In this document: piece after piece, positions 1-64,000 of the stretch
Numbering within the stretch: position 1 is the stretch's first letter
Layout of the letters: the number at the start of each line of letters is the position of its first letter
From: Candidatus Anstonella stagnisolia
GTDB lineage: Archaea > Micrarchaeota > Micrarchaeia > Anstonellales > Anstonellaceae
Length of the DNA: 64,000 nucleotides
Direction: 5' to 3'
Assembly: GCA_902384585.1 (NCBI GenBank)
Contig: CABMCJ010000004.1
Span: 770,086 to 834,085, forward strand
Program-made: the position numbers and the translations under genes
Notes under the pieces: model-generated
The model's input: the letters and a program-made list of their open reading frames with translations, nothing else
Databases searched by the model: none
Told to the model about the DNA's origin: nothing

Positions 1-1481
1 GAAGAGAACTCCTCTGCCTTTGCGTGCAGCCTCCTTGAGATTTGCGGGGAGAATGGGACTTCGCCTTCGGGCGTGAGCAGCTTTTTGCAGCGGGGAAACA
101 TGCATTCGGGCGCGCCTTTTACAAACGAGATTGCTCCATCTGGCATGTTGCGCACCACGCTCATGAGCTTGCGCTCTGAGTCAAATGGGACTTCGCCAAG
201 AAGCTTGTATTCTGTGCGCTCTTCCGCAGCATCTATGCCGGCTTTTTGGGCTGCTATGAGGATTGCGGCTTCTGTCGGGTCGCCTGCAATGCTGGAAAGC
301 TTCTCGCCTTCGTATACAAAGGAGGCGGTATTGCAGAGCGCGCCTATTTGCAATGCTTTTTTTGCAAGCTGCAGGTCACCTTCTTTTTGGGAGGACATTT
401 TGCCTCCTTCAAGGCCTATTCCGTCGAACTCGAATGTTGAGTTTTCAACCCAGAGCCTCGTTACTGTCATGCGGTTTTGGGTAAGGGTGCCGGTCTTGTC
501 CGTGCATATCACGGTTGTGCTGCCCAATGTCTCAACTGCGGGCAATTTCCGCACTATTGCCTTTTGTTTTGACATTGCCTGCACGCCTACTGCGAGGGTT
601 ATTGTAATTATGGTGGGCAGGCCTTCGGGAATTGCGGCTACTGCAAGGGAAATCGCCACGACAAACATCTGGTCTATGGGCTCCGCTCGCAGCACGCCGA
701 ATGCGAAAAAGAGCACGCTGAGCATTATTGCGACTATGCCGATTTTCCTCCCAAGCTCTGCAAGCGAGCGCTGCAATGGGGCCTGCTCCTCCTCTGTTGC
801 GGAAAGCGAGCTTGCGATTTTGCCAAACTCGGTGAACTTGCCGGTTGAGGACACGAGGGCTTTCCCGTGCCCCCGCACCACCACTGTGCCTGCATAGAGC
901 ATGTTGGAGCGCTCTGCAAGCGGGGTGGAAAGCGGGAGCTCTGCAAGGCTCTTGTGCACTGCGTGGGACTCGCCTGTGAGGGAGGACTGGTCTATTGCGA
1001 GGTTTGCGTTTTCAAGCACGCGGCAGTCCGCAGGTATTTTGTCTCCCTCGGAAACAAGCAGGATGTCGCCGGGCACAAGCTCGCGCGCGTCTATGAGCTT
1101 TTCCTTTTTGCCCCGCACAACGAGCGCCTTGGGGTTTGTGAGGCTTTTAAGCGCCGCGAGCGCGCTCTCTGCCTTGTATTCCTGCAGGAAGCCGAAAAGC
1201 ACGCTTATGAGCACTGCAACGCAGATTGCGGACGCGTCTATGCGCTTTCCGACGTAAAATGATAGCGAGGCCGCGAGCGTGAGCATTATGATGAGGGGGT
1301 TGGAGAATTGGGCAACGAATATTTTAGGCCATTTGGGGCCTTCCACTTCAACAAGGATGTTTTTCCCGTATGTGGAGAGGCGCTTTTGCGCCTCATCTGC
1401 AGAAAGCCCGCCTTCGGAGGACTCTGAAATTGACAGCGCCTTGCTTATGGGCACGGAGTGGAAGTGTGCGCTCTCTGCCAT
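1..1481 (-). CDS. P-type cation-transporting ATPase (P2-type, Ca2+/cation-pump-like), N-terminal 493 codons; the 3' end lies beyond the window
   Basis: Open minus-strand frame from ATG 1481..1479 to the window edge. It is absent from the ORF track because it has no stop here. Own translation: MAESAHFHSVPISKALSISESSEGGLSADEAQKRLSTYGKN... It has the actuator motif LTGES and the phosphorylation motif ICTDKTGTLTQN (around 470-520). Plus-strand ORFs 73..897 and 867..1262 are its antisense shadows. Confidence 0.9.
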   Translation of the reverse strand, partial: MAESAHFHSVPISKALSISESSEGGLSADEAQKRLSTYGKNILVEVEGPKWPKIFVAQFSNPLIIMLTLAASLSFYVGKRIDASAICVAVLISVLFGFLQEYKAESALAALKSLTNPKALVVRGKKEKLIDARELVPGDILLVSEGDKIPADCRVLENANLAIDQSSLTGESHAVHKSLAELPLSTPLAERSNMLYAGTVVVRGHGKALVSSTGKFTEFGKIASSLSATEEEQAPLQRSLAELGRKIGIVAIMLSVLFFAFGVLRAEPIDQMFVVAISLAVAAIPEGLPTIITITLAVGVQAMSKQKAIVRKLPAVETLGSTTVICTDKTGTLTQNRMTVTRLWVENSTFEFDGIGLEGGKMSSQKEGDLQLAKKALQIGALCNTASFVYEGEKLSSIAGDPTEAAILIAAQKAGIDAAEERTEYKLLGEVPFDSERKLMSVVRNMPDGAISFVKGAPECMFPRCKKLLTPEGEVPFSPQISRRLHAKAEEFS

Positions 1482-1535
1482 GGAAGGAGAAAGGCAAAGA
1501 AAATTTAAAAGGGAGAGGCTGGAATGCAAAAAACG

Positions 1536-3185
1536 TTATTGGAACTCGTTGAATTCCTTCAGGCTTGTCTGTTTTTTTATTGCGGCGCGCGCCGGGGATT
1601 TTGAAAGGGCTGGCTCGGATTGTTTTTCCGGTGCTTGCGTTTCATGCTGCCGGGGGCTTTGCGCTCTTGCTGCCTCATTCGTTTTTGCTTGCTGTTTTTC
1701 ATAGGATGCGGGCGCTCTTGCTTCCTTTTTTGCCTTTAAAGAGCCTACCCCGTAATCAGCCATCCCCTGCACAAGGGTTTTCATTTTCTTTTCGCGGTTT
1801 TTTGAAGCCCAGTAGAATGCCTCATCGCGCGTCCCTTTTGTGAGGAGCACGAATACCTTGCCTGCCTTTGCGCGCCCTGCGCGCCCGCGCCGCTGTATTG
1901 AGCGGATTTCACTTGGGATTGGCTCGAAAAATACCACAGTGTCTACGAGCGGGATGTCGAGCCCCTCCTCGCCTATTGAGGTTGCTACCATCACGTCGAA
2001 CTCGCCGTTTCGGAAAGCCTCTATTGTGAGCTTTTGCTGCTCCTGGGTGAAACCTTCCTTTTTGCCCATGAAGGTGCGGGAGCGTATTTTGTGCGCAACA
2101 AGCTCCTGCGAAATGTGCTCCACTTGGTTTCTGTACTGCGCAAACACGAGGTATTTTTCTTCTGGCGAGGACTTTATGAGCTCAACAAGAGCTGCAAGCT
2201 TGGGGTGCTCGCCTGCCTCTTCCAAGAGATGCTCGAATTTTGCAAAGCGGTAGTCCTGCAAAAGGCGCGCGCTTGCTTTTGTTTGGGTGCGTGTGCGTAT
2301 TTTTTCTATGTACTTTTTGCAAGTGGAAACGCCTTGGGTTTCAAGAAGCTCAAGGATGTGCACTAAATTAAAGAGGGTGGAATGGTGCGAGAGCGCTGCG
2401 AATCTTCTTCCGCCCTTGTCTGCGAGGATGCGCGCACGAAGTTCTAGGAGGGGTTTTTTTGAGTAGAAGCGGCTGAAAAAGCCCATTCCCTTGAGTTTCT
2501 CTGCCTGCTCTTTTGCCATCTGGTCTGCGATTTCCTTTGCTGCGAGCATCTCTTTTCCAAGCTCTACTGGGATGTAGCGCACATCAAGGGCTTTTACGTA
2601 TTGGGAAATTTTAGGGTCGGATGCATCAAGGATTTGCACGTTTTTTATGAGGAGCGCATCTACGATTTCCTGTATTTTCTTCTTGTTGCCGCCTGGGGAG
2701 GCAGTCAATCCTGCAAGAAGTGCATTTTTTGCGGCTGCGGCTTTTGCGACTAGCGTGTAAGAGTAATTCCCGACTGCGCGGTGCGCCTCGTCAAAAATGC
2801 AAAGGGACGCCCCGTCAAGGGAAAGCCTGCCTGCAAGCAAATCATTCTTTATGCACTGGGGAGTGGAGATTATGATGCGCTTTTTGTAAAGCTCGGCGCG
2901 TTTCGCTGCTTGAATTTTTCCGCTAATGAGCTCGACGTCCTCTGCGGTTGCGCTTGTTTGCGCGAGAAGGGTCTTGAGGTGCTGCTCGCAAAGCGGGCGG
3001 GTGGGCGCGAGAAGGAAGCACCTTCCCTCTTTTGATTTTTGGGAGATGAGGAGGAATGCGATAAGGGTTTTCCCCAAGCCCGTGGGGAGCACTACGAGGG
3101 TGTTGCCGTTTTGGAGCACAGAATTCGCTATCTCAAGCTGGTAGGAACGGGGAGGAAGCTTGAGGGAAATATCTGCGGGTGCCAT
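1536..3185 (-). CDS. SF2 DEAH-box helicase of the Hef/FANCM (ERCC4-related helicase) family; helicase core only, no nuclease domain; low-complexity tail ending in a PIP-like box
   Basis: 549-aa ORF with Walker A VVLPTGLGKT, DEAH box IFDEAHRAVG and motif VI SIQRRGRAGR. The C-terminus is ...KKQTSLKEFNEFQ. Confidence 0.8.
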   Translation of the reverse strand: MAPADISLKLPPRSYQLEIANSVLQNGNTLVVLPTGLGKTLIAFLLISQKSKEGRCFLLAPTRPLCEQHLKTLLAQTSATAEDVELISGKIQAAKRAELYKKRIIISTPQCIKNDLLAGRLSLDGASLCIFDEAHRAVGNYSYTLVAKAAAAKNALLAGLTASPGGNKKKIQEIVDALLIKNVQILDASDPKISQYVKALDVRYIPVELGKEMLAAKEIADQMAKEQAEKLKGMGFFSRFYSKKPLLELRARILADKGGRRFAALSHHSTLFNLVHILELLETQGVSTCKKYIEKIRTRTQTKASARLLQDYRFAKFEHLLEEAGEHPKLAALVELIKSSPEEKYLVFAQYRNQVEHISQELVAHKIRSRTFMGKKEGFTQEQQKLTIEAFRNGEFDVMVATSIGEEGLDIPLVDTVVFFEPIPSEIRSIQRRGRAGRAKAGKVFVLLTKGTRDEAFYWASKNREKKMKTLVQGMADYGVGSLKAKKEARAPASYEKQQAKTNEAARAQSPRQHETQAPEKQSEPALSKSPARAAIKKQTSLKEFNEFQ

Positions 3186-3247
3186 TTTCTCACTGCACCA
3201 ATAATAAGAGCAAAATGGTTAAAAGGTGCAGGAGTTTGGGAGGCTCA

Positions 3248-4978
3248 TCAGGTTTGCGTCTGGAAGCCCATTCTGCTTGCCTGCTGGACTCGTTTGGGCG
3301 GCAGAACTTCGGAAACCTTCTGCGCATTTATCCTAAACAGGATGTTTGTTTTTGCAGGGCCGTCATTAAAGACGAGGTTGGAAAGTTGCGCGTCGAACAC
3401 TTTGTCCACCATGTGGTTGAGCGACCTGCAACCACCGCCTGCCTGCACTGCGCGTTCAGCCAGTGGGGCATATGCATCATCGCTGACTTCAACGTTTATT
3501 CCGAGTGCGTTCATCCTGTTTATGTTTCTTACAAGTGCATTGTCTTTGCCTTCCCTCAGCACCCTTTCCAAATCAGCTTGCCCAAGCTCGCCAAGGGGTT
3601 TTATCGATTCTATCCTGCCTGCCATTTCCTGTGTGAAGCCCACAAGATGGACCAGATCGTTCTGCGAGAGCATGTCAGTCGGCATTGGCTGCACAAACGA
3701 GAGTGAATCCGCGAATATTATCAAGCCGCTAAATGGCAATTCCTGTATTTCGTGCTGCGGCCCGGTTGAAACCGTAAGTTTTGCGCCCGGCTCCACAAGC
3801 TTGAGAAATTCATTTTGCAATTGGAAGGAAAACGAATCGTTCTGCGAGCCTTTTTGGAGTATTTTGGCAAATTCATCGAAATAAAATATCATCCTGTTTG
3901 GATAGCCCCCGCATTTTTCTATCATTGCCGTGAGCTTTGTGAATAGCAAATCTGAAACATTCACCCCTTTGTAACCTGATGCCGTGAAATTTGGGGAGGA
4001 AATCTCGGAAACAGGTATGCCTGAAATTGAGGAAATAATGCGGATTGAGAGGGTTTTGCCGCTTCCTGTGGGGCCGGAGAGCAACAAAGGGTGGGATTGC
4101 GCAGAAGGGTCGGCTATGTATTTGGCAATTTTTAGCACGATGCTTTTCAATTGCTCGTCTTGGGCAATCACGCTCTGCCTTACGGAAGTGTAAAGCCCTA
4201 GGCAATAATCGCTGAATGCTGCGAAATTGCATTGCAGGGAAGCCGCCATGCCGTTTGTAACGTCCACAAGGGGCAGGTTTGGGGGAAGTTCGGGCTGCTC
4301 AACGCTGCCTTTCTCAGCGCTTGTTTGGGGCGAGGCTGCTGTGATTGCCATGGGCGCGTGCTTGCGGACTATGGCCATGCGTGTTTGTTCATCAGGCAGG
4401 TTCAGGCAGATATCCTGTGCTAAATCACGGGTTGTCATTTTGCCGTTCAGCGTGTCGAATATGCTATCCACCAGGGTGTATTCCGTCCCTACCTTGGTAT
4501 TTCTGCAGATTTCGTAGAAAGAGCCTTTTTTATAAAAAAAATCAGCCAGCAAGCGGGCGTCAAGTTCCATGCTCTCGGGCATTACCGCCACGCAGACTTT
4601 TGCAAGGTCAAGGAGCAAGCCGACTGGCATGAGGTTTTTGCTAGTGGGGGGCGAAATGCTGTTTCCGCGGAATTTAAAGTGGTACTCCGGTTCATCTTCG
4701 CTATCAACTGATTTGACCAGTTCGAGCATGTGTTTTCTGCCTGAAGCAAATGGCAACGTTTCGTGTATGCTGTTTAATGGCACGAATTTCTCGTATATTA
4801 AGTAATAGATATAATCGATATAGTCGCGCTGGTTGAAAAATGTTGGCAAATTGTTAAGGTTATCCATGGCACCGGAGGACCTCATCAGCATCCTGAGGAA
4901 TTCATAGTCAAAATGAAAATAGCTGGGCGGGGATGCTGATGCCGGATTATTGTCTCTTTTAACCATTTGTATCAACAT
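3248..4978 (-). CDS. ClpX-like AAA+ ATPase with an unrecognised ~280-aa N-terminal domain
   Basis: 576-aa ORF. The C-terminal half tracks ClpX by eye. Walker A is LLLSGPTGSGKT; SGYKGVNV sits at the GYVG pore-loop position; Walker B is MIFYFDEFAKI. GRIESIKPLGELGQADLERVL matches ClpX GRLPV..L.EL....L, and GGGCRSLNHMVDKVF matches ClpX GARGLRSI. There is no N-terminal zinc-binding domain. The segment where the ClpP-docking IGF loop would sit looks too short. Confidence 0.7.
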   Translation of the reverse strand: MLIQMVKRDNNPASASPPSYFHFDYEFLRMLMRSSGAMDNLNNLPTFFNQRDYIDYIYYLIYEKFVPLNSIHETLPFASGRKHMLELVKSVDSEDEPEYHFKFRGNSISPPTSKNLMPVGLLLDLAKVCVAVMPESMELDARLLADFFYKKGSFYEICRNTKVGTEYTLVDSIFDTLNGKMTTRDLAQDICLNLPDEQTRMAIVRKHAPMAITAASPQTSAEKGSVEQPELPPNLPLVDVTNGMAASLQCNFAAFSDYCLGLYTSVRQSVIAQDEQLKSIVLKIAKYIADPSAQSHPLLLSGPTGSGKTLSIRIISSISGIPVSEISSPNFTASGYKGVNVSDLLFTKLTAMIEKCGGYPNRMIFYFDEFAKILQKGSQNDSFSFQLQNEFLKLVEPGAKLTVSTGPQHEIQELPFSGLIIFADSLSFVQPMPTDMLSQNDLVHLVGFTQEMAGRIESIKPLGELGQADLERVLREGKDNALVRNINRMNALGINVEVSDDAYAPLAERAVQAGGGCRSLNHMVDKVFDAQLSNLVFNDGPAKTNILFRINAQKVSEVLPPKRVQQASRMGFQTQT

Positions 4979-5076
4979 ATATATTTGTTATGAAAAGTTT
5001 AAAAAGATATAACATTAGTCCCACATTTATTCTTTCGCAGGGAAAGTATTTTATCCTGCATCTCCAATATAGTGCC

Positions 5077-5712
5077 ATGAACACTACCACGGTTGGCGGA
5101 GTGAAAATCACTTTTTTTGGGCATGCGAGCTTTACGCTGGAGGGAAACGGCGTGCTTGTTGCAGTTGACCCGTTCGCGCCCATGCATTTGCAGCACCCCG
5201 CGGACGTTGTGCTGCACACGCACAACCATTTTGACCATTGCGATGAGGAGAAGACTGAGAAAGTGTCTAAATTCAACACTGTGCTAATCGGCACGAACTG
5301 CAGGCATCCGTGTCGGCTTCTGAAAATAGGGGAGAGCATAAAGGTCGGGGGAATCGGGATACTTGCCGTGCCTGCGTACAACGTTGGGAAGCCATATCAC
5401 GCGCGGGATGCAAATTGCGCGGGGTATATCCTTGCGTTTGGGACTACGAGGATTTACGTTGCAGGTGACACGGACGAGATACCTGAGATGGAAAAATACA
5501 AGTGCGATGTTGCGCTTTTGCCAATTGGGGGCACGTACACCATGGACGCTGCAGCTGCTGCAAGGGCGTGCGCGAAAATAAACCCAAGGATAGCGATACC
5601 TGTGCACTATGGGTACCTTGATGAAACAAAGGGGGATGCAATACTCTTTAAGCAGCTTGTGGAAAGGGAAACTGCTGGAAAAACAGAAGTAAGAGTGCTG
5701 ACGCCTGCCTAG
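5077..5712 (+). CDS. MBL-fold metal-dependent hydrolase (UPF0173-like)
   Basis: ORF 4990..5712. Start moved to ATG 5077 (MNTTTVGGVKITFFGHASFTLEG...). HTHNHFDHCD metal-binding motif. A paralog lies at 48565..49227. Confidence 0.75.
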   Translation: MNTTTVGGVKITFFGHASFTLEGNGVLVAVDPFAPMHLQHPADVVLHTHNHFDHCDEEKTEKVSKFNTVLIGTNCRHPCRLLKIGESIKVGGIGILAVPAYNVGKPYHARDANCAGYILAFGTTRIYVAGDTDEIPEMEKYKCDVALLPIGGTYTMDAAAAARACAKINPRIAIPVHYGYLDETKGDAILFKQLVERETAGKTEVRVLTPA

Positions 5713-5746
5713 CTGCAGTTCTTTTTCCCATTGGGCGGGCAGATGC

Positions 5747-6268
5747 CTAATTGCCGTTGTTCTTTTTCTTTTTCTCGTCAGCCTCGGGCATTGTGTGAAC
5801 TCCGGGCTCTTTCGCAAGGAGCGCGGCGAATTTGCCTGCCTTTTTCTCATCTGTGATGTGGGACTGCACGACTTCGCCGAATACTACGGTGTGGTCCATG
5901 GAATAGTTCACGTAGGAAACGACTTTGCACTCAAGGTTCGCGGCTGCCTCAAGGACTAGCGGGGCTGCGACTTTTGTTGCTTTTAAGGGAGTGAGCTTGG
6001 ACTCGGAAAACTTGTCAAGGAATTTTCCTGAGGTGCTTGCGCAAAGCTCAACTGCCTGCGCGCAGCGCTCGTCTGGGAGCGCAACCACGAACTCCTTTGA
6101 GCGGCTTATCAAATCAAGGGTGAGCCCGTTGTTTGTGAGCGCGACTGCGAGCATTGGGGGCTTGCGCGAAACAGGCATGCTCCATTACACTGCGGTAACG
6201 TTCACGCGCTCGTTGTGGCAGCTCGTTATGAGCACGTATGGGCGGGGGTAGAAGAGTTTCCAGAACAT
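5747..6268 (-). pseudogene. Flavin reductase-like / flavoredoxin-like (FMN-binding split-barrel) gene interrupted by an in-frame TAA at 6185..6187; the downstream part (5747..6178) is an intact 143-aa ORF
   Basis: An ATG at 6268 preceded by AAAGGTGAACAC (GGTGA RBS) opens the same frame as ORF 5747..6178. The translation reads MFWKLFYPRPYVLITSCHNERVNVTAV*WSMPVSRKPPMLAVAL... The stop sits inside the conserved N.(M/T).(V/A).W....(E/K)PP..AV.L block of this family. Confidence 0.6.
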
Positions 6269-6280
6269 GTGTTCACCTTT

Positions 6281-7021
6281 TTAGTTCAGGCTTTTGTAAA
6301 AGAGCGCAAGCGCGCTCATTAGCACGGGCGCGAGCACGAACATGTTCACTATTGGGATGAAACCAAGCACCAGGGAAAGCACCCCGAAAAGTATTGTGAA
6401 GATTATGCACTGCACTATGTTGCGGGTAACGAGCTTGAGCGAGTGGCTGAGGGCGCCAAGGGGCGTTGCCTTGTCAATTGCCGCCGCAGGGAAGCAGAAC
6501 ATGAAGAAGAACTTCACAAGCGCCATGAGGAAGAGCCCGCAGGCCAGGAGGGCTGCGCTTATGAGCACGTTCTTTGTGAGCGCAAATGCGAGCAATGCAG
6601 GCATTAGGAAAATGCCGAAAATTGCGCACAGGATGAGCATGAGGATGAGGAACCTGCCGCCGTTCTTTATGCCGTATTCTATCATGCCGAGGATTGTCGG
6701 GACCTTGCCAGTTGCGATTGAATAGCAGGCATTAAGGTATGCGCCTATGCCTGAAGAGACGAAAAATGCCTGTATTATGAACACTGCGAGCATCCAGACG
6801 CCGAATATTATTGCAACCAGCGGGCTTGAGATGAGCGTTTGCGCAACGTCCCCGCCTGTTGAGATTGCCCCAAGGGCGAGCATGGAAAGCGCGAAAAGCC
6901 CGAAAGGAAGCCCTATTGCGACAAGCATCCAGATGAAATACACAAGCGAAGAGAGCAGGTATCCGACGATATTTTTGGAGTATGAGGAAAATGCGCCCTT
7001 TATTGAAGTTAATGCAGCCAA
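6281..7021 (-). CDS. Polytopic membrane protein, function unknown
   Basis: 246-aa ORF with about 6 hydrophobic helices. Its stop lies 12 nt upstream of the next gene's start, so it looks like an operon. Confidence 0.5.
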   Translation of the reverse strand: MAALTSIKGAFSSYSKNIVGYLLSSLVYFIWMLVAIGLPFGLFALSMLALGAISTGGDVAQTLISSPLVAIIFGVWMLAVFIIQAFFVSSGIGAYLNACYSIATGKVPTILGMIEYGIKNGGRFLILMLILCAIFGIFLMPALLAFALTKNVLISAALLACGLFLMALVKFFFMFCFPAAAIDKATPLGALSHSLKLVTRNIVQCIIFTILFGVLSLVLGFIPIVNMFVLAPVLMSALALFYKSLN

Positions 7022-7079
7022 GCCATCACCAACCGCATTGAACTGTCTAAAGTTAAAAATCTAACTGAGGAATAGAATC

Positions 7080-7961
7080 ATGGCGGATTTGGGGGGTTTT
7101 GTAAATGAAAATTTCGTGCAGCCCATAGCGGAACGCACGGGCTACAACGCCGTAAACACGCTCGCGTATGCGGCAATTGCGATTTTGGGGCTGTACGCGG
7201 TCTATAGGGTGTTTCGGGCAAGGGAAGTGAAATTCGACTCCCATTTCGTATCTACGCTGCTTCTTTTTGTACTGCTTGGAAGCACGGTCAGGGTAATCAC
7301 GGACTCGGTGGACTCCGGAGTGCTGGAATACAGGTTCGCATATGAAACAAACGAGGCGGTTGCGCACGCGCTTTATTTTGTGCTTAATTCGCACATCTAT
7401 GATTATGGGATGCTCACGGTTACGCCGGGCATTTATGTTGTGATAGCGCTCTTGTTTGTGTGCACTGTGCTGCTGTTCCACGAGATGCGCATAATGAGGC
7501 TTGCGAAATACGTGCCTGCGATGCTGCTTGCGCCAAATTTGCTGCTTGCGCTTGCGCTCGGGGTGAATTGGGCGTATGCCGCGCTTATTTTGGCGCTTGC
7601 GGCAGTTGCATATTTTGTCGTGAAACTTGCGTTTGGGGCGCTTAAGGTTGAAATGCCATTTTTGGGCAAACTTGCAGTGTTCTCGCAGGCGCTTGATGGG
7701 GCTGCGACTTTTGTTGCAATAGACTTGTTCCCAAAGGGCGCGTATTTTGAGCAGCACGTCCTTTCGAGGGCACTTGGGGGCACTGAGTTGGGGTTTGGAT
7801 TGTTTTTTGCGCTCAAAGTGCTGCTTGCTGCTGGCGCAGTGTACATAGTTGGCAGGGAAAAGGCAAAGCAGGAGGAAAAGGACTTTATATTGTTGGCTGT
7901 AATTGTAATGGGGCTTGCCCCGGGCATGCGGGATTTGCTGCGCCTGCTTATTGGGACTTGA
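7080..7961 (+). CDS. Archaeal integral membrane protein, DUF63-like
   Basis: 293-aa multi-TM ORF. The N-terminus FVNENFVQPIAERTGYNAVNTLAYAAIAILG resembles the DUF63 family as I remember it. Confidence 0.55.
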   Translation: MADLGGFVNENFVQPIAERTGYNAVNTLAYAAIAILGLYAVYRVFRAREVKFDSHFVSTLLLFVLLGSTVRVITDSVDSGVLEYRFAYETNEAVAHALYFVLNSHIYDYGMLTVTPGIYVVIALLFVCTVLLFHEMRIMRLAKYVPAMLLAPNLLLALALGVNWAYAALILALAAVAYFVVKLAFGALKVEMPFLGKLAVFSQALDGAATFVAIDLFPKGAYFEQHVLSRALGGTELGFGLFFALKVLLAAGAVYIVGREKAKQEEKDFILLAVIVMGLAPGMRDLLRLLIGT

Positions 7962-7983
7962 GGGGCACTTAGAGGGTGTTGGG

Positions 7984-8568
7984 ATGGTGGAAATTGCACT
8001 TGAGGCGATTTTGAAATCTCTTATTGCGTTTTTTGTCATAATGGACCCTTTTGCGTCCCTTCCGGCGTTTTTGGCGCTCACGAAAAAGATGAATGAGGTG
8101 CAGAGGGCGCAGGCTGCGTTTACTGCGACGGTTGTTGCCGGGGGCGTGATAATCGGATTCGCCCTTGTCGGGGTGCAGCTTTTGGGGGTGCTTGGAATAA
8201 GCATGCAGAGCTTCCAGATTGCAGGAGGGCTGCTGCTGCTCCTTACTGCGATACAAATCACGTTTGGGATAAACTTCGGGAAAGAAGAGAAAAGCGCGCC
8301 AAACGTTGCGATTGTGCTTATAGGGGTGCCGCTCCTTGCAGGGCCGGGCGCAATGACAACTGCGGTGCTGCTTACGGGCGCGGATGGGATTTTGGTAGTG
8401 GTGATTGCGGCGCTTGCGGCAACTGTGCTGTCGTACGTGATATTGATGTGCGCAAGCTTTATTGGGAAAATCCTTGGGGCGCGGGGGATGGAAATATCCT
8501 CAAGGCTCATGGGAATACTGCTTGCTGCAATCGGGGTTGAATTCATAAGGATGGGGTTGGGGGGCTAG
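7984..8568 (+). CDS. MarC family (UPF0056) integral membrane protein
   Basis: Start moved to ATG 7984 with a GAGGGTG RBS 7 nt upstream. It carries the family motif FFVIMDPFASLPAFLALT and about 6 TM helices. Confidence 0.75.
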   Translation: MVEIALEAILKSLIAFFVIMDPFASLPAFLALTKKMNEVQRAQAAFTATVVAGGVIIGFALVGVQLLGVLGISMQSFQIAGGLLLLLTAIQITFGINFGKEEKSAPNVAIVLIGVPLLAGPGAMTTAVLLTGADGILVVVIAALAATVLSYVILMCASFIGKILGARGMEISSRLMGILLAAIGVEFIRMGLGG

Positions 8569-8579
8569 GGGGTGCTCGT

Positions 8580-9461
8580 ATGCAAAAAGAGGAGAACGTG
8601 CAAAAAGGGAACAGGGTGCTGCTTTTTTCAGGGGACTGCGGTGACCTTGGGACGCCTAACATTGAGCTCAAGAACTTCCCAGACGGGGAAAAATACGTGA
8701 GGATGCCCATACTGCCCCAGTGCGCTGGGAAAGAAGTCACGCTTGTGCACCGCTGCTACCCCGAGCAGGACAAATCCCTCATACAGCTTCTCCTCATGAT
8801 ATCTGCACTCAAGAATGCGCAGGCAAAAAAAATCATTGCGATTGTGCCGTATTTGCCGTATGCGAGGCAGGACAAGATAAAGCTCGAGGGGGAAACGAAA
8901 AGCTCGGAGACCATTTGCTCGCTTATAAAAGGGGCGGGATGCGATTTGCTTGTAACGTTTGACTGCCATTTCATAAAGAAAGAGGGGTCTGTGAATTACG
9001 GCGGGCTTGCAATAGACAACATCACGATGAAGGACCCGCTGCTGAATTACTATTTGAGCACGCACCCTGATGCGCTTGTTGCGGCCCCGGACAAGGGCGC
9101 AACGTACATGATAGTGATGCACGGGGGAAACAGCATGAAGAAGGTGAGGGGGGAATACTCCGAAGGCGCGACTGCGGTGCGCCCTATTGAAACCCTTGAG
9201 ATGGAATTTGACGTCAAGGACAAGGATGTTATATTGGTGGATGACATGATTGCAAGCGGCGGGACAATGATAAGGGCTGCGCGGGAATGCAAGATGAAGG
9301 GCGCAAAAAGCGTTCTTTGCGCTGCAACGCACGGGCTATTTTTGGGGAATGCGCTGCAGGAAATGCTTGCTGCAGGCGCTAACGAAGTAGTAGTGTCGGA
9401 TGCGATTGTATCAGGGGTTTCGAGGGTGCCGATAAAGCCGTTCCTTGCGAAATACCTTTAG
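8580..9461 (+). CDS. prs: Ribose-phosphate pyrophosphokinase (PRPP synthetase)
   Basis: Motifs FPDGEKYVR, VPYLPYARQDK and the PRPP-binding loop VILVDDMIASGGTM. Confidence 0.9.
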   Translation: MQKEENVQKGNRVLLFSGDCGDLGTPNIELKNFPDGEKYVRMPILPQCAGKEVTLVHRCYPEQDKSLIQLLLMISALKNAQAKKIIAIVPYLPYARQDKIKLEGETKSSETICSLIKGAGCDLLVTFDCHFIKKEGSVNYGGLAIDNITMKDPLLNYYLSTHPDALVAAPDKGATYMIVMHGGNSMKKVRGEYSEGATAVRPIETLEMEFDVKDKDVILVDDMIASGGTMIRAARECKMKGAKSVLCAATHGLFLGNALQEMLAAGANEVVVSDAIVSGVSRVPIKPFLAKYL

Positions 9462-9468
9462 GGGAACC

Positions 9469-10008
9469 CTAGCCTGAAGAGAAGGAGAGGCAGAGCGTCT
9501 TTTCGTCTTCTGTTGCAAGCAGGCTGCACTCGGCCGGCTTCTTTGAGGAGATAGCAACGTTGCTTATGCACGTGTCGCGCACTTGCTTGCTTTTTACGCG
9601 GTCGCATATCAGGACTGCGGAGTTTTCCTTTGCCAGGGAAAAGAAGCAGGAATCGGAATCTGAAGATGCTGGGCAATTTGCAAGCGCTTTTTGCATGTCA
9701 GTCTGGTTTTCAGGCAAGGAGGGTGAAGCTGCCTGCGCTTGCTGCGCTGTCGGCTGCGGCTGCGCAAACGGCGCTATTGCCTGCCTGCCTTGGAGCTTCT
9801 TTTTCTCAAGTGGGTTTGCTGCCGCCTTAAAGCACACTTCGCGCTGGGATTCCGGCAAGTTGTAGCAGACGTACGGGTCCTGCTGGAGCACTGCCTGCGT
9901 GTATATGCAATTGGAATCTGCTGGCGGGCAAGTTGAGGAGGGAGCGTTTATGCAGCCAAAGAGGAAAAAGGAGAAAAATGCAGTGAGCGCGAGGAATGCG
10001 TATTTCAT
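9469..10008 (-). CDS. Secreted Cys-rich lipoprotein, function unknown
   Basis: Signal peptide with a lipobox-like FLFGC, then repeated C-x(9-11)-C units (CYNLPESQREVC, CDRVKSKQVRDTC, CSLLATEDEKTLC). Confidence 0.55.
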   Translation of the reverse strand: MKYAFLALTAFFSFFLFGCINAPSSTCPPADSNCIYTQAVLQQDPYVCYNLPESQREVCFKAAANPLEKKKLQGRQAIAPFAQPQPTAQQAQAASPSLPENQTDMQKALANCPASSDSDSCFFSLAKENSAVLICDRVKSKQVRDTCISNVAISSKKPAECSLLATEDEKTLCLSFSSG

Positions 10009-10066
10009 GAAGGGAAGGCTCGGTTAAGGTTTATTATCGTTTTGAGGCAGGGGAGGGCTGTTTGGG

Positions 10067-10074
10067 TTTTTAAA
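10067..10074 (+). promoter_or_regulatory. TATA-box-like element upstream of tRNA-Glu
   Basis: TTTTTAAA lies 33-40 nt upstream of the tRNA 5' end at 10107. Confidence 0.4.
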
Positions 10075-10106
10075 CTGTTTTTGCCACAATAATGGTACAG
10101 ACTGGA

Positions 10107-10257
10107 GCTCCAATAGTCTAGCCCGGTCAAGGACGCTGGCCTTTCAACCCTTTTGCTCGCTCCAGGCGGGCACGCTCGCAAAAGCGTTGACGGAAAATTA
10201 AGATGTCAACAAGGCAGAAGAAAGCCGGTAACCCGGGTTCGAATCCCGGTTGGAGCA
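10107..10257 (+). tRNA. tRNA-Glu (anticodon UUC) with a 76-nt intron at the canonical 37/38 position (about 10147..10222)
   Basis: Exons fold by hand. The acceptor is GCTCCAA/TTGGAGC and the D arm is GTCT-AGCCCGGTCAA-GGAC. The anticodon stem is CTGGC/GCCGG with loop CTTTCAA. The T arm is CCGGG-TTCGAAT-CCCGG, the discriminator is A, and no CCA is encoded. The intron contains two hairpins (CTTTTGC...GCAAAAG and GTTGAC...GTCAAC). Confidence 0.85.
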
Positions 10258-10266
10258 CTCTTTTTC

Positions 10267-10854
10267 TTATAGGATGTCAAGAAGGCACTCCTTCACTTTT
10301 GCGGATACTTCCTCCTTTTTCGCGCTTGCGTCTATTGTGCGCCAGCGCGGGCAGAGGAAATCCTCTTCTGCCATCTGGTGGTAGCGGGAGCGCACGCCTT
10401 CCAGGAATATGCGGTCCTCCTCGAACCGGTCAAGGGTTTTTTGCGCGCTCTTGCGGGCGAATGAGCCTTCTGCGGAAATGTCAAGAAGAATAACTACGTC
10501 GGGGTGGAGGTAACCTATTTGCTTTATTGCGTCCCGCGCACGCTCGTAGCCAAGCGCCCCGCCCTGGTATGCGACCGTGGAGAAAACATATCTATCGAGG
10601 ATTACGAATTTTCCTTTTGAGAGTTCGTCGTGCAGCATTCCCTGCTCTGCATTTATGTCCTTTGCAAACTCTGCAAAAAGCTCTTCGGGCGCGGCGGTTT
10701 TCTCCCCTTTTAGGTGCGCATGCACAACATGCGCTTTCGCCGTGGGGTATTTGTGGATAGATGGGATTGTATTTAGGGTTTGAAGATAGGCGCGCAGCAT
10801 ATCTATCTGGGTTCCCTTGCCGCTCCCATCTATGCCTTCGAAAACTACGAGCAT
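10267..10854 (-). CDS. tmk: Thymidylate kinase
   Basis: N-terminal P-loop MLVVFEGIDGSGKGTQ, a DRY motif (ILDRYVFS), 195 aa. Confidence 0.9.
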   Translation of the reverse strand: MLVVFEGIDGSGKGTQIDMLRAYLQTLNTIPSIHKYPTAKAHVVHAHLKGEKTAAPEELFAEFAKDINAEQGMLHDELSKGKFVILDRYVFSTVAYQGGALGYERARDAIKQIGYLHPDVVILLDISAEGSFARKSAQKTLDRFEEDRIFLEGVRSRYHQMAEEDFLCPRWRTIDASAKKEEVSAKVKECLLDIL

Positions 10855-10955
10855 GGGAAGTTATGGGCAGGAAAAGGTTAAAATTGCAGCTAAGAAGAGC
10901 GCTATTTATATTTTCTACTATTTATAAAAATGTAAAATAGTTATGAGGTATTGAT

Positions 10956-12296
10956 ATGGCTAAAAAAATTGAAATAAGCCCTGTGGATGGCAGGCTTGGG
11001 ATACTTCTTCCGGGATTGGGCGCAGTAAGCACCACATTCATAGCAGGGGTGATGCTCGCGCGCAAGGGCGCACTTAAGCCCTTTGGAAGCTTGACGCAGA
11101 TGCAGACGATACGGCTGGGCAAGAGGGACGAGAGCAAATCCCCGCTCATTCGGGATTTTGTGCCCCTTGCGAAGCTTTCGGACCTTGAGTTTGCAGCATG
11201 GGACATATTCCCCGACAACGCGTACGAGGCTGCGATGAAGGCGGGCGTGCTAAGCAAGGAGCATTTGGGGCTTGTGAAGGATGAGCTTGAGAAAATAAAG
11301 CCCATGAAAGCGGTATTCGACAGGAATTACGTGAAGAACATCGAGGGGGAAAATGTGAAGGAAGGGAAAAGCAAGCTTGAGCTTGCCAACCAGCTTCGCG
11401 AGGACATCCGAAAGTTCAAGCAGGAGAAAAAACTCTCAAGGATGGTTGCTGTGTGGTGCGCAAGCACTGAGACTTATACGGAAGCGCAGCCTGTCCATGC
11501 AACAATAGAATCTTTTGAGAAGGGGCTTGCGCAAAGCAATCCGGCAATCTCGCCCTCGATGATTTATGCGTACGCTGCGATAATGGAGGGAGTGCCGTAT
11601 GTGAACGGGGCGCCGCACCTCACACTTGACATCCCGGCACTTGGAGAGCTTGCAAGGCAAAAGGGGATTCCAATTGCGGGCAAGGACTTCAAGACAGGGC
11701 AGACTTTGGTGAAAACTGCCGTGGCGCCCATGCTCAAGATGCGCATGCTTGGGGTGCGTGGCTGGTTCTCCACAAACATACTTGGAAACCGCGACGGGCT
11801 TGTGCTGGATGATGCGGGGTCGTTCAAAAGCAAGGAAATGAGCAAGAAGTCCTCGCTTGAGTACATTTTCCAGCCTGACATGTATCCGGACCTTTACAAG
11901 GGGATGTACCATAAGGTAAGGATTGAGTATTACCCGCCAAAAAACGACGACAAAGAGGGCTGGGACAACATAGACATATTCGGGTGGATGGGATACCCGA
12001 TGCAGATAAAAATCAACTTCCTTTGCAAGGACAGCATACTTGCTGCGCCAATCGTGCTTGATTTGGCGCTTTTCATGGACCTTGCGCGCAGGGCAAAGAT
12101 GTCGGGCATGCAGGAATGGCTCTCGTTTTATTTCAAGGCGCCCATGCACGCGCCCTCTGTATATCCTGAGCACGATATTTCCATACAGCACATGAAGCTC
12201 AAGAACACGCTGAGGTACCTAATGGGCAAGGATTTGATAACGCACCTGGGCATGGAATATTATGATTATTGGGGCGAGGGGAAAATTGAGGGGTAA
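10956..12296 (+). CDS. ino1: myo-Inositol-1-phosphate synthase (archaeal type)
   Basis: 446 aa. The N-terminal Rossmann segment is GILLPGLGAVSTTFIAGV. Family-typical blocks seen are VWCASTE, YVNGAP and GKDFKTGQT. Confidence 0.85.
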   Translation: MAKKIEISPVDGRLGILLPGLGAVSTTFIAGVMLARKGALKPFGSLTQMQTIRLGKRDESKSPLIRDFVPLAKLSDLEFAAWDIFPDNAYEAAMKAGVLSKEHLGLVKDELEKIKPMKAVFDRNYVKNIEGENVKEGKSKLELANQLREDIRKFKQEKKLSRMVAVWCASTETYTEAQPVHATIESFEKGLAQSNPAISPSMIYAYAAIMEGVPYVNGAPHLTLDIPALGELARQKGIPIAGKDFKTGQTLVKTAVAPMLKMRMLGVRGWFSTNILGNRDGLVLDDAGSFKSKEMSKKSSLEYIFQPDMYPDLYKGMYHKVRIEYYPPKNDDKEGWDNIDIFGWMGYPMQIKINFLCKDSILAAPIVLDLALFMDLARRAKMSGMQEWLSFYFKAPMHAPSVYPEHDISIQHMKLKNTLRYLMGKDLITHLGMEYYDYWGEGKIEG

Positions 12297-12300
12297 GAGC

Positions 12301-12906
12301 ATGATAAAACAAATCCCATTTTTGAGAAAATTGCAGGAAGATGCGGGGAAAGCATTCACATTTTTGCCACTGAGCCCGACACAGATAACCATGCTTGCGC
12401 CTATTTTTGCGCTCGTGTCGCTTTATTTCATGTACCATAGGCAGATGGAATTTGCAATTGTTGCGTTTGTGCTTTCTGCGCTCATGGACGCGCTTGATGG
12501 CGCGGTTGCGAGAGCGAGGGGGCAGGTTACGAAAAAGGGCGGGTTCTTTGACGGGGTGTGCGACAGGTTCGTGGAATTCTTTGTGCTTGTGGGGCTGCTT
12601 GCATACGGAATTGGGACGTTCATACTGCCTGCGGACGTGTGGGTGCTCTTATTCGTGTTCTTTGGGACGTGCATGACGAGTTTTGTGAGCGCATATGCAG
12701 ACCATAGGGAAGTCATGCCTGCAAAAGAGGCTGCGGATTTGCCTGCGATGTTCCATAGGCCTGAGAGGGTTGTGTGCATATTCTTAGCGATGCTGGTTGC
12801 GCCTGCTTCTGCGGTCGGGGCAACCGCGATAATTGGGGCAGGGGCAATGCTCTCCATGCTCACGGTTGCGCAGAAAATTGTGCACGTGATGCTGTACAAG
12901 GAGTAG
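12301..12906 (+). CDS. CDP-alcohol phosphatidyltransferase, probably archaetidylinositol-phosphate synthase
   Basis: ATG 12301 lies 5 nt after the ino1 stop. The signature D-x2-DG-x2-AR...G-x3-D-x3-D is present as MDALDGAVARARG...GGFFDGVCDR. About 6 TM helices. Confidence 0.75.
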   Translation: MIKQIPFLRKLQEDAGKAFTFLPLSPTQITMLAPIFALVSLYFMYHRQMEFAIVAFVLSALMDALDGAVARARGQVTKKGGFFDGVCDRFVEFFVLVGLLAYGIGTFILPADVWVLLFVFFGTCMTSFVSAYADHREVMPAKEAADLPAMFHRPERVVCIFLAMLVAPASAVGATAIIGAGAMLSMLTVAQKIVHVMLYKE

Positions 12907-12925
12907 GGGCCGCTTGCGGAAAAAA

Positions 12926-13990
12926 TTAGGCTGCAGAGCGCAATAAAGCCGTCTTCCCCTTGCTCGTTATGCGGTAGTACACGAATTTCTTCCCTGGAGT
13001 TTGCACCTTTTCAACAAAGCCTGCCTCGCGCATCCTTTCAAGGTGCTCTATTATGGTTGCCTTGCTTTTTTTCAGGCGGCTGCTTAAGTCAGTTGGAATT
13101 TTTTCGTTTGTGGAAAGTTCGTTTAGGATTTCAACGCGGGTGGGGGAGGAGAGTATGCGGTGCGTTTCTATCTGCTCATTGTTGGGGGAGCGGAGCAGGA
13201 CTGCGACTATTGCGACGAGGATGACGGCTGCTGCTGTGAGCAGCGGGGCGAGCATGGAAGCGAGGTCGAAGATGCTTTTTTGGGATTGTTTGTTTGCATC
13301 AAAAGCGCCCGATGCTTTTTGTGGCGCGCCTTCTGCTGCTTTTTCGGATGCGGAGTTCGGGGCGGATGCACCGGTTGAGGGGAGCGATGTAGGTGACGGC
13401 TGCGCTGCTGCTTGTTTATTTTGCGGGGCTGTTTCTGGTGCGATGTTAGTTTGCTGGGCTGAAGGGGCGCTGATGGGCTGCGCATTTGATGCTTCGGATT
13501 GCACTCGTTCTTCCCATATTTTGGATGCGACTTGGGGGAGTTGGGCTGCGGCAGTTGTTTGGGGCGAAATCCAGCCTGAAGAGGAATAGGAAATTTCGCG
13601 CGAGTTTTGCGCGAGAGCGGCTATTTGGGAAATGTCGTTTTCGTCCATGCCGGACAATGCGCCTATTTTTGCAAGCCATTTGAGTTCTTCGGAAAGCGAA
13701 CCGGAGTATTTTGCCTCTATTTGGAAGTAAATTTCGCTTCCATCATTTCCGAGCACAACGAGCATTCCCTGCGTAGTCGGGCTTGAGTATGAGGCGGCTA
13801 TTCCGCCAACGCCTGAGCGCAGTTCGGTTGGAACCGCAAGTGTAAGAGGCTGCGCGGACAAAGTCAGGTTGGGCTTTGTAAGGTGCACGTAAATTAAATC
13901 CAAAGAAGGCTGGGATGACGGCGCTGTTTCCTGTGCCAAAGTTAGCGAACAGGCAAGCATGAGCGTTGCGAATAACACGTAAATTTTCAT
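12926..13990 (-). CDS. Single-pass membrane protein: secreted N-terminal domain, Ala/Gln/Ser/Pro-rich linker, TM helix, cytoplasmic ArsR-type winged-helix domain
   Basis: The signal peptide is MKIYVLFATLMLACSLTLAQE and the TM helix is LLTAAAVILVAIVAVLL. The C-terminus ILSSPTRVEILNELSTNEKIPTDLSSRLKKSKATIIEHLERMREAGFVEKV...YYRITSKG is a typical ArsR/wHTH. Confidence 0.6.
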   Translation of the reverse strand: MKIYVLFATLMLACSLTLAQETAPSSQPSLDLIYVHLTKPNLTLSAQPLTLAVPTELRSGVGGIAASYSSPTTQGMLVVLGNDGSEIYFQIEAKYSGSLSEELKWLAKIGALSGMDENDISQIAALAQNSREISYSSSGWISPQTTAAAQLPQVASKIWEERVQSEASNAQPISAPSAQQTNIAPETAPQNKQAAAQPSPTSLPSTGASAPNSASEKAAEGAPQKASGAFDANKQSQKSIFDLASMLAPLLTAAAVILVAIVAVLLRSPNNEQIETHRILSSPTRVEILNELSTNEKIPTDLSSRLKKSKATIIEHLERMREAGFVEKVQTPGKKFVYYRITSKGKTALLRSAA

Positions 13991-14044
13991 AGAAAAAGAT
14001 GGGGAAAACTGGAATATAAATCGTTTGGTTTTTGTAAGGCAAAA

Positions 14045-14242
14045 CTACATCCTTGCGAGGCGGATGTCTTCAGCCGTGACAGTTTTCCTTCCTGCGTGCT
14101 TTGCGAACTTGAGGGCTTTCTGGGAAATCTCCATCCCGATTTTCTCAAGCTCCTGCGCAAGCTCTATTGCTGCCTCGTCGCTTACCCTGCCTGCGCCTGC
14201 CTCGCGTATTATGCGCTCAACCGGTGCTTTTGGGAGTATCAT
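14045..14242 (-). CDS. Archaeal histone (HMf family histone fold)
   Basis: 65 aa. [63 protein letters not shown] matches the archaeal histone pattern along its whole length. Confidence 0.9.
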
Positions 14243-14302
14243 GGGGAACTATCCAAGCAAACAAATAAAAGCAGTTGTGGGGGCAATAAGTATGGTAGTC
14301 GC

Positions 14303-14755
14303 GTGGTTGAAAAATACGCAAAACGAGAAGAAGAGCAGCCGTTCCCAAAGCCCGAAGTGGAGCAGGCTTACCGCGCGATTGAGAGCAACACCAAAGAGGC
14401 GCTTGAAATTGCGCGCGAGGCAATAATGAGGGCGTATTCCCCTTTTAGGGAAATATGCGGCAAGCGGAAGATGGAAATTTCCAAGCTGCTGTCAAACGAG
14501 AAACTTTTTGAGAAAGCAAGCGGAGTGAGATACGGGATAGAAGAGAGGCTTGAGAAGGGAGGGGAAATAAGGAAATACGAAGTTTTCAGCGTGCGCGTGG
14601 AATTTGAAGGCATGAAGAGAAGGATAACTTCGGAAGTCGGGCCTGATTCTATGGCGGTTTGCCTCAACCAGACAGGAAGCGATGCGAAACTGCTTGAGAT
14701 GGTATCATACGGGAAGAATTGCGGTGTTGAGATATTTAGGGGGGGGAGAGCATGA
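14303..14755 (+). CDS. Hypothetical protein (start uncertain: GTG 14303 or ATG 14427)
   Basis: This is the 3' part of ORF 14096..14755; the 5' part overlaps the histone gene on the other strand. An AAATAAAA TATA-like element lies about 35 nt upstream of 14303. The stop overlaps the next ATG (ATGA). Confidence 0.4.
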   Translation: MVEKYAKREEEQPFPKPEVEQAYRAIESNTKEALEIAREAIMRAYSPFREICGKRKMEISKLLSNEKLFEKASGVRYGIEERLEKGGEIRKYEVFSVRVEFEGMKRRITSEVGPDSMAVCLNQTGSDAKLLEMVSYGKNCGVEIFRGGRA

Positions 14756-15237
14756 GCGTTGAAAAAGAGCAGCAAGTGCAAAAACCGAACGTTTTTGAGC
14801 AGATGCCGATGGCAAGGGCTGATGAGAAATTCGCGCCGGCAAAAGAGCAGCCAAAACAGGAACAAAAGCCTGTGTTGCTTGGGCTCAAGGTAAAAAAAGT
14901 TGGGGAACTCGTGTTCAAGCCGCAGGACTTGAAAGAAAGCACGACTGCGCGGGAAGTTGCAACAAAGGCGATTGAGGGCATGAAAAGCATTGCAACCGCA
15001 AGCAAGCACGAGCAGGAATTTGGCACGCTTGGGCTCAAAGTAAAGAACATTGATGAGCTGAGGGTTTCAAAAGACGGCAATTCCTACAGCGCGAAAATTG
15101 GGAACGGGGACAGCTATCTCACGCTTAGGCTTGGGGAAAACTCCACAACGCTTGCGCTAAGCGGCAGGGACGGGGCGCTTCGGGCTTATGCGGAGCAGAA
15201 GAAAGATGCAATAACTTTTGAGCAGCAAAGTGCTTGA
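14752..15237 (+). CDS. Hypothetical protein with an internal duplication
   Basis: 161 aa, translationally coupled to both neighbours. Repeat units are LLGLKVKKVGELVFKPQD and TLGLKVKNIDELRVSKDG. Confidence 0.5.
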   Translation: MSVEKEQQVQKPNVFEQMPMARADEKFAPAKEQPKQEQKPVLLGLKVKKVGELVFKPQDLKESTTAREVATKAIEGMKSIATASKHEQEFGTLGLKVKNIDELRVSKDGNSYSAKIGNGDSYLTLRLGENSTTLALSGRDGALRAYAEQKKDAITFEQQSA

Positions 15238-15238
15238 G

Positions 15239-15901
15239 ATGAACCTAAATATCCCTGAACCATGCTCAAGCTGCGGGGGGAAATGCTGCAACCGCTTTGC
15301 GGTCCCCATTACACACCTAGATGTCATGCGGCTTGCAGAGCATACGGGAAAAGAGCCGATTGAATTTTGCAGGCTGGAAGACTCGCAGAACATTTCCAAA
15401 AATCCTTATCCGAAAGTGTTTGTGGAAAATGAGCATGGGAAGCTTGTGGAGAAAATGCTTGTGCTCAAGAGGACAAAAACTGAGTGGTGCGTATTTTTTG
15501 CACGAAGCAACGGATGCACCGTGCATCAGGGAAGGCCTATGGTGTGCCGGACTTATCCTTTCTCGCTTTTCTCGGAATTTGCAAAGGAAAAAGGGATTGG
15601 AAGCAAGAGGCTTGAGAAAATATTGAATGCGTTTGCGCCTAAAGCAAAAAGCGCAGACATTTCAGGCGAGAAAGCGGCGGGGGAAGTGTATTATACAATG
15701 AACACTGCGTGCCCAAGGAGATGGGAGAAAGAGGAGTTTTCAATTGGGGATGTGATGAGTGACTTGAAAATGCAGGAAGAGCAATTGAAAAAATACTGGA
15801 AAGTCGCAAACGAGTGGAATGCGAAAAGGAGGAAGGAAGTAAAACCGGGATTTGAGGAGTTCTTGGAATTTGCAGTTGGGAAAGCTAAGGAAGAAAAATA
15901 A
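15239..15901 (+). CDS. YkgJ-family (UPF0153) cysteine-cluster protein
   Basis: ATG 15239 lies 1 nt after the upstream stop. It has a CSSCGGKCC cluster plus CVFF...NGCTVHQGRPMVCRTYPF. Confidence 0.7.
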   Translation: MNLNIPEPCSSCGGKCCNRFAVPITHLDVMRLAEHTGKEPIEFCRLEDSQNISKNPYPKVFVENEHGKLVEKMLVLKRTKTEWCVFFARSNGCTVHQGRPMVCRTYPFSLFSEFAKEKGIGSKRLEKILNAFAPKAKSADISGEKAAGEVYYTMNTACPRRWEKEEFSIGDVMSDLKMQEEQLKKYWKVANEWNAKRRKEVKPGFEEFLEFAVGKAKEEK

Positions 15902-15903
15902 AG

Positions 15904-17007
15904 TTAGCCTTGTTTTTTCACTATTGTGATAACGTCGCCGTCTTTTAGGGTGTGGTCCAAGCCTGCTTTTTGCCCTGGGAACTTTGCGGAAGGGCCCCAT
16001 ATCTGGGAATACTTGAAATCTCGCACCAAGTCCCTGTGCAATTTTGCGCATGCATCCGCAACTGTTGCGCCAGTGCGCATCATCATGGGCTTTTTCATGT
16101 CTGCCTCGCCCATGCGCGGTTTTGTGTAAATGCGAATCATCTCCAGGCGGTCGTAAATCGCATCCTTGAGCGCGTTTATGTTGAGGTTGCGGTCTGCGGA
16201 AATCGGGATAAAGGGAAATTTCAGGGAGCGGAGGTATTCCTCGGAAACAAGGTCGGTTTTGTTCAGTACTGTGACGGAATTCACGTAGCGCCGGTTAGCT
16301 GCCATGTAGTCAACAAGCTGGTCTATGGACACGTCCTCGCGGAAAACTATGGAGCCGTTGTGAATCCCGTATTCATTTATCACTCCGGTTATCATTTTTT
16401 CGTTTAGTTTTGTGAGTTTTATTGTGGCGTTTATTTCTATGCCGCCTCTTTCTTTTTTCGTGAGGTTTATCTGCGGCGGCTTTTGGTCTAAGCGGATGCC
16501 TATTCCGGAGAGCTCGTCCTTTATTGCAGAAAGCATGTTGGGCTCAAATACATCGAGGATTATGAGGATGAGGTCTGCATTGCGCGCAACTGCGAGCACT
16601 TCCCTTCCGCGCCCTTTTCCTGTTTTTGCGCCTGCAATAATGCCGGGAAGGTCAAGGAGTTGTATTTGGGCTCCTCTGTGCTCCATCACGCCGGGGATGC
16701 AGGTGAGAGTAGTAAATGCGTAGGAGGCAGTTTTGCTTTTTGCGCCAGTGAGAGCGTTTAAGAGGGTGGATTTTCCTACAGAAGGGAGGCCGATGAAGAC
16801 TACTGTTGCGTCGCCGCTCTTTTTTACGTCAAAGCCGCTTCCGCCGCCGCCTTTGCCGCCAAAGCTTTTCTTTGGGGTTTCTATTATGGAGCGCTTGAGC
16901 TTGGCGATTTTTGCCTTGAGCATTCCGATGTGGAACTCGGTCGCCTTGTTCTTCTGCGTCCGCGCCATCTCGTCTTCTAGCTCTTTTATTTTCTCGTGCA
17001 AGCCCAT
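15904..17007 (-). CDS. Developmentally regulated GTP-binding protein (DRG/Rbg, Obg superfamily) with a TGS domain
   Basis: 367 aa. The N-terminus is EDEMARTQKNKATEFHIGMLKAKIAKL, the G1 motif is GLPSVGKSTLLN, and DLPG and NKTD are present. The C-terminal TGS-like segment is GDVITIVKK. Confidence 0.9.
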   Translation of the reverse strand: MGLHEKIKELEDEMARTQKNKATEFHIGMLKAKIAKLKRSIIETPKKSFGGKGGGGSGFDVKKSGDATVVFIGLPSVGKSTLLNALTGAKSKTASYAFTTLTCIPGVMEHRGAQIQLLDLPGIIAGAKTGKGRGREVLAVARNADLILIILDVFEPNMLSAIKDELSGIGIRLDQKPPQINLTKKERGGIEINATIKLTKLNEKMITGVINEYGIHNGSIVFREDVSIDQLVDYMAANRRYVNSVTVLNKTDLVSEEYLRSLKFPFIPISADRNLNINALKDAIYDRLEMIRIYTKPRMGEADMKKPMMMRTGATVADACAKLHRDLVRDFKYSQIWGPSAKFPGQKAGLDHTLKDGDVITIVKKQG

Positions 17008-17120
17008 GTGAGAGTAATGGGAGGCGGCGTTTAAAATCAGTAGCTATTGGGCAGTTATTTCTGGGGATTTTGCATGCGCGCTTTCCTTGCCTTGCGCTGC
17101 CCCATCCGGCTCTTCCTGCT

Positions 17121-19517
17121 CTATTGGGGCTTCTGCGCGGCTTCTGTTTCTTCCTCTTCCTCCGCGAGCTCTTCCTGCACTGGGGCGGATTTCTTTGCGC
17201 GGGAGGGGGCGGGCTCCTGGACAAGGGCTGGCGCCTTTATGCCAACCGCTGCGCGCTCTGCAATGTCCTTTTTCACAAGAAGCGGGAATTCCTTTTGCCA
17301 TTGGGCGTCTATTTTTGCAAAATCTATTTCACCCTTGCTGTCCGCGAGCTTTATCATGTTTGAAACAAGGGAGAGGCATTTGAGCACGAAATCAATCTCA
17401 AGGAGCATCTTGTCGTTGTATTTGCGGCTTGCGTCAAGTATCTGGGAGTATATTTTTCCCTTGAAGAAGGCTTCGAGGATGAAATGCTCGGGTGAAAAGC
17501 CGCTCTCTGCAGCGCGCCTTTGAAGCGCAGGGGGGACGAATTTTATTTTCAGGGTTTTCTTGAGTTTTGAGAGGTCTATATTGGAAAGCGATGCTGCGGA
17601 TGCTTCTGGGTTGTCAAGGAAATCGCATTTAACGATTGTTCCTTCAAGGGTATCGGAGCGCTGCAGGGTGAACACTTCCACGAACTTGCGCGCCTCCTGG
17701 TCTGTTTCGTATTCCGTGCCAAGCATGCGGTATACCCTGCTCTTTCTTCCAAAGCGCACTTTGCGCAGGAAAGAGTACCTGTCCGTGTTCAGCATGCTTG
17801 CGGCCGGGATGCCGAACACGAGCTCAAAGCGGTCTTGGACGTCCTTTAGGGACTGCGAGTGCAGGTTGTAGAGAAGGAAAATGCCCGGCTGGGTGTTTAT
17901 GAGGTTCATCACCCCCTGCACTGCAACGCGCGAGCGCACCTCGTTTATAATCACGCAGGCGTCCCCCATGCGAAGCGCCGCGTTCACCATTGAAACCAAA
18001 TCCAGCTCGTTGTTGCCCATGCCGCCCATTTCCTCTTTTTCAGAGCTTTGCACGCGCATTGGGCCTATGTGGAAGCCGCGCTTTCGGAATGCGCGTGAGG
18101 GGATTTCCTCTATGTCTTGAATTGGAAGGATGCGCCGCTTTGTGCCTATTGCGGAAATTTTTGCTGCTGTGAAGCAGGTTTTTCCTACGCCTTTTAAGCC
18201 AAGAACTGCTTCGGAGCAGCCCAGGGAAACCATCACGTCATCGTAGCCTGCAAAGAATGGGGTAAATGAGTTGAGGTTGAGGTATTGGGGATATGTGAAT
18301 GGAGTGGGCCGCATAATGCGCAGTGCTGCCTGCAGCTCGCCGAAAGTTGCGGGTGAGCGCTGGAGATGGCAACGCATTGAGAGGCGCGTGAGGACGATGT
18401 CCACAACAGGGTTCTTGTCGTCGAATTTGCGGGAGCGGTCTGTGGAAGCGACGACGTTGTCGAATGCCTTTTGGAGCATTTCCTTGTTGTATCTCCAGAG
18501 CGTGTGGCACAGGCCGAACTTTGCGTGCTCTATGTAAATGGGGGAATTTTCAGAATCTATGTAAATGTCGGTTATGTTTTCGTCGTCAAGTGCCATGTTC
18601 TCAATTGGGGAGCCCAGCCCCACCACCCATGCGGCTGCCTCGCGCCCCATTGCAAGCGCCTGCGGGTGGGTTATTTGGATTTTTGCAAGCGCTGCCTTGT
18701 CTATGAACTGCTGGGTGTATTCGCGCATGCGCGAATCGAAAATAGTTGTGTAGTCCACTATTTCCCGCGACTCTTTCATGCCTTCTGCGATTGCGTCCTT
18801 GAGCATTTTCTGGAGCTCCTGGGGCAGGTTTTCTATTGCAGGGTTTTCCTGAACATACAGGTTTGCCTCTGCCCCCTCCACCTCGTACACTTTCGCCTTT
18901 ATGCCAAAGCCCAGGTCTATTGGGTTGAAAGGGGAATCTATGAGCTTGGAATTTGCAGGGATTGTGAGAAGGAAATTCTGCAGGAACTGAAGGCTCTTTA
19001 GGCCGAGCGTGGAAAGGAATGCGCCGCGCAAATCCCCGCTTTGCTTTGTGAGCAAATAGAGGCGGCTCTTTTTGTAGGTTGCGAGAATCCCGTTCACCCA
19101 TGCGCGGAAAGTATTGTGCCCCTCCACAAAGACCTGTTTTTCGGGGTAGGGTTCCTCGTATTCTTCGAGCGTGCGCGCTGCTATGAGGGGGTTCATGAAA
19201 AGGAAATCGTAAAAGTCGCGCATGAGTTTCTTGCGCTTGGCGTATGCGTCGTCTTCCTGGCGGCCGTAAATTTTCTGGTCTATTATTATTGCCTCTACCT
19301 GGCGCACAATGCCTGCGTATTCGGAGAAGATCTTGGACTTTTCCTCGTCCAAATCAACTACGGTTTCCTCCTCGTAGCGCATTGTTTTCCAGGGGGATTC
19401 GAGAGTGGAAATTGTCTTGAGGTGCGAATTTAAGCAGGCGGAAGTGGTAAGCCCCAAACCGCACGTTGGGCAGTCCATCACGAGGCGGCTTCCTTGGTAA
19501 GATGGGCGGCATGCCAT
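17121..19517 (-). CDS. Large, divergent secretion-type ATPase of the FlaI/GspE/VirB11 superfamily
   Basis: 798 aa. Walker A is GLKGVGKT and it is followed by ILPIQDIEEIP. ACVIINEVRS sits at the Walker-B/Glu position and NLHSQS at the His-box position. The N-terminus has CPTCG...C and the tail is acidic. Confidence 0.6.
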   Translation of the reverse strand: MACRPSYQGSRLVMDCPTCGLGLTTSACLNSHLKTISTLESPWKTMRYEEETVVDLDEEKSKIFSEYAGIVRQVEAIIIDQKIYGRQEDDAYAKRKKLMRDFYDFLFMNPLIAARTLEEYEEPYPEKQVFVEGHNTFRAWVNGILATYKKSRLYLLTKQSGDLRGAFLSTLGLKSLQFLQNFLLTIPANSKLIDSPFNPIDLGFGIKAKVYEVEGAEANLYVQENPAIENLPQELQKMLKDAIAEGMKESREIVDYTTIFDSRMREYTQQFIDKAALAKIQITHPQALAMGREAAAWVVGLGSPIENMALDDENITDIYIDSENSPIYIEHAKFGLCHTLWRYNKEMLQKAFDNVVASTDRSRKFDDKNPVVDIVLTRLSMRCHLQRSPATFGELQAALRIMRPTPFTYPQYLNLNSFTPFFAGYDDVMVSLGCSEAVLGLKGVGKTCFTAAKISAIGTKRRILPIQDIEEIPSRAFRKRGFHIGPMRVQSSEKEEMGGMGNNELDLVSMVNAALRMGDACVIINEVRSRVAVQGVMNLINTQPGIFLLYNLHSQSLKDVQDRFELVFGIPAASMLNTDRYSFLRKVRFGRKSRVYRMLGTEYETDQEARKFVEVFTLQRSDTLEGTIVKCDFLDNPEASAASLSNIDLSKLKKTLKIKFVPPALQRRAAESGFSPEHFILEAFFKGKIYSQILDASRKYNDKMLLEIDFVLKCLSLVSNMIKLADSKGEIDFAKIDAQWQKEFPLLVKKDIAERAAVGIKAPALVQEPAPSRAKKSAPVQEELAEEEEETEAAQKPQ

Positions 19518-19538
19518 GGGAAGAAAACTGCTGTGAGG

Positions 19539-19548
19539 TTTTTATAGA
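19539..19548 (-). promoter_or_regulatory. TATA-box-like element for the ATPase gene (leaderless-type spacing)
   Basis: The minus strand reads TCTATAAAAA 22-31 nt upstream of ATG 19517. Confidence 0.45.
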
Positions 19549-19605
19549 TGACTATTGGCTGCCGCTTGTGCAAAGCTTTAATGTTTTAGTTGAGAAAACC
19601 TGCAT

Positions 19606-21093
19606 ATGGTGAAGGTTTACAATACGATGGGCAAAAAGGTCGAGGAGCTCAAAGTGCCCAAGGGAAAAAAGCTGGGCGTTTATGTGTGCGGGCTCACTAC
19701 TTATGATTATTCGCACATGGGGCATGCGAGGACGTACGTTGCGTTTGACATTGTGATAAGGTATTTGAAGAAAGCTGGATTTGAGGTCAAATTTGTGCAA
19801 AATGTCACGGACATCGATGACAAGATACTCAAGCGCGCTATGGAGCGGGGAGAGGAACCGCTTGCACTTTCTGCACGCTTTGACAGGCTTGCAAGAGAAG
19901 ACATGAAGGCGCTGAACATTATGCCTGCGGACGTGTATCCAAAGGCAAGCGAGAATTTGGGGCAGATTGCAAAAATGGTAAGGGAACTTGAGGAAAAGGG
20001 ATTTGCGTACAAAACAAAAAGCGGGATTTATTTTGAGGTCGGAAAGTTCAGGGAGTATGGGAAACTGTCCGGGCAGAAACTGGGGGAGCTGAACGCGGGC
20101 GCGCGGGTTGCGGTGGACGAGAGCAAGAAAAACCCCGAGGACTTTGCGCTCTGGAAATTCACTAAAGTTGGGGAATGGGGGTTTGAAAGCGGACTTGGGA
20201 AAGGAAGGCCTGGCTGGCACATTGAGTGCAGTGCGATGGCAAGGGAGCATTTGGGAGAAACGGTTGATATTCACGGAGGCGCGCGGGACCTGGTGTTCCC
20301 GCACCATGAGAACGAGATTGCGCAAAGCGAGGCTGCGAATGGGAAAAAATTCGTAAAGCACTGGATGCACACTGGATTTCTTACTGTTAACGGGGAGAAA
20401 ATGGCGAAATCACTTGGAAATTTTGTCACTATAAGGGACGCACTCTCAAAGTTTGATGCGAATTCCATTCGCATGTTCTTTGCAATGGCGCATTATCGCA
20501 GCCCGGTTGACTATTCGGAAAAGAGCATTGAGACCGCACGGAACACGCTGGAGAAAATATTTGGGAATATTGCAAGGGCTAAAGGTGCTGTTGGGGGCAA
20601 AAGCGGGAGCATTGTGGGGGATGCGCAAAAGGCTGCAGCTGAATTTGATGCTGCAATGGAAAATGATTTTGACACCCCGAATGCGGCAGCCACCATGATT
20701 GCGTTAAGCAAGAAGCTGGGAGAGGCGGCTGCTGAAGGGAAAGCAAAGGAAGTTGGCGAGGCGCTTGGTGTGCTGTATGGAATGCTCGATGTTTTTGGCA
20801 TTGATTATTCGAACGTGAGGACACACCATATGCTGGAGTTGGGGGAATCGGCGGGAAAAGAAAGTGATGCGGGCGCGGAAGGGATGCCTGGCGTGAAATC
20901 AATCGAGGAAAAGCTCGCAAAAATACAGGGGGGGATTTCTGATTCCGACATACAATGGCTGCTTAAGGCGCGGAATGCTGCGCGGGCAAAAAAGGATTTT
21001 GCGCTTTCAGACAGGATAAGGAAGGAACTCGCTGCCGCAGGGATTGAAGTGGAGGACGCAAAGGGCGGCGCGAGCTGGAAAAGGAAATCCTAG
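19606..21093 (+). CDS. cysS: Cysteinyl-tRNA synthetase
   Basis: HIGH-type motif YSHMGHARTY, KMSKS-type motif KMAKSLGN, and WHIECSAM. Confidence 0.95.
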   Translation: MVKVYNTMGKKVEELKVPKGKKLGVYVCGLTTYDYSHMGHARTYVAFDIVIRYLKKAGFEVKFVQNVTDIDDKILKRAMERGEEPLALSARFDRLAREDMKALNIMPADVYPKASENLGQIAKMVRELEEKGFAYKTKSGIYFEVGKFREYGKLSGQKLGELNAGARVAVDESKKNPEDFALWKFTKVGEWGFESGLGKGRPGWHIECSAMAREHLGETVDIHGGARDLVFPHHENEIAQSEAANGKKFVKHWMHTGFLTVNGEKMAKSLGNFVTIRDALSKFDANSIRMFFAMAHYRSPVDYSEKSIETARNTLEKIFGNIARAKGAVGGKSGSIVGDAQKAAAEFDAAMENDFDTPNAAATMIALSKKLGEAAAEGKAKEVGEALGVLYGMLDVFGIDYSNVRTHHMLELGESAGKESDAGAEGMPGVKSIEEKLAKIQGGISDSDIQWLLKARNAARAKKDFALSDRIRKELAAAGIEVEDAKGGASWKRKS

Positions 21094-22826
21094 AAAACAG
21101 AAACTGTGCTTTTTACCGCTTTTACCAGGCGAAGCAGCAGCAGCGCTGCAAAAGAAAGCGCGGGCAATATTGCGAGCGATGTGGGAAGCACGCTGTTTGC
21201 AAACAGGAAGGCAAGCGAGAAGAGGGCGAATGCAAGCACGCCTGAGAACTGGAGCGCGACCACGAGGAACTTGTTTGAGATGCTCCTTCCAAGCACGCGG
21301 AAAAGCGAGGAAACCGAGGAATTGAGGTTTATTGCGAATATTGTTGAGGAAAGCACGAATGCGAAGAGCAGGAGCGCGGAGGCCACGTAGCCCGACTCGG
21401 TTTGGGAAAAGCCCTGAAGGAAAAATATGGCGCCAAAGGAAAGGAGCGAGATTGCGGCAAAGAAAATGCAGTTGTTTGTGAGCAGGCTTAGGTGGTCGTT
21501 TGTAGGAAGGGTCTCCTGCACCTGCCCTATTTGCGGCAAATGCGAGATTATGGAGTTGTAGCGGATGTTCTGCTCCGCGCTGCGGTGGAGCTTTATGGAA
21601 GTTGCGCGCAGAAGCCGCGCGTTTGTGATGAAGAAGCGCGGGACTGCAGCATTGAGAAGGAAGTATGTCTCGTTTTCCTTGTTTATCAGGAATACGGAAA
21701 CGATTGTGGAAATCACGATTGTGGTTGCCATTATGCCGAGCATGCTGCTGGAAAGTATCCCAAGTGAAACTCCTTTTGCGCCTATGAGGAGGGAAAGTTC
21801 GCTTAGGGGGAGAAGGGAGATTGCGGCAAAGCACGCGCTGCGCCCCGTAAAGCCCGAAATGTAGGCGGAAATCGCCGAGGAAAAGAACTTGCCCAAAATT
21901 GCAAGCAGGAGTATTGAGATTATGAGCGTGAGGTGAGTGAAAGTCGCGCCGATGTCAACAAGCATGCCGATTGAGAAAAAGAAGAAGGATGCGAACAATA
22001 GGTTGAAGGGCTTTATCGCCTCCTCTATTTTGTTTGCCTGAAGCGAGCTTGCAATTGCACTGCCCGCAAGGAAGGCGCCCACTGAAAAGCCCATGCCAAG
22101 CGCCTCGGAAAGGTAGCTCACAATGAGCACCACGCTCACGGTCGCAAGCACCAGGATATCGTTGCTGCCTGAGATGTGGGAGAAGAAAATTTTCACAAGG
22201 CGCGAGAGTATCATGTACGTGAAGATGAACGTGAGGATTACCTTGAAGATTGAAATCATGAGGGCATAGTTGTCAAGCAATATGTTTGGGGTGGAAAGTA
22301 TGCCCAGTGCGAACACCGCGACAAGGTCCTCAAGAACCAGCACTGTAATTATGAAGGGCACTTCGGGGCGGCGGATTTTGTCCTTTTGCTCAAGTATTTT
22401 TGTTATTATGGGCGTGCTTGAAAGCGAGAGTATGAGCGCGAGGTACATTGCGGCTATCGGGGGAAAACCGAGCTGGGAAACAACTACGTAACTTATGAGG
22501 TAGGCAAGCCCGATTTTTATCATGCCGCCAAGCATTGTGAAAATGCCCATCTGCGAGAGGCGCACCACTGAGAACTCAAGGCCGATTCCAAAAAGGATGA
22601 GGGTTGCGCCAAGGGACGCGAATATGTTCACTAGGTCAAACTCGGTTATGAGGACGTCGGAAAATGAGAAGGGGCCGAGCTGGAAGCCCTTGAGCGGGCT
22701 TGCAGGCCCAACCAGTATGCCTGCAACGAGAAGCCCGAGCACGAGGGGCATGCGAAGCCGCTGCGCAAGCAGCGAGATGAGAAGAATCGCAGTCACGCTT
22801 ATTGCGATTATGAAAATCGGTTCCAT
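21090..22826 (-). CDS. Cation:proton antiporter (CPA2/Kef-NapA type) with an additional C-terminal membrane region
   Basis: 578 aa, polytopic. The N-terminus is LLAQRLRMPLVLGLLVAGILVGP, typical of the Na_H_Exchanger family. Confidence 0.8.
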   Translation of the reverse strand: MEPIFIIAISVTAILLISLLAQRLRMPLVLGLLVAGILVGPASPLKGFQLGPFSFSDVLITEFDLVNIFASLGATLILFGIGLEFSVVRLSQMGIFTMLGGMIKIGLAYLISYVVVSQLGFPPIAAMYLALILSLSSTPIITKILEQKDKIRRPEVPFIITVLVLEDLVAVFALGILSTPNILLDNYALMISIFKVILTFIFTYMILSRLVKIFFSHISGSNDILVLATVSVVLIVSYLSEALGMGFSVGAFLAGSAIASSLQANKIEEAIKPFNLLFASFFFFSIGMLVDIGATFTHLTLIISILLLAILGKFFSSAISAYISGFTGRSACFAAISLLPLSELSLLIGAKGVSLGILSSSMLGIMATTIVISTIVSVFLINKENETYFLLNAAVPRFFITNARLLRATSIKLHRSAEQNIRYNSIISHLPQIGQVQETLPTNDHLSLLTNNCIFFAAISLLSFGAIFFLQGFSQTESGYVASALLLFAFVLSSTIFAINLNSSVSSLFRVLGRSISNKFLVVALQFSGVLAFALFSLAFLFANSVLPTSLAILPALSFAALLLLRLVKAVKSTVSVF

Positions 22827-22872
22827 TGCAAAAAACTTTGTGCGCGTTGTTTTTAATCGTTGGCAATTGGCA

Positions 22873-23388
22873 TCAGGGCAGCAGGCGCCTTATCCTTGAG
22901 AAGATGGAGGAGATTTTTGGGGCATTTTCCGCGCGCATTTGTGCGCGTGCTGAGGGCGAATTTTGCGCGCACTCCATGCACAGCGCGTTGCCGTTTTCGT
23001 CCAGGAATTTTAGGGAGGACGGTTTTTTGCACACTGAGCAGACCTTGGGCGCGAACTTCCCTGTGCGCTCTTCGTTGCACTTTTTGCATATGATGCCGCC
23101 ATTTGGCATCTTGAATTTCTCTTCCCATTCGCCAAGTTCCTTTTTGCACAGGGTGCAATGCACGATGCGTTCGATGCGCTGCATTTCTGAAAAGCAATAC
23201 GAGCACAGGAGCGAGCCCTTGTAGTTTCTTGCCTCGTCCGCGCGTATGCTGCGTCCGCAGCGGGAGCATGAGCGTGCGGACACTTCGGTTTGCTTGCGGT
23301 TGTAACAGGGAATGCAGTTCATTGAACGCGCGTAGTAACCGCTGTCGTACTCGTCTATCATTGAGCCGCAGTTGAGGCAGTAAACCAT
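22873..23388 (-). CDS. Multi-zinc-ribbon protein, function unknown
   Basis: 171 aa with at least five CxxC pairs (CLNCG, CIPC, CSRCG, CSYC, CTLC, CKKC, CSVC, CMEC). Confidence 0.55.
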   Translation of the reverse strand: MVYCLNCGSMIDEYDSGYYARSMNCIPCYNRKQTEVSARSCSRCGRSIRADEARNYKGSLLCSYCFSEMQRIERIVHCTLCKKELGEWEEKFKMPNGGIICKKCNEERTGKFAPKVCSVCKKPSSLKFLDENGNALCMECAQNSPSARAQMRAENAPKISSIFSRIRRLLP

Positions 23389-23405
23389 GTGCGCACCGTG
23401 CTGTT

Positions 23406-23912
23406 TCAGTCAAAGCTTATTTTGGAAATTTTCAAAAATGCAATGCCCGCGCCTTCCGGAAAGGCAAGCACGAGCTCCTTGCGCATGAAATGCGCGACTG
23501 CTATTTCACGCAAAAGGGATGCGCGGGAGAATTTCCAGCCTTTATCGCACACGCGCACTATTGTTTGCGCGCGCTCCTCTTCGCGCCCAATGCCGCGCGA
23601 GTACACGCGGAGATAAGGGGAAGGAATTGAGTGTTCGCGGCATATGCGGCCCTGCGCGCGCAAATGCTCAAAGCAGCGGTAGCGAAGAGGGAGGTATTTG
23701 TCCTTTTTTGAGAGAAGCTTTTCAAGGGCTGCGTGGGGGAGGGGCTTTTTGCCGCTGGAAATTTTTATGCCGAGCCGTTTGCACAAATAGAGGGCTTCGC
23801 AGGGTGAGAGGCGGAGGAGTGTTGGGGAAACAAGCGAGCCAAAGCCGCGGGTGCGCAGGAATTCTATTTCTTTTGGGCTGCTTTCGGTTATTTTGTTTTT
23901 TTGGAGTTCCAT
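23406..23912 (-). CDS. endA: tRNA-intron (splicing) endonuclease homolog, single-unit size
   Basis: Start moved to ATG 23912 (MELQKN...), 1 nt after the upstream stop. LRLSPCEALYL, YLRVYSRG and VAHFMRKELVLAF match the EndA C-terminal domain. The catalytic-His position appears substituted (EERAQTIVRV against KEHSVYLVKV in M. jannaschii). Confidence 0.75.
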   Translation of the reverse strand: MELQKNKITESSPKEIEFLRTRGFGSLVSPTLLRLSPCEALYLCKRLGIKISSGKKPLPHAALEKLLSKKDKYLPLRYRCFEHLRAQGRICREHSIPSPYLRVYSRGIGREEERAQTIVRVCDKGWKFSRASLLREIAVAHFMRKELVLAFPEGAGIAFLKISKISFD

Positions 23913-23913
23913 T

Positions 23914-24414
23914 TTATGCCTCGTTGCCTGCCTTGCTGTGGCTTGCCGACACCAAATCAATGATATGGGAAATGCTGCTGTTTTCAAAATCAACAAGTTC
24001 TGCCTCGTATCCGTAGCCGCCGGGGGTGTCTATGTGCAGCGTGCCGAGCCCCAGTATGCTTTGGAGGGGTGAGCGGGAGACTGAAAAATTGTCAACGTGG
24101 GAAAGCGGTATGCTCCTTGTGTTTTTTGAGAGGATGCCGCTTGTGAGCGAGAGCTGCTGCGGGCTTATGCTGCAGTAAACGCTGCGGGAAATCAAGATGG
24201 ACGCTGCAGCCGCAAGAAGGGCGAGGAGCAGGAGCGCGGCTTGTGAGTAAAGCCAGAAAGTTTCCAGAGCAAAGAGGGACGGGGCAAACAGGTATGGGGC
24301 GGAAAAGAGCATGAGTGCGTATGAGGCCAGAAAGGCGGCAAAAACATATATGAGAGTTGGGAGCGGAGACTGGAAAAATGTTTTTTCCCCTGTTTTTTCA
24401 ACTGGCTGCGCCAT
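23914..24414 (-). CDS. Membrane protein with a bacterial-PH (bPH_2/YdbS-like) domain
   Basis: Start moved to ATG 24414 (MAQPVEK...). Two TM helices are followed by LTSGILSKNTRSIPLSHVDNFSVSRSPLQSILGLGTLHIDT. Confidence 0.6.
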   Translation of the reverse strand: MAQPVEKTGEKTFFQSPLPTLIYVFAAFLASYALMLFSAPYLFAPSLFALETFWLYSQAALLLLALLAAAASILISRSVYCSISPQQLSLTSGILSKNTRSIPLSHVDNFSVSRSPLQSILGLGTLHIDTPGGYGYEAELVDFENSSISHIIDLVSASHSKAGNEA

Positions 24415-24432
24415 ATGTGCGATATCCGCACG

Positions 24433-24443
24433 TAATATAAAAA
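24433..24443. promoter_or_regulatory. TATA-like element in the 49-nt divergent intergenic region
   Basis: TAATATAAAAA lies 21-31 nt upstream of ATG 24464 and 19-29 nt from ATG 24414 on the other strand. Confidence 0.45.
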
Positions 24444-24463
24444 CCCTTGCGCAAAGCAAAGGC

Positions 24464-25636
24464 ATGATAATCGGGATAGTGGGTGCGCCTAACAAGGGCA
24501 AGAGCACATTCTTTTCGGCTGCCACAATGGTGGATGCGCAGATTGCGGACTACCCTTTCACCACGATTGACCCGAACAAGGGAGTTGCGTATGTGAGAAG
24601 CCCGTGCCCGCACGTTGCACTGGGGCTGAAAAAATGCGACGCAAGGAACTCAAAATGCGAAGGGGGGGTGCGGCTCATTCCCATAAACATGGTGGACGTT
24701 GCGGGATTGGTGCCTGATGCGCACCTTGGAAAAGGCATGGGAAACCAGTTTTTGGGGGACCTTGCGCAGGCGGACGTTCTTATACAAGTGGTGGATGCAA
24801 GCGGGCGCACTGATGTGCAGGGGAACCGCGTGGAGGGCGCAGATGTATGCGAGGAAGTGAGGATGCTGCAGCGCGAAATTGAATATTGGATAAAGGCAGT
24901 GTTGGACAAGAACTGGGCAAAAATAAAGGGCAGGGGGATTGCGGATGTTGCGCTTGCGCTTTCCGGAATGAACGTGGGAGCGGCGGCATGCGAGGCTGCT
25001 GCGCGCGAGTGCGGATTGCAAATTGAGAAAATAGAATGGGATGATGGGGAAAAAATGGAGTTCTGCAAAAAAATAAGGGAGGCAAGCAAGCCCATTGTTG
25101 TTGCCGCGAACAAGTGTGATGCGCAGGGGGCTGCTGCAAATGTGGAAAAATTAAGAAATGATTTCCCGGAAATGCTTGTTGTGCCAACGTGCGCCGTTGG
25201 GGAGCTTGCGCTTCGGAAAGCGGCGCTGGGCGGGAAAATAAAATACGTGCCAGGGGCTGCAAACTTCGAGATTTGCGCTGAAATTGAAGAGAAGCAGGCA
25301 AAGGCGCTTGAGGCGATTGGGAAGATAATGCGTGCAAACGGGGAATGCGGGATGGGGGTGCAGGAGCTTATAGGGAAGGCTGTTTTTGAATATTTGAAGC
25401 TGGCGGACGTTTATCCGGTTGAGGACGAGCACAAGTTTTGCGACAACGCGGGCAGGGTGCTGCCGGATGCCTTCCTCATGAAAAAAGGCGCGACTGTTTT
25501 TGACTTGGCGGGAAAAGTGCACACAGATTTGCAGCAGCATTTCATAGGGGCAGTTAATGCAAAAACTAAGATGAGGGTGGGGCGGGACACGCTGCTTTTG
25601 CGCGGGGACGTAATACGCATAATTGCGGGGAAGTAA
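24464..25636 (+). CDS. Obg-family GTPase (YchF/Ygr210-related) with a C-terminal TGS domain
   Basis: Start moved to ATG 24464. The G1 motif is GIVGAPNKGKST, followed by YPFTTIDPN, DVAGLV and NKCD. The C-terminal segment is GDVIRIIAGK. Confidence 0.85.
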   Translation: MIIGIVGAPNKGKSTFFSAATMVDAQIADYPFTTIDPNKGVAYVRSPCPHVALGLKKCDARNSKCEGGVRLIPINMVDVAGLVPDAHLGKGMGNQFLGDLAQADVLIQVVDASGRTDVQGNRVEGADVCEEVRMLQREIEYWIKAVLDKNWAKIKGRGIADVALALSGMNVGAAACEAAARECGLQIEKIEWDDGEKMEFCKKIREASKPIVVAANKCDAQGAAANVEKLRNDFPEMLVVPTCAVGELALRKAALGGKIKYVPGAANFEICAEIEEKQAKALEAIGKIMRANGECGMGVQELIGKAVFEYLKLADVYPVEDEHKFCDNAGRVLPDAFLMKKGATVFDLAGKVHTDLQQHFIGAVNAKTKMRVGRDTLLLRGDVIRIIAGK

Positions 25637-25715
25637 GTTGCATCAGGCGGCGAGCCTTGCAAAGAGGCAAAAGATAAAAAGCGGGACTGAGAATATAGGG
25701 AAACGCGGTGATATC

Positions 25716-27206
25716 ATGGAGAATAATGAAAATGCCAGGAATGCACATGAAGCTGGCGCGAAAAAGAATTATGCGGTTTATGCAGTTGTTGTGATACTTG
25801 CCATTGTTGCGCTTGCTGCAGTTGTTCTTGGGATGCAAAAGCCTGCGGAAACAAAGCAGGCGACCCCGTCTGAATTTTTCTTTGCGTCCATGGACAAGAT
25901 GATGAACGCCACCGAATATTCGCTTGCGTTTAGCGAGAACGTGAGCGGGGTGGAAAACAAATACGCGATCGTGCGGGCCAAGAACGGGATGTTCGCATCG
26001 GCTGAAAACCCCGTAGATATGCGGGAGTTTTACGTGCTGGATGGCGGGAAATATGCGTGCGAGAAATTCGGGAATTACAGCGTGTGCGCGGACATGAGGG
26101 AAAACAGCAGCGCGCTTAATTTTTTCAATGCAAAGCTTGCCCCGAAATTCTTTGGGAAGCAGCAGGTGGAGCAGGACAAGGAATTTGTTGCGGCACTGGA
26201 AAAATTCGGTGCTGCAACTTTTGACGGGAACTTCGTGGAAAAGACAGTGGGAGGCATCAAGTGCAGGCAGGTCACTTATGCGCTGGATTATGGGAAACTC
26301 AGCCTGGACCAGCTAAATCAGCTTGGGATTTCGGCAAGCAGCCCGGTTGTCACGCAATTTAGCGACTACAGGATAAGCCTGTGCATAGATGAGGCAAGCG
26401 GCATTGCGGTGCAAACTGTGCTTTCGTACAAATTCAACAATGAGCAGAGAGTTTATACAAGGGAATATACCGGGCTGGAAGTAGGCGGCGTCGGGGAACT
26501 TAAAGCCCCGCTCAAGCTTGAGAATGTTGCCAAGTTCGAGGACGTTTTTGCGCAGGCAAATGCCGAGCTTGCGGTATATTCTGCATGCAGCGGGCTCGTT
26601 GAGAGCGAGGCTTCAAAATGCTACATAGGGATTGCACTGGACAGGTGGGACAGCAGTTTCTGCTCGAGAATAAGCGCGCCAAACGAGGCGGACAGGTGTT
26701 ACCTCATGGTCGCAGTGCAGGCGTCGCAGCCGCAAACGTGCGAAAGTGCGGGAAAATTGAGGGATGACTGCCTTTTTGAGATTGGGGCGGGAAGCAAAAA
26801 CCCAAGTGTATGCGGGATGATAGGCAATGCGAGCATGGTTGCGCAATGCAATGGGATTGCGGGGAACGGGACTGGGAAAAGCCCTGCGAACCAGACCCAG
26901 GCGCCGGCAAAGAAGGTTGAATGCGCCCAAGACAGCGACTGCGCGCCGACGGGGTGCAGCAACATTGTGTGCGCACCCCTGAACTCCACGGTTGCCACGA
27001 CGTGCGAATACAAATCGGTATACGCATGTTTTGAAAAAGCATTCTGCGGATGCAGGCAGGGCGCGTGCAGCTGGTATAAGGGGGAAGAGTACAATGCATG
27101 CGTAAGCGACTTTGAAAGCTCTGCCATGGAAAGCATAATCAAGGAAAAAATAGCTGAGCTCAACCAGACTGCCGGAAACGTTTCTGCAGGCAACTCAACA
27201 AAATAA
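25716..27206 (+). CDS. Membrane-anchored or secreted Cys-rich protein, function unknown
   Basis: Start moved to ATG 25716. The N-terminal TM anchor is YAVYAVVVILAIVALAAVVLG. The C-terminal third has repeated C-x(9-11)-C units and a dense Cys cluster (ECAQDSDCAPTGCSNIVCAP...CGCRQGACSWY). Confidence 0.55.
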   Translation: MENNENARNAHEAGAKKNYAVYAVVVILAIVALAAVVLGMQKPAETKQATPSEFFFASMDKMMNATEYSLAFSENVSGVENKYAIVRAKNGMFASAENPVDMREFYVLDGGKYACEKFGNYSVCADMRENSSALNFFNAKLAPKFFGKQQVEQDKEFVAALEKFGAATFDGNFVEKTVGGIKCRQVTYALDYGKLSLDQLNQLGISASSPVVTQFSDYRISLCIDEASGIAVQTVLSYKFNNEQRVYTREYTGLEVGGVGELKAPLKLENVAKFEDVFAQANAELAVYSACSGLVESEASKCYIGIALDRWDSSFCSRISAPNEADRCYLMVAVQASQPQTCESAGKLRDDCLFEIGAGSKNPSVCGMIGNASMVAQCNGIAGNGTGKSPANQTQAPAKKVECAQDSDCAPTGCSNIVCAPLNSTVATTCEYKSVYACFEKAFCGCRQGACSWYKGEEYNACVSDFESSAMESIIKEKIAELNQTAGNVSAGNSTK

Positions 27207-27216
27207 AAAGAAAAAG

Positions 27217-27387
27217 CGGGCCCAGAGGGATTTTCAACCGCGGCTTCACGCACCCTAGTTTTCGGAAAACGAAAAGGGGGTGAAACCACAGGGGGGACTT
27301 CCGGAATGCCTGATGCCCCCCTAGGTTTTCGAACCCTCGACATGTTGATTAAGAGTCAACCGCTCTACCAAGCTGAGCTATAGGCCC
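27217..27387 (-). tRNA. tRNA-Lys (anticodon CUU) interrupted by a ~97-nt intron inside the T-loop (about 27231..27327; position 59/60, junction ambiguous within GAAAA)
   Basis: The minus strand from 27387 reads GGGCCTA-TA-GCTC-AGCTTGGTA-GAGC-G-GTTGA-CTCTTAA-TCAAC-ATGTC-GAGGG-TTCGAA. Then ~97 nt intervene. T-CCCTC-TGGGCCC-G follows at 27230..27217 and completes the T-stem and the 7-bp acceptor stem (one G:U pair). Confidence 0.8.
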
Positions 27388-27434
27388 AAGGATATCTTTA
27401 TATCCAGGCAAAAATATAAACCATATGTTTGGTG

Positions 27435-28316
27435 AAGATGATGGCAAGGCAGAGGGAACTGTGCATTGAAGCGGCAGCTAAGCTGCAGGAAGAAGGGTAC
27501 GAATACGCCCAGTGCTGCGTGAGCGGCGGGTTTTTTGACATTGCAGCAAGAAGGGACGGGATGCTCCTCATAAAAGTCCTTGAGGACATAAACGCGTTTG
27601 CAGGGGCGCAGGCAAGCGGGATGAAAAACGCGGCTGCGATGCTGGAGAGCGGATGTTTTGTGCTGGGCGAATTCGCGGGCGGGCAGAGGCTGCGCGAAGG
27701 GGTGCTCTACCAGCGCCACGAGGTGGACGCGGGAGGGGTGGGCACGCTCGGGATGCTTATTGAGGAGCAGAAGATTTTTGTGCGAAAAAACAGGCGCGAA
27801 TACGTGAGGCTGGATGGGAAAAGGCTCTCGCAGGCAAGGGAAGAGGCGGGCATGGCGCTAAGGGAGCTTGCAAGGAAAAGCGGCATTTCAAAGGACACGC
27901 TGTGCAGGTATGAGAACAACGCAGGCATGGCGCTTGAGAGGCACGTGGACGCGCTTGAGGAAATAATGCGCACGGGGCTTAGGGCTGGTTTTGACGGGAT
28001 GCGCGCAAGCGCAGTGGGGTTTGATTTTTACGGGATGGCGGCAGCAAGGCTTGCAAAGCCTTTTGAGCTTGTTGCACGTGAAAAAGAAGACGGCGCGAAA
28101 ATTGTTTTTGGGGCAGGGCAGAACAAGAGGGCATTGCGCGCAAAAGCCGCGCTTTGCGGGGAATTCTCAAGGATAAGCAAGGCGGATTGCTGCTTCATGG
28201 TGGAAAAGTCAAAGGAAGACAATATTTTCGGCGTGCCAATAATACGCAAAAGCGAGCTTGAGGAAATGGGAAGGGTGGGGAGGATTGCGAAGCTTGTGAG
28301 GGAAAGGAAAGGGTGA
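27435..28316 (+). CDS. Archaeal putative HTH-type (Cro/C1/XRE) transcriptional regulator, ~300-aa family
   Basis: It has a central HTH (LSQAREEAGMALRELARKSGISKDTLCRYENN). The overall size and layout resemble the conserved archaeal 'putative HTH-type transcriptional regulatory protein' family. GTG 27429 is an alternative start. Confidence 0.65.
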   Translation, partial: KMMARQRELCIEAAAKLQEEGYEYAQCCVSGGFFDIAARRDGMLLIKVLEDINAFAGAQASGMKNAAAMLESGCFVLGEFAGGQRLREGVLYQRHEVDAGGVGTLGMLIEEQKIFVRKNRREYVRLDGKRLSQAREEAGMALRELARKSGISKDTLCRYENNAGMALERHVDALEEIMRTGLRAGFDGMRASAVGFDFYGMAAARLAKPFELVAREKEDGAKIVFGAGQNKRALRAKAALCGEFSRISKADCCFMVEKSKEDNIFGVPIIRKSELEEMGRVGRIAKLVRERKG

Positions 28317-28320
28317 GACT

Positions 28321-28914
28321 ATGAGAATTGCCGTTATTGCGGCTGCATTTGCAATGTTTGTGCTTTTGTTTGGGTGCGTGGGAGGCGGGCCCATACCTTC
28401 AGGCGTGGATGCGCATGGCGCGCAATACCGCGGTACAGACGGGGCGAAAGCCACCATTGTTGAATTTTCAGATTTCCAGTGCCCGTACTGCGCGCAGGCA
28501 GAGCCGACTGTGGAGAGGCTGTTGCGCGAGTATGCTGGGAAGGTGAAGCTCGTTTACAGGCATTATCCGCTGCCTGCGCACGAAAATGCATACATCGCAG
28601 CAGAGGCGTCAGAATGCGCGGCTGATGGGGGGAAATTCTGGGAAATGCACGACATCATGTACGCAAACCAGGAATCGCTGGATGAGGCGGGGCTGAAAAA
28701 GCTTGCCGCGCAGGTGGGGCTGGATGGGAACGCATTCGCAGCATGCATGCAGAGCGGGAAAAAGGCAGAAAAAATAAACAAGGACATGGAAGACGGGCGG
28801 ATTTTTGGGGTAAGGGCAACGCCTACGTTTTACATTGGCAGCCAGATGTTTGAGGGCGCGCCATATGACAAGATGAAGGCGGCAATTGAAGCTGAGCTGA
28901 ACGGGGCGAACTAG
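28321..28914 (+). CDS. DsbA-like thiol:disulfide oxidoreductase, lipoprotein-type signal
   Basis: The lipobox-like signal is LLFGCVGG and the thioredoxin active site is FQCPYCAQ. Confidence 0.75.
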   Translation: MRIAVIAAAFAMFVLLFGCVGGGPIPSGVDAHGAQYRGTDGAKATIVEFSDFQCPYCAQAEPTVERLLREYAGKVKLVYRHYPLPAHENAYIAAEASECAADGGKFWEMHDIMYANQESLDEAGLKKLAAQVGLDGNAFAACMQSGKKAEKINKDMEDGRIFGVRATPTFYIGSQMFEGAPYDKMKAAIEAELNGAN

Positions 28915-29460
28915 ATGCTTCCTGAATTGGGCGAGATTGGGAAAAGGCGCAGGCAGGCAGGGATGACGCAGCAGCAGCTTGCAAGCTGCGCAGGGATTTC
29001 CCAGTCACTTGTTGCAAAGATAGAGAGCGGCACGCTTGCGCCAAGCTACGAAAATGTCAAGAGGATTTTTGAGTGTTTTGAAAGGGAGCAGAAAAAAGCC
29101 GGGAGAAGCGCAGGTGAAATCGCAAGCAGGAAAATTTTTTATGCAAAGCCTGAGGAGACTGTGGAGAAGGCGATTGAAACCATGAGAAAGCACGGGTTTT
29201 CCCAACTGCCTGTTTTGAGGCAGGGGAGGATCGTGGGGAGCATAAGCGACGAGAACATAGTGGGGTTTTTGCGCGATGGAAAAGAAGCAGGGAAGGCGAA
29301 AGTCGAGGACATAATGGGGGAGCCGTTTGCGCGCATATCAAAGGACGCGCAGGTCGAGGCGGTTGTCGGGCTGCTGAAATACGAAAAGGCGATAGTGGTG
29401 ACAGAGGGGGAGGAAGTAAAGGGGATAATAACCAGGGCGGATTTGTTCAAGCTTTTTTAG
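28915..29460 (+). CDS. XRE-type HTH plus CBS-pair domain regulator
   Basis: The ATG directly abuts the upstream stop. The N-terminal HTH is RRQAGMTQQQLASCAGISQSLVAKIESG. CBS-like repeats follow (GFSQLPVLRQGRIVGSISDENI, VVTEGEEVKGIITRADL). Confidence 0.75.
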   Translation: MLPELGEIGKRRRQAGMTQQQLASCAGISQSLVAKIESGTLAPSYENVKRIFECFEREQKKAGRSAGEIASRKIFYAKPEETVEKAIETMRKHGFSQLPVLRQGRIVGSISDENIVGFLRDGKEAGKAKVEDIMGEPFARISKDAQVEAVVGLLKYEKAIVVTEGEEVKGIITRADLFKLF

Positions 29461-29468
29461 GCGTTTAA

Positions 29469-29855
29469 ATGGATGTTGAAACTGCGGCAGACGTGCAGGA
29501 AATAATGGATGACATAGTGAGAACGCTTGGGCTTGGGCACATCAATGAGTTCCGCATAATATGCATGCGTTCGCGCAATGCAAAGGCGCACGCATATGCA
29601 AGGATATGGAACCTGCCTGACATCTGGCAGAAGGCACTTGAAGTAAAGGCGTTTTATGTCATAGAGGTCCTGTCGGAAAAGTTTGACGTGCTGGGCGAAA
29701 CTGAAAAAAAGAAGGTAATAATACATGAGCTGCTGCACATACCAAAAACTTTCTCGGGTGCGCTTTTGGGGCATGCATACGGGAACAAGAGGATAGATGG
29801 CAGGACTGTTGAATCTATTTACAAAGAGTACATCAGGCGCAAGCAATCAGAATAG
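29469..29855 (+). CDS. Putative zinc metallopeptidase (HExxH; COG4900-like)
   Basis: 128 aa with VIIHELLHIP (HExxH). Confidence 0.6.
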   Translation: MDVETAADVQEIMDDIVRTLGLGHINEFRIICMRSRNAKAHAYARIWNLPDIWQKALEVKAFYVIEVLSEKFDVLGETEKKKVIIHELLHIPKTFSGALLGHAYGNKRIDGRTVESIYKEYIRRKQSE

Positions 29856-30305
29856 TTTTAGGGTGAAATCGCCAAGAAGATGCGAGAGGTAGCCGATTGA
29901 AAGGCCGGCTGCCGCGGTGGCGCCAAAGGCGAAAAAAACAGGCACGCACAGCAATGCAAAGAAGAAAAAGGAGTGCGTAATGCCGCGGTGGCGCGGGCGC
30001 AGCAGCGCCAGGAAAACATGCAGGGCTGCTGCAAGCAGGATGAACGAGAGCAAAACCAACTGGAGTTTCTCTGCAAGAGGCTGTTGTGTTTGGGACACAA
30101 AAACAACCGAGAGTGCGCACAGGAAAACCAGCGAAATGAAAAAAGAGAGCCTTGATATTTTGCTGTTTTTGTGGTCTATGTCAGGCAGGATGGAGGCAGT
30201 GAGGCAAAGAAGGATGGGGGAAGGGGAAGTTAGAAGGCTTGGGTAAAACGCGCATGCTGCAAGAAAAAGCGCAAGGGAAAACGCAAGGTGCGCAATCCAG
30301 TTCAT
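29847..30305 (-). CDS. Membrane-bound metal-dependent hydrolase, YdjM/DUF457 family
   Basis: Family motifs are present in order: MNWIAHLAFSLA, SILPDIDH, HRGITHS and SHLLGDF. Confidence 0.65.
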   Translation of the reverse strand: MNWIAHLAFSLALFLAACAFYPSLLTSPSPILLCLTASILPDIDHKNSKISRLSFFISLVFLCALSVVFVSQTQQPLAEKLQLVLLSFILLAAALHVFLALLRPRHRGITHSFFFFALLCVPVFFAFGATAAAGLSIGYLSHLLGDFTLKLF

Positions 30306-30881
30306 TTACACACTGTCCGTTGCGCGCAGCAGGGATTTGAAAGAAGAGTGGAGATGGAGCGCCTGCTCCTCAGGCTTGTTGTGGGTGGACCTTGCCGCCT
30401 GCAGCACGTTGTAATATGCCTCGCCGAATGCTGCCTGGAAGAGCAGCGCCTCGTCGTTTGTGAAAGAGGAGGTTGCGGAGCAAAGGGCTGCGAGGTATTT
30501 CAGCTGCTTGAGGGCAAGGGCGCCCTGGCGGCGGCGCTGGGCATATTTTGAGCTGAAGAGAACCAGGATGAGCGCGAAAAGGGAATTGAGCCGCTCGCGA
30601 AAATGCGCGGCAAGGGCAGGCATTGTGAACTCTGTTTTTTGCTGCATGGGTAGGATTGTTTGCTGCGCAAGCAAGGGTGTTTGGAACAGTTCCGTTGCCG
30701 GGGCGGAGGTTTTTTCCTGCGCGAAAGCCTGGGCAGGTTTTGCCTCGGCGTATTTTTGCCCTGGGAAGAAATATTTGGAAGAAAAACGGGTTGTGGGCAC
30801 GGCTAGTTGTTTTTCTCCGGATTGTTTTTGTGTGAGGTCTGGCATAGCCAACCACGGTCGCGTCCATAATGTGGAACGCAA
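30306..30881 (-). CDS. Hypothetical protein (start uncertain; alternative ATG 30845)
   Basis: Its stop abuts the ydjM-like start (TAA-ATG). No recognisable motifs. Confidence 0.4.
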   Translation of the reverse strand: MRSTLWTRPWLAMPDLTQKQSGEKQLAVPTTRFSSKYFFPGQKYAEAKPAQAFAQEKTSAPATELFQTPLLAQQTILPMQQKTEFTMPALAAHFRERLNSLFALILVLFSSKYAQRRRQGALALKQLKYLAALCSATSSFTNDEALLFQAAFGEAYYNVLQAARSTHNKPEEQALHLHSSFKSLLRATDSV

Positions 30882-30951
30882 TGTTTAAAAAGAAAAGCCG
30901 GGCGGCGAAAACAAAGGGGTGTTTAATAAGTTTGCAGGTGAATTTTGTGGC

Positions 30952-31944
30952 ATGGATGTTGAGAAATTCTTTGTTCAAAAATCAGGGCTTGTGGAAAAAA
31001 AGATAGGGGAGATAGTGCCCAAAGGGAGCGAGCCTGCCGAAGTGTACGGGCTCATATGGGACCTTGTTGACAGGGGCGGAAAGAGGCTGAGGCCTGCGCT
31101 TTGCCTGCTTTCGTGCGAGGCAGTTGGGGGAAGGGAGGAAGATGCGCTTGGGGCTGCGGCGGCAATTGAAATGTTCCATAATTTTACGCTCATACATGAT
31201 GATATTGAGGATTGCTCGCTCCTTAGGAGGGGAAAGCCGTGCCTGCATGTGCAGTATGGCGTGCCGCTTGCGCTCAATGCGGGGGACGGGCTGTTCATGA
31301 TGGTGTGGAAAGCAGCGATGGGTGTTGGAAGGAATTTTGAGGAGAATAAAATCGCGCAAAAGATGCTGCTTGAGGCATTTACAAAAGTGCTTGAGGGGCA
31401 GGCGATTGAGCTTGGTTGGTATTATAAAAACAAATGGGATGTTAGTGAAGGCGAATATAGGAAAATGGTGGAAGGGAAAACCGGGGCCCTCATAGGGGTG
31501 AGCTGCGCGGTTGGGGCATTTTTAGGCGGCGCGGAAAAAGAAGAGGTCGAGAATTTGATGGGGTTTGGGATGGAAGTGGGAGTTGCATTCCAGATACAGG
31601 ATGATGTTTTGAATATTGTAGGGGATGAAAAAAAATACAAGAAAGAAATTGGCGGGGATATTGTTGAGGGGAAAAGGACGCTCATTGTGATTGAGGCGCT
31701 TAGGAGGCTTCCAAAAAATGAGGCTGGAAGGTTGGAAAATCTGCTTAAGAAGAAAAAGAAAGCCAAGAAAGATGTTAAAGAAGTTATTGCGCTCCTTAAG
31801 AAAAGCGGCGGGGTCGGGGCTGCCCAGAAAGAGGCGATGCGCCTTGTGGCAAGCGCGCGGGAAAAATTGGAGTTTGTTAAAAACCCCGCAGCAAAAGAGA
31901 TGTTTGAGGGGATTGCGGATTATTTGATAATGAGGGAAGTTTAG
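30952..31944 (+). CDS. Polyprenyl (geranylgeranyl) diphosphate synthase
   Basis: The first Asp-rich motif is LIHDDIED and the second is FQIQDDVLN. Start moved to ATG 30952 with an AGGTGA RBS upstream. Confidence 0.85.
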   Translation: MDVEKFFVQKSGLVEKKIGEIVPKGSEPAEVYGLIWDLVDRGGKRLRPALCLLSCEAVGGREEDALGAAAAIEMFHNFTLIHDDIEDCSLLRRGKPCLHVQYGVPLALNAGDGLFMMVWKAAMGVGRNFEENKIAQKMLLEAFTKVLEGQAIELGWYYKNKWDVSEGEYRKMVEGKTGALIGVSCAVGAFLGGAEKEEVENLMGFGMEVGVAFQIQDDVLNIVGDEKKYKKEIGGDIVEGKRTLIVIEALRRLPKNEAGRLENLLKKKKKAKKDVKEVIALLKKSGGVGAAQKEAMRLVASAREKLEFVKNPAAKEMFEGIADYLIMREV

Positions 31945-32044
31945 TTTTATTTTGGGAAAATGGCGCGAAGATAGTTTTTTAAAATGGAAGATAGTAATAG
32001 GGACGCAATTTGCAATACTGCTGCAAAATTACGAGGGTGAGAAG

Positions 32045-32302
32045 ATGGTAACGAAAGCGTCAAAATTGTATGATATGGATATCTACACAGACGGCGGCAA
32101 GTTTTTGGGAAGGGTGCATGAGATTTTGATTGATTTGGAAAGAGGGGAAGTGGTGCGCCTTACAATGGAGCCGCTTAGCTCTGTATCAAAAGATGAGGCA
32201 AAGAGGATTTTGAGGGATAAGAGCATCTTGTACAAAAATGTAAAATCTGTTGAAGATGTTGTGGTTGTTGGAAAAGGCCTTACTGGTTTGCCAAGCGAAT
32301 AA
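32045..32302 (+). CDS. PRC-barrel domain protein
   Basis: ATG 32045 has a GAGGGTGA RBS. The sequence ASKLYDMDIYTDGGKFLGRVHEILIDLERGEVVRL fits the PRC-barrel pattern. Confidence 0.6.
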   Translation: MVTKASKLYDMDIYTDGGKFLGRVHEILIDLERGEVVRLTMEPLSSVSKDEAKRILRDKSILYKNVKSVEDVVVVGKGLTGLPSE

Positions 32303-32312
32303 GTTTGTTTGT

Positions 32313-32516
32313 AGAGAGGGCACACTTCCACTATTTTTTTCTTTTATTACGGTCTTTTTTTAGGTTTTTGAGGTTTTTAGTGAAAAGCTGCTATTTTTGT
32401 TGTTTTTTGTTTTTGGGTGTTTATATTGTTTATTGTAACTATAGTTACATAATAATAAATAATAAACTAATCAAACTAACAAACACAATGTAAAATAGTG
32501 GAACTATGCCCTCTCT
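32313..32516. repeat. AT-rich (~25% GC by eye) element bounded by 25-nt imperfect inverted repeats, with an internal 16-nt perfect palindrome
   Basis: The left repeat is AGAGAGGGCACACTTCCACTATTTT (32313..32337). The right repeat is AAAATAGTGGAACTATGCCCTCTCT (32492..32516). They match 23/25 as reverse complements. The left half of the spacer is T-rich and the right half is A-rich on the plus strand. TGTAACTATAGTTACA lies at 32434..32449 and AGGTTTTT occurs twice. Confidence 0.85.
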
Positions 32517-32542
32517 TCTCTAATTAAAAACAAAGACAATAA

Positions 32543-32617
32543 TAGCGGGAGGTGGATTTGAACCACCGGTCTCTGGGTTATGAGCCCAGCGGGCACTCCA
32601 AACTACCCTATCCCGCT
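32543..32617 (-). tRNA. Initiator tRNA-Met (anticodon CAU)
   Basis: The minus strand reads AGCGGGA-TA-GGGT-AGTTTGGAGT-GCCC-G-CTGGG-CTCATAA-CCCAG-AGACC-GGTGG-TTCAAAT-CCACC-TCCCGCT-A. It has the A1:U72 pair and three G:C pairs closing the anticodon stem, both initiator hallmarks. Confidence 0.9.
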
Positions 32618-32658
32618 TTTATAATAAAAATTAGCACACACACCTTAAAAACCAATCT

Positions 32659-33297
32659 TTACTTTTTTTTCTCAAAAAAACTTAAATCATTCCCACAACT
32701 TGAGCACTTAAACTGCCTGTCCATGGCGGTTTCAAAATCAACCACACTTTCTTTTCCACACCCTGCGCAAAAATACTGGTCCCCTTCGCCACTTGCAACG
32801 CATTTTTCCCCAACATACCCTTCTGCGCCCTTGTTTTGGTAAACAGGCATCAAAATTTCCTTTTCCTTCCCCTCATCAAGCCGCCATACATATGAATACC
32901 AACCACTGTCTTTGTCCCTGCTGCGCGCGTATTGCGCCATCCCCAAGCTATGCAGCTTATTGAGCACAATGCGCACATCGCTCACTTTCATCTTGGCTTT
33001 CTTCGCAAGCTCCTCATCTGAGAGCTCGCATGTGAATTCCCTTAAAACATTAATTGTGTTTTCACCTGCAACATCTATCAAATGGCTCCGCACCATGGAA
33101 TTTGCAAGCAGGGTTTTTTGCAGCGTGTATTGCTGTTTTTTTATCCTGATTTTTTCAACACCCGCTGGCCTGGTGGTTTTTCCAACAACAGCTTTCTGGT
33201 GTTTTTTTGTAATCTTCCTTATTTTGGGCGCAGCGCTCCGCTTAAATTGCTTTTTCCCAACCTTAATTTTTTTAGCAGATTTTTTTGCTTTTGCCAT
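32659..33297 (-). CDS. tfe: Transcription factor E (TFE alpha) with a ~55-aa Lys-rich N-terminal extension
   Basis: The winged helix is NVLREFTCELSDEELAKKAKMKVSDVRIVLNKLHSLGMAQY...WYSYVWRL. The C-terminal zinc ribbon is FCAGCG...FKCSSCG. Confidence 0.75.
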   Translation of the reverse strand: MAKAKKSAKKIKVGKKQFKRSAAPKIRKITKKHQKAVVGKTTRPAGVEKIRIKKQQYTLQKTLLANSMVRSHLIDVAGENTINVLREFTCELSDEELAKKAKMKVSDVRIVLNKLHSLGMAQYARSRDKDSGWYSYVWRLDEGKEKEILMPVYQNKGAEGYVGEKCVASGEGDQYFCAGCGKESVVDFETAMDRQFKCSSCGNDLSFFEKKK

Positions 33298-33327
33298 GAC
33301 ACCAACACCAGCTTAAACTACATTTTA

Positions 33328-33885
33328 TTAACACATCTCTCCTTTATATTGCTTGGCGCCCTTATTACACACTAAAACACTCTTTCCACACTTATTTGGC
33401 ACGATTTTCACTTTTGCCCCCCCAAATTCCCTTCCCAGCTCGTTCCCCTCAAAATACCTGTCTAAAAATATCGTGAGTGCAGCAACTTCCGAGTGAGGCT
33501 GGCTGGTTACTGCCACATTATAATCTGCCGCAAGATACATTTCTTTTTCAACCTTTTCAGCCCCAACAACAACCAGCAACTTTTTTTCCTTGCGGATTTT
33601 TCCAACAACATCCTGCACCTTCTCCCCATACATTGTAAGGTGCGCAATTTTTCCGCCCTGCCCTTTCCATTCCTTCACAAACGCAACCCAGTTCCCTATC
33701 TGCTGCGCAAAAAACTTCCCGCCCCATTTCCCAACGACTTTTGTTACGCCCTCCACGAGCTTCTCATCCTTCTCCCCATGGATGTACACTCCCTCTGCCC
33801 CAAATGCCCTCGCAGCAAGGCACACATGGGTAGTAAGCCTCTGGTCACGCACGCACCTGTGCCCAATCCTCAATACAACAACCAT
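33328..33885 (-). CDS. trm56: tRNA (cytidine56-2'-O)-methyltransferase (aTrm56, SPOUT)
   Basis: Start moved to ATG 33885. Motifs are VVLRIGHRCVRDQRLTTHVCLAARAFGA, HLTMYG and VVVGAEKV. Confidence 0.8.
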   Translation of the reverse strand: MVVVLRIGHRCVRDQRLTTHVCLAARAFGAEGVYIHGEKDEKLVEGVTKVVGKWGGKFFAQQIGNWVAFVKEWKGQGGKIAHLTMYGEKVQDVVGKIRKEKKLLVVVGAEKVEKEMYLAADYNVAVTSQPHSEVAALTIFLDRYFEGNELGREFGGAKVKIVPNKCGKSVLVCNKGAKQYKGEMC

Positions 33886-33935
33886 GCCTAACTCTCCCCA
33901 CCTAAAATTATATACCCCTGCCCCCAAACAACCCT

Positions 33936-34307
33936 ATGAAGAAAATACTCCTTGATGCGAACTTCCTGCTCCTTCCCTTCGAGTCCAAGCTGGATTTGTT
34001 CGGCGAAATCGAGCGCATTGTGGGCGAGCCCCATTCTTTTTTCACAACAAAAAGCGTAAAGCTCGAGCTTGAGAGGTTCGCAGACTTAAAAAACAAAAAA
34101 GCCGTTGCAGCGGGCTGCGCGCTGTCGTACCTGCTCCCTAAAATCGCACTCATCGAAGACGCCGGCTATGCGGACGATTCGCTCTTCGCGCTTGCAAAAA
34201 AGGAAAAATTCATCGTGTGCACAAACGACGCCGGCCTGCGTTCGCGCTTGCGCGCCGAAAAAATCCCCACCATAATAATGCGCAACCACAAGCTTGCGCT
34301 GCTATAG
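33936..34307 (+). CDS. PIN-domain ribonuclease, Fcf1/Utp24-like
   Basis: 123 aa. The N-terminus is ILLDANFLL and VCTNDAGLRSRL is also present. Confidence 0.65.
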   Translation: MKKILLDANFLLLPFESKLDLFGEIERIVGEPHSFFTTKSVKLELERFADLKNKKAVAAGCALSYLLPKIALIEDAGYADDSLFALAKKEKFIVCTNDAGLRSRLRAEKIPTIIMRNHKLALL

Positions 34308-34315
34308 GCGTTTTT

Positions 34316-35647
34316 ATGGAGCCCGACCTCCCTGCTTTTCTTGAGCGCTGCGCGCAAATACGGGAGCACATCTTGCAAATGAAAAACCCGCACATACTAA
34401 GCCACTTTGATTGCGACGGGCTTGCAAGCGCCTCAATCACAACCGCCTTTTTAACGCAACACAACATCCCCCACACCCTCCAAATAGTGAAAAAACTTGA
34501 TGCAGCCGCACTCTCTTCCCTCTCGGGCAAAAAGGAGATAATTTTCACTGACCTGGGGAGCGGCTGCCGGGAAATTTCCAACCTGCATGGCGACATAGTC
34601 GTGCTCGACCACCACCAACGCGCCGGCATCCCACACCTCGAGGCAAACCCATATCTTTTTGGCTTTAATGGCGACACGCACATAAGCGCAAGCGGCGTGT
34701 GCTACTTTGTTTTCAAAACCCACGTGCATTTGGGCATTGTGGGTGCAGTCGGGGATGTGCAAACCCCCCTCTCCTCACCTGAAAGTCTAAACTGCCTGAT
34801 GCTTCAGGACGCCGAAAATTCCAATGCCGTGAAAAAATACACCGGCATCCGCCTCTTCGGGCGCGCAAGCAGGCCACTCTCCCAAATGCTTTTTTTTGCA
34901 GACGACCCGTATCTTCCTGGCTTGAGCGGCGATGAGCAGCGCTGCTCCCAATTCCTCTCAACCTGCAACATCCCGCTGAAAGAAGGCGAACGCTGGCGCA
35001 CCTACCTGGACCTCACACAATCCGAGCAGGCAGCACTCATAAGCGCGCTCGCGGAATTCCTCTCAAAAGACGGCTCCCCAACAAAACCCCAACAACTTCT
35101 CTCCGAGAACTACCTTCTCCTCTCCCAGCCAAAAGGAAGCGAGCTTTCAGACGCAGGCGAGTTTTCAACCCTTCTGAATGCATGCGGCAGGAACAACAGG
35201 CCGCAAACAGGGATTGGTGTGTGCCTTGGCGAAGCAGGCGCAGTGCAGGAAGCCCTCTCACTCCTCGCGCTTCACCGCAAAAACCTGCGCGCCGGCATAG
35301 AATATGCGCAGGCAAACCTGCTTGATTTCGGCAAATTTTTCCTCCTTGACGGGCGCGGCATAATACCTGACGGAATAATCGGCGTAGTCGCAGGCATGCT
35401 TGTTGGCAGGGGGCAAAAACCAATACTTGCGCTCGCACTTGATTCGGACTCAAAAAACACACTAAAGCTTTCCACCCGCGCAACAAAATCCCTTGTCGAA
35501 TCCGGTTTAAATTTAGGCAAAATACTCAACGAAACAACCCCTTTGCTTGGCGGCGTTGGCGGCGGGCACAAAATAGCCGCAGGCGCCTCAATCCCAAATG
35601 AAAAACTGGAGGAATTCCTGCTTCTTTTTGCAGAAAAACTACAATAA
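34316..35647 (+). CDS. DHH-family RecJ-like nuclease (archaeal RecJ/Cdc45/GAN homolog)
   Basis: Start moved to ATG 34316. It has SHFDCDGLASA, VVLDHHQ (DHH) and the DHHA1 motif GGVGGGHKIAAG. Confidence 0.8.
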   Translation: MEPDLPAFLERCAQIREHILQMKNPHILSHFDCDGLASASITTAFLTQHNIPHTLQIVKKLDAAALSSLSGKKEIIFTDLGSGCREISNLHGDIVVLDHHQRAGIPHLEANPYLFGFNGDTHISASGVCYFVFKTHVHLGIVGAVGDVQTPLSSPESLNCLMLQDAENSNAVKKYTGIRLFGRASRPLSQMLFFADDPYLPGLSGDEQRCSQFLSTCNIPLKEGERWRTYLDLTQSEQAALISALAEFLSKDGSPTKPQQLLSENYLLLSQPKGSELSDAGEFSTLLNACGRNNRPQTGIGVCLGEAGAVQEALSLLALHRKNLRAGIEYAQANLLDFGKFFLLDGRGIIPDGIIGVVAGMLVGRGQKPILALALDSDSKNTLKLSTRATKSLVESGLNLGKILNETTPLLGGVGGGHKIAAGASIPNEKLEEFLLLFAEKLQ

Positions 35648-36397
35648 CACTTTCCTTCCAGCGCAGTCGCGGTGGAATTTCCCGAATTCGGGGTGCTCCA
35701 CAATTTTTGCGTCAAAAACAGGCCCGTCAAAACACACTAAAATTTCCCCAATAGAGCACTGCCCGCACATCCCAAATCCGCATTTCATGTACCGTTCCAA
35801 AAGAAGCTGGCATTTTATTTTTTTCTCAATGCAAAGTTTCCCTACCGCGCCCATCATCTTCTCAGGCCCGCACGCATACACCTCATCAATTTTCTCTTCC
35901 TGCAAAATTTTCTTAAGCGCATCCACAACGTTTCCCTTCATGCCTTCAGACCCGTCATCCGTTGTAAAAACAGTGCGCACCCCCGTCTCCCCTTTCATGA
36001 GCTTGTCCTTTGAGCGCGCCCCAATAACCACGATTGGCTCATCCCCTTTTTTCTTTGCAATCCTTGCGGCATATCTCATCGGCCCGGTCCCGTACCCGCC
36101 CCCAATCGCAACAATCTTCTTTCCCTGCGGCTCAAAAAAGTTCCCGTACGGCCCAAACAGCCAAATCTTTTCGCCTTTTTTCATGGAGGCAAATTTCCTG
36201 CTGAATTCCCCAACTGCACACACGGAGAACCTAAGGGGCGAAACCCCTGCAACGCTAAACGGCTTTTGCCCAACGCCCGGAACCCACACCATGTAAAATT
36301 GCCCAGGCTGCGGCTTGTCCTTGCACTCAACAAAAATAGTCTTGGTCGCCTGGTTCTCATCCTCAACTTTGCTTATTTTGCATTCTTTTGGAAGCAT
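35639..36397 (-). CDS. pyrK: Dihydroorotate dehydrogenase electron-transfer subunit
   Basis: It has the FAD/NAD-binding fold and a C-terminal 2Fe-2S ligand block, CGFGMCGQCS. It lies immediately downstream of pyrD. Confidence 0.85.
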   Translation of the reverse strand: MLPKECKISKVEDENQATKTIFVECKDKPQPGQFYMVWVPGVGQKPFSVAGVSPLRFSVCAVGEFSRKFASMKKGEKIWLFGPYGNFFEPQGKKIVAIGGGYGTGPMRYAARIAKKKGDEPIVVIGARSKDKLMKGETGVRTVFTTDDGSEGMKGNVVDALKKILQEEKIDEVYACGPEKMMGAVGKLCIEKKIKCQLLLERYMKCGFGMCGQCSIGEILVCFDGPVFDAKIVEHPEFGKFHRDCAGRKVLL

Positions 36398-36401
36398 TTT
36401 C

Positions 36402-37340
36402 TCACTCTTGCAATTTCAACCCGCTTATTTTTGAATACCCGTTTTCCTTCATGAATGCAAAAAGCTCGTCGCGTATTTCCCCAAGCGCATTTTTCCTATA
36501 AGAAATTGCGCTTCCCACCCCAACTGCGCTTGCGCCTGCCATGAGCATCTCAACTGCATCAAGCCCGCTCATCACTCCGCCCGTCCCTATTATCGGTATT
36601 TCAACTTCCCTCGAAACGCTATACACCGCGCGCAGCGCAATCGGCTTTAGCGCAGCACCCGAAAGCCCGCCCTCCCTGTTGCTTAAAATAGGCCTTCTCG
36701 CCTTGGCATCAATGAGCATTCCAGGCATTGTGTTTATTGCAACAATCCCGTCCGCCCCTGCTTCCTCAACTGCTTTTGCAACTTCCACGATGTCCGTTAC
36801 GTTTGGCGTGAGTTTCGCAAACACCGGCACGCTGCAAACGTTTTTCACCGCCACTACGACTTTCGCGGCATCTTCGCTCACGCACGCAAACATCCTTCCC
36901 TCGCTCCCAACATTCGGGCACGACATGTTAAGCTCAATCGCATCCGGCTTTGCCTCCATTACAATCTGCGCGGCCTGCGCAAACTCCTCCACAGAGCGCG
37001 CGAATATGCTCGCAATTACGGGCACGCCTTCCTTTAGGCAGCCTTTTTTTGCCTCTGCAAGCTCCTCTACTTCGGTTTTTGCGCCCGGATTCGATAATCC
37101 AACCGCATTTAGCACATACCCGTCAAGAAGCACTATTGTGGGGTTCTTATGCCCCTCCCGCGGCTGCAGGCTGCATGATTTTGACGTTACCGCGCCCGCG
37201 CCGCTCTTTGCAGCCCTTACAAGAAGAAGCCCGCTTGTGCCCCAAATTCCCGATGCAAGGACAAGGGGGTTGCCCATCCTCATCCTGCACATTTCAACAG
37301 ACAAATCCGGGTTTCCCAAACAAGCACCAGAATATTGCAT
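36402..37340 (-). CDS. pyrD: Dihydroorotate dehydrogenase (class 1B catalytic subunit)
   Basis: Family motifs NPLVLASG, ELNMSCPN, VFAKLTPN and IIGTGGV are present. Confidence 0.9.
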   Translation of the reverse strand: MQYSGACLGNPDLSVEMCRMRMGNPLVLASGIWGTSGLLLVRAAKSGAGAVTSKSCSLQPREGHKNPTIVLLDGYVLNAVGLSNPGAKTEVEELAEAKKGCLKEGVPVIASIFARSVEEFAQAAQIVMEAKPDAIELNMSCPNVGSEGRMFACVSEDAAKVVVAVKNVCSVPVFAKLTPNVTDIVEVAKAVEEAGADGIVAINTMPGMLIDAKARRPILSNREGGLSGAALKPIALRAVYSVSREVEIPIIGTGGVMSGLDAVEMLMAGASAVGVGSAISYRKNALGEIRDELFAFMKENGYSKISGLKLQE

Positions 37341-37377
37341 CAGAAGATGTTTTTAACCTTAATTGCCAAATGCTTAC

Positions 37378-38859
37378 ATGCTTTTCACGCAGAAATACTC
37401 GCCCCATTCCCTCGCCGAGCTGGCAGGGAACGAGGAGGCATTTTCAAAAATGCGCCGCTGGGCGTTCCTGTGGGCAAAAGGGGAACGCCCGCAGCCGCTT
37501 CTTCTTTTTGGCCCCTGCGGCGTTGGGAAAACATGCAGCGTGCATGCCCTTGCAGAGGAGTTCAGTTGGGACCTTCTCGAGCTCAACAGTTCCTCGAGCC
37601 GAACCTCCGAGGCAATCTCGGATTTCCTTGGCGCAGCCTCTTCTTCCTCGGGCCTTTTTGGCAACAAAAAACTCCTTCTTATAGATGACGCTGATTTTGC
37701 TGCAGGCGAAGACCGCGGCAGTGCGTCTGCATTCGCAAAAATAGCATCGTCCGCGCAGCAGCCGCTCATCATAACCGCAACAGACGCATACAACAAAAAC
37801 CTTGCACCGCTTCGCGGAATTTGCGAAAAAACCGAGCTCAAGAAGGTGAATGTGCACGCGCTCCTTTTAGTCCTCAAGCGCGTGTGCAAGGCTGAAAAAA
37901 TCCAGCTTTCAGACGAAGAACTTTCCCTTATCGCGCAGAATTCGCAAGGTGACGTGCGCGCAGCCCTGAACGATTTGCAGGCGCGCAATTTCTCCCCTCT
38001 CTCGCGCGAGCGCGAAAAAAACATTTTCGAGGTCGTGCGCGGCATCTTCAAGGCAACAAAATATTCCGAGTGCCGCCCTCTAATGATGTCATGTTCCGTC
38101 CCAAACGACACGCTCAAGCTCTGGATAGAGGAGAACATCCCCATAGAATACGAAAAGCCCTCGGACATCGCAGCCGCGTTCAATTCGCTCTCGCGCTCCG
38201 ATATGTTTGACGGCAGGATAAGAAACCGCCAGTACTGGGGCTTTTTGCGCTACTCAACCGACCTCATGGGCGCGGGCGTTGCACTTTCAAAGGAGGCGCC
38301 CTACCGGAAATTCACCGCATACGCGTACCCCTCCTACATACGCACAATGGGCGCAACAAAGGAAAAGCGCTCCATACGCAAATCCCTCTCGCGCAAGTTC
38401 GCAACAAACTTCCACTGCTCGCTTTGGGCAGGCATGGACTATGTGCAACTTTTTACCTTGTTTGCAAAGCAGGACGCAGCGCACACCTGCGCAGCATACT
38501 CAATAGAGGTTCCGGAACTCGCATACCTTCTTGGCACTACTTCTGAAAAAGCGCAAAAGCTTCTTGAAGGCAAAGGGGAAAACCCCAAAAAACCCAAAAA
38601 ATCAAACGCCGCAGCAAGCGAAAAACCGCAAGAAGTTCCCGCCGTACTTCCCCCCGGCAAAAAAACCCGGCAAAAGAGCGCGAAAAAAGAAACCGTTGCA
38701 GGAAAAACCGCAGAAAAAACACCCATGCCAGAAAAAGGCCCCGCATCCGGCGCAAAAAACGAACCCCCAAAATCCACCCCTGCCGAAAAAACAGGCAAAA
38801 ACCCTCCTGAGGAAAAACAAAAATCTTCTGGCAGGCAGTCAACACTGGGGTTCGACTAG
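37378..38859 (+). CDS. rfcL: Replication factor C large subunit with a Lys/Pro-rich tail and a C-terminal PIP-like box
   Basis: Start moved to ATG 37378 (MLFTQKYSPHSLAELAGNEEA). Walker A is LLFGPCGVGKT, Walker B is LLLIDDAD and SRSD is present. The C-terminus is ...GRQSTLGFD. Confidence 0.85.
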   Translation: MLFTQKYSPHSLAELAGNEEAFSKMRRWAFLWAKGERPQPLLLFGPCGVGKTCSVHALAEEFSWDLLELNSSSSRTSEAISDFLGAASSSSGLFGNKKLLLIDDADFAAGEDRGSASAFAKIASSAQQPLIITATDAYNKNLAPLRGICEKTELKKVNVHALLLVLKRVCKAEKIQLSDEELSLIAQNSQGDVRAALNDLQARNFSPLSREREKNIFEVVRGIFKATKYSECRPLMMSCSVPNDTLKLWIEENIPIEYEKPSDIAAAFNSLSRSDMFDGRIRNRQYWGFLRYSTDLMGAGVALSKEAPYRKFTAYAYPSYIRTMGATKEKRSIRKSLSRKFATNFHCSLWAGMDYVQLFTLFAKQDAAHTCAAYSIEVPELAYLLGTTSEKAQKLLEGKGENPKKPKKSNAAASEKPQEVPAVLPPGKKTRQKSAKKETVAGKTAEKTPMPEKGPASGAKNEPPKSTPAEKTGKNPPEEKQKSSGRQSTLGFD

Positions 38860-38951
38860 CCCTTCATCTTCGTTCCACCGCCGATAAAAAGCGAACGTTT
38901 AAAAAACAATACGGCGTATTTACCCCGTTATTTATTGTGGAGGTGTCTTTA

Positions 38952-39167
38952 ATGGGAAAGAAAATTGGAACAGAGAAAATAAAGAGAGAAGACGGCTACC
39001 TTTACTACATCGGTAAAGACGGCTACGTATGGGCAGCCCCAATGAAACACAACAAATCCGGCAGGAAGAAGAAAGTCGGAGGAGAGAAGGTTTCAAAGGA
39101 ATCCGGCTTCATGTACTATCTTGGAAAGGATGGCTACGTGTACAGCGCAAAGCTGAAAAACGCTTAA
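38952..39167 (+). CDS. Small (71 aa) very basic protein made of two copies of a [D/S]G[Y/F].YY.GKDGYV motif
   Basis: ATG 38952 has a GGAGGTG RBS 7 nt upstream and a TTTAAAAA TATA-like box at about 38899. The repeat units are REDGYLYYIGKDGYVWAAPMK and KESGFMYYLGKDGYVYSAKLK. A strong hairpin terminator follows. Confidence 0.55.
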   Translation: MGKKIGTEKIKREDGYLYYIGKDGYVWAAPMKHNKSGRKKKVGGEKVSKESGFMYYLGKDGYVYSAKLKNA

Positions 39168-39185
39168 GTAACTTTTTTCTTTGGG

Positions 39186-39220
39186 GCGGATTCGCAAGAA
39201 TCCGCTTTTCTAATTTTTTA
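39186..39220 (+). terminator. Hairpin plus T-tract terminator
   Basis: GCGGATTC-GCAA-GAATCCGC (39186..39205) is followed by TTTTCTAATTTTTTA. Confidence 0.5.
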
Positions 39221-39291
39221 TGCGTGCGTCTATCCATCGTTCTTCTCACCACAAGACACATGGTTAAAAATCTGCCATTTTAAATCCTGCC

Positions 39292-40080
39292 ATGGACATT
39301 TACGAGCGAGCATATTTTGACCGATGGCGCAACATGATAGGGGACAAAAACCTTGGCAGTGCAATCATAATGTCCTCGGATTACGCATTCTTGTTCCACT
39401 TTGGCAAAAAGAGGCACCACGGGCAGCTGGTGGTTGATTTTGGCGGCAACATCGGGGCGAATTCGCGGCAAATCGAAAACACCGTTGTAGTTGAAATAAG
39501 CGACGCGGCGCGCGAATGGATGAACGCCAACGGCGTCAAGTGCGAAAAATCCATTGATTCCTTTGCAGACGGCTCAATAGATACGATATACTGCTCCCAT
39601 GTGCTTGAGCATTTGGAAGAGCCCGTGCGCTACCTGCGCCTTTTCAGGAAAAAACTGAAAAAAGGCGGCAAGCTCCTCCTTGTGCTGCCCTCTGAAAACC
39701 AGATGTTCGAGCCGCAAGCGCCGCTCTTTGACGAAAACGGGCATTTGCAAACCTGGAATTTTGTGCATATCGCAACAAGCCTGCGCCTTGCCGGATTTTC
39801 CATCACACACCAAAGGCTTATCCCGCGGCCGCACTTGCTTTTTTTCCTGCCGGAAAGGGTGCTGCGCACATCCAGGCTGCGCCCTGCCTTCCTCAACGCA
39901 GTCCATTCGCTCTACAATTTCAAGCCCGTAAGGTATTTCTTTTACCAGGCTGCGCTATTTGAGCTGTTCATAAAAAGCCTGCGCCTGTTCGCATACTCGC
40001 TTTTTGGGAAAATGCCCGGCAGCGGAAAATACGGCTATGTTTTCGGCGAGAACCTCATAGAAGCCGCAAAAACCGATTGA
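39292..40080 (+). CDS. Class I SAM-dependent methyltransferase
   Basis: Motif I-like VVDFGGNIG, then YCSHVLEHLEEP and KKGGKLLLVLP. Confidence 0.7.
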   Translation: MDIYERAYFDRWRNMIGDKNLGSAIIMSSDYAFLFHFGKKRHHGQLVVDFGGNIGANSRQIENTVVVEISDAAREWMNANGVKCEKSIDSFADGSIDTIYCSHVLEHLEEPVRYLRLFRKKLKKGGKLLLVLPSENQMFEPQAPLFDENGHLQTWNFVHIATSLRLAGFSITHQRLIPRPHLLFFLPERVLRTSRLRPAFLNAVHSLYNFKPVRYFFYQAALFELFIKSLRLFAYSLFGKMPGSGKYGYVFGENLIEAAKTD

Positions 40081-40136
40081 CCTTTCCAACGCCGCAATCG
40101 CAAACATTTATATTATAACTATTCGCACTTCCATGC

Positions 40137-40874
40137 ATGCGACCAATGCTCCTGATTTTTTTCTCAGCCTTGGCAGCCTCTGCCTGCCTAGCCGAGCCGC
40201 TCAACATAGCAGTTTCAGGCGCAAACGTGCAAAACCTTGTTTCCATCTCATGGGCAAACAGCAGCAGTGCTTTCCTGCCGAATTACCCGTACCGCTCAAG
40301 TTTCACGGTTTCATGGGCAATCCCGAATTCGGCGCTCATAGGCCTTGATGCAAAACAAGTGGACGTTTACGTTGTTGCAACCGCGCAGGAAAACTCCACT
40401 GTTTCATTCACGGGCTCGCCCAACAACAAGCGCTCCGAGTTCACCCTTACCTGCATCCTGCAGGACGGCGCGTGCGGCCCTGGTTCAGAGCTTAACAAAA
40501 AGGTCGAGTTCACAATAGTCCCCTCCTCATCCCAGCCATCCACACACGAGCTCATAATCATAAATGCCTCGCTCTCCCAGCAGGGAAGCCAGCTCAACCC
40601 CGCAAGCATCCTCTCTTCGCTCTCAAATTCAAATTACCCAAACCTTGCAAACCTCTCAGGCATAAGCGAAAACAACACGATTGGTAAAATAAGCGACTTT
40701 GGCAGCCAGTTCGCAGCCGGCATTTCCCCGAATTCCTCCCCAAAGGAACCAGCTTCCCAAACCGCTTCGCCGCAGTCCCTTTCCTTCCTTTTGCAAAACC
40801 CGCTTGTTTCGCTTGTAGCGTTTGCCCTAGTGATAATAGTTACCGGCGCATACCTTCTGAAAAACAGGGATTAG
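40137..40874 (+). CDS. Secreted protein with a C-terminal TM anchor, function unknown
   Basis: The Sec-type signal is LLIFFSALAASACLAEP. A Ser/Asn-rich body is followed by the C-terminal helix LVSLVAFALVIIVTGAYLL plus KNRD. Confidence 0.5.
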   Translation: MRPMLLIFFSALAASACLAEPLNIAVSGANVQNLVSISWANSSSAFLPNYPYRSSFTVSWAIPNSALIGLDAKQVDVYVVATAQENSTVSFTGSPNNKRSEFTLTCILQDGACGPGSELNKKVEFTIVPSSSQPSTHELIIINASLSQQGSQLNPASILSSLSNSNYPNLANLSGISENNTIGKISDFGSQFAAGISPNSSPKEPASQTASPQSLSFLLQNPLVSLVAFALVIIVTGAYLLKNRD

Positions 40875-40877
40875 CCC

Positions 40878-41930
40878 CTAATCCAGCTTCGCGCTGCCCA
40901 CTTTTACTACGAACTCAATCGTTTTGTCAATGTCCTTAAGGCTGCACACGGACACATTCGAATGTATGTACCTCGCAGGCACCCCCACTGCAATTGACGG
41001 TATGCCTCCCCTTACGTTGTACACGCTCGCGGCGTCCGTTGCCCCGCCCTCTATTACTTCTATTTGCAGCGCAATCTTCGCCTTTTTCGCAACTTCCATT
41101 ATGCGCGCGCGCAATTTCTCATCTGCGATGTTTCCCATCCCTCCTGCCTCTACAAGCGTGAGCGCGGGGCCCTTTCCAAGGTGCACTATGCTGTCATCCT
41201 CGCTCATTTCCGGATGGTCGCCCGCAATCGCAGTGTCAATTGCAACAAACGCCGCCGGCAAATGGTGGTATGCGCTCAGCGCTGCCCCTTTCCCAAAGGT
41301 CGAAACTTCCTCCTGCGCAGTCCCGACAAATACTATGTTCTTCCCCCGAAGCTTTTTCGCAGCCTCAAGGAGCACGTAGCACCCAACCCTGTTGTCCAGC
41401 GCCTTTCCAGTAACCAGTTTTCCGTTAAGGGTTTTCAGCTCCATGTCAAAGCAAATCGGGTCGCCCACCGCGACGCCCATGGCTTCGGCATCCTTCCTGC
41501 TTGCAGCCCCGATATCTATGAAAAGCTGCTTATTGTCAATCGACTCTTTTGCCTCTTCCCTCTTTTGCATGTGCGGCGGCTTGTGCCCGATTACCCCGTA
41601 TATCTTCCCCTTTGCAGTCCTCACCACTACCCTCTGGTTAAGCAGCACACGGTTGTCAATGCCGCCCACTTTTATGAACCGTATGAACCCCTTGTCATTT
41701 ATGAATTTCACCATGAGCCCTATTTCATCCATGTGCGCACCCAGCATGAGCGCGCCCTCCTTCACTTTCTTTTCCTTTGCAACAACGTTCCCAAACCTGT
41801 CCACGTGCGCATCGTACCCGATCTTCCTGAATTCCCCCATCATGATTTCCCGTATCTCCCCTTCCTGGCTTGGGATGCCGAATGCGTTTGAGAGCCTTGC
41901 CAATAGTTTGATATCCACCATGAGAACCAC
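40878..41930 (-). CDS. M42 family peptidase (TET/FrvX-type aminopeptidase)
   Basis: 350 aa with AHMDEIGLMV, GKALDNRVG and the typical size. Confidence 0.85.
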   Translation of the reverse strand: MVLMVDIKLLARLSNAFGIPSQEGEIREIMMGEFRKIGYDAHVDRFGNVVAKEKKVKEGALMLGAHMDEIGLMVKFINDKGFIRFIKVGGIDNRVLLNQRVVVRTAKGKIYGVIGHKPPHMQKREEAKESIDNKQLFIDIGAASRKDAEAMGVAVGDPICFDMELKTLNGKLVTGKALDNRVGCYVLLEAAKKLRGKNIVFVGTAQEEVSTFGKGAALSAYHHLPAAFVAIDTAIAGDHPEMSEDDSIVHLGKGPALTLVEAGGMGNIADEKLRARIMEVAKKAKIALQIEVIEGGATDAASVYNVRGGIPSIAVGVPARYIHSNVSVCSLKDIDKTIEFVVKVGSAKLD

Positions 41931-42070
41931 CTTGCATAGAATTTGAGGGGAGGCATTTAAAAGGTTTTAAACAAGTCGCTAAAAACGCAATAAAAAGTAT
42001 TCATCTTCCCACTATTGGCGAAAGCTTTATATTGCCAAACTTTGCATATTGATAACAGAATAGTGTTACC

Positions 42071-42601
42071 ATGTCATTTTTAGCTTCGCACGCAACAGGG
42101 GCCACATACGCCCCCGAACGCCTCAAAACTCCATTCGCTCTCCTGCGCAGCCTTGCCAATTCCATCAGGCGGCGCACCCATTCCCTGGCAAGCCTGGACA
42201 TGTCGCTAATAAGGCAGTTCAATTGCGGCTTTCCAAAGGGCGAAGTAAAGGCATCTGACTTATCTGGCCTTTTCGAACAGGCATTCAAGGATGGCGCGTC
42301 CATGCGCCAAGTTTACATCGCGGCGACAAAGAATCCAGCTTTGGCAGAAGGCAAAAATGAGCTTTTAACCGCACTTTTGCAGGCGCTCCGCGAGGCCGAG
42401 CCTGGAAAACTCCATCGCGCATTCACATTTGCAACCCACAAGCTCGACCTGTTTTCCGAAGAGCCTGCGCTGCTTCTTTGCCATATCCGCTCATGCGACC
42501 AGACATTGTACCTGATACTGCAATCAAGGCTGCTCTCAGGCTCCCAATACGAGCGCGCCCTTGCCCAAGAAGCGCAAACTCTTTTTCAAAACAGGGCCTA
42601 A
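42071..42601 (+). CDS. Hypothetical protein
   Basis: 176-aa ORF with a TATA-like CTTTATATT about 35 nt upstream. No recognised motifs. Confidence 0.4.
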   Translation: MSFLASHATGATYAPERLKTPFALLRSLANSIRRRTHSLASLDMSLIRQFNCGFPKGEVKASDLSGLFEQAFKDGASMRQVYIAATKNPALAEGKNELLTALLQALREAEPGKLHRAFTFATHKLDLFSEEPALLLCHIRSCDQTLYLILQSRLLSGSQYERALAQEAQTLFQNRA

Positions 42602-42683
42602 GCAAGTTTTCCCAAAAAAACAGCAGCGGCGCAACCCCCGCAAAAGGCGCACCTATTTATAATCCGCAGCAAAAATCCAACAC

Positions 42684-43550
42684 ATGTTCAAAATAATTTT
42701 TCTCGGGACAGCCGCCTCTACCCCTTCAATAGAGCGCAACCTGCCCTCAATCGCCCTTGTGCGCGAAGGCAGCGCATACCTTTTTGACTGCGGCGAGGGC
42801 ACGCAGCGGCAAATGCTCAAATTCGGCATTTCCTATGCAAAGGTGCGCTCAATTTTCCTTTCGCACCTGCACTTAGACCACGTGTTAGGCATCTTCGGGC
42901 TATCCCAGACAATAAAGCTCAATTTGCAGGGGAAAAAACTCCAGGTGCTCGGCCCCAAGGGAACATCCCAGTTTGCCTCTTCAAACCCCCAGCTCATTGC
43001 AACCGAGCTTGCCCCAGGAAAGCAACTTGACATGGGGGATTTCACAATCACTCCGGTAAAGAACAAACACAACTGCAAGGAGAGCTTTGCGTTCATAATG
43101 CAGGAAAAGCCCAGGATACGCTTCCATGAGGAAAAGGCGAAGTCCCTCGGCTTAAAAGGCCCGCTTTTCACAGAAATACAAGAGAAAGGCAAGCTCAAAA
43201 TAAACAACAAGACAATAAAACTCAAGGATGTCACCTACATCCAAGAAGGCAAAAAAATAGTGTATTCCGGCGACACCGCACCCTGCGCCCCAATGCTCAA
43301 GGCAGCAAAAAACGCCGACATTCTTATCCACGAATCAACTTTCTCAAAAGCCGACAACGCGCTTGCAAAAGAGTGCCTGCACTCAACTGCGGAGGATGCG
43401 GCGCTGCTTGCAAAAAAAGCAGGCGTAAAAATGCTCATCCTCACGCACGTTGGCAACCGCTACCCGCCTTCCCAGCTTGAGGGGGAGGCAAAGGCAATTT
43501 TCCCAAACACTATACTTGCGCGCGATGGGATGTGCGCTGAAATCCGTTAG
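42684..43550 (+). CDS. rnz: Ribonuclease Z (tRNA 3' endonuclease)
   Basis: FLGTAASTPS, FDCGEGTQRQ and SHLHLDHVLG are present; MBL fold; 288 aa. Confidence 0.9.
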   Translation: MFKIIFLGTAASTPSIERNLPSIALVREGSAYLFDCGEGTQRQMLKFGISYAKVRSIFLSHLHLDHVLGIFGLSQTIKLNLQGKKLQVLGPKGTSQFASSNPQLIATELAPGKQLDMGDFTITPVKNKHNCKESFAFIMQEKPRIRFHEEKAKSLGLKGPLFTEIQEKGKLKINNKTIKLKDVTYIQEGKKIVYSGDTAPCAPMLKAAKNADILIHESTFSKADNALAKECLHSTAEDAALLAKKAGVKMLILTHVGNRYPPSQLEGEAKAIFPNTILARDGMCAEIR

Positions 43551-44218
43551 AAGAGCGCAGCCTGCAAGAAATAGAAAATGTGCCTCCACCTTATTTTGCT
43601 CTTCCCATCTTCCCTTTTTCCCATGCAAAATTGGACTTCCGAAATTTGCGCGTCCCTTGGCGCATATTTTAGCATCTCAAAAAGCACCTTGTAGCCTTTA
43701 CCAACAAATTTCCCTTTCTGCGCAACCACTTGCGCAAGCGCCGCCCTTGCCCCAAAAAACCCGCTCATGGGGTCTTTCACAGTTTTCTTCCCACGCAGAA
43801 ACAGCGACGCGTTGGCAATTGCAGTCGCCCCAAGCGAAATAACCTTCCGATGCAATTTCATCGTTTCCCAATCTTCCCTTGCCCCAATCGCAAAATCCGA
43901 GCCGTTCTTGAGCGCTTCAACAAGTTCCCTTGCTTTTGCAACAGGGTGCTGCCCGTCCGCGTCCATCACAACAACAAATTCCCCTTTTGCAAATTTCAGC
44001 GCATGCAGCACGCTTATGCAAAGCCCGTGCTCCTCTTCTTTGCTTCTGTCCAAAAAAAGAACCCGCTTGCTGTGGAGTTTTTCAATTTCTTCCCTTGTCC
44101 CATCAGTTGACCCGTCATCCGCAACAATTGCAAAACATTCCTCATCTTCAAGCAGCGCCCGTACTATTGCTCTTATGCTTCCCGCCTCATTCAAAACCGG
44201 CAAAATTACGCTGTACAT
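43547..44218 (-). CDS. GT2 glycosyltransferase, dolichyl-phosphate mannose/glucose synthase-like
   Basis: VILPVLNEAGSI, VADDGSTDGT and VVMDADGQH are present. It is the last gene of the pilin-like operon. Confidence 0.8.
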   Translation of the reverse strand: MYSVILPVLNEAGSIRAIVRALLEDEECFAIVADDGSTDGTREEIEKLHSKRVLFLDRSKEEEHGLCISVLHALKFAKGEFVVVMDADGQHPVAKARELVEALKNGSDFAIGAREDWETMKLHRKVISLGATAIANASLFLRGKKTVKDPMSGFFGARAALAQVVAQKGKFVGKGYKVLFEMLKYAPRDAQISEVQFCMGKREDGKSKIRWRHIFYFLQAALF

Positions 44219-44224
44219 GGAAAA

Positions 44225-44551
44225 TCAGCAGTGGATGGAGCTGCCCCCATTCATTACTTGCAAAACCTGCGGTGCAATGGTTGCAATCAATATGCCCACA
44301 ATCGCCCCCGTAAGGCACGAAGTAGCCCATACGTTCGCCCTTGCCCTTGTTTCCGCGCCCATCATCTGCCCTGCCGCATATATGACGGACGCAAGAAGCA
44401 CCATAAGCATTGCAGCAACCGGCACAAGCCCGTTCACCGCAGCGCATAATCCGCTCAGTGCCGAAGAGAGTGCGGAAGTCTGCGCATAGGAAATTCCTGC
44501 AAAAAGGACGCCCAATACAAATATGGCATGCAATAGTTGCCTGTTTTTCAT
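44225..44551 (-). CDS. Small secreted two-helix membrane protein with VirB2/TrbC-like (conjugative-pilin-like) layout
   Basis: Start moved to ATG 44551 with an AAGGTG RBS 7 nt upstream. The Sec signal is MKNRQLLHAIFVLGVLFAGISYA|QTS. Helix 1 is LVPVAAMLMVLLASVIYAAG, the charged loop is AETRARANVW, and helix 2 is LTGAIVGILIATIAP. The C-terminus is Gly-rich. Confidence 0.5.
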   Translation of the reverse strand: MKNRQLLHAIFVLGVLFAGISYAQTSALSSALSGLCAAVNGLVPVAAMLMVLLASVIYAAGQMMGAETRARANVWATSCLTGAIVGILIATIAPQVLQVMNGGSSIHC

Positions 44552-44594
44552 GTTCTTGCACCTTGTTTCCTTTCTGGACAAAAGATTATTTAAA

Positions 44595-44996
44595 TCATTG
44601 TCCGCCCTTCCAAACCGCAACGCGCACCCGCGCAAACCCGTTTTTCAGGACAACAATCCGCCCAACGGAATAAACGTCACCCTCTTCCCGCCCGCCCCCA
44701 ATCCCATCTGCGCAGGAAAACGCGTTTTTTCCATCCATTGAAATCCCAACGCATTTTCCTGAAAGCTCCGCAATTCCATGCAAATCATTTTCAAAAGAGC
44801 CAGCCGTCCCATGCTCTCCTTTAACCCAATTTGCAAACCCATCAAGCGCCCCCTTTTTCGCAAGCACGCTTGCGGCATCCTGCGCAAGCCGCTGCCCATA
44901 AACTGCATCCCCTGCGCACTGCGCCTCCGGTTGTGCCAGCATCGCAATCACTATAAGGAGCGCAAGCAGGGAAAACAGAGCCTCAAACGTCATCAT
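44595..44996 (-). CDS. Pilin-like protein (short N-terminal hydrophobic helix, then a globular domain)
   Basis: An AGGTGA RBS lies 8 nt upstream. The N-terminus is MMTFEALFSLLALLIVIAMLA. Confidence 0.5.
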   Translation of the reverse strand: MMTFEALFSLLALLIVIAMLAQPEAQCAGDAVYGQRLAQDAASVLAKKGALDGFANWVKGEHGTAGSFENDLHGIAELSGKCVGISMDGKNAFSCADGIGGGREEGDVYSVGRIVVLKNGFARVRVAVWKGGQ

Positions 44997-45074
44997 CCCA
45001 GCTCACCTTGAAAAAGCGCCCCGCGCCCCAAGCTTAACTCGTTTGCCGCGCTTTGCAGCCCGCTCACTGTACGC

Positions 45075-45494
45075 TCAAACACTCCCATAGCCGCACACCC
45101 GAACCGCGCAAATTTCCGCATCGCAAAGCGCAATCCTTTTCACGCAAAAATAGTTTCCAGCCCCGCTGCTTTCCGCACCCCTTTTAATTTCAATTTCCCG
45201 CTCATCTGCATAAGAAACAAAAACATCAAACCCTCTGCCCTGCCCGCCAATCCTCCCCAAATCCACCTCATGCTGCAAATAATACCCTCCCCCATCCGCA
45301 TTCTTCTTTGATGCCGTGCCACCCTCTTTCACAAACCAATCCGCATAAGAGTGCAGCAAATTCTTTTGCGCGCAGGCGGCTGAAATTTCCATCTTATCCC
45401 TCCCTGCTTTTTCAAGCGCCCCAAATCCGCTTGCAGCAACAAGCATGAGCACAAGGAACGCCCCAGCCAAATCAACAAACATTTGTGCTTTCAT
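45075..45494 (-). CDS. Pilin-like protein with a class-III-type signal
   Basis: The N-terminus is MKA|QMFVDLAGAFLVLMLVAASG, with Q at +1 and an acidic residue at +5. The ATG directly follows the stop of the upstream frame. Confidence 0.5.
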   Translation of the reverse strand: MKAQMFVDLAGAFLVLMLVAASGFGALEKAGRDKMEISAACAQKNLLHSYADWFVKEGGTASKKNADGGGYYLQHEVDLGRIGGQGRGFDVFVSYADEREIEIKRGAESSGAGNYFCVKRIALCDAEICAVRVCGYGSV

Positions 45495-45624
45495 TTATTG
45501 CCCGCCCGCGCCAAAAACATCCGCGCCCGCCATTTTTTTCCATACCTGCGCCCGCCGCCAATGCAAAACTACGACCCCCTCAGCCTGCTTTTTGCAAGCT
45601 GCCAAATCCTCCGCGCCCAGCCCA

Positions 45625-46044
45625 TCATGCGCCCTCCAGCCCGCTTTTTTCAATCTGCCGCACGTTTGCATCCGAATAAGCCCGCACAACCCCGCGCACG
45701 CTTGCATTGTTTTTCACGGATGCGATTACTTCCCCGTTTGCCCTCCATTCTTCCCATTGCAATTGCACGCGCGCCCCCCTTCCGCTGCCTGCATATTCCT
45801 GTGCAAGCAGCGCCTGCCCAGAGAGCATTTCCTTTTCGCCCCAATACTGCGCCCGTTCCCTGTCTCCCTGCCCGATTTTCCCAAGCGTTCCAAGGAAAAT
45901 CCCAACGCACACAACAAGTACAAGCACTGCAAAAAGGATTTCTAGCGAAGCCTGCCCAAGTTTCCTGCCGCCAAGCACGCGGTTCCCACTGCCCATCCGC
46001 ACGAAATTCCCATCCACTCCAATCCTCCCCATCCTCTCCCTCAA
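45625..46044 (-). CDS. Pilin-like protein with a class-III signal peptide (likely start at 45996)
   Basis: ...GGRKLG|QASLEILFAVLVLVVCVGIF has Gly at -1, Gln at +1 and Glu at +5. It overlaps the upstream gene by 4 nt. Confidence 0.55.
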   Translation of the reverse strand: MRERMGRIGVDGNFVRMGSGNRVLGGRKLGQASLEILFAVLVLVVCVGIFLGTLGKIGQGDRERAQYWGEKEMLSGQALLAQEYAGSGRGARVQLQWEEWRANGEVIASVKNNASVRGVVRAYSDANVRQIEKSGLEGA

Positions 46045-46631
46045 TATTTGATTTCAAGCCAGGGCGGGAAATACGATTCAAAATAAACCTCCCCATTTTT
46101 TTCCGCTGCCCCAAACCCAATTGCGGAAATTTCACCAGTGCCCAAAAACACATCCCCTTTCTGCAGCCGCACAACCCTTCTTGCAAAATCAACATCCACA
46201 AACCCGCCGCACCCTTCCTTTGCGCTTTTGCATTGCACGCACATTGCAGTTGCAGGATTCCCGCGCAGCGCAATCCCTTCAAGCTCATCCCCGCTTGTTT
46301 TGCCGCACCACAGGGCAATGTCCCAATCCCTATCTCCCTCAAGGTATAGCGCAAGCGTGGAAATCCTCTCCCCAATTTTCTCCCTCATGTATTCCGAAAG
46401 CCCTTTTTTGCAGTTCCCTTCCGCTGCGCATTTTGCAAATTCCGCTTCAGCTTCCGCCGCCCCCTGCCTCACGCCCTCCCCAATCGCCCGCTTCACATCC
46501 ATCTCAAAATAGTATTTTTTTTCAAGCTTTTGCACCTGCGCCGCGCTATCCTCCGTTTTCGCAGCGCCATAAATAGAAAAAACAGCAAGCACGAATGCAG
46601 CAGCCAAAACAAAAGTTATAAAGCCCCTCAC
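46041..46631 (-). CDS. Pilin-like protein, first gene of the operon
   Basis: The N-terminus is MRG|FITFVLAAAFVLAVFSIYG, followed by a 170-aa Cys-containing globular part. Confidence 0.5.
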   Translation of the reverse strand: MRGFITFVLAAAFVLAVFSIYGAAKTEDSAAQVQKLEKKYYFEMDVKRAIGEGVRQGAAEAEAEFAKCAAEGNCKKGLSEYMREKIGERISTLALYLEGDRDWDIALWCGKTSGDELEGIALRGNPATAMCVQCKSAKEGCGGFVDVDFARRVVRLQKGDVFLGTGEISAIGFGAAEKNGEVYFESYFPPWLEIKY

Positions 46632-46646
46632 GGGATATACTTACCT

Positions 46647-48143
46647 ATGAAGATAAAAAATATTCCCTCCACAGCGCAGTGGCTCATCATAATCCTCCTG
46701 CTCTACTTCCTGCTTCGCCTTCCTTTCATAACTACGCTGCCGCTTCTCAAGGACGAAAACCTCTATTCCCTCATGGCTGATGAAATGCTCTCAAGCCCCG
46801 GGCTGCTTCCAACAATGTTCGGGCAGCAGCTTGCATGGCGCCCCGCCCTCCCCTTTTACATCCTCGCCCCAGCCTCCTCGCTGCTGCTCAACCTCCCTCT
46901 CCCTGTAGAATTCGCATACCGCTTCCCCTCAGTGCTCTTTGGCGCAGCCTGCGTGCTCCTGCTTTTCCAATTCGTGCGCGAGCTTTACGGAAACGAAGAG
47001 CTTGCCCTAATTTCTGCGGCAATCTTCGCATTCAACCCCCTTGTGATTTACGTGAACAACACTGTGCTTGTGGATTCCCTGCTGCTTTTCTTCATGCTTC
47101 TCTCGCTCCTTTGTTACGTGCGCGGCATTAAAAAAGAAAAATATTTCCTTGCAGCAGCCGCATTCGCGTTCCTCGCCTTCATGGTAAAAACAGTGGTTGC
47201 GCTCATAATCCCCTTCCTTGCAATCGCGCTGCTCTTTTTCCACTCCAGGAAAAGCCTTTCAAACAAATATTTCCTGCTTTCCCTTCTCGCAATCCCCCTC
47301 GCACTGGGCGTTTATTGCCTTATGTTCCCTGACAAGCAAATGCTGTTTGACGAGCTTTCAAAAAACGTGACCCAGAAGCTCCCTTCAGTCGCCGCGGATT
47401 CCCAGCTTCTCACGCTGCTAAACCGCTTCTGGGGCTCCTTGTGGATTTTCCTTGCGTTCTGCATCGTGTGGCTGGGCTTTTATGCAAGCGGCATTTTCCT
47501 CTACTGGCGAAAGTACCCCTTCCTTGTTTTCTGGTGCCTCTTCATTGCGTTTGCAATTTCCGGAGGCGCCGGAATGCCCTGGTACTACCTGCCCATTATG
47601 CCTGCACTTAGCGTTTTTGCAGCCCTGCCCATTCTCGCAGGCCAGCGCGCAGACAAATTCACCTTCGTCGCAATCTCCTCCCTTCTTCTTGTTTCCGCAG
47701 GCCTTTCAGCGTATTTCTACGTGCAAAACACGTTCGGCTTTTCCACAATGCACGAAAAAAACGCAGGCATATACCTGCAGGGAAAAAACAACACGCTCCT
47801 GATAGGCAGCTACCCCGCGGGCATCCTGTTTTACAAAACGCACTTTGAAAATCCGCGTACAACTTTCTGCTGGGTGAACATGTTCGCGCCCCAAAACGCA
47901 AGCGAGGAAATGGTCCGCAGCTACGTTTACAACTATTCCGGTTTCTCCCCGCCAACAAGCTACTCTCGCCTCACGGATTTCTTCTGGGAACAGCGCGATT
48001 TCAAGCTGCCTTGCAATGCGCCCGTAAAATTCGATTACATCGCATCCGTTGGCATCAACCGCAGCATCCTAAGGTCGCTTCCCGATTACAAATTTTCCTC
48101 TGCCTTCGGCTCCAACATCACGGTTTACGAAAGGATAAAGTAG
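46647..48143 (+). CDS. GT-C fold glycosyltransferase (ArnT/PMT, GT39/83-like), polytopic
   Basis: Start moved to ATG 46647. It has about 11 TM helices and an early loop with DENLYSL, as in the dolichyl/undecaprenyl-phosphate-sugar transferases. It is divergent from the pilin-like operon. Confidence 0.7.
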   Translation: MKIKNIPSTAQWLIIILLLYFLLRLPFITTLPLLKDENLYSLMADEMLSSPGLLPTMFGQQLAWRPALPFYILAPASSLLLNLPLPVEFAYRFPSVLFGAACVLLLFQFVRELYGNEELALISAAIFAFNPLVIYVNNTVLVDSLLLFFMLLSLLCYVRGIKKEKYFLAAAAFAFLAFMVKTVVALIIPFLAIALLFFHSRKSLSNKYFLLSLLAIPLALGVYCLMFPDKQMLFDELSKNVTQKLPSVAADSQLLTLLNRFWGSLWIFLAFCIVWLGFYASGIFLYWRKYPFLVFWCLFIAFAISGGAGMPWYYLPIMPALSVFAALPILAGQRADKFTFVAISSLLLVSAGLSAYFYVQNTFGFSTMHEKNAGIYLQGKNNTLLIGSYPAGILFYKTHFENPRTTFCWVNMFAPQNASEEMVRSYVYNYSGFSPPTSYSRLTDFFWEQRDFKLPCNAPVKFDYIASVGINRSILRSLPDYKFSSAFGSNITVYERIK

Positions 48144-48146
48144 CGC

Positions 48147-48536
48147 CTATTTCTTTGCAACCTCGATTCTTGGAGGTATCATGGGCGGGGAAAGGTTGAC
48201 TGCCCTCACAACGAGCGTGCCGTTTGCGCCGCACGCATAGTTCACGTTGTTAAGCACCGCCTCTGCAAACAGGTCCGGCAGCTTCTTTTCTTTTTTCCAC
48301 CTGTCCTCAATTTCCTTCAGGAGCTTGTGGTCTTCCTTTGCCGTAAGCTCGCCCTGTATCGTGAGCTCCCCAACGCCTTCCTGGTAGTCCGCGGTATAAG
48401 TGTATTTTATCGTGGCTTCCCCGCCGCTTACGCTTACCTCGTCAAGCGCGATGTTTATCCCAAGCCCCTTTATCTCGCCATCTTTCATCCTTTTTGCTTC
48501 CACGCGGCTTATTTTCATGTTCGTTATCATATTCAC
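48147..48536 (-). CDS. Hypothetical conserved-looking protein
   Basis: 129-aa ORF predicted to be beta-rich. No motif recognised. Confidence 0.5.
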   Translation of the reverse strand: MNMITNMKISRVEAKRMKDGEIKGLGINIALDEVSVSGGEATIKYTYTADYQEGVGELTIQGELTAKEDHKLLKEIEDRWKKEKKLPDLFAEAVLNNVNYACGANGTLVVRAVNLSPPMIPPRIEVAKK

Positions 48537-48564
48537 TACCTCGCTTTTTTCCTGTGTTTTAACT

Positions 48565-49227
48565 TTACATCTTTATGCCCTCTCCGGGCTTCAGTATCAC
48601 GCCGCGCACATTCCCCAAGTCGGAAACAAATTCCTGCGGGTCCTGCTCAATCCTGTCATAAGTGTTGTAATACATTGGAACCGCGATTTTCGGGCGCATT
48701 TCCTTGCATATTGTAGCGGCAGCAAACGGGTCCATGGTGTGCCCGCCGCCAATCGGAAGCAGCGCAACGTCCGCCTTTATCTGCGCCATGTCAGTGTAAC
48801 TGTACGTGACGCCTGCGTGGTACACGCCCACGCCGCCGCCCCGCACAAGGTACCCTACAGGATACTCGCTTTGCGGGTTGAGCGCCTTCACTACCTCAAC
48901 GTCCAGCCCTTTTATTGAGAACTTGTCGCCTGTTCTGACGTCCACCTTGAGCCTGTCTGAAATGTCCAGCTTTGCCAGGGACGGCTTTGGCGCAACAACC
49001 GACGCAAACGTCCTTTCCGCAATTTCCGCAATTGTTGAGACCTCGCAGCATGCTTCATGCGTGATGAATATGACGTCGCAGCGCTTCACAAGGTGCGGCT
49101 GCAGCGTGCTTGGTATTTTGCGCACGCTCCCCCTTATGTTCATGTTCACGCACGGGTCCACAAGCGCAATCGTGCCGCCCAGCTCCAGCTCAAAACTCGA
49201 GTGCCCATGATATTTTATTATCGCCAC
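48565..49227 (-). CDS. MBL-fold metal-dependent hydrolase (UPF0173-like), paralog of 5077..5712
   Basis: MAIIKYHGHSSFELELGG and ITHEACCE are present, with a similar C-terminal PIGGGHTMD block. Confidence 0.75.
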   Translation of the reverse strand: MAIIKYHGHSSFELELGGTIALVDPCVNMNIRGSVRKIPSTLQPHLVKRCDVIFITHEACCEVSTIAEIAERTFASVVAPKPSLAKLDISDRLKVDVRTGDKFSIKGLDVEVVKALNPQSEYPVGYLVRGGGVGVYHAGVTYSYTDMAQIKADVALLPIGGGHTMDPFAAATICKEMRPKIAVPMYYNTYDRIEQDPQEFVSDLGNVRGVILKPGEGIKM

Positions 49228-49287
49228 ACTATCCCTAAAAACTAATGCAACTACATCTTTAAATACGTATTCTTCGCACTTATCCCC

Positions 49288-50154
49288 ATGAATGAAAACG
49301 CGCGATTTTCGCAGCTTTTGCTCTGCATTTTCCTGCTTGCTGGAATAGCCGCAGCAGGCTTTGAACTCCGCTCCTTCTCAGTGAACGTGAACATAAACAA
49401 CGACGGAAGCTCGCACGTGGAGGAGCGCGCGCTCATATTCATAACGACCCCGCAGTCCCGCGAGCTCTATGAGGCAAGCCGCCTTAACAACGACCTCTCC
49501 TCCTGGCGCGAGCTTCTTGGAATAGAGGAAATCCGCCAGCACGTGAGCCGCGCAAGCGTGGAAGTTGCGCGCTTCCGCTTCCGCGCAGAGGCCCCTGAAC
49601 GCTGCAATTCAATCGCGGGCACGTGTTTTGCCTCCATAGTGTTCGACTACGATGCAATACCAGTCCAAAAGAACGATTCCTCGCGCTCGGGCATAATCAG
49701 CACGTACACCTACAAGCCGCGCACAACCCGCTATTCGCTAAACCCGCAGGCATTTTCCTTTGAGACGTCAAATGCGGGCGACATAATACTCTCAAAGCAA
49801 ACGACCCTTTCCATAGCAATCCCTCAGGATTCGCAGAAAATATTCTTCTCGCGCGACCCTGACAACCTAGCGGACAAGACCGGCAACGTGATTTTTGACA
49901 GCAAGGACAACCTGAACTACTACTACGGGTCGCTTCGCACATTCAACTGGGAAGGCCAGACCCTTTCCCAATTCGAGCTTTCCTTTGAGCGCGAGGAAAG
50001 CCTTGAAAAGGAAGTCCTGCAGTTCTTCAAGACCGCCCAAGAGCGCGTTTCCTCGCTTCTCTTTAGCAGCGAAGGGCCCGCAATACTGATAATACTCGCA
50101 GTGGCGGCAGCTTCCGTGATTTACATAAACCACATGCGCAAGCGCGTTGCCTGA
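49288..50154 (+). CDS. Membrane-anchored extracellular protein, function unknown
   Basis: The N-terminal signal/anchor is LLLCIFLLAGIAAAG and the C-terminal TM helix is PAILIILAVAAASVIYI. Confidence 0.5.
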   Translation: MNENARFSQLLLCIFLLAGIAAAGFELRSFSVNVNINNDGSSHVEERALIFITTPQSRELYEASRLNNDLSSWRELLGIEEIRQHVSRASVEVARFRFRAEAPERCNSIAGTCFASIVFDYDAIPVQKNDSSRSGIISTYTYKPRTTRYSLNPQAFSFETSNAGDIILSKQTTLSIAIPQDSQKIFFSRDPDNLADKTGNVIFDSKDNLNYYYGSLRTFNWEGQTLSQFELSFEREESLEKEVLQFFKTAQERVSSLLFSSEGPAILIILAVAAASVIYINHMRKRVA

Positions 50155-50167
50155 AAAGGTAGATAAC

Positions 50168-51628
50168 ATGCTCCACCAATACGAAAAGCTCATCCTCGCA
50201 GCACTCGCAAAGTCAAACAACAAGCTTGCGCTTCCGCAGCTTCTTGCGCAAACCTCGCTCAATGCGGATGCGGCAACAAAAGCGTCGCTTTGGCTGTGCG
50301 ACAAATCCCTTGCAAAAATGGACCGCACGCAAAAAACCACCTACTCGATTACGGACGAAGGCAAGGAATTCTCAAAGCGCGGCTTCCCTGAAATGCGCGC
50401 GCTGCTCAAGGCTGATGCAGGCGCCTCAATGTCCGACCTGAGCGAGGACGAAAAAAAGTTCGGGCTTTCCCGTGCCCTTAAGAACGGCTGGCTTGCAATA
50501 GAGGGCGTGCCAAACTCGCCCAACAAGCGGCTTTCCATTTCCCCAAAAGGAAGGCTTGCAATGCGCGACAACCTTCTCTCAAAAGCGCTCCACACAGTGC
50601 TTGCAGGCAACGAGCCTTCCCAATCCGAAATAGAGATTCTCTCAACACGCGGCATCCTTGCCCAAAAGCAGGAAAAAACCTTCACTCTTTCCCTCACGCC
50701 CGCAGGCGAGAAAACCGCCTCCTCGCCCGAAGTCGCAAACGCAGGCGCAGAAATAAACCAGCTAACCCGCGAAATGCTCCTTGACGGCTCATGGAAAGGC
50801 GCCCAGCTTCGCGAGTACGACGTGAGCGCGCCAGCGGATTCCATTTTCGGGGGGAAGCGGCACATGATAAACCGGCTTCAGCGGCGCATACGCGACATTT
50901 TCCTGCAAATGGGCTTTGAGGAAATGCAGGGGAGCATAATGGAGAGCAGCTTCTGGAATTTCGACGCGCTCTTCCAGCCGCAGGACCACCCCGCGCGCGA
51001 GCTTGCGGATACATTCTACCTGAAAGGCACTGCGCAGCTTCCAGAGGAAAAGCTCGTTTCAAAAGTAAAAGCAGCTCACGAAAAAGGCTGGAAATATGAT
51101 TGGCTTGAAAGCGAGGCGCAAAAACAGGTGCTTCGCACGCACACGACCGCTCTTAGCGCGCGTTATCTTGTGCAAGAGTGCCCCAAGGGCTCCCCTCCAA
51201 GAAAATTCTTTGCAATAGGCAAAGTTTTCCGGAACGAGGCAACTGATTTCAAGCACCTTGCAGAGTTCTACCAAGTGGAAGGCATCGTAGTTGATGAAAA
51301 TGCAAACTTTTCCCAGCTGCTCGGGCTGCTGCGCAAATTTTACGAGTCCCTGGGCTTCAAGAAAATCCGCTTCCGCCCGTCTTTCTTCCCCTACACCGAG
51401 CCCAGCCTTGAAATAGAAGTCTATTTCGAGGAGAAAAAACAGTGGTTTGAGCTTGGCGGCGCGGGCATTTTCCGCCCCGAGGTGAGCATTCCCCTTTGCG
51501 GAAGGTATCCGGTTCTCGCATGGGGGCTTTCCCTTGAGCGCCCGCTCATGCTTCTCAACAACATAAACGACATCCGCTCCTTTTACAAAAACAACGTTGG
51601 CTGGCTGCGCGGGTCAAAGTTGCGCTGA
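50168..51628 (+). CDS. pheS: Phenylalanyl-tRNA synthetase alpha subunit
   Basis: Class II motifs are HPARELADTFY, FRNEATDFKHLAEFYQVEG and GAGIFRPEV...GLSLERP. Archaeal-length N-terminal wHTH repeats. Confidence 0.9.
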   Translation: MLHQYEKLILAALAKSNNKLALPQLLAQTSLNADAATKASLWLCDKSLAKMDRTQKTTYSITDEGKEFSKRGFPEMRALLKADAGASMSDLSEDEKKFGLSRALKNGWLAIEGVPNSPNKRLSISPKGRLAMRDNLLSKALHTVLAGNEPSQSEIEILSTRGILAQKQEKTFTLSLTPAGEKTASSPEVANAGAEINQLTREMLLDGSWKGAQLREYDVSAPADSIFGGKRHMINRLQRRIRDIFLQMGFEEMQGSIMESSFWNFDALFQPQDHPARELADTFYLKGTAQLPEEKLVSKVKAAHEKGWKYDWLESEAQKQVLRTHTTALSARYLVQECPKGSPPRKFFAIGKVFRNEATDFKHLAEFYQVEGIVVDENANFSQLLGLLRKFYESLGFKKIRFRPSFFPYTEPSLEIEVYFEEKKQWFELGGAGIFRPEVSIPLCGRYPVLAWGLSLERPLMLLNNINDIRSFYKNNVGWLRGSKLR

Positions 51629-51674
51629 AGCGCCGCAAACCAAACCTTTTTTATTTCAGGATGCATAACGTTGC

Positions 51675-52496
51675 GTGGTTAGCGTAAAGTTCCGTGCGCA
51701 AAAGGCGCAGGCAGCAACAGAGTACCTAGTCCTTGTAAGTGTAGTTCTCATGATTGCGCTCGTTTGCATTGCAATACTTGTCTGGCCAACCGGCGCAACA
51801 AAAGACACAAAACAGTCGCAGGCTGACATAAAGCTCGGGCTTGGGAAAATCGCATACCCTGAACTTGCCGACGGGCTTGCTGGGTACTGGAAATTTGACG
51901 CATCTCCGGGTGTAGGCGTAAACAGCGTAGTGCCCGGAGTTGATGCAAGCCTTATAAACGGCACAACATTCAACGCAAGCGGCAGGAGCAATGGCGCGCT
52001 GCAGTTCGATGGCATTGATGATTATGCTGACAGCAACAGAGATTATAGCTGGGGCGTAAATGGCAGTTTCACAATTTCCTACTGGGTTTATCCATATAAC
52101 CCGGCTGGATCGCGCGGCATATTCGGCAAGCCCGCGCCAAACTGGGAATGGGGAACGTACATAAATGGAAACTCACCGGTCTTTTACTATTACAATACCA
52201 CAGGCTCCAATTACATAATAAATCTTCAGCCCACTACGCTTGGCACAAACGCCTGGACGCACATCGCAATAACTTATGGGGGCAACCAGGCGAATTTTTA
52301 CAAAGACGGCGTTCTTCTCCAAACCCAATCAAACATAGGCGGGACGTTCAAGGACAACTCTGCCTCAGTTATTTTTGGGAGGGACTATAACGTAGGCGGC
52401 TATTTCAGCGGCTTGCTTGATGACGTCCACTTCTACAACCGCGCCCTCTCAGCGGACGAAATAGAACTCCTTTACGAGCATCCCGGATATCCATAA
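51675..52496 (+). CDS. Type IV pilin-like protein carrying a LamG (concanavalin-A-like lectin) domain
   Basis: GTG start. The class III signal is MVSVKFRAQKA|QAATEYLVLVSVVLMIALVCIAIL, with Q at +1 and E at +5. The LamG_3 hallmarks are GALQFDG.DDY, W.HIAITYGG and LLDDVHFYNRALSADEIELLY. Confidence 0.75.
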   Translation: MVSVKFRAQKAQAATEYLVLVSVVLMIALVCIAILVWPTGATKDTKQSQADIKLGLGKIAYPELADGLAGYWKFDASPGVGVNSVVPGVDASLINGTTFNASGRSNGALQFDGIDDYADSNRDYSWGVNGSFTISYWVYPYNPAGSRGIFGKPAPNWEWGTYINGNSPVFYYYNTTGSNYIINLQPTTLGTNAWTHIAITYGGNQANFYKDGVLLQTQSNIGGTFKDNSASVIFGRDYNVGGYFSGLLDDVHFYNRALSADEIELLYEHPGYP

Positions 52497-52607
52497 CGGA
52501 TACCCCCCTACTGCGCTGAAAGTTCGTCCATCGCCGTAAAATAACAGAATTTTGTGACAACGTATTATAAACCCGTTTTTTCAAACCTCCCAAAAAGAGG
52601 TGTAAGT

Positions 52608-52844
52608 ATGTCAACTCTACGCACAATGCAACCAATAAGGAACCTGCATCCAACAGAAGGCGGCAGTACCGTGCAACCGCCAAAAACAGAAGGTATAATG
52701 AAAACAATCAGCGACCCTCGCACGCGCGCGCCAGAAAGGGACAATGAAAGATATGCAGCATTTGAAGAAAAAGGGCAGCCAAACGAAGAAGGGCAGCCAA
52801 ATACAAAAAAACCAGAAACGTACCGCTGCGACGCGCCAACCTGA
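52608..52844 (+). CDS. Small hydrophilic hypothetical protein (78 aa)
   Basis: ATG 52608 has a GAGGTG RBS 6 nt upstream. The protein is low-complexity and contains a GQPNEEGQPN repeat. Confidence 0.35.
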   Translation: MSTLRTMQPIRNLHPTEGGSTVQPPKTEGIMKTISDPRTRAPERDNERYAAFEEKGQPNEEGQPNTKKPETYRCDAPT

Positions 52845-52849
52845 TTTTT

Positions 52850-53518
52850 TTATTTGAAAATCTCGCCAGTTTCTTGCGACCAGAAAAGCAAGTCAAGATG
52901 GTGCATTGGGATTTTGTTTTTCCTGCAAAATCCCTCCATCTTCTTTTCAATCTCATCATATCTCTTGTGCGTGAGCGAGCGGGGGACATCTGCAATAACC
53001 CCCGCGCTCTCCAAATTCTTCAGAATATGCCTATCAAGTATCGCAAGATTGCTCCCGTGCCCGACATTTCTCAGGAAATGCCCTGCCTCTTTTTTCCCAA
53101 TGCCCAAAACATTTGCGACTATGAAATCCCGCGCCTTTTTCTGCCCGCTTTCTTTTTTTGGCAAAATTTCAAGGATGGCGCAATAGTCCCCGCCGCAAAA
53201 TTTTTTCCGTGCAAGCACAATGTACTTTGACTTGTTCCTGTGGAACCGCACTCCTGCCCAAAGAAGCGATTTTTCAATTTCCGAAGCATCCGCGCAATAC
53301 AACCTATCTTCCTCAAGCAGTTTTTTTATCGCAGCATCCGCAACCCTCGCCTTTGTCTGCGGCGTCAGGATGCAAAAGCAAAGCTCAGCAAATATTTCCC
53401 TGCCGCTTCCCTTCCCGGCTTTCTCAAAATAAGAAAGCCGCTCCTCTATGCGTTTCTTTTTCCCCAAATGCGCAGCTTTGATTTCACGTATTCTCATCAA
53501 CGCACCCTGCAAGCGCAC
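52850..53518 (-). CDS. ogg: 8-oxoguanine DNA glycosylase/AP lyase, archaeal Ogg2 type (HhH-GPD)
   Basis: The HhH motif is VLGIGKKEAGHFLRNVG, followed by AILDRHI. An alternative start is ATG 53497. Confidence 0.8.
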   Translation of the reverse strand: MRLQGALMRIREIKAAHLGKKKRIEERLSYFEKAGKGSGREIFAELCFCILTPQTKARVADAAIKKLLEEDRLYCADASEIEKSLLWAGVRFHRNKSKYIVLARKKFCGGDYCAILEILPKKESGQKKARDFIVANVLGIGKKEAGHFLRNVGHGSNLAILDRHILKNLESAGVIADVPRSLTHKRYDEIEKKMEGFCRKNKIPMHHLDLLFWSQETGEIFK

Positions 53519-53520
53519 CC

Positions 53521-54060
53521 TTACTTTTCCCTCTCCTCAATCCCATCATGCCCGGGGCAAAGCAGCTTGTACGGTATTTTCTCAATAAGCGCAAGGCTTT
53601 CCTGCATGAGTTCATCGCTCCCCTGCAAGTCCGTCCTCCCATGCTCCCCACCCGAAAATTTCGTGTCCCCGCTAAAAAGAATGCCGCTTTTGCGCTCAAA
53701 TATGCACACGCTTCCCATGGTGTGCCCGGGTGTGTGGAAAATTTCAAGCTCAAATTCCCCGAACTTTTTCTTCTTCCACTCAAGCGCTTTCGCATTTTTA
53801 GGCACAAAAATAAACGGCGCATCCTTTTTCTCTTCAGGATGCAAATAAACTTCCTTCCAGCTCTCTTCCACCCCTCTCGTATGGTCATAGTGCCCGTGAG
53901 TAAGAATGCACATTTTCGGCTCAAAATCAAGCAGTACTTTCCCATCCCCGCTGTCAATTATCGCTTTCCCTTCTTTGCCCCCATCCAGCATGTAAATAGT
54001 GGAGCACACTCTCTCGTCTGTTTGCAGCATGTAAATTCCTTTTGCAATTTTTTCAAACAT
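53521..54060 (-). CDS. MBL-fold hydrolase (glyoxalase II-like)
   Basis: ILTHGHYDHTRG and HTPGHTMGS are present. Confidence 0.75.
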   Translation of the reverse strand: MFEKIAKGIYMLQTDERVCSTIYMLDGGKEGKAIIDSGDGKVLLDFEPKMCILTHGHYDHTRGVEESWKEVYLHPEEKKDAPFIFVPKNAKALEWKKKKFGEFELEIFHTPGHTMGSVCIFERKSGILFSGDTKFSGGEHGRTDLQGSDELMQESLALIEKIPYKLLCPGHDGIEEREK

Positions 54061-54068
54061 AAATTTCC

Positions 54069-54833
54069 CTACAATTTTTTTATCTGGAAATTCCCAGCAG
54101 GCAGGACCTGCAACACCTCATCCACGTGCACGCCCAATTCCTTTGCAATCTGCGCAGCCGCTTTCCCCTTTTCAACCTCCCCAGGCACAAGCAAAAGCGC
54201 ATTCCCCAGTTTCCTTTGGCAAATCGCAGGCTGCACGCACGCAATCCCTTCCTCATCCTTCCCAATCACAAGTTCAAGCTTCGTGCCCCTAAACCAAAGC
54301 CGCTCTCCCTCAATCGCATATCCTCCCTGCCCCACATACCCGCCCTGCGAATGCTTTGAAATCTGCGTTGGCTTTACGCAATAAGCGTCAACCGCAGCCG
54401 TGCTTTTCCACGCATTTGAATAGCACGCTGCAAACTGTGCAGCCTCTTTCCCGTCTTCCATGCCTGCCTTTTCCCCGCCTTTCAAAATCACTACGCTTCC
54501 TCCCTGTATGTCAGCATGGAAAAACAAATCCCCCTCTTCCATATGCCTTGCAACAAGCGCATCGTTCTGCTTTGCATCCTTGCCCCCAATCGCAAGCAAC
54601 CCCGAGCTTGTGAAGAAATGCCTGAATTTCTCGTGCGCCTTTTTCTCCCGCTTCACGCGCGGCTGTTTTTCTTTTTCAGTGCTTCCCCTGCGAGCCTCGT
54701 CCTCAATTTCCTCCTGCGTTTTCGCTATCGCCTTTTTCATGCCTTCGGCTTTTCCCCGAAGCTTTTTCGCCATTTCAAAATAAGCGGCAGCATTCCCATA
54801 TGCATTTTTCCTTATGTCATACCTGACTCTCAT
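54069..54833 (-). CDS. NFACT-R (DUF814) domain protein, equivalent to the C-terminal half of Rqc2/FbpA-type proteins
   Basis: Start moved to ATG 54833. A coiled-coil/Lys-rich segment is followed by FFTSSGLLAIGGKDAKQNDALV...DLFFHADIQGGSVVILK. Confidence 0.7.
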   Translation of the reverse strand: MRVRYDIRKNAYGNAAAYFEMAKKLRGKAEGMKKAIAKTQEEIEDEARRGSTEKEKQPRVKREKKAHEKFRHFFTSSGLLAIGGKDAKQNDALVARHMEEGDLFFHADIQGGSVVILKGGEKAGMEDGKEAAQFAACYSNAWKSTAAVDAYCVKPTQISKHSQGGYVGQGGYAIEGERLWFRGTKLELVIGKDEEGIACVQPAICQRKLGNALLLVPGEVEKGKAAAQIAKELGVHVDEVLQVLPAGNFQIKKL

Positions 54834-54844
54834 TTTCAAAACCC

Positions 54845-55468
54845 TCAAAGGTAAGCCGCCCCAAGCAGCGCGCCCACAATCGCGCATATCGCGTTCGTGG
54901 TTGCCTTGTTGCCCACCCCCTTTTCCTCTATCACGCCAACAAGGCTGTCCGCCATGCTACCTGCAAGCCCTATAAGCCCGATTTTGAGCACTCCCCATGC
55001 CCCATACCCACCTACGAGGAAATACGCGCCAATCCCTATTATGAGCGCCCCGTTAAAGCTCATGAGCGTGCCAAAAAAGCTTATTGCACCCGATACCCCT
55101 TTTTTCGCTTTCTTAAAATCAAGCAATGATACGGGCTCCCCGCCAAGCACTCCCATCTCGGATGCGAATTTGTCCGCCGTAATTGCAGCAAGCGAGCCAA
55201 TGTAAGGCCCAACCCCCACGACCGGATAAAGGACTGCGCACGCAGCAGGAACAATGCCGTTTGCAAGCACGTTCTCCCAGCTTCGCTCGTGCTCATACAG
55301 CCCAATCTCCCGCTTTTCCTCATACCCATATTTTGTGGCGAGTACGCTTGCAGCCAGAAATATGAGCATGAGGGGCAGCGACGCCGGGTGCCCGAAATAA
55401 AACACGATTACCGCAAACACGGCAGCAAGCGCAAGGCCTGCAAAATCCAAAAGCGCAATGTTCGCCAT
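54845..55468 (-). CDS. Integral membrane protein, DUF92/TIGR00297-like
   Basis: 207 aa with about 6 TM helices. GVSGAISFFGTLMSF resembles the family motif as I remember it. Confidence 0.5.
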   Translation of the reverse strand: MANIALLDFAGLALAAVFAVIVFYFGHPASLPLMLIFLAASVLATKYGYEEKREIGLYEHERSWENVLANGIVPAACAVLYPVVGVGPYIGSLAAITADKFASEMGVLGGEPVSLLDFKKAKKGVSGAISFFGTLMSFNGALIIGIGAYFLVGGYGAWGVLKIGLIGLAGSMADSLVGVIEEKGVGNKATTNAICAIVGALLGAAYL

Positions 55469-56503
55469 CTACATCACTTCGCTTGTTACAATGAAATTCC
55501 CGCCTTCTTCCTTTACGCTGAATTTCGCAGCCTTGAACTTTTCAATTACCCGCATGTTTGTTTTCAGGTGATTGCTCACTGCAGGCGTTCTTATGCTGCA
55601 CTTCCCATTCGCGCCCGCCATATATAAAAGCAATTGGTCCGCGCAGTGCGAGTCCACGGCTGCCTTGCTTCTTTTTTCGCCCAAGAAATACATGGCAGCT
55701 TCCTGCGCAACATTTTCAGCCTTTTTCCCAACCTCCCCAAGCCCGCAAGCCCCTAGTCCGCCCTCCCAAATTGCAATTGCATTCCCTGCGCACGCTGCTT
55801 TGCATTCAATTATTTCAGTTTCAATTGCCGCATTGCCTGCAAGCGCGTTCTCAATAGCCCCCTTTTCCCTTTGTGCAACGTGCGCAGGCAAGCCGCACGA
55901 ATATATCCTGCATTTTGTTTTTCCGCCCTTCTGCTCCAGAAAATCCGCACCCCTGATTTTGCACGGCTTCACAAAAAGCTCAATCTCCCCTCCTCCTTTG
56001 GGGTAAAACCCAGCTCGTTTCAGCTTCCCCCCAGCCTCCACCCCAAATTTAGCAGCGCACCCCAAAAATACGTTCTCAAAATAGTCCCAAAAAGGCGCGC
56101 CCTTCACGTGCGTGCCGCCCTTAAGCACGATCCTGCTCCCTTCCTTTGCATTGCAAAGAACGGGAAGTATGGCCTGCGCAAGCAGCGTAATTGCCCCTGC
56201 GCTCCCAATATCAAACTCATATTCGCCGCCCCTTATCCCGCCAGGCTCAAATTCCACGCACGTGCTTCCAAGCTGCGCGCCCTTCACTTTTGCATTGCTT
56301 ATTTTCCCAAGCGCATTCACAACCGCAAGATGCTGCCTCGCAAGCCCGGCGTTGCTCCTTCCTGCCCTTATGTTGCAAATCCGAGCCGGAATGCCCTGCA
56401 TGCACGAAAGCGACAGGCTGGTCCTCAATACCTGCCCTCCCCCCTCGCCTGCGGAACCGTCGATTTCAACTATTTTTCCATTCCCCGCCTTATCCATGCT
56501 CAT
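55469..56503 (-). CDS. rtcA: RNA 3'-terminal phosphate cyclase
   Basis: EIDGSAGEGGGQVLRTSLSLS is present, and the expected adenylylated-His region is CADQLLLY. Confidence 0.9.
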   Translation of the reverse strand: MSMDKAGNGKIVEIDGSAGEGGGQVLRTSLSLSCMQGIPARICNIRAGRSNAGLARQHLAVVNALGKISNAKVKGAQLGSTCVEFEPGGIRGGEYEFDIGSAGAITLLAQAILPVLCNAKEGSRIVLKGGTHVKGAPFWDYFENVFLGCAAKFGVEAGGKLKRAGFYPKGGGEIELFVKPCKIRGADFLEQKGGKTKCRIYSCGLPAHVAQREKGAIENALAGNAAIETEIIECKAACAGNAIAIWEGGLGACGLGEVGKKAENVAQEAAMYFLGEKRSKAAVDSHCADQLLLYMAGANGKCSIRTPAVSNHLKTNMRVIEKFKAAKFSVKEEGGNFIVTSEVM

Positions 56504-56557
56504 TTCTTTCCCTCTCTCTTTTTATTTTTTCTTGCCATACTATACCCAGTGTAACTT

Positions 56558-56755
56558 ATGATAGAGATCGCAGCGCGCTATATTTTGCTTCTGGCAGTCG
56601 CATTCCTGCTCTGGCAGCTTATAACCAACCAAGACATGAACGCGCGCTTTGTTTGCGCGCTTTTGCTCATACTTGCGGGGCAGTTGCGCGAAATATTGCT
56701 GCTTAGGCAGGCATCAGTCCACACGAAAACGCAAAATTCAAAGGTGAAACACTAG
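56558..56755 (+). CDS. Possible small two-helix membrane protein (65 aa)
   Basis: A TTTTTATTTTTT element lies 25-35 nt upstream (leaderless-type). It has two hydrophobic segments. A nested hairpin plus T-tract follows the stop. Confidence 0.3.
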   Translation: MIEIAARYILLLAVAFLLWQLITNQDMNARFVCALLLILAGQLREILLLRQASVHTKTQNSKVKH

Positions 56756-56937
56756 GACGATAGAACAGAAAAGAAGGCCAGCGCGCGAAGCGCTGGCAAG
56801 GCGACCAGTTTTCTGTCTTTACGACAGAACAAAAGACGGAGATCTGCGTCACTATTTCGTTGGCTTGATATATAAACATTTGCGAAGGATTATCCACACA
56901 CTGACACACATTTATAAATGAAAAAAGGAGTGAAAGC

Positions 56938-57852
56938 ATGGCAGAAAATACGAATGAAACCCCAATCGCGCAGCAAAAGCAAACGCAGCAAAAACAAAAC
57001 GAAAATGCCATGCAAAAAGATGCGCCAGAAACTGCGCACCAAAAGCAGGCTGAAAATGCGCAGAAAAGCGCGCCCGCTTCGCAAAAAGATGCGCAAAAAG
57101 AGCAGGAAAAAACGCAGCCCGCTGCGCAAAAGCCCTCTTCCCAAAAGGAACTTTCCCTTCTCATGCAACTAAAGGCTCAAAAAGACGCGCTTCTGGAAGA
57201 GGCGAAAGCGCTCAACCCCAAACTTTCCGCGCTTCGCGCCCAGCTTGCACCGCTTGCAGCCGAGCTCAAGAGCGCAAAAGGCTCAAATTCCTCGCGCCTG
57301 CGCTCGCAGATTGACGAAATAGAATTCAAGATAGCGACCGAGGCGTTTACCTCAAAACAGGAAAAGGAGCTCATAAAAAGCAAAAAAGTGCTTGAGGAGC
57401 AGCTCAAAAGCGCATCCGCGGCCGACACGCTCTACAAAAAGGCATCCGAGCTTCGCGCGCAGCTAAAGCCGCTTTCTCAGCGGCGCGACGAAATAGACGC
57501 ACAGCTTGATTCGCTTCGCTACCAGATGTCCGCGGAATACGAGAAAACAAAAACCGAATACGAAAAAGGCAAAAAAGACCGCGAGAAACGCGCTTACGAA
57601 TCCCTGAAAGCCAGATACGGAAAAAAAGATACAGGCAAAACAGCCGGTGCTCCAAGTGCAAAAGAAGGCTCCACAAGCTCACGCCCAGAACGCCGCGATT
57701 TTGGCCGCAAACCCCATCGCGAAAAGCTTGATGCCGACGAGGCAAAATACCTCAAAAAGCACGACGATTTCGTGTCCCTTGAGGACATCGTAATAATGGA
57801 GAAAAAGGAAAAGAAGGAAGAAAAGGAAGAGGCGCAGGAAGGCAGTTCTTAA
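56938..57852 (+). CDS. Coiled-coil protein with a Gln/Lys/Ala-rich N-terminus (COG1340-like archaeal coiled-coil protein)
   Basis: An AAGGAGTGA RBS lies 6 nt upstream and a TTTATAAAT box lies upstream of that. Heptad-like segments occur throughout. Confidence 0.55.
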   Translation: MAENTNETPIAQQKQTQQKQNENAMQKDAPETAHQKQAENAQKSAPASQKDAQKEQEKTQPAAQKPSSQKELSLLMQLKAQKDALLEEAKALNPKLSALRAQLAPLAAELKSAKGSNSSRLRSQIDEIEFKIATEAFTSKQEKELIKSKKVLEEQLKSASAADTLYKKASELRAQLKPLSQRRDEIDAQLDSLRYQMSAEYEKTKTEYEKGKKDREKRAYESLKARYGKKDTGKTAGAPSAKEGSTSSRPERRDFGRKPHREKLDADEAKYLKKHDDFVSLEDIVIMEKKEKKEEKEEAQEGSS

Positions 57853-58598
57853 TTTTTAACCCCAAGCAGCGCCCCAACAGCATATCCTGCGATTCCCGCA
57901 AGCCCTCCAATCATGAGCATCTCAAGCCCGCTCTTGAACCAGTTCCCAATAGTTATTTTCGCTTTTATTGCACCTGCAGCGAATAGCGTGAGCAGCGAAA
58001 TCCCAGCAGCCATGAGCATGGCAAGCTGCACGTCCCCTATGAGCACAAACGGCACAAGCGGTATAAGCGAGCCTGCAAAAGACGAAATGCCTACCACAAG
58101 CCCCTCCCTTCTCGGGTTTATGTCCTTCACATCCCCAAACCCTAGTTCCTCGTTCATCATCACATCCACCCAAATTTTCTCGTCCGATGTGATGTGCTTC
58201 ACAACATCTGAAAGCGCCTTTCCCCGAAAGCCCTTCTTGTAATAAATGAGCTCGACTTCCTTCCTCTCAATCTCAGGCACTTCCTTTACTTCCCGCTTTT
58301 CGCGCGCAAGCTCTGCATGATAGTGGTCCTCTTCAGCCCTTGAGGACGTATATGCAACAGCCGCCATTGAAAGCGATTCCGCAAACGTTGCTGCAATCCC
58401 GGCAACAATAATTATCTGCGAATCCTTTGTTGCGCTCGCAACGCCCAGCACAAGCCCGAGCACGTTCACAAGCCCGTCCTGGCCTCCCAATATTATCTGG
58501 CGCAGCAGCACCCCCTTGTTCCCCCCTTTTGCATTTTCGCCGTAAATGTGCTTCTGCTCCCTCTCAGTAAGAATTAACGGGTCGTATTCTCCATCCAC
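57849..58598 (-). CDS. VIT1/CCC1 family iron/manganese transporter
   Basis: ILGGQDGLVNVLGLVLGVASA is present, followed by a central cytoplasmic helical domain and 5 TM helices. Confidence 0.8.
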   Translation of the reverse strand: MDGEYDPLILTEREQKHIYGENAKGGNKGVLLRQIILGGQDGLVNVLGLVLGVASATKDSQIIIVAGIAATFAESLSMAAVAYTSSRAEEDHYHAELAREKREVKEVPEIERKEVELIYYKKGFRGKALSDVVKHITSDEKIWVDVMMNEELGFGDVKDINPRREGLVVGISSFAGSLIPLVPFVLIGDVQLAMLMAAGISLLTLFAAGAIKAKITIGNWFKSGLEMLMIGGLAGIAGYAVGALLGVKN

Positions 58599-58664
58599 AA
58601 TATCACCGATTTGTTATGTAATTCCACCTTCCCTTTTTATTAAGTTTGCTTGCGCCGGATATTT

Positions 58665-61049
58665 ATGGTTTTGAGAAAGGCATTCCTGCTTGATGTAGAC
58701 TACACACACAAGAAGGGCAAGACGTACGTGCGCCTGCTGCTCAAGGGAAAGCACACCTTCCGCCTGTACGATTCCTACGAGCCCTATTTCTACGTTGATG
58801 CGCCCGAATCCGAAAAAGAAAGCATAATGAAAATCTCCCTTGAGCACAACGGGGAAAAAATCGCCCCGGTGCGCGTTGAAACCGCGCACAAAACCGTTTT
58901 TGGGAAAGAAAAAAAGCTACTAAAGGTTTTCTGCTCCTCCCCCTCACACGTTCCCCACATTTCCGCAAAAATACAGCATCCTGTATTTGAAAACAACATC
59001 CTTTTCGGCAGGCGCTACATGATAGACAAAGGGCTCTCGCCCTTCTCGCTTCTCATATACGAACGAGATGGAAAATTCCTCAAAAAAATTGTGAAAGTAA
59101 AGGACGGAATTCCCAAGCTCAACTCGCTCGCATTCGACATAGAAACCTACAACCCAATAGGCGCGCCCCGCCCGGAAAAGGACCCTGCGATAATGATAAG
59201 CTACGCAAACGGGATGCAGGGCGTGCTCACTTACAAAAAAATAAACAAGCCCTTTGTGCTTGCGAAAAAATCCGAGGCCGAAATGATTTCCTCTTTCTGT
59301 TCCGTGCTGAACGAAACAGACACGGACATACTTTTCGGCTACAATAGCTCCAATTTCGACCTTCCCTACCTCCAAGCGCGCGCGGATGCGCTCAAAATAA
59401 AATTCCCAATAGGGCGCGACAAGCGCTCTTTCATTCTCCGCAAGGCAGGCATGCGCGAAATGGCAAAGATAGGCGGAAGGGTGCACATAGACCTCTACCC
59501 CGCAATCCGCTTCCTATCTTTCATAGGCGCGCTCAAGGCATCCAAGTTCACCCTCGAAGCCGCATACTCTGAAATAACCGGCAAGCAAAAATACATGGTA
59601 AAGCGGCTCGAAATCCACCAGATGTGGGACAGCAAGGACGAGGCGGTGCGCGAGGAGCTTGCCCACTATTCAATGCAGGATTCCATTGCAACAAAGGAGC
59701 TCGGCGCGATTGTTCTCCCGCTTCTTATGGAAATAAGCCGCCTCACAAAAATGCCCCTCTTTGACACCGCATACGCAACCGCTGGGCAGCTCGTGGAATC
59801 CCTCCTGATATACCGCTCATACGAGGCAAACACAATCGTCCCCCCAAAACCAACTGACATGCAGGCAAAGGAGCGCGAGGCGCACCCGATAGAGGGTGCA
59901 TTCGTAAAGCTCCCCACAGCCGGCATATACGAGAACATCGCAGTATTTGACTTCCGCGGCCTGTACCCCTCCATAATTACCTCGCACAACATAGACCCCT
60001 ACACGCTCAACTGCTCCTGCTGCACAAAGGCTGAAAGTTTTGTTTCGCCCCTTGGGCACCGCTTCTGCAAAAAGAAAAAAGGGCTCATCCCGACCGTGCT
60101 TGGCGACGTGGTCGCAAAACGCGCAGCGCTTAAGGACAAGCTCAAGCACGTGCAAAAGGACACAGAGGAATACCGCACGCTCTTTGCAAGGGTGCAGGCG
60201 CTCAAGATAATCGCCAACTCCTACTACGGCTACCTCGCGTACGCGCGCTCGCGCTGGTACGCGCGCGAGGCAGGCGAGTCCGTAACCGCGTGGGGCCGCC
60301 ACTACATCCAGGAGACAATAAAGAAAGCAGAAGATGCAGGCTTCCAAGTGCTCTACGGCGACACAGACTCTGTTTTCCTGCTCTTAGGAAAAAAAGGAAA
60401 AGAAGACGGGCTCGCATTCATGAAAAAAATAAATTCCGAGCTCCCCGAGGGAATGGAGCTTGAGCTTGAGGGCTTTTTCAAGCGCGCGGTGTTTGTCTCA
60501 AAAAAAGGCGGCGAGGCAGGCGCAAAGAAAAAATACGCAATGCTTGGCGAGGATGGGCGCATAAAAATCCGCGGCTTCGAGCTCGTACGGCGCGACTGGT
60601 CCTCAGTTGCAAAAGACACGCAGCGGAAAGTGCTCGAGGCAATACTTGTGCACGGCAGCAAGGAAAAGGCGGTCGGGATTGTACGCGACGTTGTGGAAAG
60701 ATTGCGAAGCGGAAAAGTCCCACTTGAAGAACTCGCAATTTACACCCAGATAAGCAAGGACCCAAAAAAATACGAAATAACCTCCCCCGAAATTTCAGCC
60801 GCAAAAAAAGCAATAGCGCGCGGGGTGCACGTTGAAAAGGGTAGCATAATCGCATTTGTAATCTCAAAGGGCGGCTCCACGATTTCCGAAAAGGCAACTC
60901 CCCTTGAGTTCGCAACAAACTACGATGCCCAGTACTACATAGACCACCAGATACTTCCCAGCGTGCTGAAAATACTCAAGGAGCTCGGCTTTTCCGAGGA
61001 CGATTTAAAATTCAAAGGGACGCAAAAAGGGCTCGAGCATTTCATGTAG
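58665..61049 (+). CDS. polB: Family B DNA polymerase with a C-terminal PIP box
   Basis: Exo I is LAFDIETY, motif A is DFRGLYPSII, motif B is KIIANSYYGY and motif C is YGDTDSVF. The C-terminus is ...GTQKGLEHFM. Confidence 0.95.
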   Translation: MVLRKAFLLDVDYTHKKGKTYVRLLLKGKHTFRLYDSYEPYFYVDAPESEKESIMKISLEHNGEKIAPVRVETAHKTVFGKEKKLLKVFCSSPSHVPHISAKIQHPVFENNILFGRRYMIDKGLSPFSLLIYERDGKFLKKIVKVKDGIPKLNSLAFDIETYNPIGAPRPEKDPAIMISYANGMQGVLTYKKINKPFVLAKKSEAEMISSFCSVLNETDTDILFGYNSSNFDLPYLQARADALKIKFPIGRDKRSFILRKAGMREMAKIGGRVHIDLYPAIRFLSFIGALKASKFTLEAAYSEITGKQKYMVKRLEIHQMWDSKDEAVREELAHYSMQDSIATKELGAIVLPLLMEISRLTKMPLFDTAYATAGQLVESLLIYRSYEANTIVPPKPTDMQAKEREAHPIEGAFVKLPTAGIYENIAVFDFRGLYPSIITSHNIDPYTLNCSCCTKAESFVSPLGHRFCKKKKGLIPTVLGDVVAKRAALKDKLKHVQKDTEEYRTLFARVQALKIIANSYYGYLAYARSRWYAREAGESVTAWGRHYIQETIKKAEDAGFQVLYGDTDSVFLLLGKKGKEDGLAFMKKINSELPEGMELELEGFFKRAVFVSKKGGEAGAKKKYAMLGEDGRIKIRGFELVRRDWSSVAKDTQRKVLEAILVHGSKEKAVGIVRDVVERLRSGKVPLEELAIYTQISKDPKKYEITSPEISAAKKAIARGVHVEKGSIIAFVISKGGSTISEKATPLEFATNYDAQYYIDHQILPSVLKILKELGFSEDDLKFKGTQKGLEHFM

Positions 61050-61064
61050 TTACATTTGATGCAG

Positions 61065-61916
61065 CTACATTCTCACTATGAGCATGAGCACGTCCCCAAA
61101 GAAAAGCGTGATGAGCAGCCCAAGGAGAATATGGGGCAAAAACGGCGGCATTTTCGTATACACGCAGTATTTTTTTAGCGGCAGTTTTGCAAGCCTTGCA
61201 AGTTCCTTTGAATCCGCAACCCTTCTCAAGTTGTATTTTTTCACAACTGACTCGTCCATGTACTCAAGCGCAATTACGTCTTCTTCCTCTATTTTTGAGA
61301 ACGGGACCTCCTCCACCATCATCCTTGCAATCCGATTCTTGAACAAGAGGAAAAACAGGGAAACAAAAACAACAAACCCGACAAGCACAAAATACGCTGG
61401 CCCAAACACGCCGTTCTTCCCGGCAACATACACGAAAACCGCATACGCAGCCGCAACCAAAACCGCCCCAAGCGCAGTCTTTGCGTCCACTTTCATCTTT
61501 TCCCTTCTCGCATCCCTTACTGCCCTCGCGCCGTAAAACGCAAGCATGTACAGCATAAAAGTTATCCCCGACGCCGCAATAACGGAGAACACATACGGAT
61601 ACGGCGCAGGCGCAACGTTTGCAAACACCGTGGGCTGCACAGGAAGCAAAAGCGCTATTGCGCTCAGGATGTACACGTCCGCGCCTCCAAGCTGCCCTGC
61701 CCTATAAAGCAAATACCCAGCAACAAAAATCGCAATTGCAACAGCGAAAGCAAGCAGGCTTCCCTGCCCCCAAAACACCAAATCGAAGAGCACCCCGAGC
61801 GCAAGCATCGCATACAAAAGGATATTCGGAATATTCCGGTTGTTCCTCAAATCATAATATGCGCCCGCAGCGCATCCCGCAATTGCTATCAAAACCCGTG
61901 CCAGTTCAAATTCCAT
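61065..61916 (-). CDS. A24-family prepilin/preflagellin peptidase (PibD/FlaK/EppA-like) with an extra C-terminal soluble region
   Basis: The first catalytic Asp context is GAYYDLRNNRNIPN and the second is GQLGGADVYIL. About 6 TM helices are followed by an ~80-aa hydrophilic segment and a final TM helix. Confidence 0.75.
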   Translation of the reverse strand: MEFELARVLIAIAGCAAGAYYDLRNNRNIPNILLYAMLALGVLFDLVFWGQGSLLAFAVAIAIFVAGYLLYRAGQLGGADVYILSAIALLLPVQPTVFANVAPAPYPYVFSVIAASGITFMLYMLAFYGARAVRDARREKMKVDAKTALGAVLVAAAYAVFVYVAGKNGVFGPAYFVLVGFVVFVSLFFLLFKNRIARMMVEEVPFSKIEEEDVIALEYMDESVVKKYNLRRVADSKELARLAKLPLKKYCVYTKMPPFLPHILLGLLITLFFGDVLMLIVRM

Positions 61917-61941
61917 GCCCCCACCGCCTTAAACTGATTCC

Positions 61942-63126
61942 TCATATTACTGTTTTCAAAAATTCATCATGTATCTTTATAACGTCAAGCTGCCTGCATG
62001 CAGCCTTGCATCCCAGCACGAGCGCAATGCTGGGTTTTGTCCTCCCCTCATCCGAGCTTGCGAACTCCTTCACGTACGTGCCCGCATCAGTTTTCAGATG
62101 CACCCTAAGGAGCCCGCCTTCCACTTTCGCCCCAAGCAAATACACGTTCCTTTTGCGCGCCAAATCGCTTCTTCTATGCAGCACCCTCGTGGGAGTCTGC
62201 TGCACAAGCTCCACAAACCCCCCTGAAAACATTTTTTGCATCTTCTCCACGTCGCTCTCCAATGCATCCCGCTGCAAATCCACGAGCATGTCATACTCCT
62301 TTTCAAAGTGGGACGTGCACACGATTTCAATCGCATTCTTGTTCGTTGCCTTAACGCCGCCCACCTTTATTTCTTTCCCGGCGTTCAGTTCCTTTTCAAA
62401 ATTCCCTCTTCTCTTTTTTGGCGAAATTACCTCAAGCACGAACGGCCTGCCGCTTCCCTTCATGCACACGTCCACGTCCTCCCTCCCGCTCGCATGCAGT
62501 GACGCATCCGTTGCCCCAAAAACCTTTTTCGCAGCCTCGCGCATGACATCCTCAATCGCAACATACATCCTTCCAGTCCCGTTGCATTTTGCGCATAAGG
62601 CCCCTCTTGCCTTACCGCTCCCGTTGCATTCATTGCAGCCCCAGCTGCTCTGCGCCATGCTCCTTGAGAATTTGCAGTAATGCCCAAAAAGATAAAGCGG
62701 CGCAGCACTCGCGCTTCCCTTCCCCTTAAGGAAATCAACTGAAAAAAGCGCATCGGGGTTTTTCGCGTCCATTTTTTTCCCAGTCCGTTTTTCTATTTCC
62801 GCAGCCGCAGCACGGTTCACGACGTTCTTTATGCACATGCATTTTTCCGGTGCGCACACATCAAAAAGCTCCTCTTCGCGCGCAAAAATTTCCCGCTGCA
62901 TGCTGCTGCTCACTGCAAACGTTTCCCACTCAAATCCTTTGGACTGCAAAATTGCCTCATCCAAAAGCTGCCCCATTTTTGCAAAAACCCCCCTGCACAA
63001 AAAGCATTTTTCATCCGCCACCCTCAGTATTTTTTCATGCGCAGCAGCGCAGAATTTGCAAATGCCTGTTTTTTCCATATTCCCAATCCCCTTCTTCCCC
63101 GTGTCGGCGTTGATATGGGTGAGCAT
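61942..63126 (-). CDS. pus10: tRNA pseudouridine-54/55 synthase Pus10
   Basis: The N-terminal zinc motif is CKFC...CFLCRG and the catalytic block is SGREDVDVCMKGSGRPFVLEV. An alternative start is ATG 63078. Confidence 0.85.
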   Translation of the reverse strand: MLTHINADTGKKGIGNMEKTGICKFCAAAHEKILRVADEKCFLCRGVFAKMGQLLDEAILQSKGFEWETFAVSSSMQREIFAREEELFDVCAPEKCMCIKNVVNRAAAAEIEKRTGKKMDAKNPDALFSVDFLKGKGSASAAPLYLFGHYCKFSRSMAQSSWGCNECNGSGKARGALCAKCNGTGRMYVAIEDVMREAAKKVFGATDASLHASGREDVDVCMKGSGRPFVLEVISPKKRRGNFEKELNAGKEIKVGGVKATNKNAIEIVCTSHFEKEYDMLVDLQRDALESDVEKMQKMFSGGFVELVQQTPTRVLHRRSDLARKRNVYLLGAKVEGGLLRVHLKTDAGTYVKEFASSDEGRTKPSIALVLGCKAACRQLDVIKIHDEFLKTVI

Positions 63127-63287
63127 ATTTAAATGTTGCGCTCATAAAAATTTCCAGCAACGGCGGGAGGCTGTGTTGCCCGAAATACCAAAAGGCTTAT
63201 AAATAAGTTGTGGTCTAAAATAGTAATATTATGGTTATAAGCATTTTGGCAGCACGCGCGACCAGCATAGTTGCCAAAGGTGATTTA

Positions 63288-64000
63288 CATGCCACGCGGA
63301 AAGCGAATAGTAATTGAAAAGAAAATAAAAGACCCCGTGATAGGGAAGCTCAAAGGGATTACCATAGACAGCCTCGGCTCTGCGCGCGGCGAGGTTGCAG
63401 ACACTCTCAACGAATCAATCGAGAATATCGTTTCACAGGCAAAGTCCCTCTACGAACAGGACAAGCTTGAGAAAGAGCGCCTGAAAAGCCTTGGGCTTTT
63501 CACGCTCGAAGAGGCATACGACGAGCTCAAGAAAGGAGGCGTAAACCTCTCGTTCCGCGCATTCGGCGGCCGCGTAGAGCGCCGCTCAGTCCGCTCCGAG
63601 AAAATCGGCAAGAAGCGCCTCATTCCCAAACCCGTTATCCACGACTGGGTTGCGCTCAACAAGGATTTCTATTCAGTAAAGCAGGCGTACAAGGAGCTTG
63701 CAAAAGTAGAGAAGCTCAACCTTCGTGCCTTTATCGGCAGGATAGAAAAGCGCTCAATGCCAAGCATAAAAATCGGCACAGCGCGCTGGGTCCCCAAATC
63801 CGCGGTTGAAGCTCTCGTTCACGTGAACAAGAACTACTACTCAGTGGGGAACGCAGTGGGCGTGCTCTCTGCAAAGGGCGTGAAAATAAAGCGCAATGCA
63901 TTTGAGCGCAGGCTTGACCGCAACCGCATCCCGCACGAGAAAATCGGCGGAAAGCGCATGATTGCAAAAGAAGTGATGGACGAGCTCATCCAGAAGGAGC
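63288..64000 (+). CDS. Protein with three tandem excisionase/MerR-type HTH (HTH_17-like) repeats; 3' end beyond the window
   Basis: ATG 63288 has an AAAGGTGA RBS. It is not in the ORF track because it has no stop in the window. Own translation: MPRGKRIVIEKKIKDPV... Three ~55-aa repeats each end in KIG(K/T/G)(K/A)R(L/W/M)(I/V)(P/A)K..(I/V/M)...(V/I). Confidence 0.6.

Follow-up and report, generated by a model that had tools for sequence, protein, structure and literature searches.

The window analysed here, a 64,000-nt stretch of a 920,852-nt contig from Micrarchaeota (DPANN), carries a 204-bp AT-rich element that is a replication landmark of the whole group. We read this element as a chromosomal replication origin (oriC) that is not linked to orc1, with a probability of roughly 0.58; it is most likely an origin rather than a terminus. 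Its three sequence blocks are conserved, it occurs once per locus and it coincides with a flip in strand composition, and therefore it is a group-wide landmark of replication and not a MITE or a plain terminator. The literature searched contained no description of this element, nor of a replication origin or terminus in Micrarchaeota (or in most DPANN archaea), and a literature search with the sequence of its central palindrome returned nothing relevant.

The spacer at 32313-32516 (204 bp) has a GC content of 27.5%, falling to 22.7% between its arms, against 51% for the window, and no other 204-nt stretch of the 64 kb is lower. A previous reading of the window (the sequence-only reading) had described it as bounded by 25-nt inverted repeats, and this is the case: the arms at 32313-32337 and 32492-32516 are complementary at 23 of 25 positions. 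Further matches to the 25-mer with up to three mismatches were found neither in the rest of the window nor in 100 shuffles, and the octamer at the core of each arm, TTCCACTA, has just two occurrences in the 64 kb, one at 32326 (+) and one at 32496 (-). The perfect 16-nt palindrome that the same reading had placed at 32434-32449 is exact and unique within the window, where it reads G-TAA-CTATAG-TTA-C. The T-rich left half and A-rich right half of the element had been expected to give a long imperfect hairpin; as single-stranded DNA the element does fold in this way (-29.2 kcal/mol, z = -5.2 relative to shuffles). Past each of the boxes there is an oligo-T run on the strand that is transcribed. 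Hairpin-type terminators were searched for and none was found, and an Rfam scan matched the tRNA only. The features of the window are as follows.

1-64000, no strand: chromosome-arm strand asymmetry; at neutral sites the + strand has G>C and T>A up to ~32.44 kb and the opposite (C>G, A>T) from there on.
32045-32302, + strand: PRC-barrel gene, which converges on the element and is often found next to it in relatives too.
32313-32337, + strand: left ORB-like box, AGAGAGGGCACAC-TTCCACTA-TTTT, with the conserved core TTCCACTA at 32326-33.
32338-32433, no strand: left half of the AT-rich centre, a putative unwinding element; the + strand is T 61%, G 20% and C 5%.
32434-32449, no strand: central palindrome, TGTAACTATAGTTACA, at which the strand composition flips.
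32450-32491, no strand: right half of the AT-rich centre; the + strand is A 60%, C 14% and G 2%.
32492-32516, - strand: right ORB-like box, AGAGAGGGCATAG-TTCCACTA-TTTT, the left box inverted; an inverted-repeat arm.
32543-32617, - strand: initiator-type tRNA-Met, its 3′ end toward the element; a conserved neighbour in most relatives.
32659-33297, - strand: transcription factor E (TFE, TFIIE alpha-like), which served as the synteny anchor.
34217-35647, + strand: DHH/DHHA1 RecJ/GAN-like gene (a Cdc45-like replisome component), in the replication-gene cluster adjoining the element.
37363-38859, + strand: putative replication factor C large subunit (RFC-L), called from AAA+ motifs, a match to an Orc1 probe and a syntenic homologue.
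58650-61049, + strand: family B DNA polymerase (PolB), 26 kb from the element in the window.

The sequence-only reading had placed the element exactly at a skew switch. The flip indeed lies inside the element and is independent of gene orientation. To the left, GC skew at the third position of codons on the + strand is +0.28 for + genes and +0.23 for - genes; to the right it is -0.26 and -0.31 respectively. Unannotated DNA behaves likewise, its GC skew going from +0.20 left of the element to -0.18 right of it. Since the skew of third positions and of unannotated DNA does not depend on gene orientation, the asymmetry is of the chromosome-arm, replication type. The same coincidence was seen in relatives: GC skew passes from positive to negative across the element in 45 of the 51 chromosomal loci that have 1 kb or more of flank both left and right, and in 5 further loci of the 51 it is greater on the left than on the right. 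The 100-nt bin with the palindrome is where both GC skew and TA skew change sign, and the GC content of the pooled relatives was 0.31-0.34 in the element compared with 0.47-0.49 outside. Moreover, the link between element and flip is kept where synteny is not, namely in L062, where the element lies 36 kb from TFE, and in L063, a 742,788-nt contig in which it is not beside TFE. A closer inspection of L062 (printed sequence, 2-kb windows) indicated that, between the boxes, GT-richness extends over the whole filler and that the sign changes ~100 nt to its right, beside a second palindrome, and not midway. Whole-sequence skew reaches ±0.45-0.5 in one relative (L017). Third-position skews of ~±0.25-0.3 in the window represent a strong mutational-type strand asymmetry in an archaeal lineage, and contradict a recent generalisation by which archaea are without such asymmetry (PMC12999951).

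Related loci were obtained from TFE homologues, from GTDB genomes scanned with an alignment of TFE, from look-ups of a small-protein family and from a scan of JGI metagenomes with a DNA pattern. Matches in three viral contigs (L067-L069, inside coding DNA) and ~5 metagenome matches were regarded as chance. The outcome was a set of 74 non-redundant elements, drawn from Micrarchaeota MAGs and from metagenomes; some come from loci that range in GC content from 35 to 57% and have a TFE sharing only 37-78% identity with the TFE of the window. Absence of the repeats from syntenic loci would, according to the sequence-only reading, have counted against a functional site; both the repeats and the palindrome are conserved in the syntenic loci of relatives. 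Dispersed copies, which it had taken as the sign of a MITE, were found neither in the window nor in the related loci.

What is conserved are three blocks, that is the two inverted boxes, the central palindrome and the composition of the filler, the sequence of which has diverged. The box has the core TTCC(A/G)CTA, usually with GGGACCCC upstream, so that the other strand reads AGYGGAA followed by a G-string. The consensus of 54 boxes is GGGACCCC-AnAC-TTCC-R-CTA-WT, or AWTAGYGGAAGTnTGGGGTCCC on the reverse strand. The outer string is GGGACCCC in most relatives and GAGAGGG in the left box of the window, in whose own clade the G-string is replaced by CCCTCTC. String-bearing boxes are almost exclusive to the element (0.9 Mb of related DNA). 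One box per side is the rule, with more in L011, L013 and L066, and the 25-nt arms as a whole are only partly conserved. The palindrome is the most conserved part of the element, with the nearly invariant class-wide consensus AT-GTAAC-YATR-GTTAC-AT; past these 18 bp the information content drops to background and only AT-richness is kept. The palindrome separates a GT-rich from an AC-rich side of the filler, and in the left half the composition of the filler is conserved whilst its sequence is not. Each locus has a single copy of the element, with the exception of the second palindrome ~160 nt away in L062.

The module is also found outside host chromosomes. A virus-like mobile element, recovered from four samples (L066, L074, L094, L119) at 99-100% identity, carries it in full: a box, 35 nt, the palindrome, 160 nt and an inverted box with G-string, adjoining a tRNA-Glu. 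Searches with the ends of L066 gave the same locus again, and the overlapping contig L074 added 3.7 kb. Five extra TTCCRCTA or TAGTGGCAA boxes are present in the mobile element. Such an iteron-like array would be expected of a replicon origin, and an origin that a mobile replicon had taken over from its host would look this way.

The genes around the element include several of replication. In agreement with the sequence-only reading, the element lies between the convergent PRC-barrel and initiator tRNA genes; the tRNA has an A1:U72 pair and a GGG:CCC anticodon stem (read from the sequence), and beyond the element the gene order is tRNA-Met (-), TFE and Trm56. The RFC-L candidate carries the AAA+ motifs GPCGVGKT and GDVR and has a weak match to the Orc1 probe (E 0.0085). 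Its syntenic homologue in L063 carries AAA and RCF1-5-like lid domains. RFC-L homologues lie within ~5 kb of the element in many relatives, on either side, and PolB lies 3-7 kb away in L062 and L063; across the class, RFC-L, the RecJ/GAN-like DHH gene and PolB cluster near the element. Gene orientation around it is unbiased: the Pfam-validated genes of the window are split ~50:50 between toward and away, 45% of greedy ORFs in 26 loci point toward it (a method biased by the skew itself) and the orientation of the tRNA is mixed among relatives. Therefore, orientation gives no calibration of fork direction.

Three of the criteria for an archaeal oriC are present in the element, namely an AT-rich unwinding element, inverted boxes and a skew switch. 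A further one, an adjacent initiator gene (orc1/cdc6 or whiP), is absent. Two inverted ORB boxes around an AT-rich centre are the standard layout of archaeal origins (PMC4010727). The euryarchaeal ORB consensus is GTTCCAGTGGAAAC-AAA----GGGGG (PMC1868953); the consensus box agrees with its AGTGGAA half and its G-string, order and strand being the same. When compared with the full consensus (the dyad TTCCAGTGGAA plus the G-string), most relatives have AGYGGAA and GGGG(T) in the right order and strand, the TTCC half is absent, and the string of the window's clade is CCCTCTC. With ORB1 and ORB2 of Pyrococcus furiosus the box has TTCCACT and an upstream C-run in common (PMC1904270). A Haloferax origin has GT-stretches beside the ORBs that flank its unwinding element, and at Haloferax oriC1 replication genes are also clustered beside the origin (PMC1868953). 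The sequence-only reading had offered two candidates and made no choice between them; the first, an unwinding element flanked by initiator-binding repeats, suggested by a TTCCAC core reminiscent of mini-ORBs, is the reading now favoured, TTCCRCTA and the outer G/C string appearing to match one half of an ORB.

With regard to the missing gene, no orc1/cdc6 was found within 32 kb in the window (Pfam-scanned proteins and Orc1 probe) or within ~10 kb in more than 100 related loci (Orc1 probe), and viral contigs scanned with the probe gave no match. The probe was an Orc1 consensus validated against Orc1 structures in the PDB (E 5e-152 to 2qby_A).

We propose that the two inverted boxes are initiator-binding sites that face each other over a ~150-bp, AT-rich and easily melted centre. 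Each box would comprise half a mini-ORB (AGYGGAA, reverse strand) and the outer string, and would be bound by an Orc1/Cdc6-type initiator encoded elsewhere in the genome. The half mini-ORB would point inward, so that two MCM helicases could be loaded between the boxes, and bidirectional synthesis would begin at or beside the central palindrome. The flip of neutral-site composition at the palindrome would be due to this start of bidirectional synthesis, and the leading strand would be rich in C and A, for which haloarchaea and yeasts are precedents. With its 18 invariant bp, the palindrome may bind a further dimeric factor, either a regulator or an organiser. The oligo-T runs by the boxes could also halt both convergent transcripts ahead of the origin.

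Several observations count against an origin. There is no nearby orc1/cdc6, whereas to our knowledge nearly all characterised archaeal origins abut an initiator gene; the skew runs from + to -; and the flanking genes are convergent. Moreover, only half of the ORB dyad is present, the G-string is replaced in the window's own clade, a 78-aa gene lies between the boxes in about half of the relatives, the flip in L062 is off-centre and there is a central palindrome, the conservation of which is no feature of archaeal origins known to us. The argument from skew polarity is weaker than it looks. In Thermococcales, as under the bacterial rule, a change from + to - marks converging forks, and in the DPANN archaeon Ca. 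Forterrea, where cdc6 is found at the origin position predicted from the skew pattern, + to - is the terminus. However, haloarchaea, whose origins have been mapped experimentally, have inverted GC skew and a C-rich leading strand (PMC1868953), Ori3 of Haloferax volcanii sits at a local maximum of the cumulative GC skew of third positions and non-coding DNA (PMC12999951), and the leading strands of yeast are A- and C-rich (PMC3459929). The + to - polarity is therefore compatible with an origin, as the mapped haloarchaeal origins share the inverted polarity.

The strongest alternative, though one that we consider unlikely, is that the element is a replication terminus at which forks converge. 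The palindrome would then be a dif site for XerA, read as TAA-CYATRG-TTA and having imperfect arms of 11 bp, or else a symmetric barrier to forks, and the two inverted boxes would be polar barriers or accessory sites, like the inverted Ter repeats beside rtp in Bacillus subtilis. In its favour are the convergence of G- and T-rich strands at neutral sites, which denotes a terminus in bacteria, Thermococcales and Ca. Forterrea, the convergent genes with no orc1 nearby, the single copy, and the position of the flip exactly at the palindrome, L062 included. Against this, inverted polarity is documented at mapped archaeal origins, the boxes resemble initiator sites and are multiplied in the mobile element, and deep conservation of synteny together with a cluster of replication genes is typical of origins, not of termini.

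The sequence-only reading had named a XerA/dif-like site as its second candidate, which is the less probable of the two. In archaeal dif nothing is more conserved than TAA(N6)TTA, to which the core conforms, and the dif of Thermococcus kodakarensis is also located in an AT-rich spacer between convergent genes; the format of TAA(N6-8)TTA with imperfect 11-bp arms is present (PMC11840125). The dif of Pyrococcus abyssi reads ATTGGATATAA-TCGGCC-TTATATCTAAA. However, Xer sites have fully conserved arms and a spacer that varies between taxa, and here the reverse was found: conservation ends at ~18 bp, leaving the outer 4-5 positions of an 11-bp Xer arm free, whilst the 6-bp 'spacer' CYATRG is nearly invariant. 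In this, the 18-bp palindrome resembles an operator bound by a dimeric protein more closely than it does a 28-bp Xer site. Moreover, a motif scan found no tyrosine recombinase in the window or in L001-L059 (0.9 Mb), and a weaker single-motif scan that covered L060, L062, L063, L065 and L066, with L070-L126 outside it, found none either.

The possibility of a terminus is kept alive by the 78-aa gene, which lies between the boxes in about half of the relatives and lineages. Its start codon is 3 nt past the palindrome and a TATA-like box is found at -26 to -31, so the palindrome is in the position of an operator for this gene. The layout recalls tus/TerB and rtp/TerI, where the terminator gene is under autoregulation through its own site. 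The small protein belongs to a family of 132 members that has no Pfam domain, and all source-named members among the matches listed are from Micrarchaeota. The structure is predicted with confidence (pLDDT 91) and has the ferredoxin fold of Cas2/VapD-like proteins, in which Asp7 is invariant; matches to known folds are weak (best E 0.01, TM ~0.6), and the fold is none of the DNA-barrier folds known to us. The gene is absent from the window and none of the 120 members listed, of the 132, could be assigned to the contig that contains the window, and the genome in question may lack it, which counts against a terminus. We regard as doubtful, and as less probable than a terminus in general, the specific model of a sequence-defined terminus, in which forks from a distant orc1-linked origin would be stopped at the palindrome or the boxes, possibly with dimer resolution, and in which the Cas2/VapD-like protein of many lineages would be an autoregulated site-binding factor.

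It is improbable that the element is a site of chromosome organisation or segregation (a centromere-like parS or an SMC boundary) that is situated at a replication landmark and has no part in starting or ending replication. A perfect palindromic core of 16-18 bp is the format of bacterial parS, and the module-carrying mobile element (L066/L074) encodes a true ParB, with ParB_N and HTH_ParB domains; yet 1.49 Mb of host loci yielded no ParB, and the half-site GTAAC is unlike parS in sequence. The AT-rich, A-tract DNA around the dif of Thermococcus makes an SMC boundary (PMC11840125). A flip in mutational strand bias exactly at the element is, however, left unexplained by a segregation site.

Lastly, a mere bidirectional terminator between the convergent genes, or a MITE or att remnant beside a tRNA gene, is very improbable: the T-runs past both boxes make the T-tract terminator of the sequence-only reading plausible as a partial role, but such runs alone suffice for termination of archaeal transcription and leave unexplained three blocks conserved class-wide while the T-rich filler drifts, for which reason a terminator was rejected as a sufficient explanation; a MITE was rejected for the single copy per locus, with nothing similar elsewhere in the window; neither accounts for the chromosome-wide flip; and a tRNA-derived att site, suggested by the position against a tRNA 3′ end in chromosomes and mobile element alike and by the likeness of the box ACTTCCRCTA to the 3′ end of tRNA-Met, ACTTCCCGCTA (sequence read directly), was rejected as a sufficient explanation, and the likeness fails for the tRNA-Glu beside the mobile copy.

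Whichever way the forks run, the element provides a phylum-wide sequence marker of a replication landmark that can be recognised in fragmentary MAGs. This would permit coverage-based estimates of growth rate, checks of assemblies and biochemical tests with Orc1, MCM or XerA of organisms that are difficult to grow. Should it be an origin, the rule for archaea by which origin and initiator gene are adjacent is not general, and a conserved central palindrome would be added to the repertoire of origins. As a terminus, it would give Archaea their first defined fork trap; we know of no fork trap in any archaeon.

Of the known systems, the bacterial fork traps (IRI/IRII with rtp in B. subtilis; TerB with tus in Escherichia coli) are alike in having inverted repeats at a skew inversion and, in relatives, in having a small gene whose promoter overlaps the site. 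They differ in that there is no homology, the small protein is Cas2/VapD-like and its gene is absent from the window. The Xer/dif sites of P. abyssi and T. kodakarensis share with the element a single copy, the palindromic TAA-N6-TTA format, an AT-rich setting between convergent genes and a location at a skew inversion. In contrast, the element conserves only the inner 6-7 bases of each putative arm and hardly varies in its putative spacer, ORB-like boxes at the flanks do not belong to dif and no XerA gene was seen by motif scan in the window and L001-L059. Compared with archaeal oriC (H. volcanii oriC1, Pyrococcus oriC, Sulfolobus oriC1), the element is without an adjacent orc1/cdc6, has only half of the mini-ORB dyad and, in the window's clade, no G-string, and it has an invariant central 18-bp palindrome, convergent flanking genes and, in many lineages, a small Cas2-like gene inside it. 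Nevertheless, element and archaeal oriC are alike in their AT-rich centre bounded by inverted repeats, in AGTGGAA followed by a G-string as in the ORB consensus GTTCCAGTGGAAAC-AAA----GGGGG, in their nearby replication genes and GT-stretches by the ORBs, and in a switch of strand composition, the polarity of which is equally inverted in haloarchaea.

The small gene lying within the element, which encodes a 78-aa protein, was found in L008, L010, L011, L013, L014, L017, L020-L022, L032, L033, L043, L062 and L063, and in about 30 further metagenome loci. It is absent from the window. One example is:

L017, 10760-10996, 78-aa protein gene inside the element

The palindrome ends 3 nt before the start codon, and a TATA-like box is present upstream of the start. 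Among the listed family members bearing a source name, all come from Micrarchaeota. Asp7 is invariant in the family, and the predicted fold (pLDDT 91) is Cas2/VapD-like by weak fold matches. In the distant genome L062 (9824-9998) the palindrome itself is duplicated, with two copies of GTAACCATGGTTAC 160 nt apart. One copy falls outside the pair of boxes, and its partner sits between that pair and the small gene. From box to box, the filler is GT-rich along its entire length.

A complete box-palindrome-box module, plus additional repeats, was also found in a virus-like mobile element of 30.4 kb (IMGVR_UViG_3300025736_000116), recovered from four samples and represented here by two contigs:

L066, 6070-6510; L074, 6400-6830 and 2877-4448: module and ParB gene of the mobile element

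This copy of the module adjoins tRNA-Glu. The ParB contains ParB_N and HTH_ParB domains, and the remaining genes are ORFans, one of which has a holin-like match.

In several relatives, the tRNA-Met adjoining the element bears an insert of ~70 nt in the T-arm region, which looks like a non-canonical intron. The insert-bearing genes were undetected by ARAGORN, and the intron is absent from the window's tRNA-Met copy. The relevant features are:

L002, 5100-5190 (= L004), also L009, L037 and L045: tRNA-Met with T-arm insert
Window, 23406-23996, minus strand: tRNA-splicing endonuclease gene

Many contigs (L001, L016, L024, L027, L042, L052, L059, L073, L081, L104, L122 and L124) break off no more than a few hundred bases away from the element, a frequency that by a rough count exceeds chance expectation. 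Possible sources are assembly breaks at a hairpin-prone AT-rich repeat or inversion-type variation at the site within populations. The putative RFC large-subunit gene is ~5 kb away from the element, but which side it occupies, that of TFE or the opposite one, differs between genomes (window 37363-38859 compared with L007, L009, L018, L019, L025, L044, L046 and L049); such switching is what recurrent inversions centred on the element would yield. For the RecJ/GAN-like gene, the longest ORF (34217-35647) begins with a GTG codon at 34217 and shares 90 nt with the PIN-domain gene (33936-34307). The product is 443 aa in relatives, and therefore the true start is probably downstream of 34217.

Strand asymmetry of the mutational type is very strong in the window (1-64000) and in the related loci L017, L022, L062 and L063. 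GC skew at third codon positions is ~±0.25-0.3 in the window, and reaches +0.43/-0.49 over the whole sequence in L017. Gene-strand bias is absent alongside this strong skew. A recent generalisation holds gene orientation to be the source of archaeal skews (PMC12999951), and strong skew without gene-strand bias runs against it.

Follow-up and report, generated by a model that had tools for sequence, protein, structure and literature searches.

A conserved four-gene pilin-like cassette beside a probable VirB2/TrbC-type gene in Candidatus Anstonella stagnisolia

Positions 46631-44225 of the window, the 64,000-nucleotide stretch of the Candidatus Anstonella stagnisolia genome analysed here, carry five co-oriented minus-strand ORFs, g1 to g5, which fall into two separate modules, g1-g4 (46631-44595) and g5 (44551-44225). 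The co-orientation given in the initial annotation stands, but the tight coupling by overlaps does not, as the intergenic gaps from g1 to g5 measure 8, 130, 78 and 43 nt and there are zero overlaps in this genome. The two glycosyltransferases said to flank the set are both present, as judged by Pfam matches. Downstream on the minus strand lies a GT2 enzyme of the Dol-P-hexose synthase/AglJ-like type (43547..44218; PF00535, E 7.9e-24), which also matches AglJ (1.8e-12) and dolichyl-phosphate hexose transferase (4e-8) in NCBIfam; its start is 6 nt past the g5 stop, and it is probably co-transcribed with g5. On the plus strand, divergent from g1, is a GT-C gene of the PMT_2/PMT type, ArnT- or Agl23-like (46647..48143; PF13231, E 4e-16; PF02366, E 2.2e-13). 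The g1-g4 products of the window have zero Pfam or NCBIfam matches, and a literature search found no published description of the four-gene cassette.

The largest member of the set, g1 (46041..46631, minus strand), encodes a 196-aa pilin-like protein from a GTG start codon located 15 nt from the divergent PMT start, and a AATATTTTTTAT box at -33..-22 suggests a leaderless mRNA. The N-terminus reads MRG↓FITFVL (the arrow marks the predicted cleavage site) and has no acidic residue at +5; orthologues share the motif M[KR]G↓F/Y, with the acidic +5 absent in 23/23, and four Cys are conserved (WCG, CxxC...C). In the AF2 model (pLDDT 82, pTM 0.74) a TM helix (2-21) is followed by helices 26-71 and 78-97 and then a beta-sheet, so that the helix is broken and an additional helix precedes the sheet. 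Foldseek retrieved no solved pilin from the PDB with this model (best E 0.44; nothing at E <= 0.1). The g1 family comprises 83 representative clusters among 1.84 billion proteins and was detected in 170/401 genomes of the phylum.

The class-III-signal protein g2 (45625..46032, minus strand) is 135 aa long, or 123 aa from an alternative start at 45996, and its N-terminus, ...GGRKLG↓QASLEILFAVLVLVV, consists of a basic leader and then a ~20-residue hydrophobic helix. The orthologue motif is G/A↓QxSxE, in which Q+1 and E+5 are invariant in 15/15 at a mean column identity of 27%. PF04021 (Class_IIIsignal) matches 6 of these 15 orthologues below or near threshold (best E 1.5e-4). Against PDB sequences the g2 profile finds four bacterial type IV pilins alone, at non-significant E 0.5-1.4, and it also matches further class III proteins encoded in this genome. 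In two lineages, L054 and L058, g2 is leaderless. The 130-nt g2-g3 spacer (45495..45624, minus strand) occurs only once in the genome and is lacking from a same-genus relative, in which the g3 start directly follows the g2 stop. The idea that it conceals a frameshift or an overlapping gene was rejected, since the g2 C-terminus and stop are kept in that relative (L017) and the 130 nt are merely extra.

The third gene, g3 (45075..45494, minus strand), encodes a 139-aa pilin-like protein that starts MKA↓QMFVD and likewise has a basic leader and then a ~20-residue hydrophobic helix. Its orthologues carry G/A↓FxSxD, with D+5 invariant in 17/17 together with C117, R120 and C134, the first and last being two C-terminal Cys. 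The invariance of Q+1/E+5 in g2 and of D+5 in g3 exceeds chance. Neither a Pfam search with the 17 g3 orthologues nor a comparison of the g3 profile with PDB sequences gave a match. The AF2 model (pLDDT 82.6) has a single helix (2-58) followed by a 6-strand sheet, a predicted fold of pilin lollipop shape; Foldseek found no solved pilin in the PDB (best E 0.18; nothing at E <= 0.1). Within the same genome, the g3 profile matches D+5 proteins of the T4F pilin sets E, C and A (E 1.4e-5, 1e-3 and 0.05, respectively), in alignments that reach beyond the TM helix.

The last member of the cassette, g4 (44595..44996, minus strand), encodes a 133-aa pilin-like protein without a leader. It starts MMTFEALFSLLALLIVIAML (MMTFEAL) and runs straight into the helix; an in-frame TGA stop lies 9 nt upstream, and Glu stands at position 5 when the initiator Met is counted as 1. 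In g1-g3, by comparison, a short basic leader precedes a ~20-residue hydrophobic helix. Most g4 orthologues read M(Q/K/M)T[LFI]E, Met+1...Glu+5, with E or D at the equivalent acidic place, and some retain a full leader (KRG↓LMSFE, LRG↓IVFSLE). Where a leader is present it ends in Gly/Ala at -1, as in g1 (MRG↓), g2 (RKLG↓) and g3 (MKA↓), and this is conserved in the orthologues. The leaderless g4, together with the leaderless g2 of two lineages, shows that not every member needs to be cleaved. The g2, g3 and g4 profiles match pilin-like genes of loci A and C, in which ATPase and TadC are present, and of set E; the g4 match is to the third pilin-like gene of locus A (E 0.004), and one of the genes matched resembles DUF7287. 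All these matches to paralogous pilin sets are weak (E 1e-5 to 0.05), and they are owed in part to the hydrophobic helix.

The gene order g1-(g2)-g3-g4 is kept at 20/20 fetched related Micrarchaeia loci, plus L017 and L018, g2 being missing in L039 alone. The cassette is single-copy and its surroundings are core genes such as Rpo7, RNase Z and PheRS, a housekeeping-type conservation; at the fetched loci an ATPase or platform gene never occurs within 6 kb. The view of g1-g4 as minor-pilin- or pseudopilin-like proteins encoded apart from ATPase, platform and peptidase is upheld, and the arrangement is conserved across the class.

The same cannot be said of the fifth gene, which the initial annotation had counted in one pilin-like set and one unit with the others. 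The 108-aa product of g5 (44225..44551, minus strand) has a Sec-type signal, MKNRQLLHAIFVLGVLFAGISYA↓Q (ISYA↓QTS), a Ser/Thr-rich N-terminus in the predicted mature form, and a pair of hydrophobic helices linked through the loop GAETRARANVW, and is not type-IV-pilin-like; g5 adjoins g1-g4 in this genus only, and in three other lineages the same housekeeping neighbourhood contains a g5 orthologue but lacks g1-g4. A length of ~100 aa, a Sec signal, two helices and a short charged loop are the marks of VirB2/TrbC proteins, and on this reading of its sequence g5 is a VirB2/TrbC-like protein of a multicopy family and no type IV pilin. It matches PF18895 at E 3e-3 and 18-21.7 bits, under the curated cut-off of 26.6, and TrwL (NCBIfam) at 0.03; there are at least 797 homologues, several close ones carrying precomputed PF18895 or PF04956. 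Six paralogous ORFs occur in the same genome, where PF18895 hits 8 sites at E<=0.01, of which two exceed the cut-off (C4:510939, 32.1 bits; C4:859844, 29.6 bits). The sole VirB3/4-like ATPase of the genome (C4:513613-516753), ~300 kb from g5, matches P-loop_TraG (1.3e-20), DUF87, AAA_10 and PrgI, and two other PF18895 genes lie 2.5 kb upstream of it. As PF03135 VirB4 is absent in the genome search, an identity of that type was dropped, the ATPase having come via AAA_10 and the TraG P-loop instead. In this genus g5 was probably brought beside the cassette, and it probably shares a transcript with the cassette genes and GT2. It would more plausibly belong with the VirB3/VirB4-like ATPase locus (C4:510-517 kb) and with the GT-C enzymes, which are frequent neighbours of its paralogues.

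Assembly functions for g1-g4 have to be sought at a distance. The peptidase candidate placed about 15 kb away proved sound: it is an A24 (PibD/FlaK-type) prepilin peptidase (61065..61916, minus strand; PF01478, E 5.7e-10) and the only one in the 1.33-Mb assembly. The ATPase candidate at 27 kb did not survive, as no PF00437 match rises above noise in the window and the 798-aa ORF at 17121-19517 is without a Pfam match. A T2SSE ATPase in the window was rejected on the same ground. The weak T2SSE-like matches were set aside too, as by their sequences they seem to be a PIN/KH ATPase, FtsY, Orc1, a Lon-like protein and an AAA protein. Four ATPase+platform loci exist in the genome, none inside the window. 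The B-type ATPase/platform pair (C4:439383-442517), 375 kb from the cassette, has a single fused platform gene and is surrounded by dolichol/N-glycosylation genes (AglB-like, polyprenol-reductase-like, UppS, DUF192), of which UppS, DUF192 and the AglB-like gene are neighbours; B-type loci are pilin-less in this genome and 5 relatives. The D-type locus (C2:136852-144522) consists of an ATPase gene, two TadC genes and the gene for the major pilin, KG↓QAAMEYLMTYGWAL, which is its sole pilin; a single pilin is again the rule in this genome and 5 relatives.

The presence of the cassette follows one of these motors. Among 401 genomes, 189 have a B-type ATPase orthologue, with g1 present in 160 and absent in 29, and 212 do not, with g1 absent in 202 and present in 10, the latter being genomes with g1 and no clear B-type orthologue. 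Fisher's test, uncorrected for phylogeny, gives p = 3e-67 over the full set and p = 7e-11 once families f12/f13 are set aside, and the co-occurrence reflects just a few evolutionary losses or gains. Cassette distribution tracks the B-type ATPase/platform pair and not the universal D-type pilus locus.

On balance it appears probable that g1-g4 constitute a pilin-like cassette, likely served by the B-type motor, and that g5 is a separate VirB2/TrbC-type protein, the whole being an unannotated member of an already known kind of system. In such a scheme g1-g3 would enter the membrane, where the single A24 peptidase would cleave them behind the conserved Gly/Ala, and g4 would be made without a leader, its initiator Met serving as +1 and its Glu as +5. 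The N-terminal helices of g1-g4 would then assemble into a short heteromeric filament or a priming/tip complex, with the large acid-less g1 perhaps on top, in the manner of bacterial GspK/PilX-type subunits. The pair at C4:439383-442517 is the most likely motor, the link being one of co-occurrence, and a role of the cassette in cell-cell attachment is plausible.

Other readings have to be weighed against this one. All five genes and the two glycosyltransferases had been proposed to act as one functional unit making a dedicated glycosylated filament, and the co-orientation, the short gaps, the closeness of GT2 to g5 and of PMT to g1 (6 and 15 nt), and the occurrence of this arrangement in the same-genus contig L017 too all agree with this. 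The proposal is nevertheless highly improbable. The arrangement is genus-specific, the conservation of g1-g4 does not extend to the flanking glycosyltransferases, and PMT/GT2 neighbours occur at only ~6/22 cassette loci, always with g5-like genes. PMT accompanies these genes and not the cassette, as it adjoins them in relatives and as a second PMT_2 gene of the same genome stands beside two g5 paralogues. Moreover, N-glycosylation sequons in the g1-g4 families (0.3-0.8 per 100 aa) are at background (genome 0.51), against 1.1-5.3 in pilin-like proteins from loci A and C, which are complete, and Ser+Thr content of g1-g4 is just 6-7%.

It is also unlikely, if less so, that g1-g4 are minor pilins priming the universal Micrarchaeia D-type pilus. 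That locus, with its one pilin, would have to draw minor pilins from elsewhere, and archaeal major and minor pilin genes are often encoded apart (PMC4858521). However, D-type ATPase orthologues occur in 16/16 sampled g1-less genomes (14 of f12/f13, 2 of f14) at ~50% identity or more, and g1 is found in 0/177 f12/f13 genomes, so the D pilus does not need the cassette. Somewhat more doubtful again is the view that g1-g4 are N-terminally anchored envelope proteins, whether a stator or anchor like archaellum FlaF/FlaG or a short, membrane-retained T2SS-like pseudopilus. The leaderless g4, and g2 of L054 and L058, would suit such proteins, as would the lack of a structural match to solved pilins, the housekeeping-type single-copy conservation among Rpo7, RNase Z and PheRS, and the position of the B-type motor among dolichol and N-glycosylation genes. 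Against it, the invariant G/A(-1), Q(+1) and E/D(+5) are a hallmark of type IV filament subunits that are processed by the peptidase and packed through their helices, the g3 model has the lollipop shape, and paralogues reside in ordinary pilus loci.

A bolder form of the favoured cassette-plus-motor reading, which we regard as speculative and not likely, would make g1-g4 and the B-type motor a Micrarchaeia-specific pseudopilus, an independently evolved counterpart of the bacterial four-minor-pilin/T2SS tip complex in which one subunit (two in some lineages) is made leaderless from +1 and bypasses the prepilin peptidase. Because the B-type motor is embedded in a dolichol/N-glycosylation neighbourhood, such a pseudopilus could serve envelope biogenesis or host contact and not be an ordinary adhesive pilus.

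The bacterial minor-pilin tip complex is thought to prime assembly. The cassette resembles such complexes (GspH-I-J-K; FimU-PilV-W-X) in encoding four different pilin-like proteins together, and g1 resembles GspK/PilX in being the largest member and lacking the acidic +5. The bacterial complexes, unlike the cassette, sit in or near machinery operons, and neither homology nor a shared fold was detected: no similarity to GspH/I/J/K or PilV/W/X emerged from PDB fold searches (g1, g3) or sequence searches (g2, g3). The likeness is one of analogy in the gene set only. Among archaeal systems, the Epd pilus (system 1) of Methanococcus maripaludis (PMC3875500, PMC4858521, PMC13705601) is likewise built from several small class III signal proteins with Q+1 and an acidic +5. 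Its minor pilins EpdA/B/C are needed together for one pilus, and some of its pilin genes lie apart from those of the motor. The cassette differs in that it has no sequence-family match to Epd proteins (Pfam/NCBIfam), is always detached from ATPase and platform, includes one leaderless member and has a candidate motor with a single fused platform gene, not two. In DPANN (Nanobdellati), according to the portion of PMC13705601 drawn on here, system-1-type pilins are common, and the ATPase gene lies next to that of the platform, with the pilin genes scattered. The cassette matches this scattering exactly as that portion presents it; the four-gene cassette, the leaderless member and the co-occurrence with a pilin-less motor are not described there.

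The known picture of DPANN scattering their type IV filament genes is thus left unchanged by the cassette. A naturally leaderless pilin-like subunit would, though, be an unusual entry route into a type IV filament. Micrarchaeota are tiny and probably host-dependent, and we know of no contact apparatus in them; the cassette offers a defined, conserved four-protein target, with a candidate motor, for cultivation-based studies such as those of Micrarchaeota co-cultures.

The annotation of g5 is corrected as well, and the correction shows that a VirB4-type system, its VirB2-like genes dispersed, is present in this genome too. The closest likeness is to the VirB2/TrbC-like pilin arrays of Patescibacteria (bioRxiv 10.1101/2025.01.22.634366), which share with g5 small Sec-signal two-helix proteins (PF18895/PF04956), multiple copies, reduced symbiont genomes, a VirB4 that includes a PrgI/VirB3-like part, and the lack of an obvious relaxase. 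The present case differs in its archaeal host and in that most copies, including g5, are dispersed among housekeeping genes and not beside virB4. Unlike the members of the Patescibacteria arrays, moreover, g5-family copies often neighbour a GT-C glycosyltransferase.

Within the six-contig, 1.33-Mb assembly, where the window corresponds to C4:770086-834085, the five genes under study (g1-g5) are surrounded by archaeal housekeeping genes (TFE, aTrm56, RFC, PheRS, RNase Z and RtcA). The ORFs, all on the minus strand, are g1 (46631-46041), g2 (46032-45625, with an alternative start at 45996), g3 (45494-45075), g4 (44996-44595) and g5 (44551-44225). The initial annotation described a tightly coupled run with overlaps or short gaps; the co-orientation holds, but the successive gaps measure 8, 130, 78 and 43 nt, and therefore none of the genes overlap in this genome. 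A GT2 glycosyltransferase gene follows 6 nt beyond g5; on the opposite strand, the start of a PMT_2-type GT-C gene is 15 nt away from g1. On inspection of the sequence, a AATATTTTTTAT box lies at -33 to -22 relative to the g1 GTG, as it does in the same-genus contig L017, and its position suggests that the g1 transcript is leaderless. The 130-nt g2-g3 spacer (45495-45624), which is G-rich and unique in the genome, is missing from L017; its predicted fold of -42.9 kcal/mol is for the native sequence only.

Genes g1-g4 form a conserved cassette. A word-based search returned only four relatives of g1, and an exhaustive profile search returned 83 representative clusters, all of about 200 aa. Among 20 g1 loci fetched from different genera, g3 and g4 lie downstream of g1 in every case and g2 is found in 19, L039 being the exception. 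The order in L017 is PMT/g1-g2-g3-g4-g5, and in L018 (32% identical) g1-g4 follow ThiI and a tRNA deacylase, with PMT absent. Cassette neighbours differ among loci and are housekeeping genes (Rpo7, RNase Z, M42 peptidase, aminotransferase, GMP synthase, Cdc48-type AAA); an ATPase or platform gene was present within 6 kb in none of the 20. A profile built from 23 sequences detected g1, almost always in single copy, in 170 of the 401 genomes sampled across the phylum, representing 78 of 155 genera. In two loci of different genera, g3 and g4 are kept apart by inserts of 3.5-4 kb (L047:1378-5101 and L051:7404-10794) carrying an RFC-like AAA gene and small ORFs.

The N-termini of the cassette products are distinct. 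In g1, M[KR][GA] precedes [FY]xxF and an acidic +5 residue is never seen; in g2, [KR][GA] precedes QxSxE, with Q and E invariant (15/15); in g3, it precedes FxSxD, and the D, an Arg and two C-terminal Cys are invariant (17/17). In most lineages the g4 product begins M(Q/K/M)T[LFI]E (MMTFE in this genome, with an in-frame stop just before), and a few lineages retain KRG or LRG leaders; g4 therefore appears to encode a pilin-type protein whose leader has been lost, with the initiator Met at the +1 place and Glu at +5. Orthologues of g2 are also leaderless in L054 (5463-5623 region; (M)TIEFL) and L058 (6612-6900; MTVEFL), so that leader loss is recurrent within the cassette.

The same N-terminal types, QxSxE and FxSxD plus one larger acid-less gene, occur in the four or five pilin-like genes that begin two ATPase-platform loci of the genome, locus A (C4:19.7-27 kb) and locus C (C4:629-639 kb). 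They recur in the motor-less set E (C4:664.5-668.7 kb), and set F (C4:878-880 kb), also motor-less, has QxSxE-type genes. Profiles of g2, g3 and g4 match exactly the pilin-like genes of these loci and sets (E 1e-9 to 0.05), one of which resembles DUF7287, and the g3 and g4 alignments extend beyond the hydrophobic helix. Thus g1-g4 look like a divergent paralogue of pilin sets that normally lie beside a motor. The g3 model (17 sequences, pLDDT 82.6), in which a single helix (2-58) leads into a six-strand sheet, has the predicted general shape of a pilin, and the g1 model (pLDDT 82, pTM 0.74) combines a TM helix with a sheet and two other helices. Foldseek, the comparison proposed in the initial annotation, matched neither model to a solved structure, and what supports the putative pilin fold is therefore its architecture alone.

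The fifth gene of the proposed pilin-like unit does not share this conservation. The g5 product has a Sec-type signal, two hydrophobic helices and a short basic loop, and scores weakly on T4SS_pilin (PF18895) and TrwL; some of its at least 797 homologues carry PF18895 or PF04956, and close ones are assigned to Candidatus Micrarchaeota, Micrarchaeia or Anstonellaceae. In three other lineages, its closest relatives have NFACT-R on one side and a Na/H exchanger on the other, close to the MBL and PheRS genes also found around the window locus, and g1-g4 and PMT are absent there; the juxtaposition of g5 and cassette is therefore specific to the source genus. Within the genome, phmmer found six paralogous ORFs, and PF18895 occurs at eight places (E <= 0.01), including g5 and two at C4:510.7-511.1 kb that phmmer missed. 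This pair lies 2.5 kb upstream of a 1046-aa protein with PrgI, TraG P-loop, DUF87 and AAA_10 matches, a predicted VirB3/VirB4-type ATPase flanked by a DNA methylase (N6/N4) on one side and Orc1/Cdc6 (C4:522364-523569) on the other. The T4SS-like locus (C4:509763-521050) also encodes a secreted protein of 506 aa and a multi-TM protein of 316 aa; it may represent a DNA-transfer system or an integrated element. Multicopy VirB2-like arrays with VirB4 and without relaxase are described in Patescibacteria (preprint 10.1101/2025.01.22.634366). A 429-aa g5 paralogue (C4:852833-854122) joins an N-terminal VirB2-like module to a long C-terminal extension.

The sole A24 peptidase of the genome is in the window, as first proposed (61065-61916), but the assembly ATPase candidate was not borne out: all four ATPase-platform loci lie elsewhere, and the ORF probably meant (17121-19517, minus strand, 798 aa), like another of 527 aa (25623-27206, plus strand), has no Pfam match at E <= 1e-4. 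In archaea, pilin genes are often found away from the loci they belong to (PMC4858521), and PMC13705601 describes, for DPANN archaea, adjacent ATPase and platform genes with scattered pilins, system-1 (Epd-like) pilins being common. Essential minor pilins are described in Methanococcus (PMC3875500). A literature search found no description of the g1-g4 cassette.

Where a cassette genome has just two ATPases, they are always of the same two types: the D-type universal pilus locus (C2:136.8-144.5 kb here; two TadC genes with a single major pilin, KG/QAAMEYLMTYGWAL) and the pilin-less B-type pair (C4:438282-442517). With orthologue thresholds chosen for this analysis (best E <= 1e-65 for B-type), g1 was present in 160 and absent from 29 of 189 genomes with the B-type motor, and present in 10 and absent from 202 of 212 without it (Fisher p = 3e-67 over all 401 genomes, representing few independent events and ignoring kinship; p = 7e-11, kinship again ignored, outside two large families lacking both). 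D-type orthologues persist in 16/16 sampled g1-less genomes. Co-occurrence, though it reflects few independent events with kinship ignored, therefore favours the B-type motor as the cassette's partner. DUF192 and UppS precede the B-type T2SSE ATPase-platform pair in this genome (C4:433091-442517) and in three of five fetched relatives (L072, L076, L079). Here and in L072 the pair is also preceded by an FAD oxidoreductase and an AglB-like gene carrying the WWDYGHW motif, which places a motor of the pilus type in a dolichol/N-glycosylation neighbourhood.

The dedicated glycosylated filament of the initial annotation is not supported for g1-g4. PMT_2 is absent from most cassette loci and adjoins g5-like genes (window, L017, L040, L042, L047, L051 and C4:264.6-266.8 kb), and sequon density in the g1-g4 families is 0.3-0.8 per 100 aa versus a genome background of 0.51; for the pilin-like proteins of loci A and C it is 1.1-5.3. 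The window g1-g4 combined hold one sequon and 6-7% Ser+Thr, the only Ser/Thr-rich stretch being the mature N-terminus of g5 (QTSALSSALSG). A looser link of the cassette to glycosylation may exist through the glycosylation genes adjoining the B-type motor. Beside PMT, a 129-aa protein without family match (48147-48536, minus strand) is conserved in the relatives L017 and L042, where its neighbours are PMT or MBL genes. Five kb from the cassette, a 273-aa protein (51675-52496, plus strand) joins a textbook class III signal, RAQKA/QAATEYLVLVSVV, to a Laminin_G_3/ConA-like lectin domain (PF13385, E 1.8e-26), and is a candidate pilus-borne adhesin.
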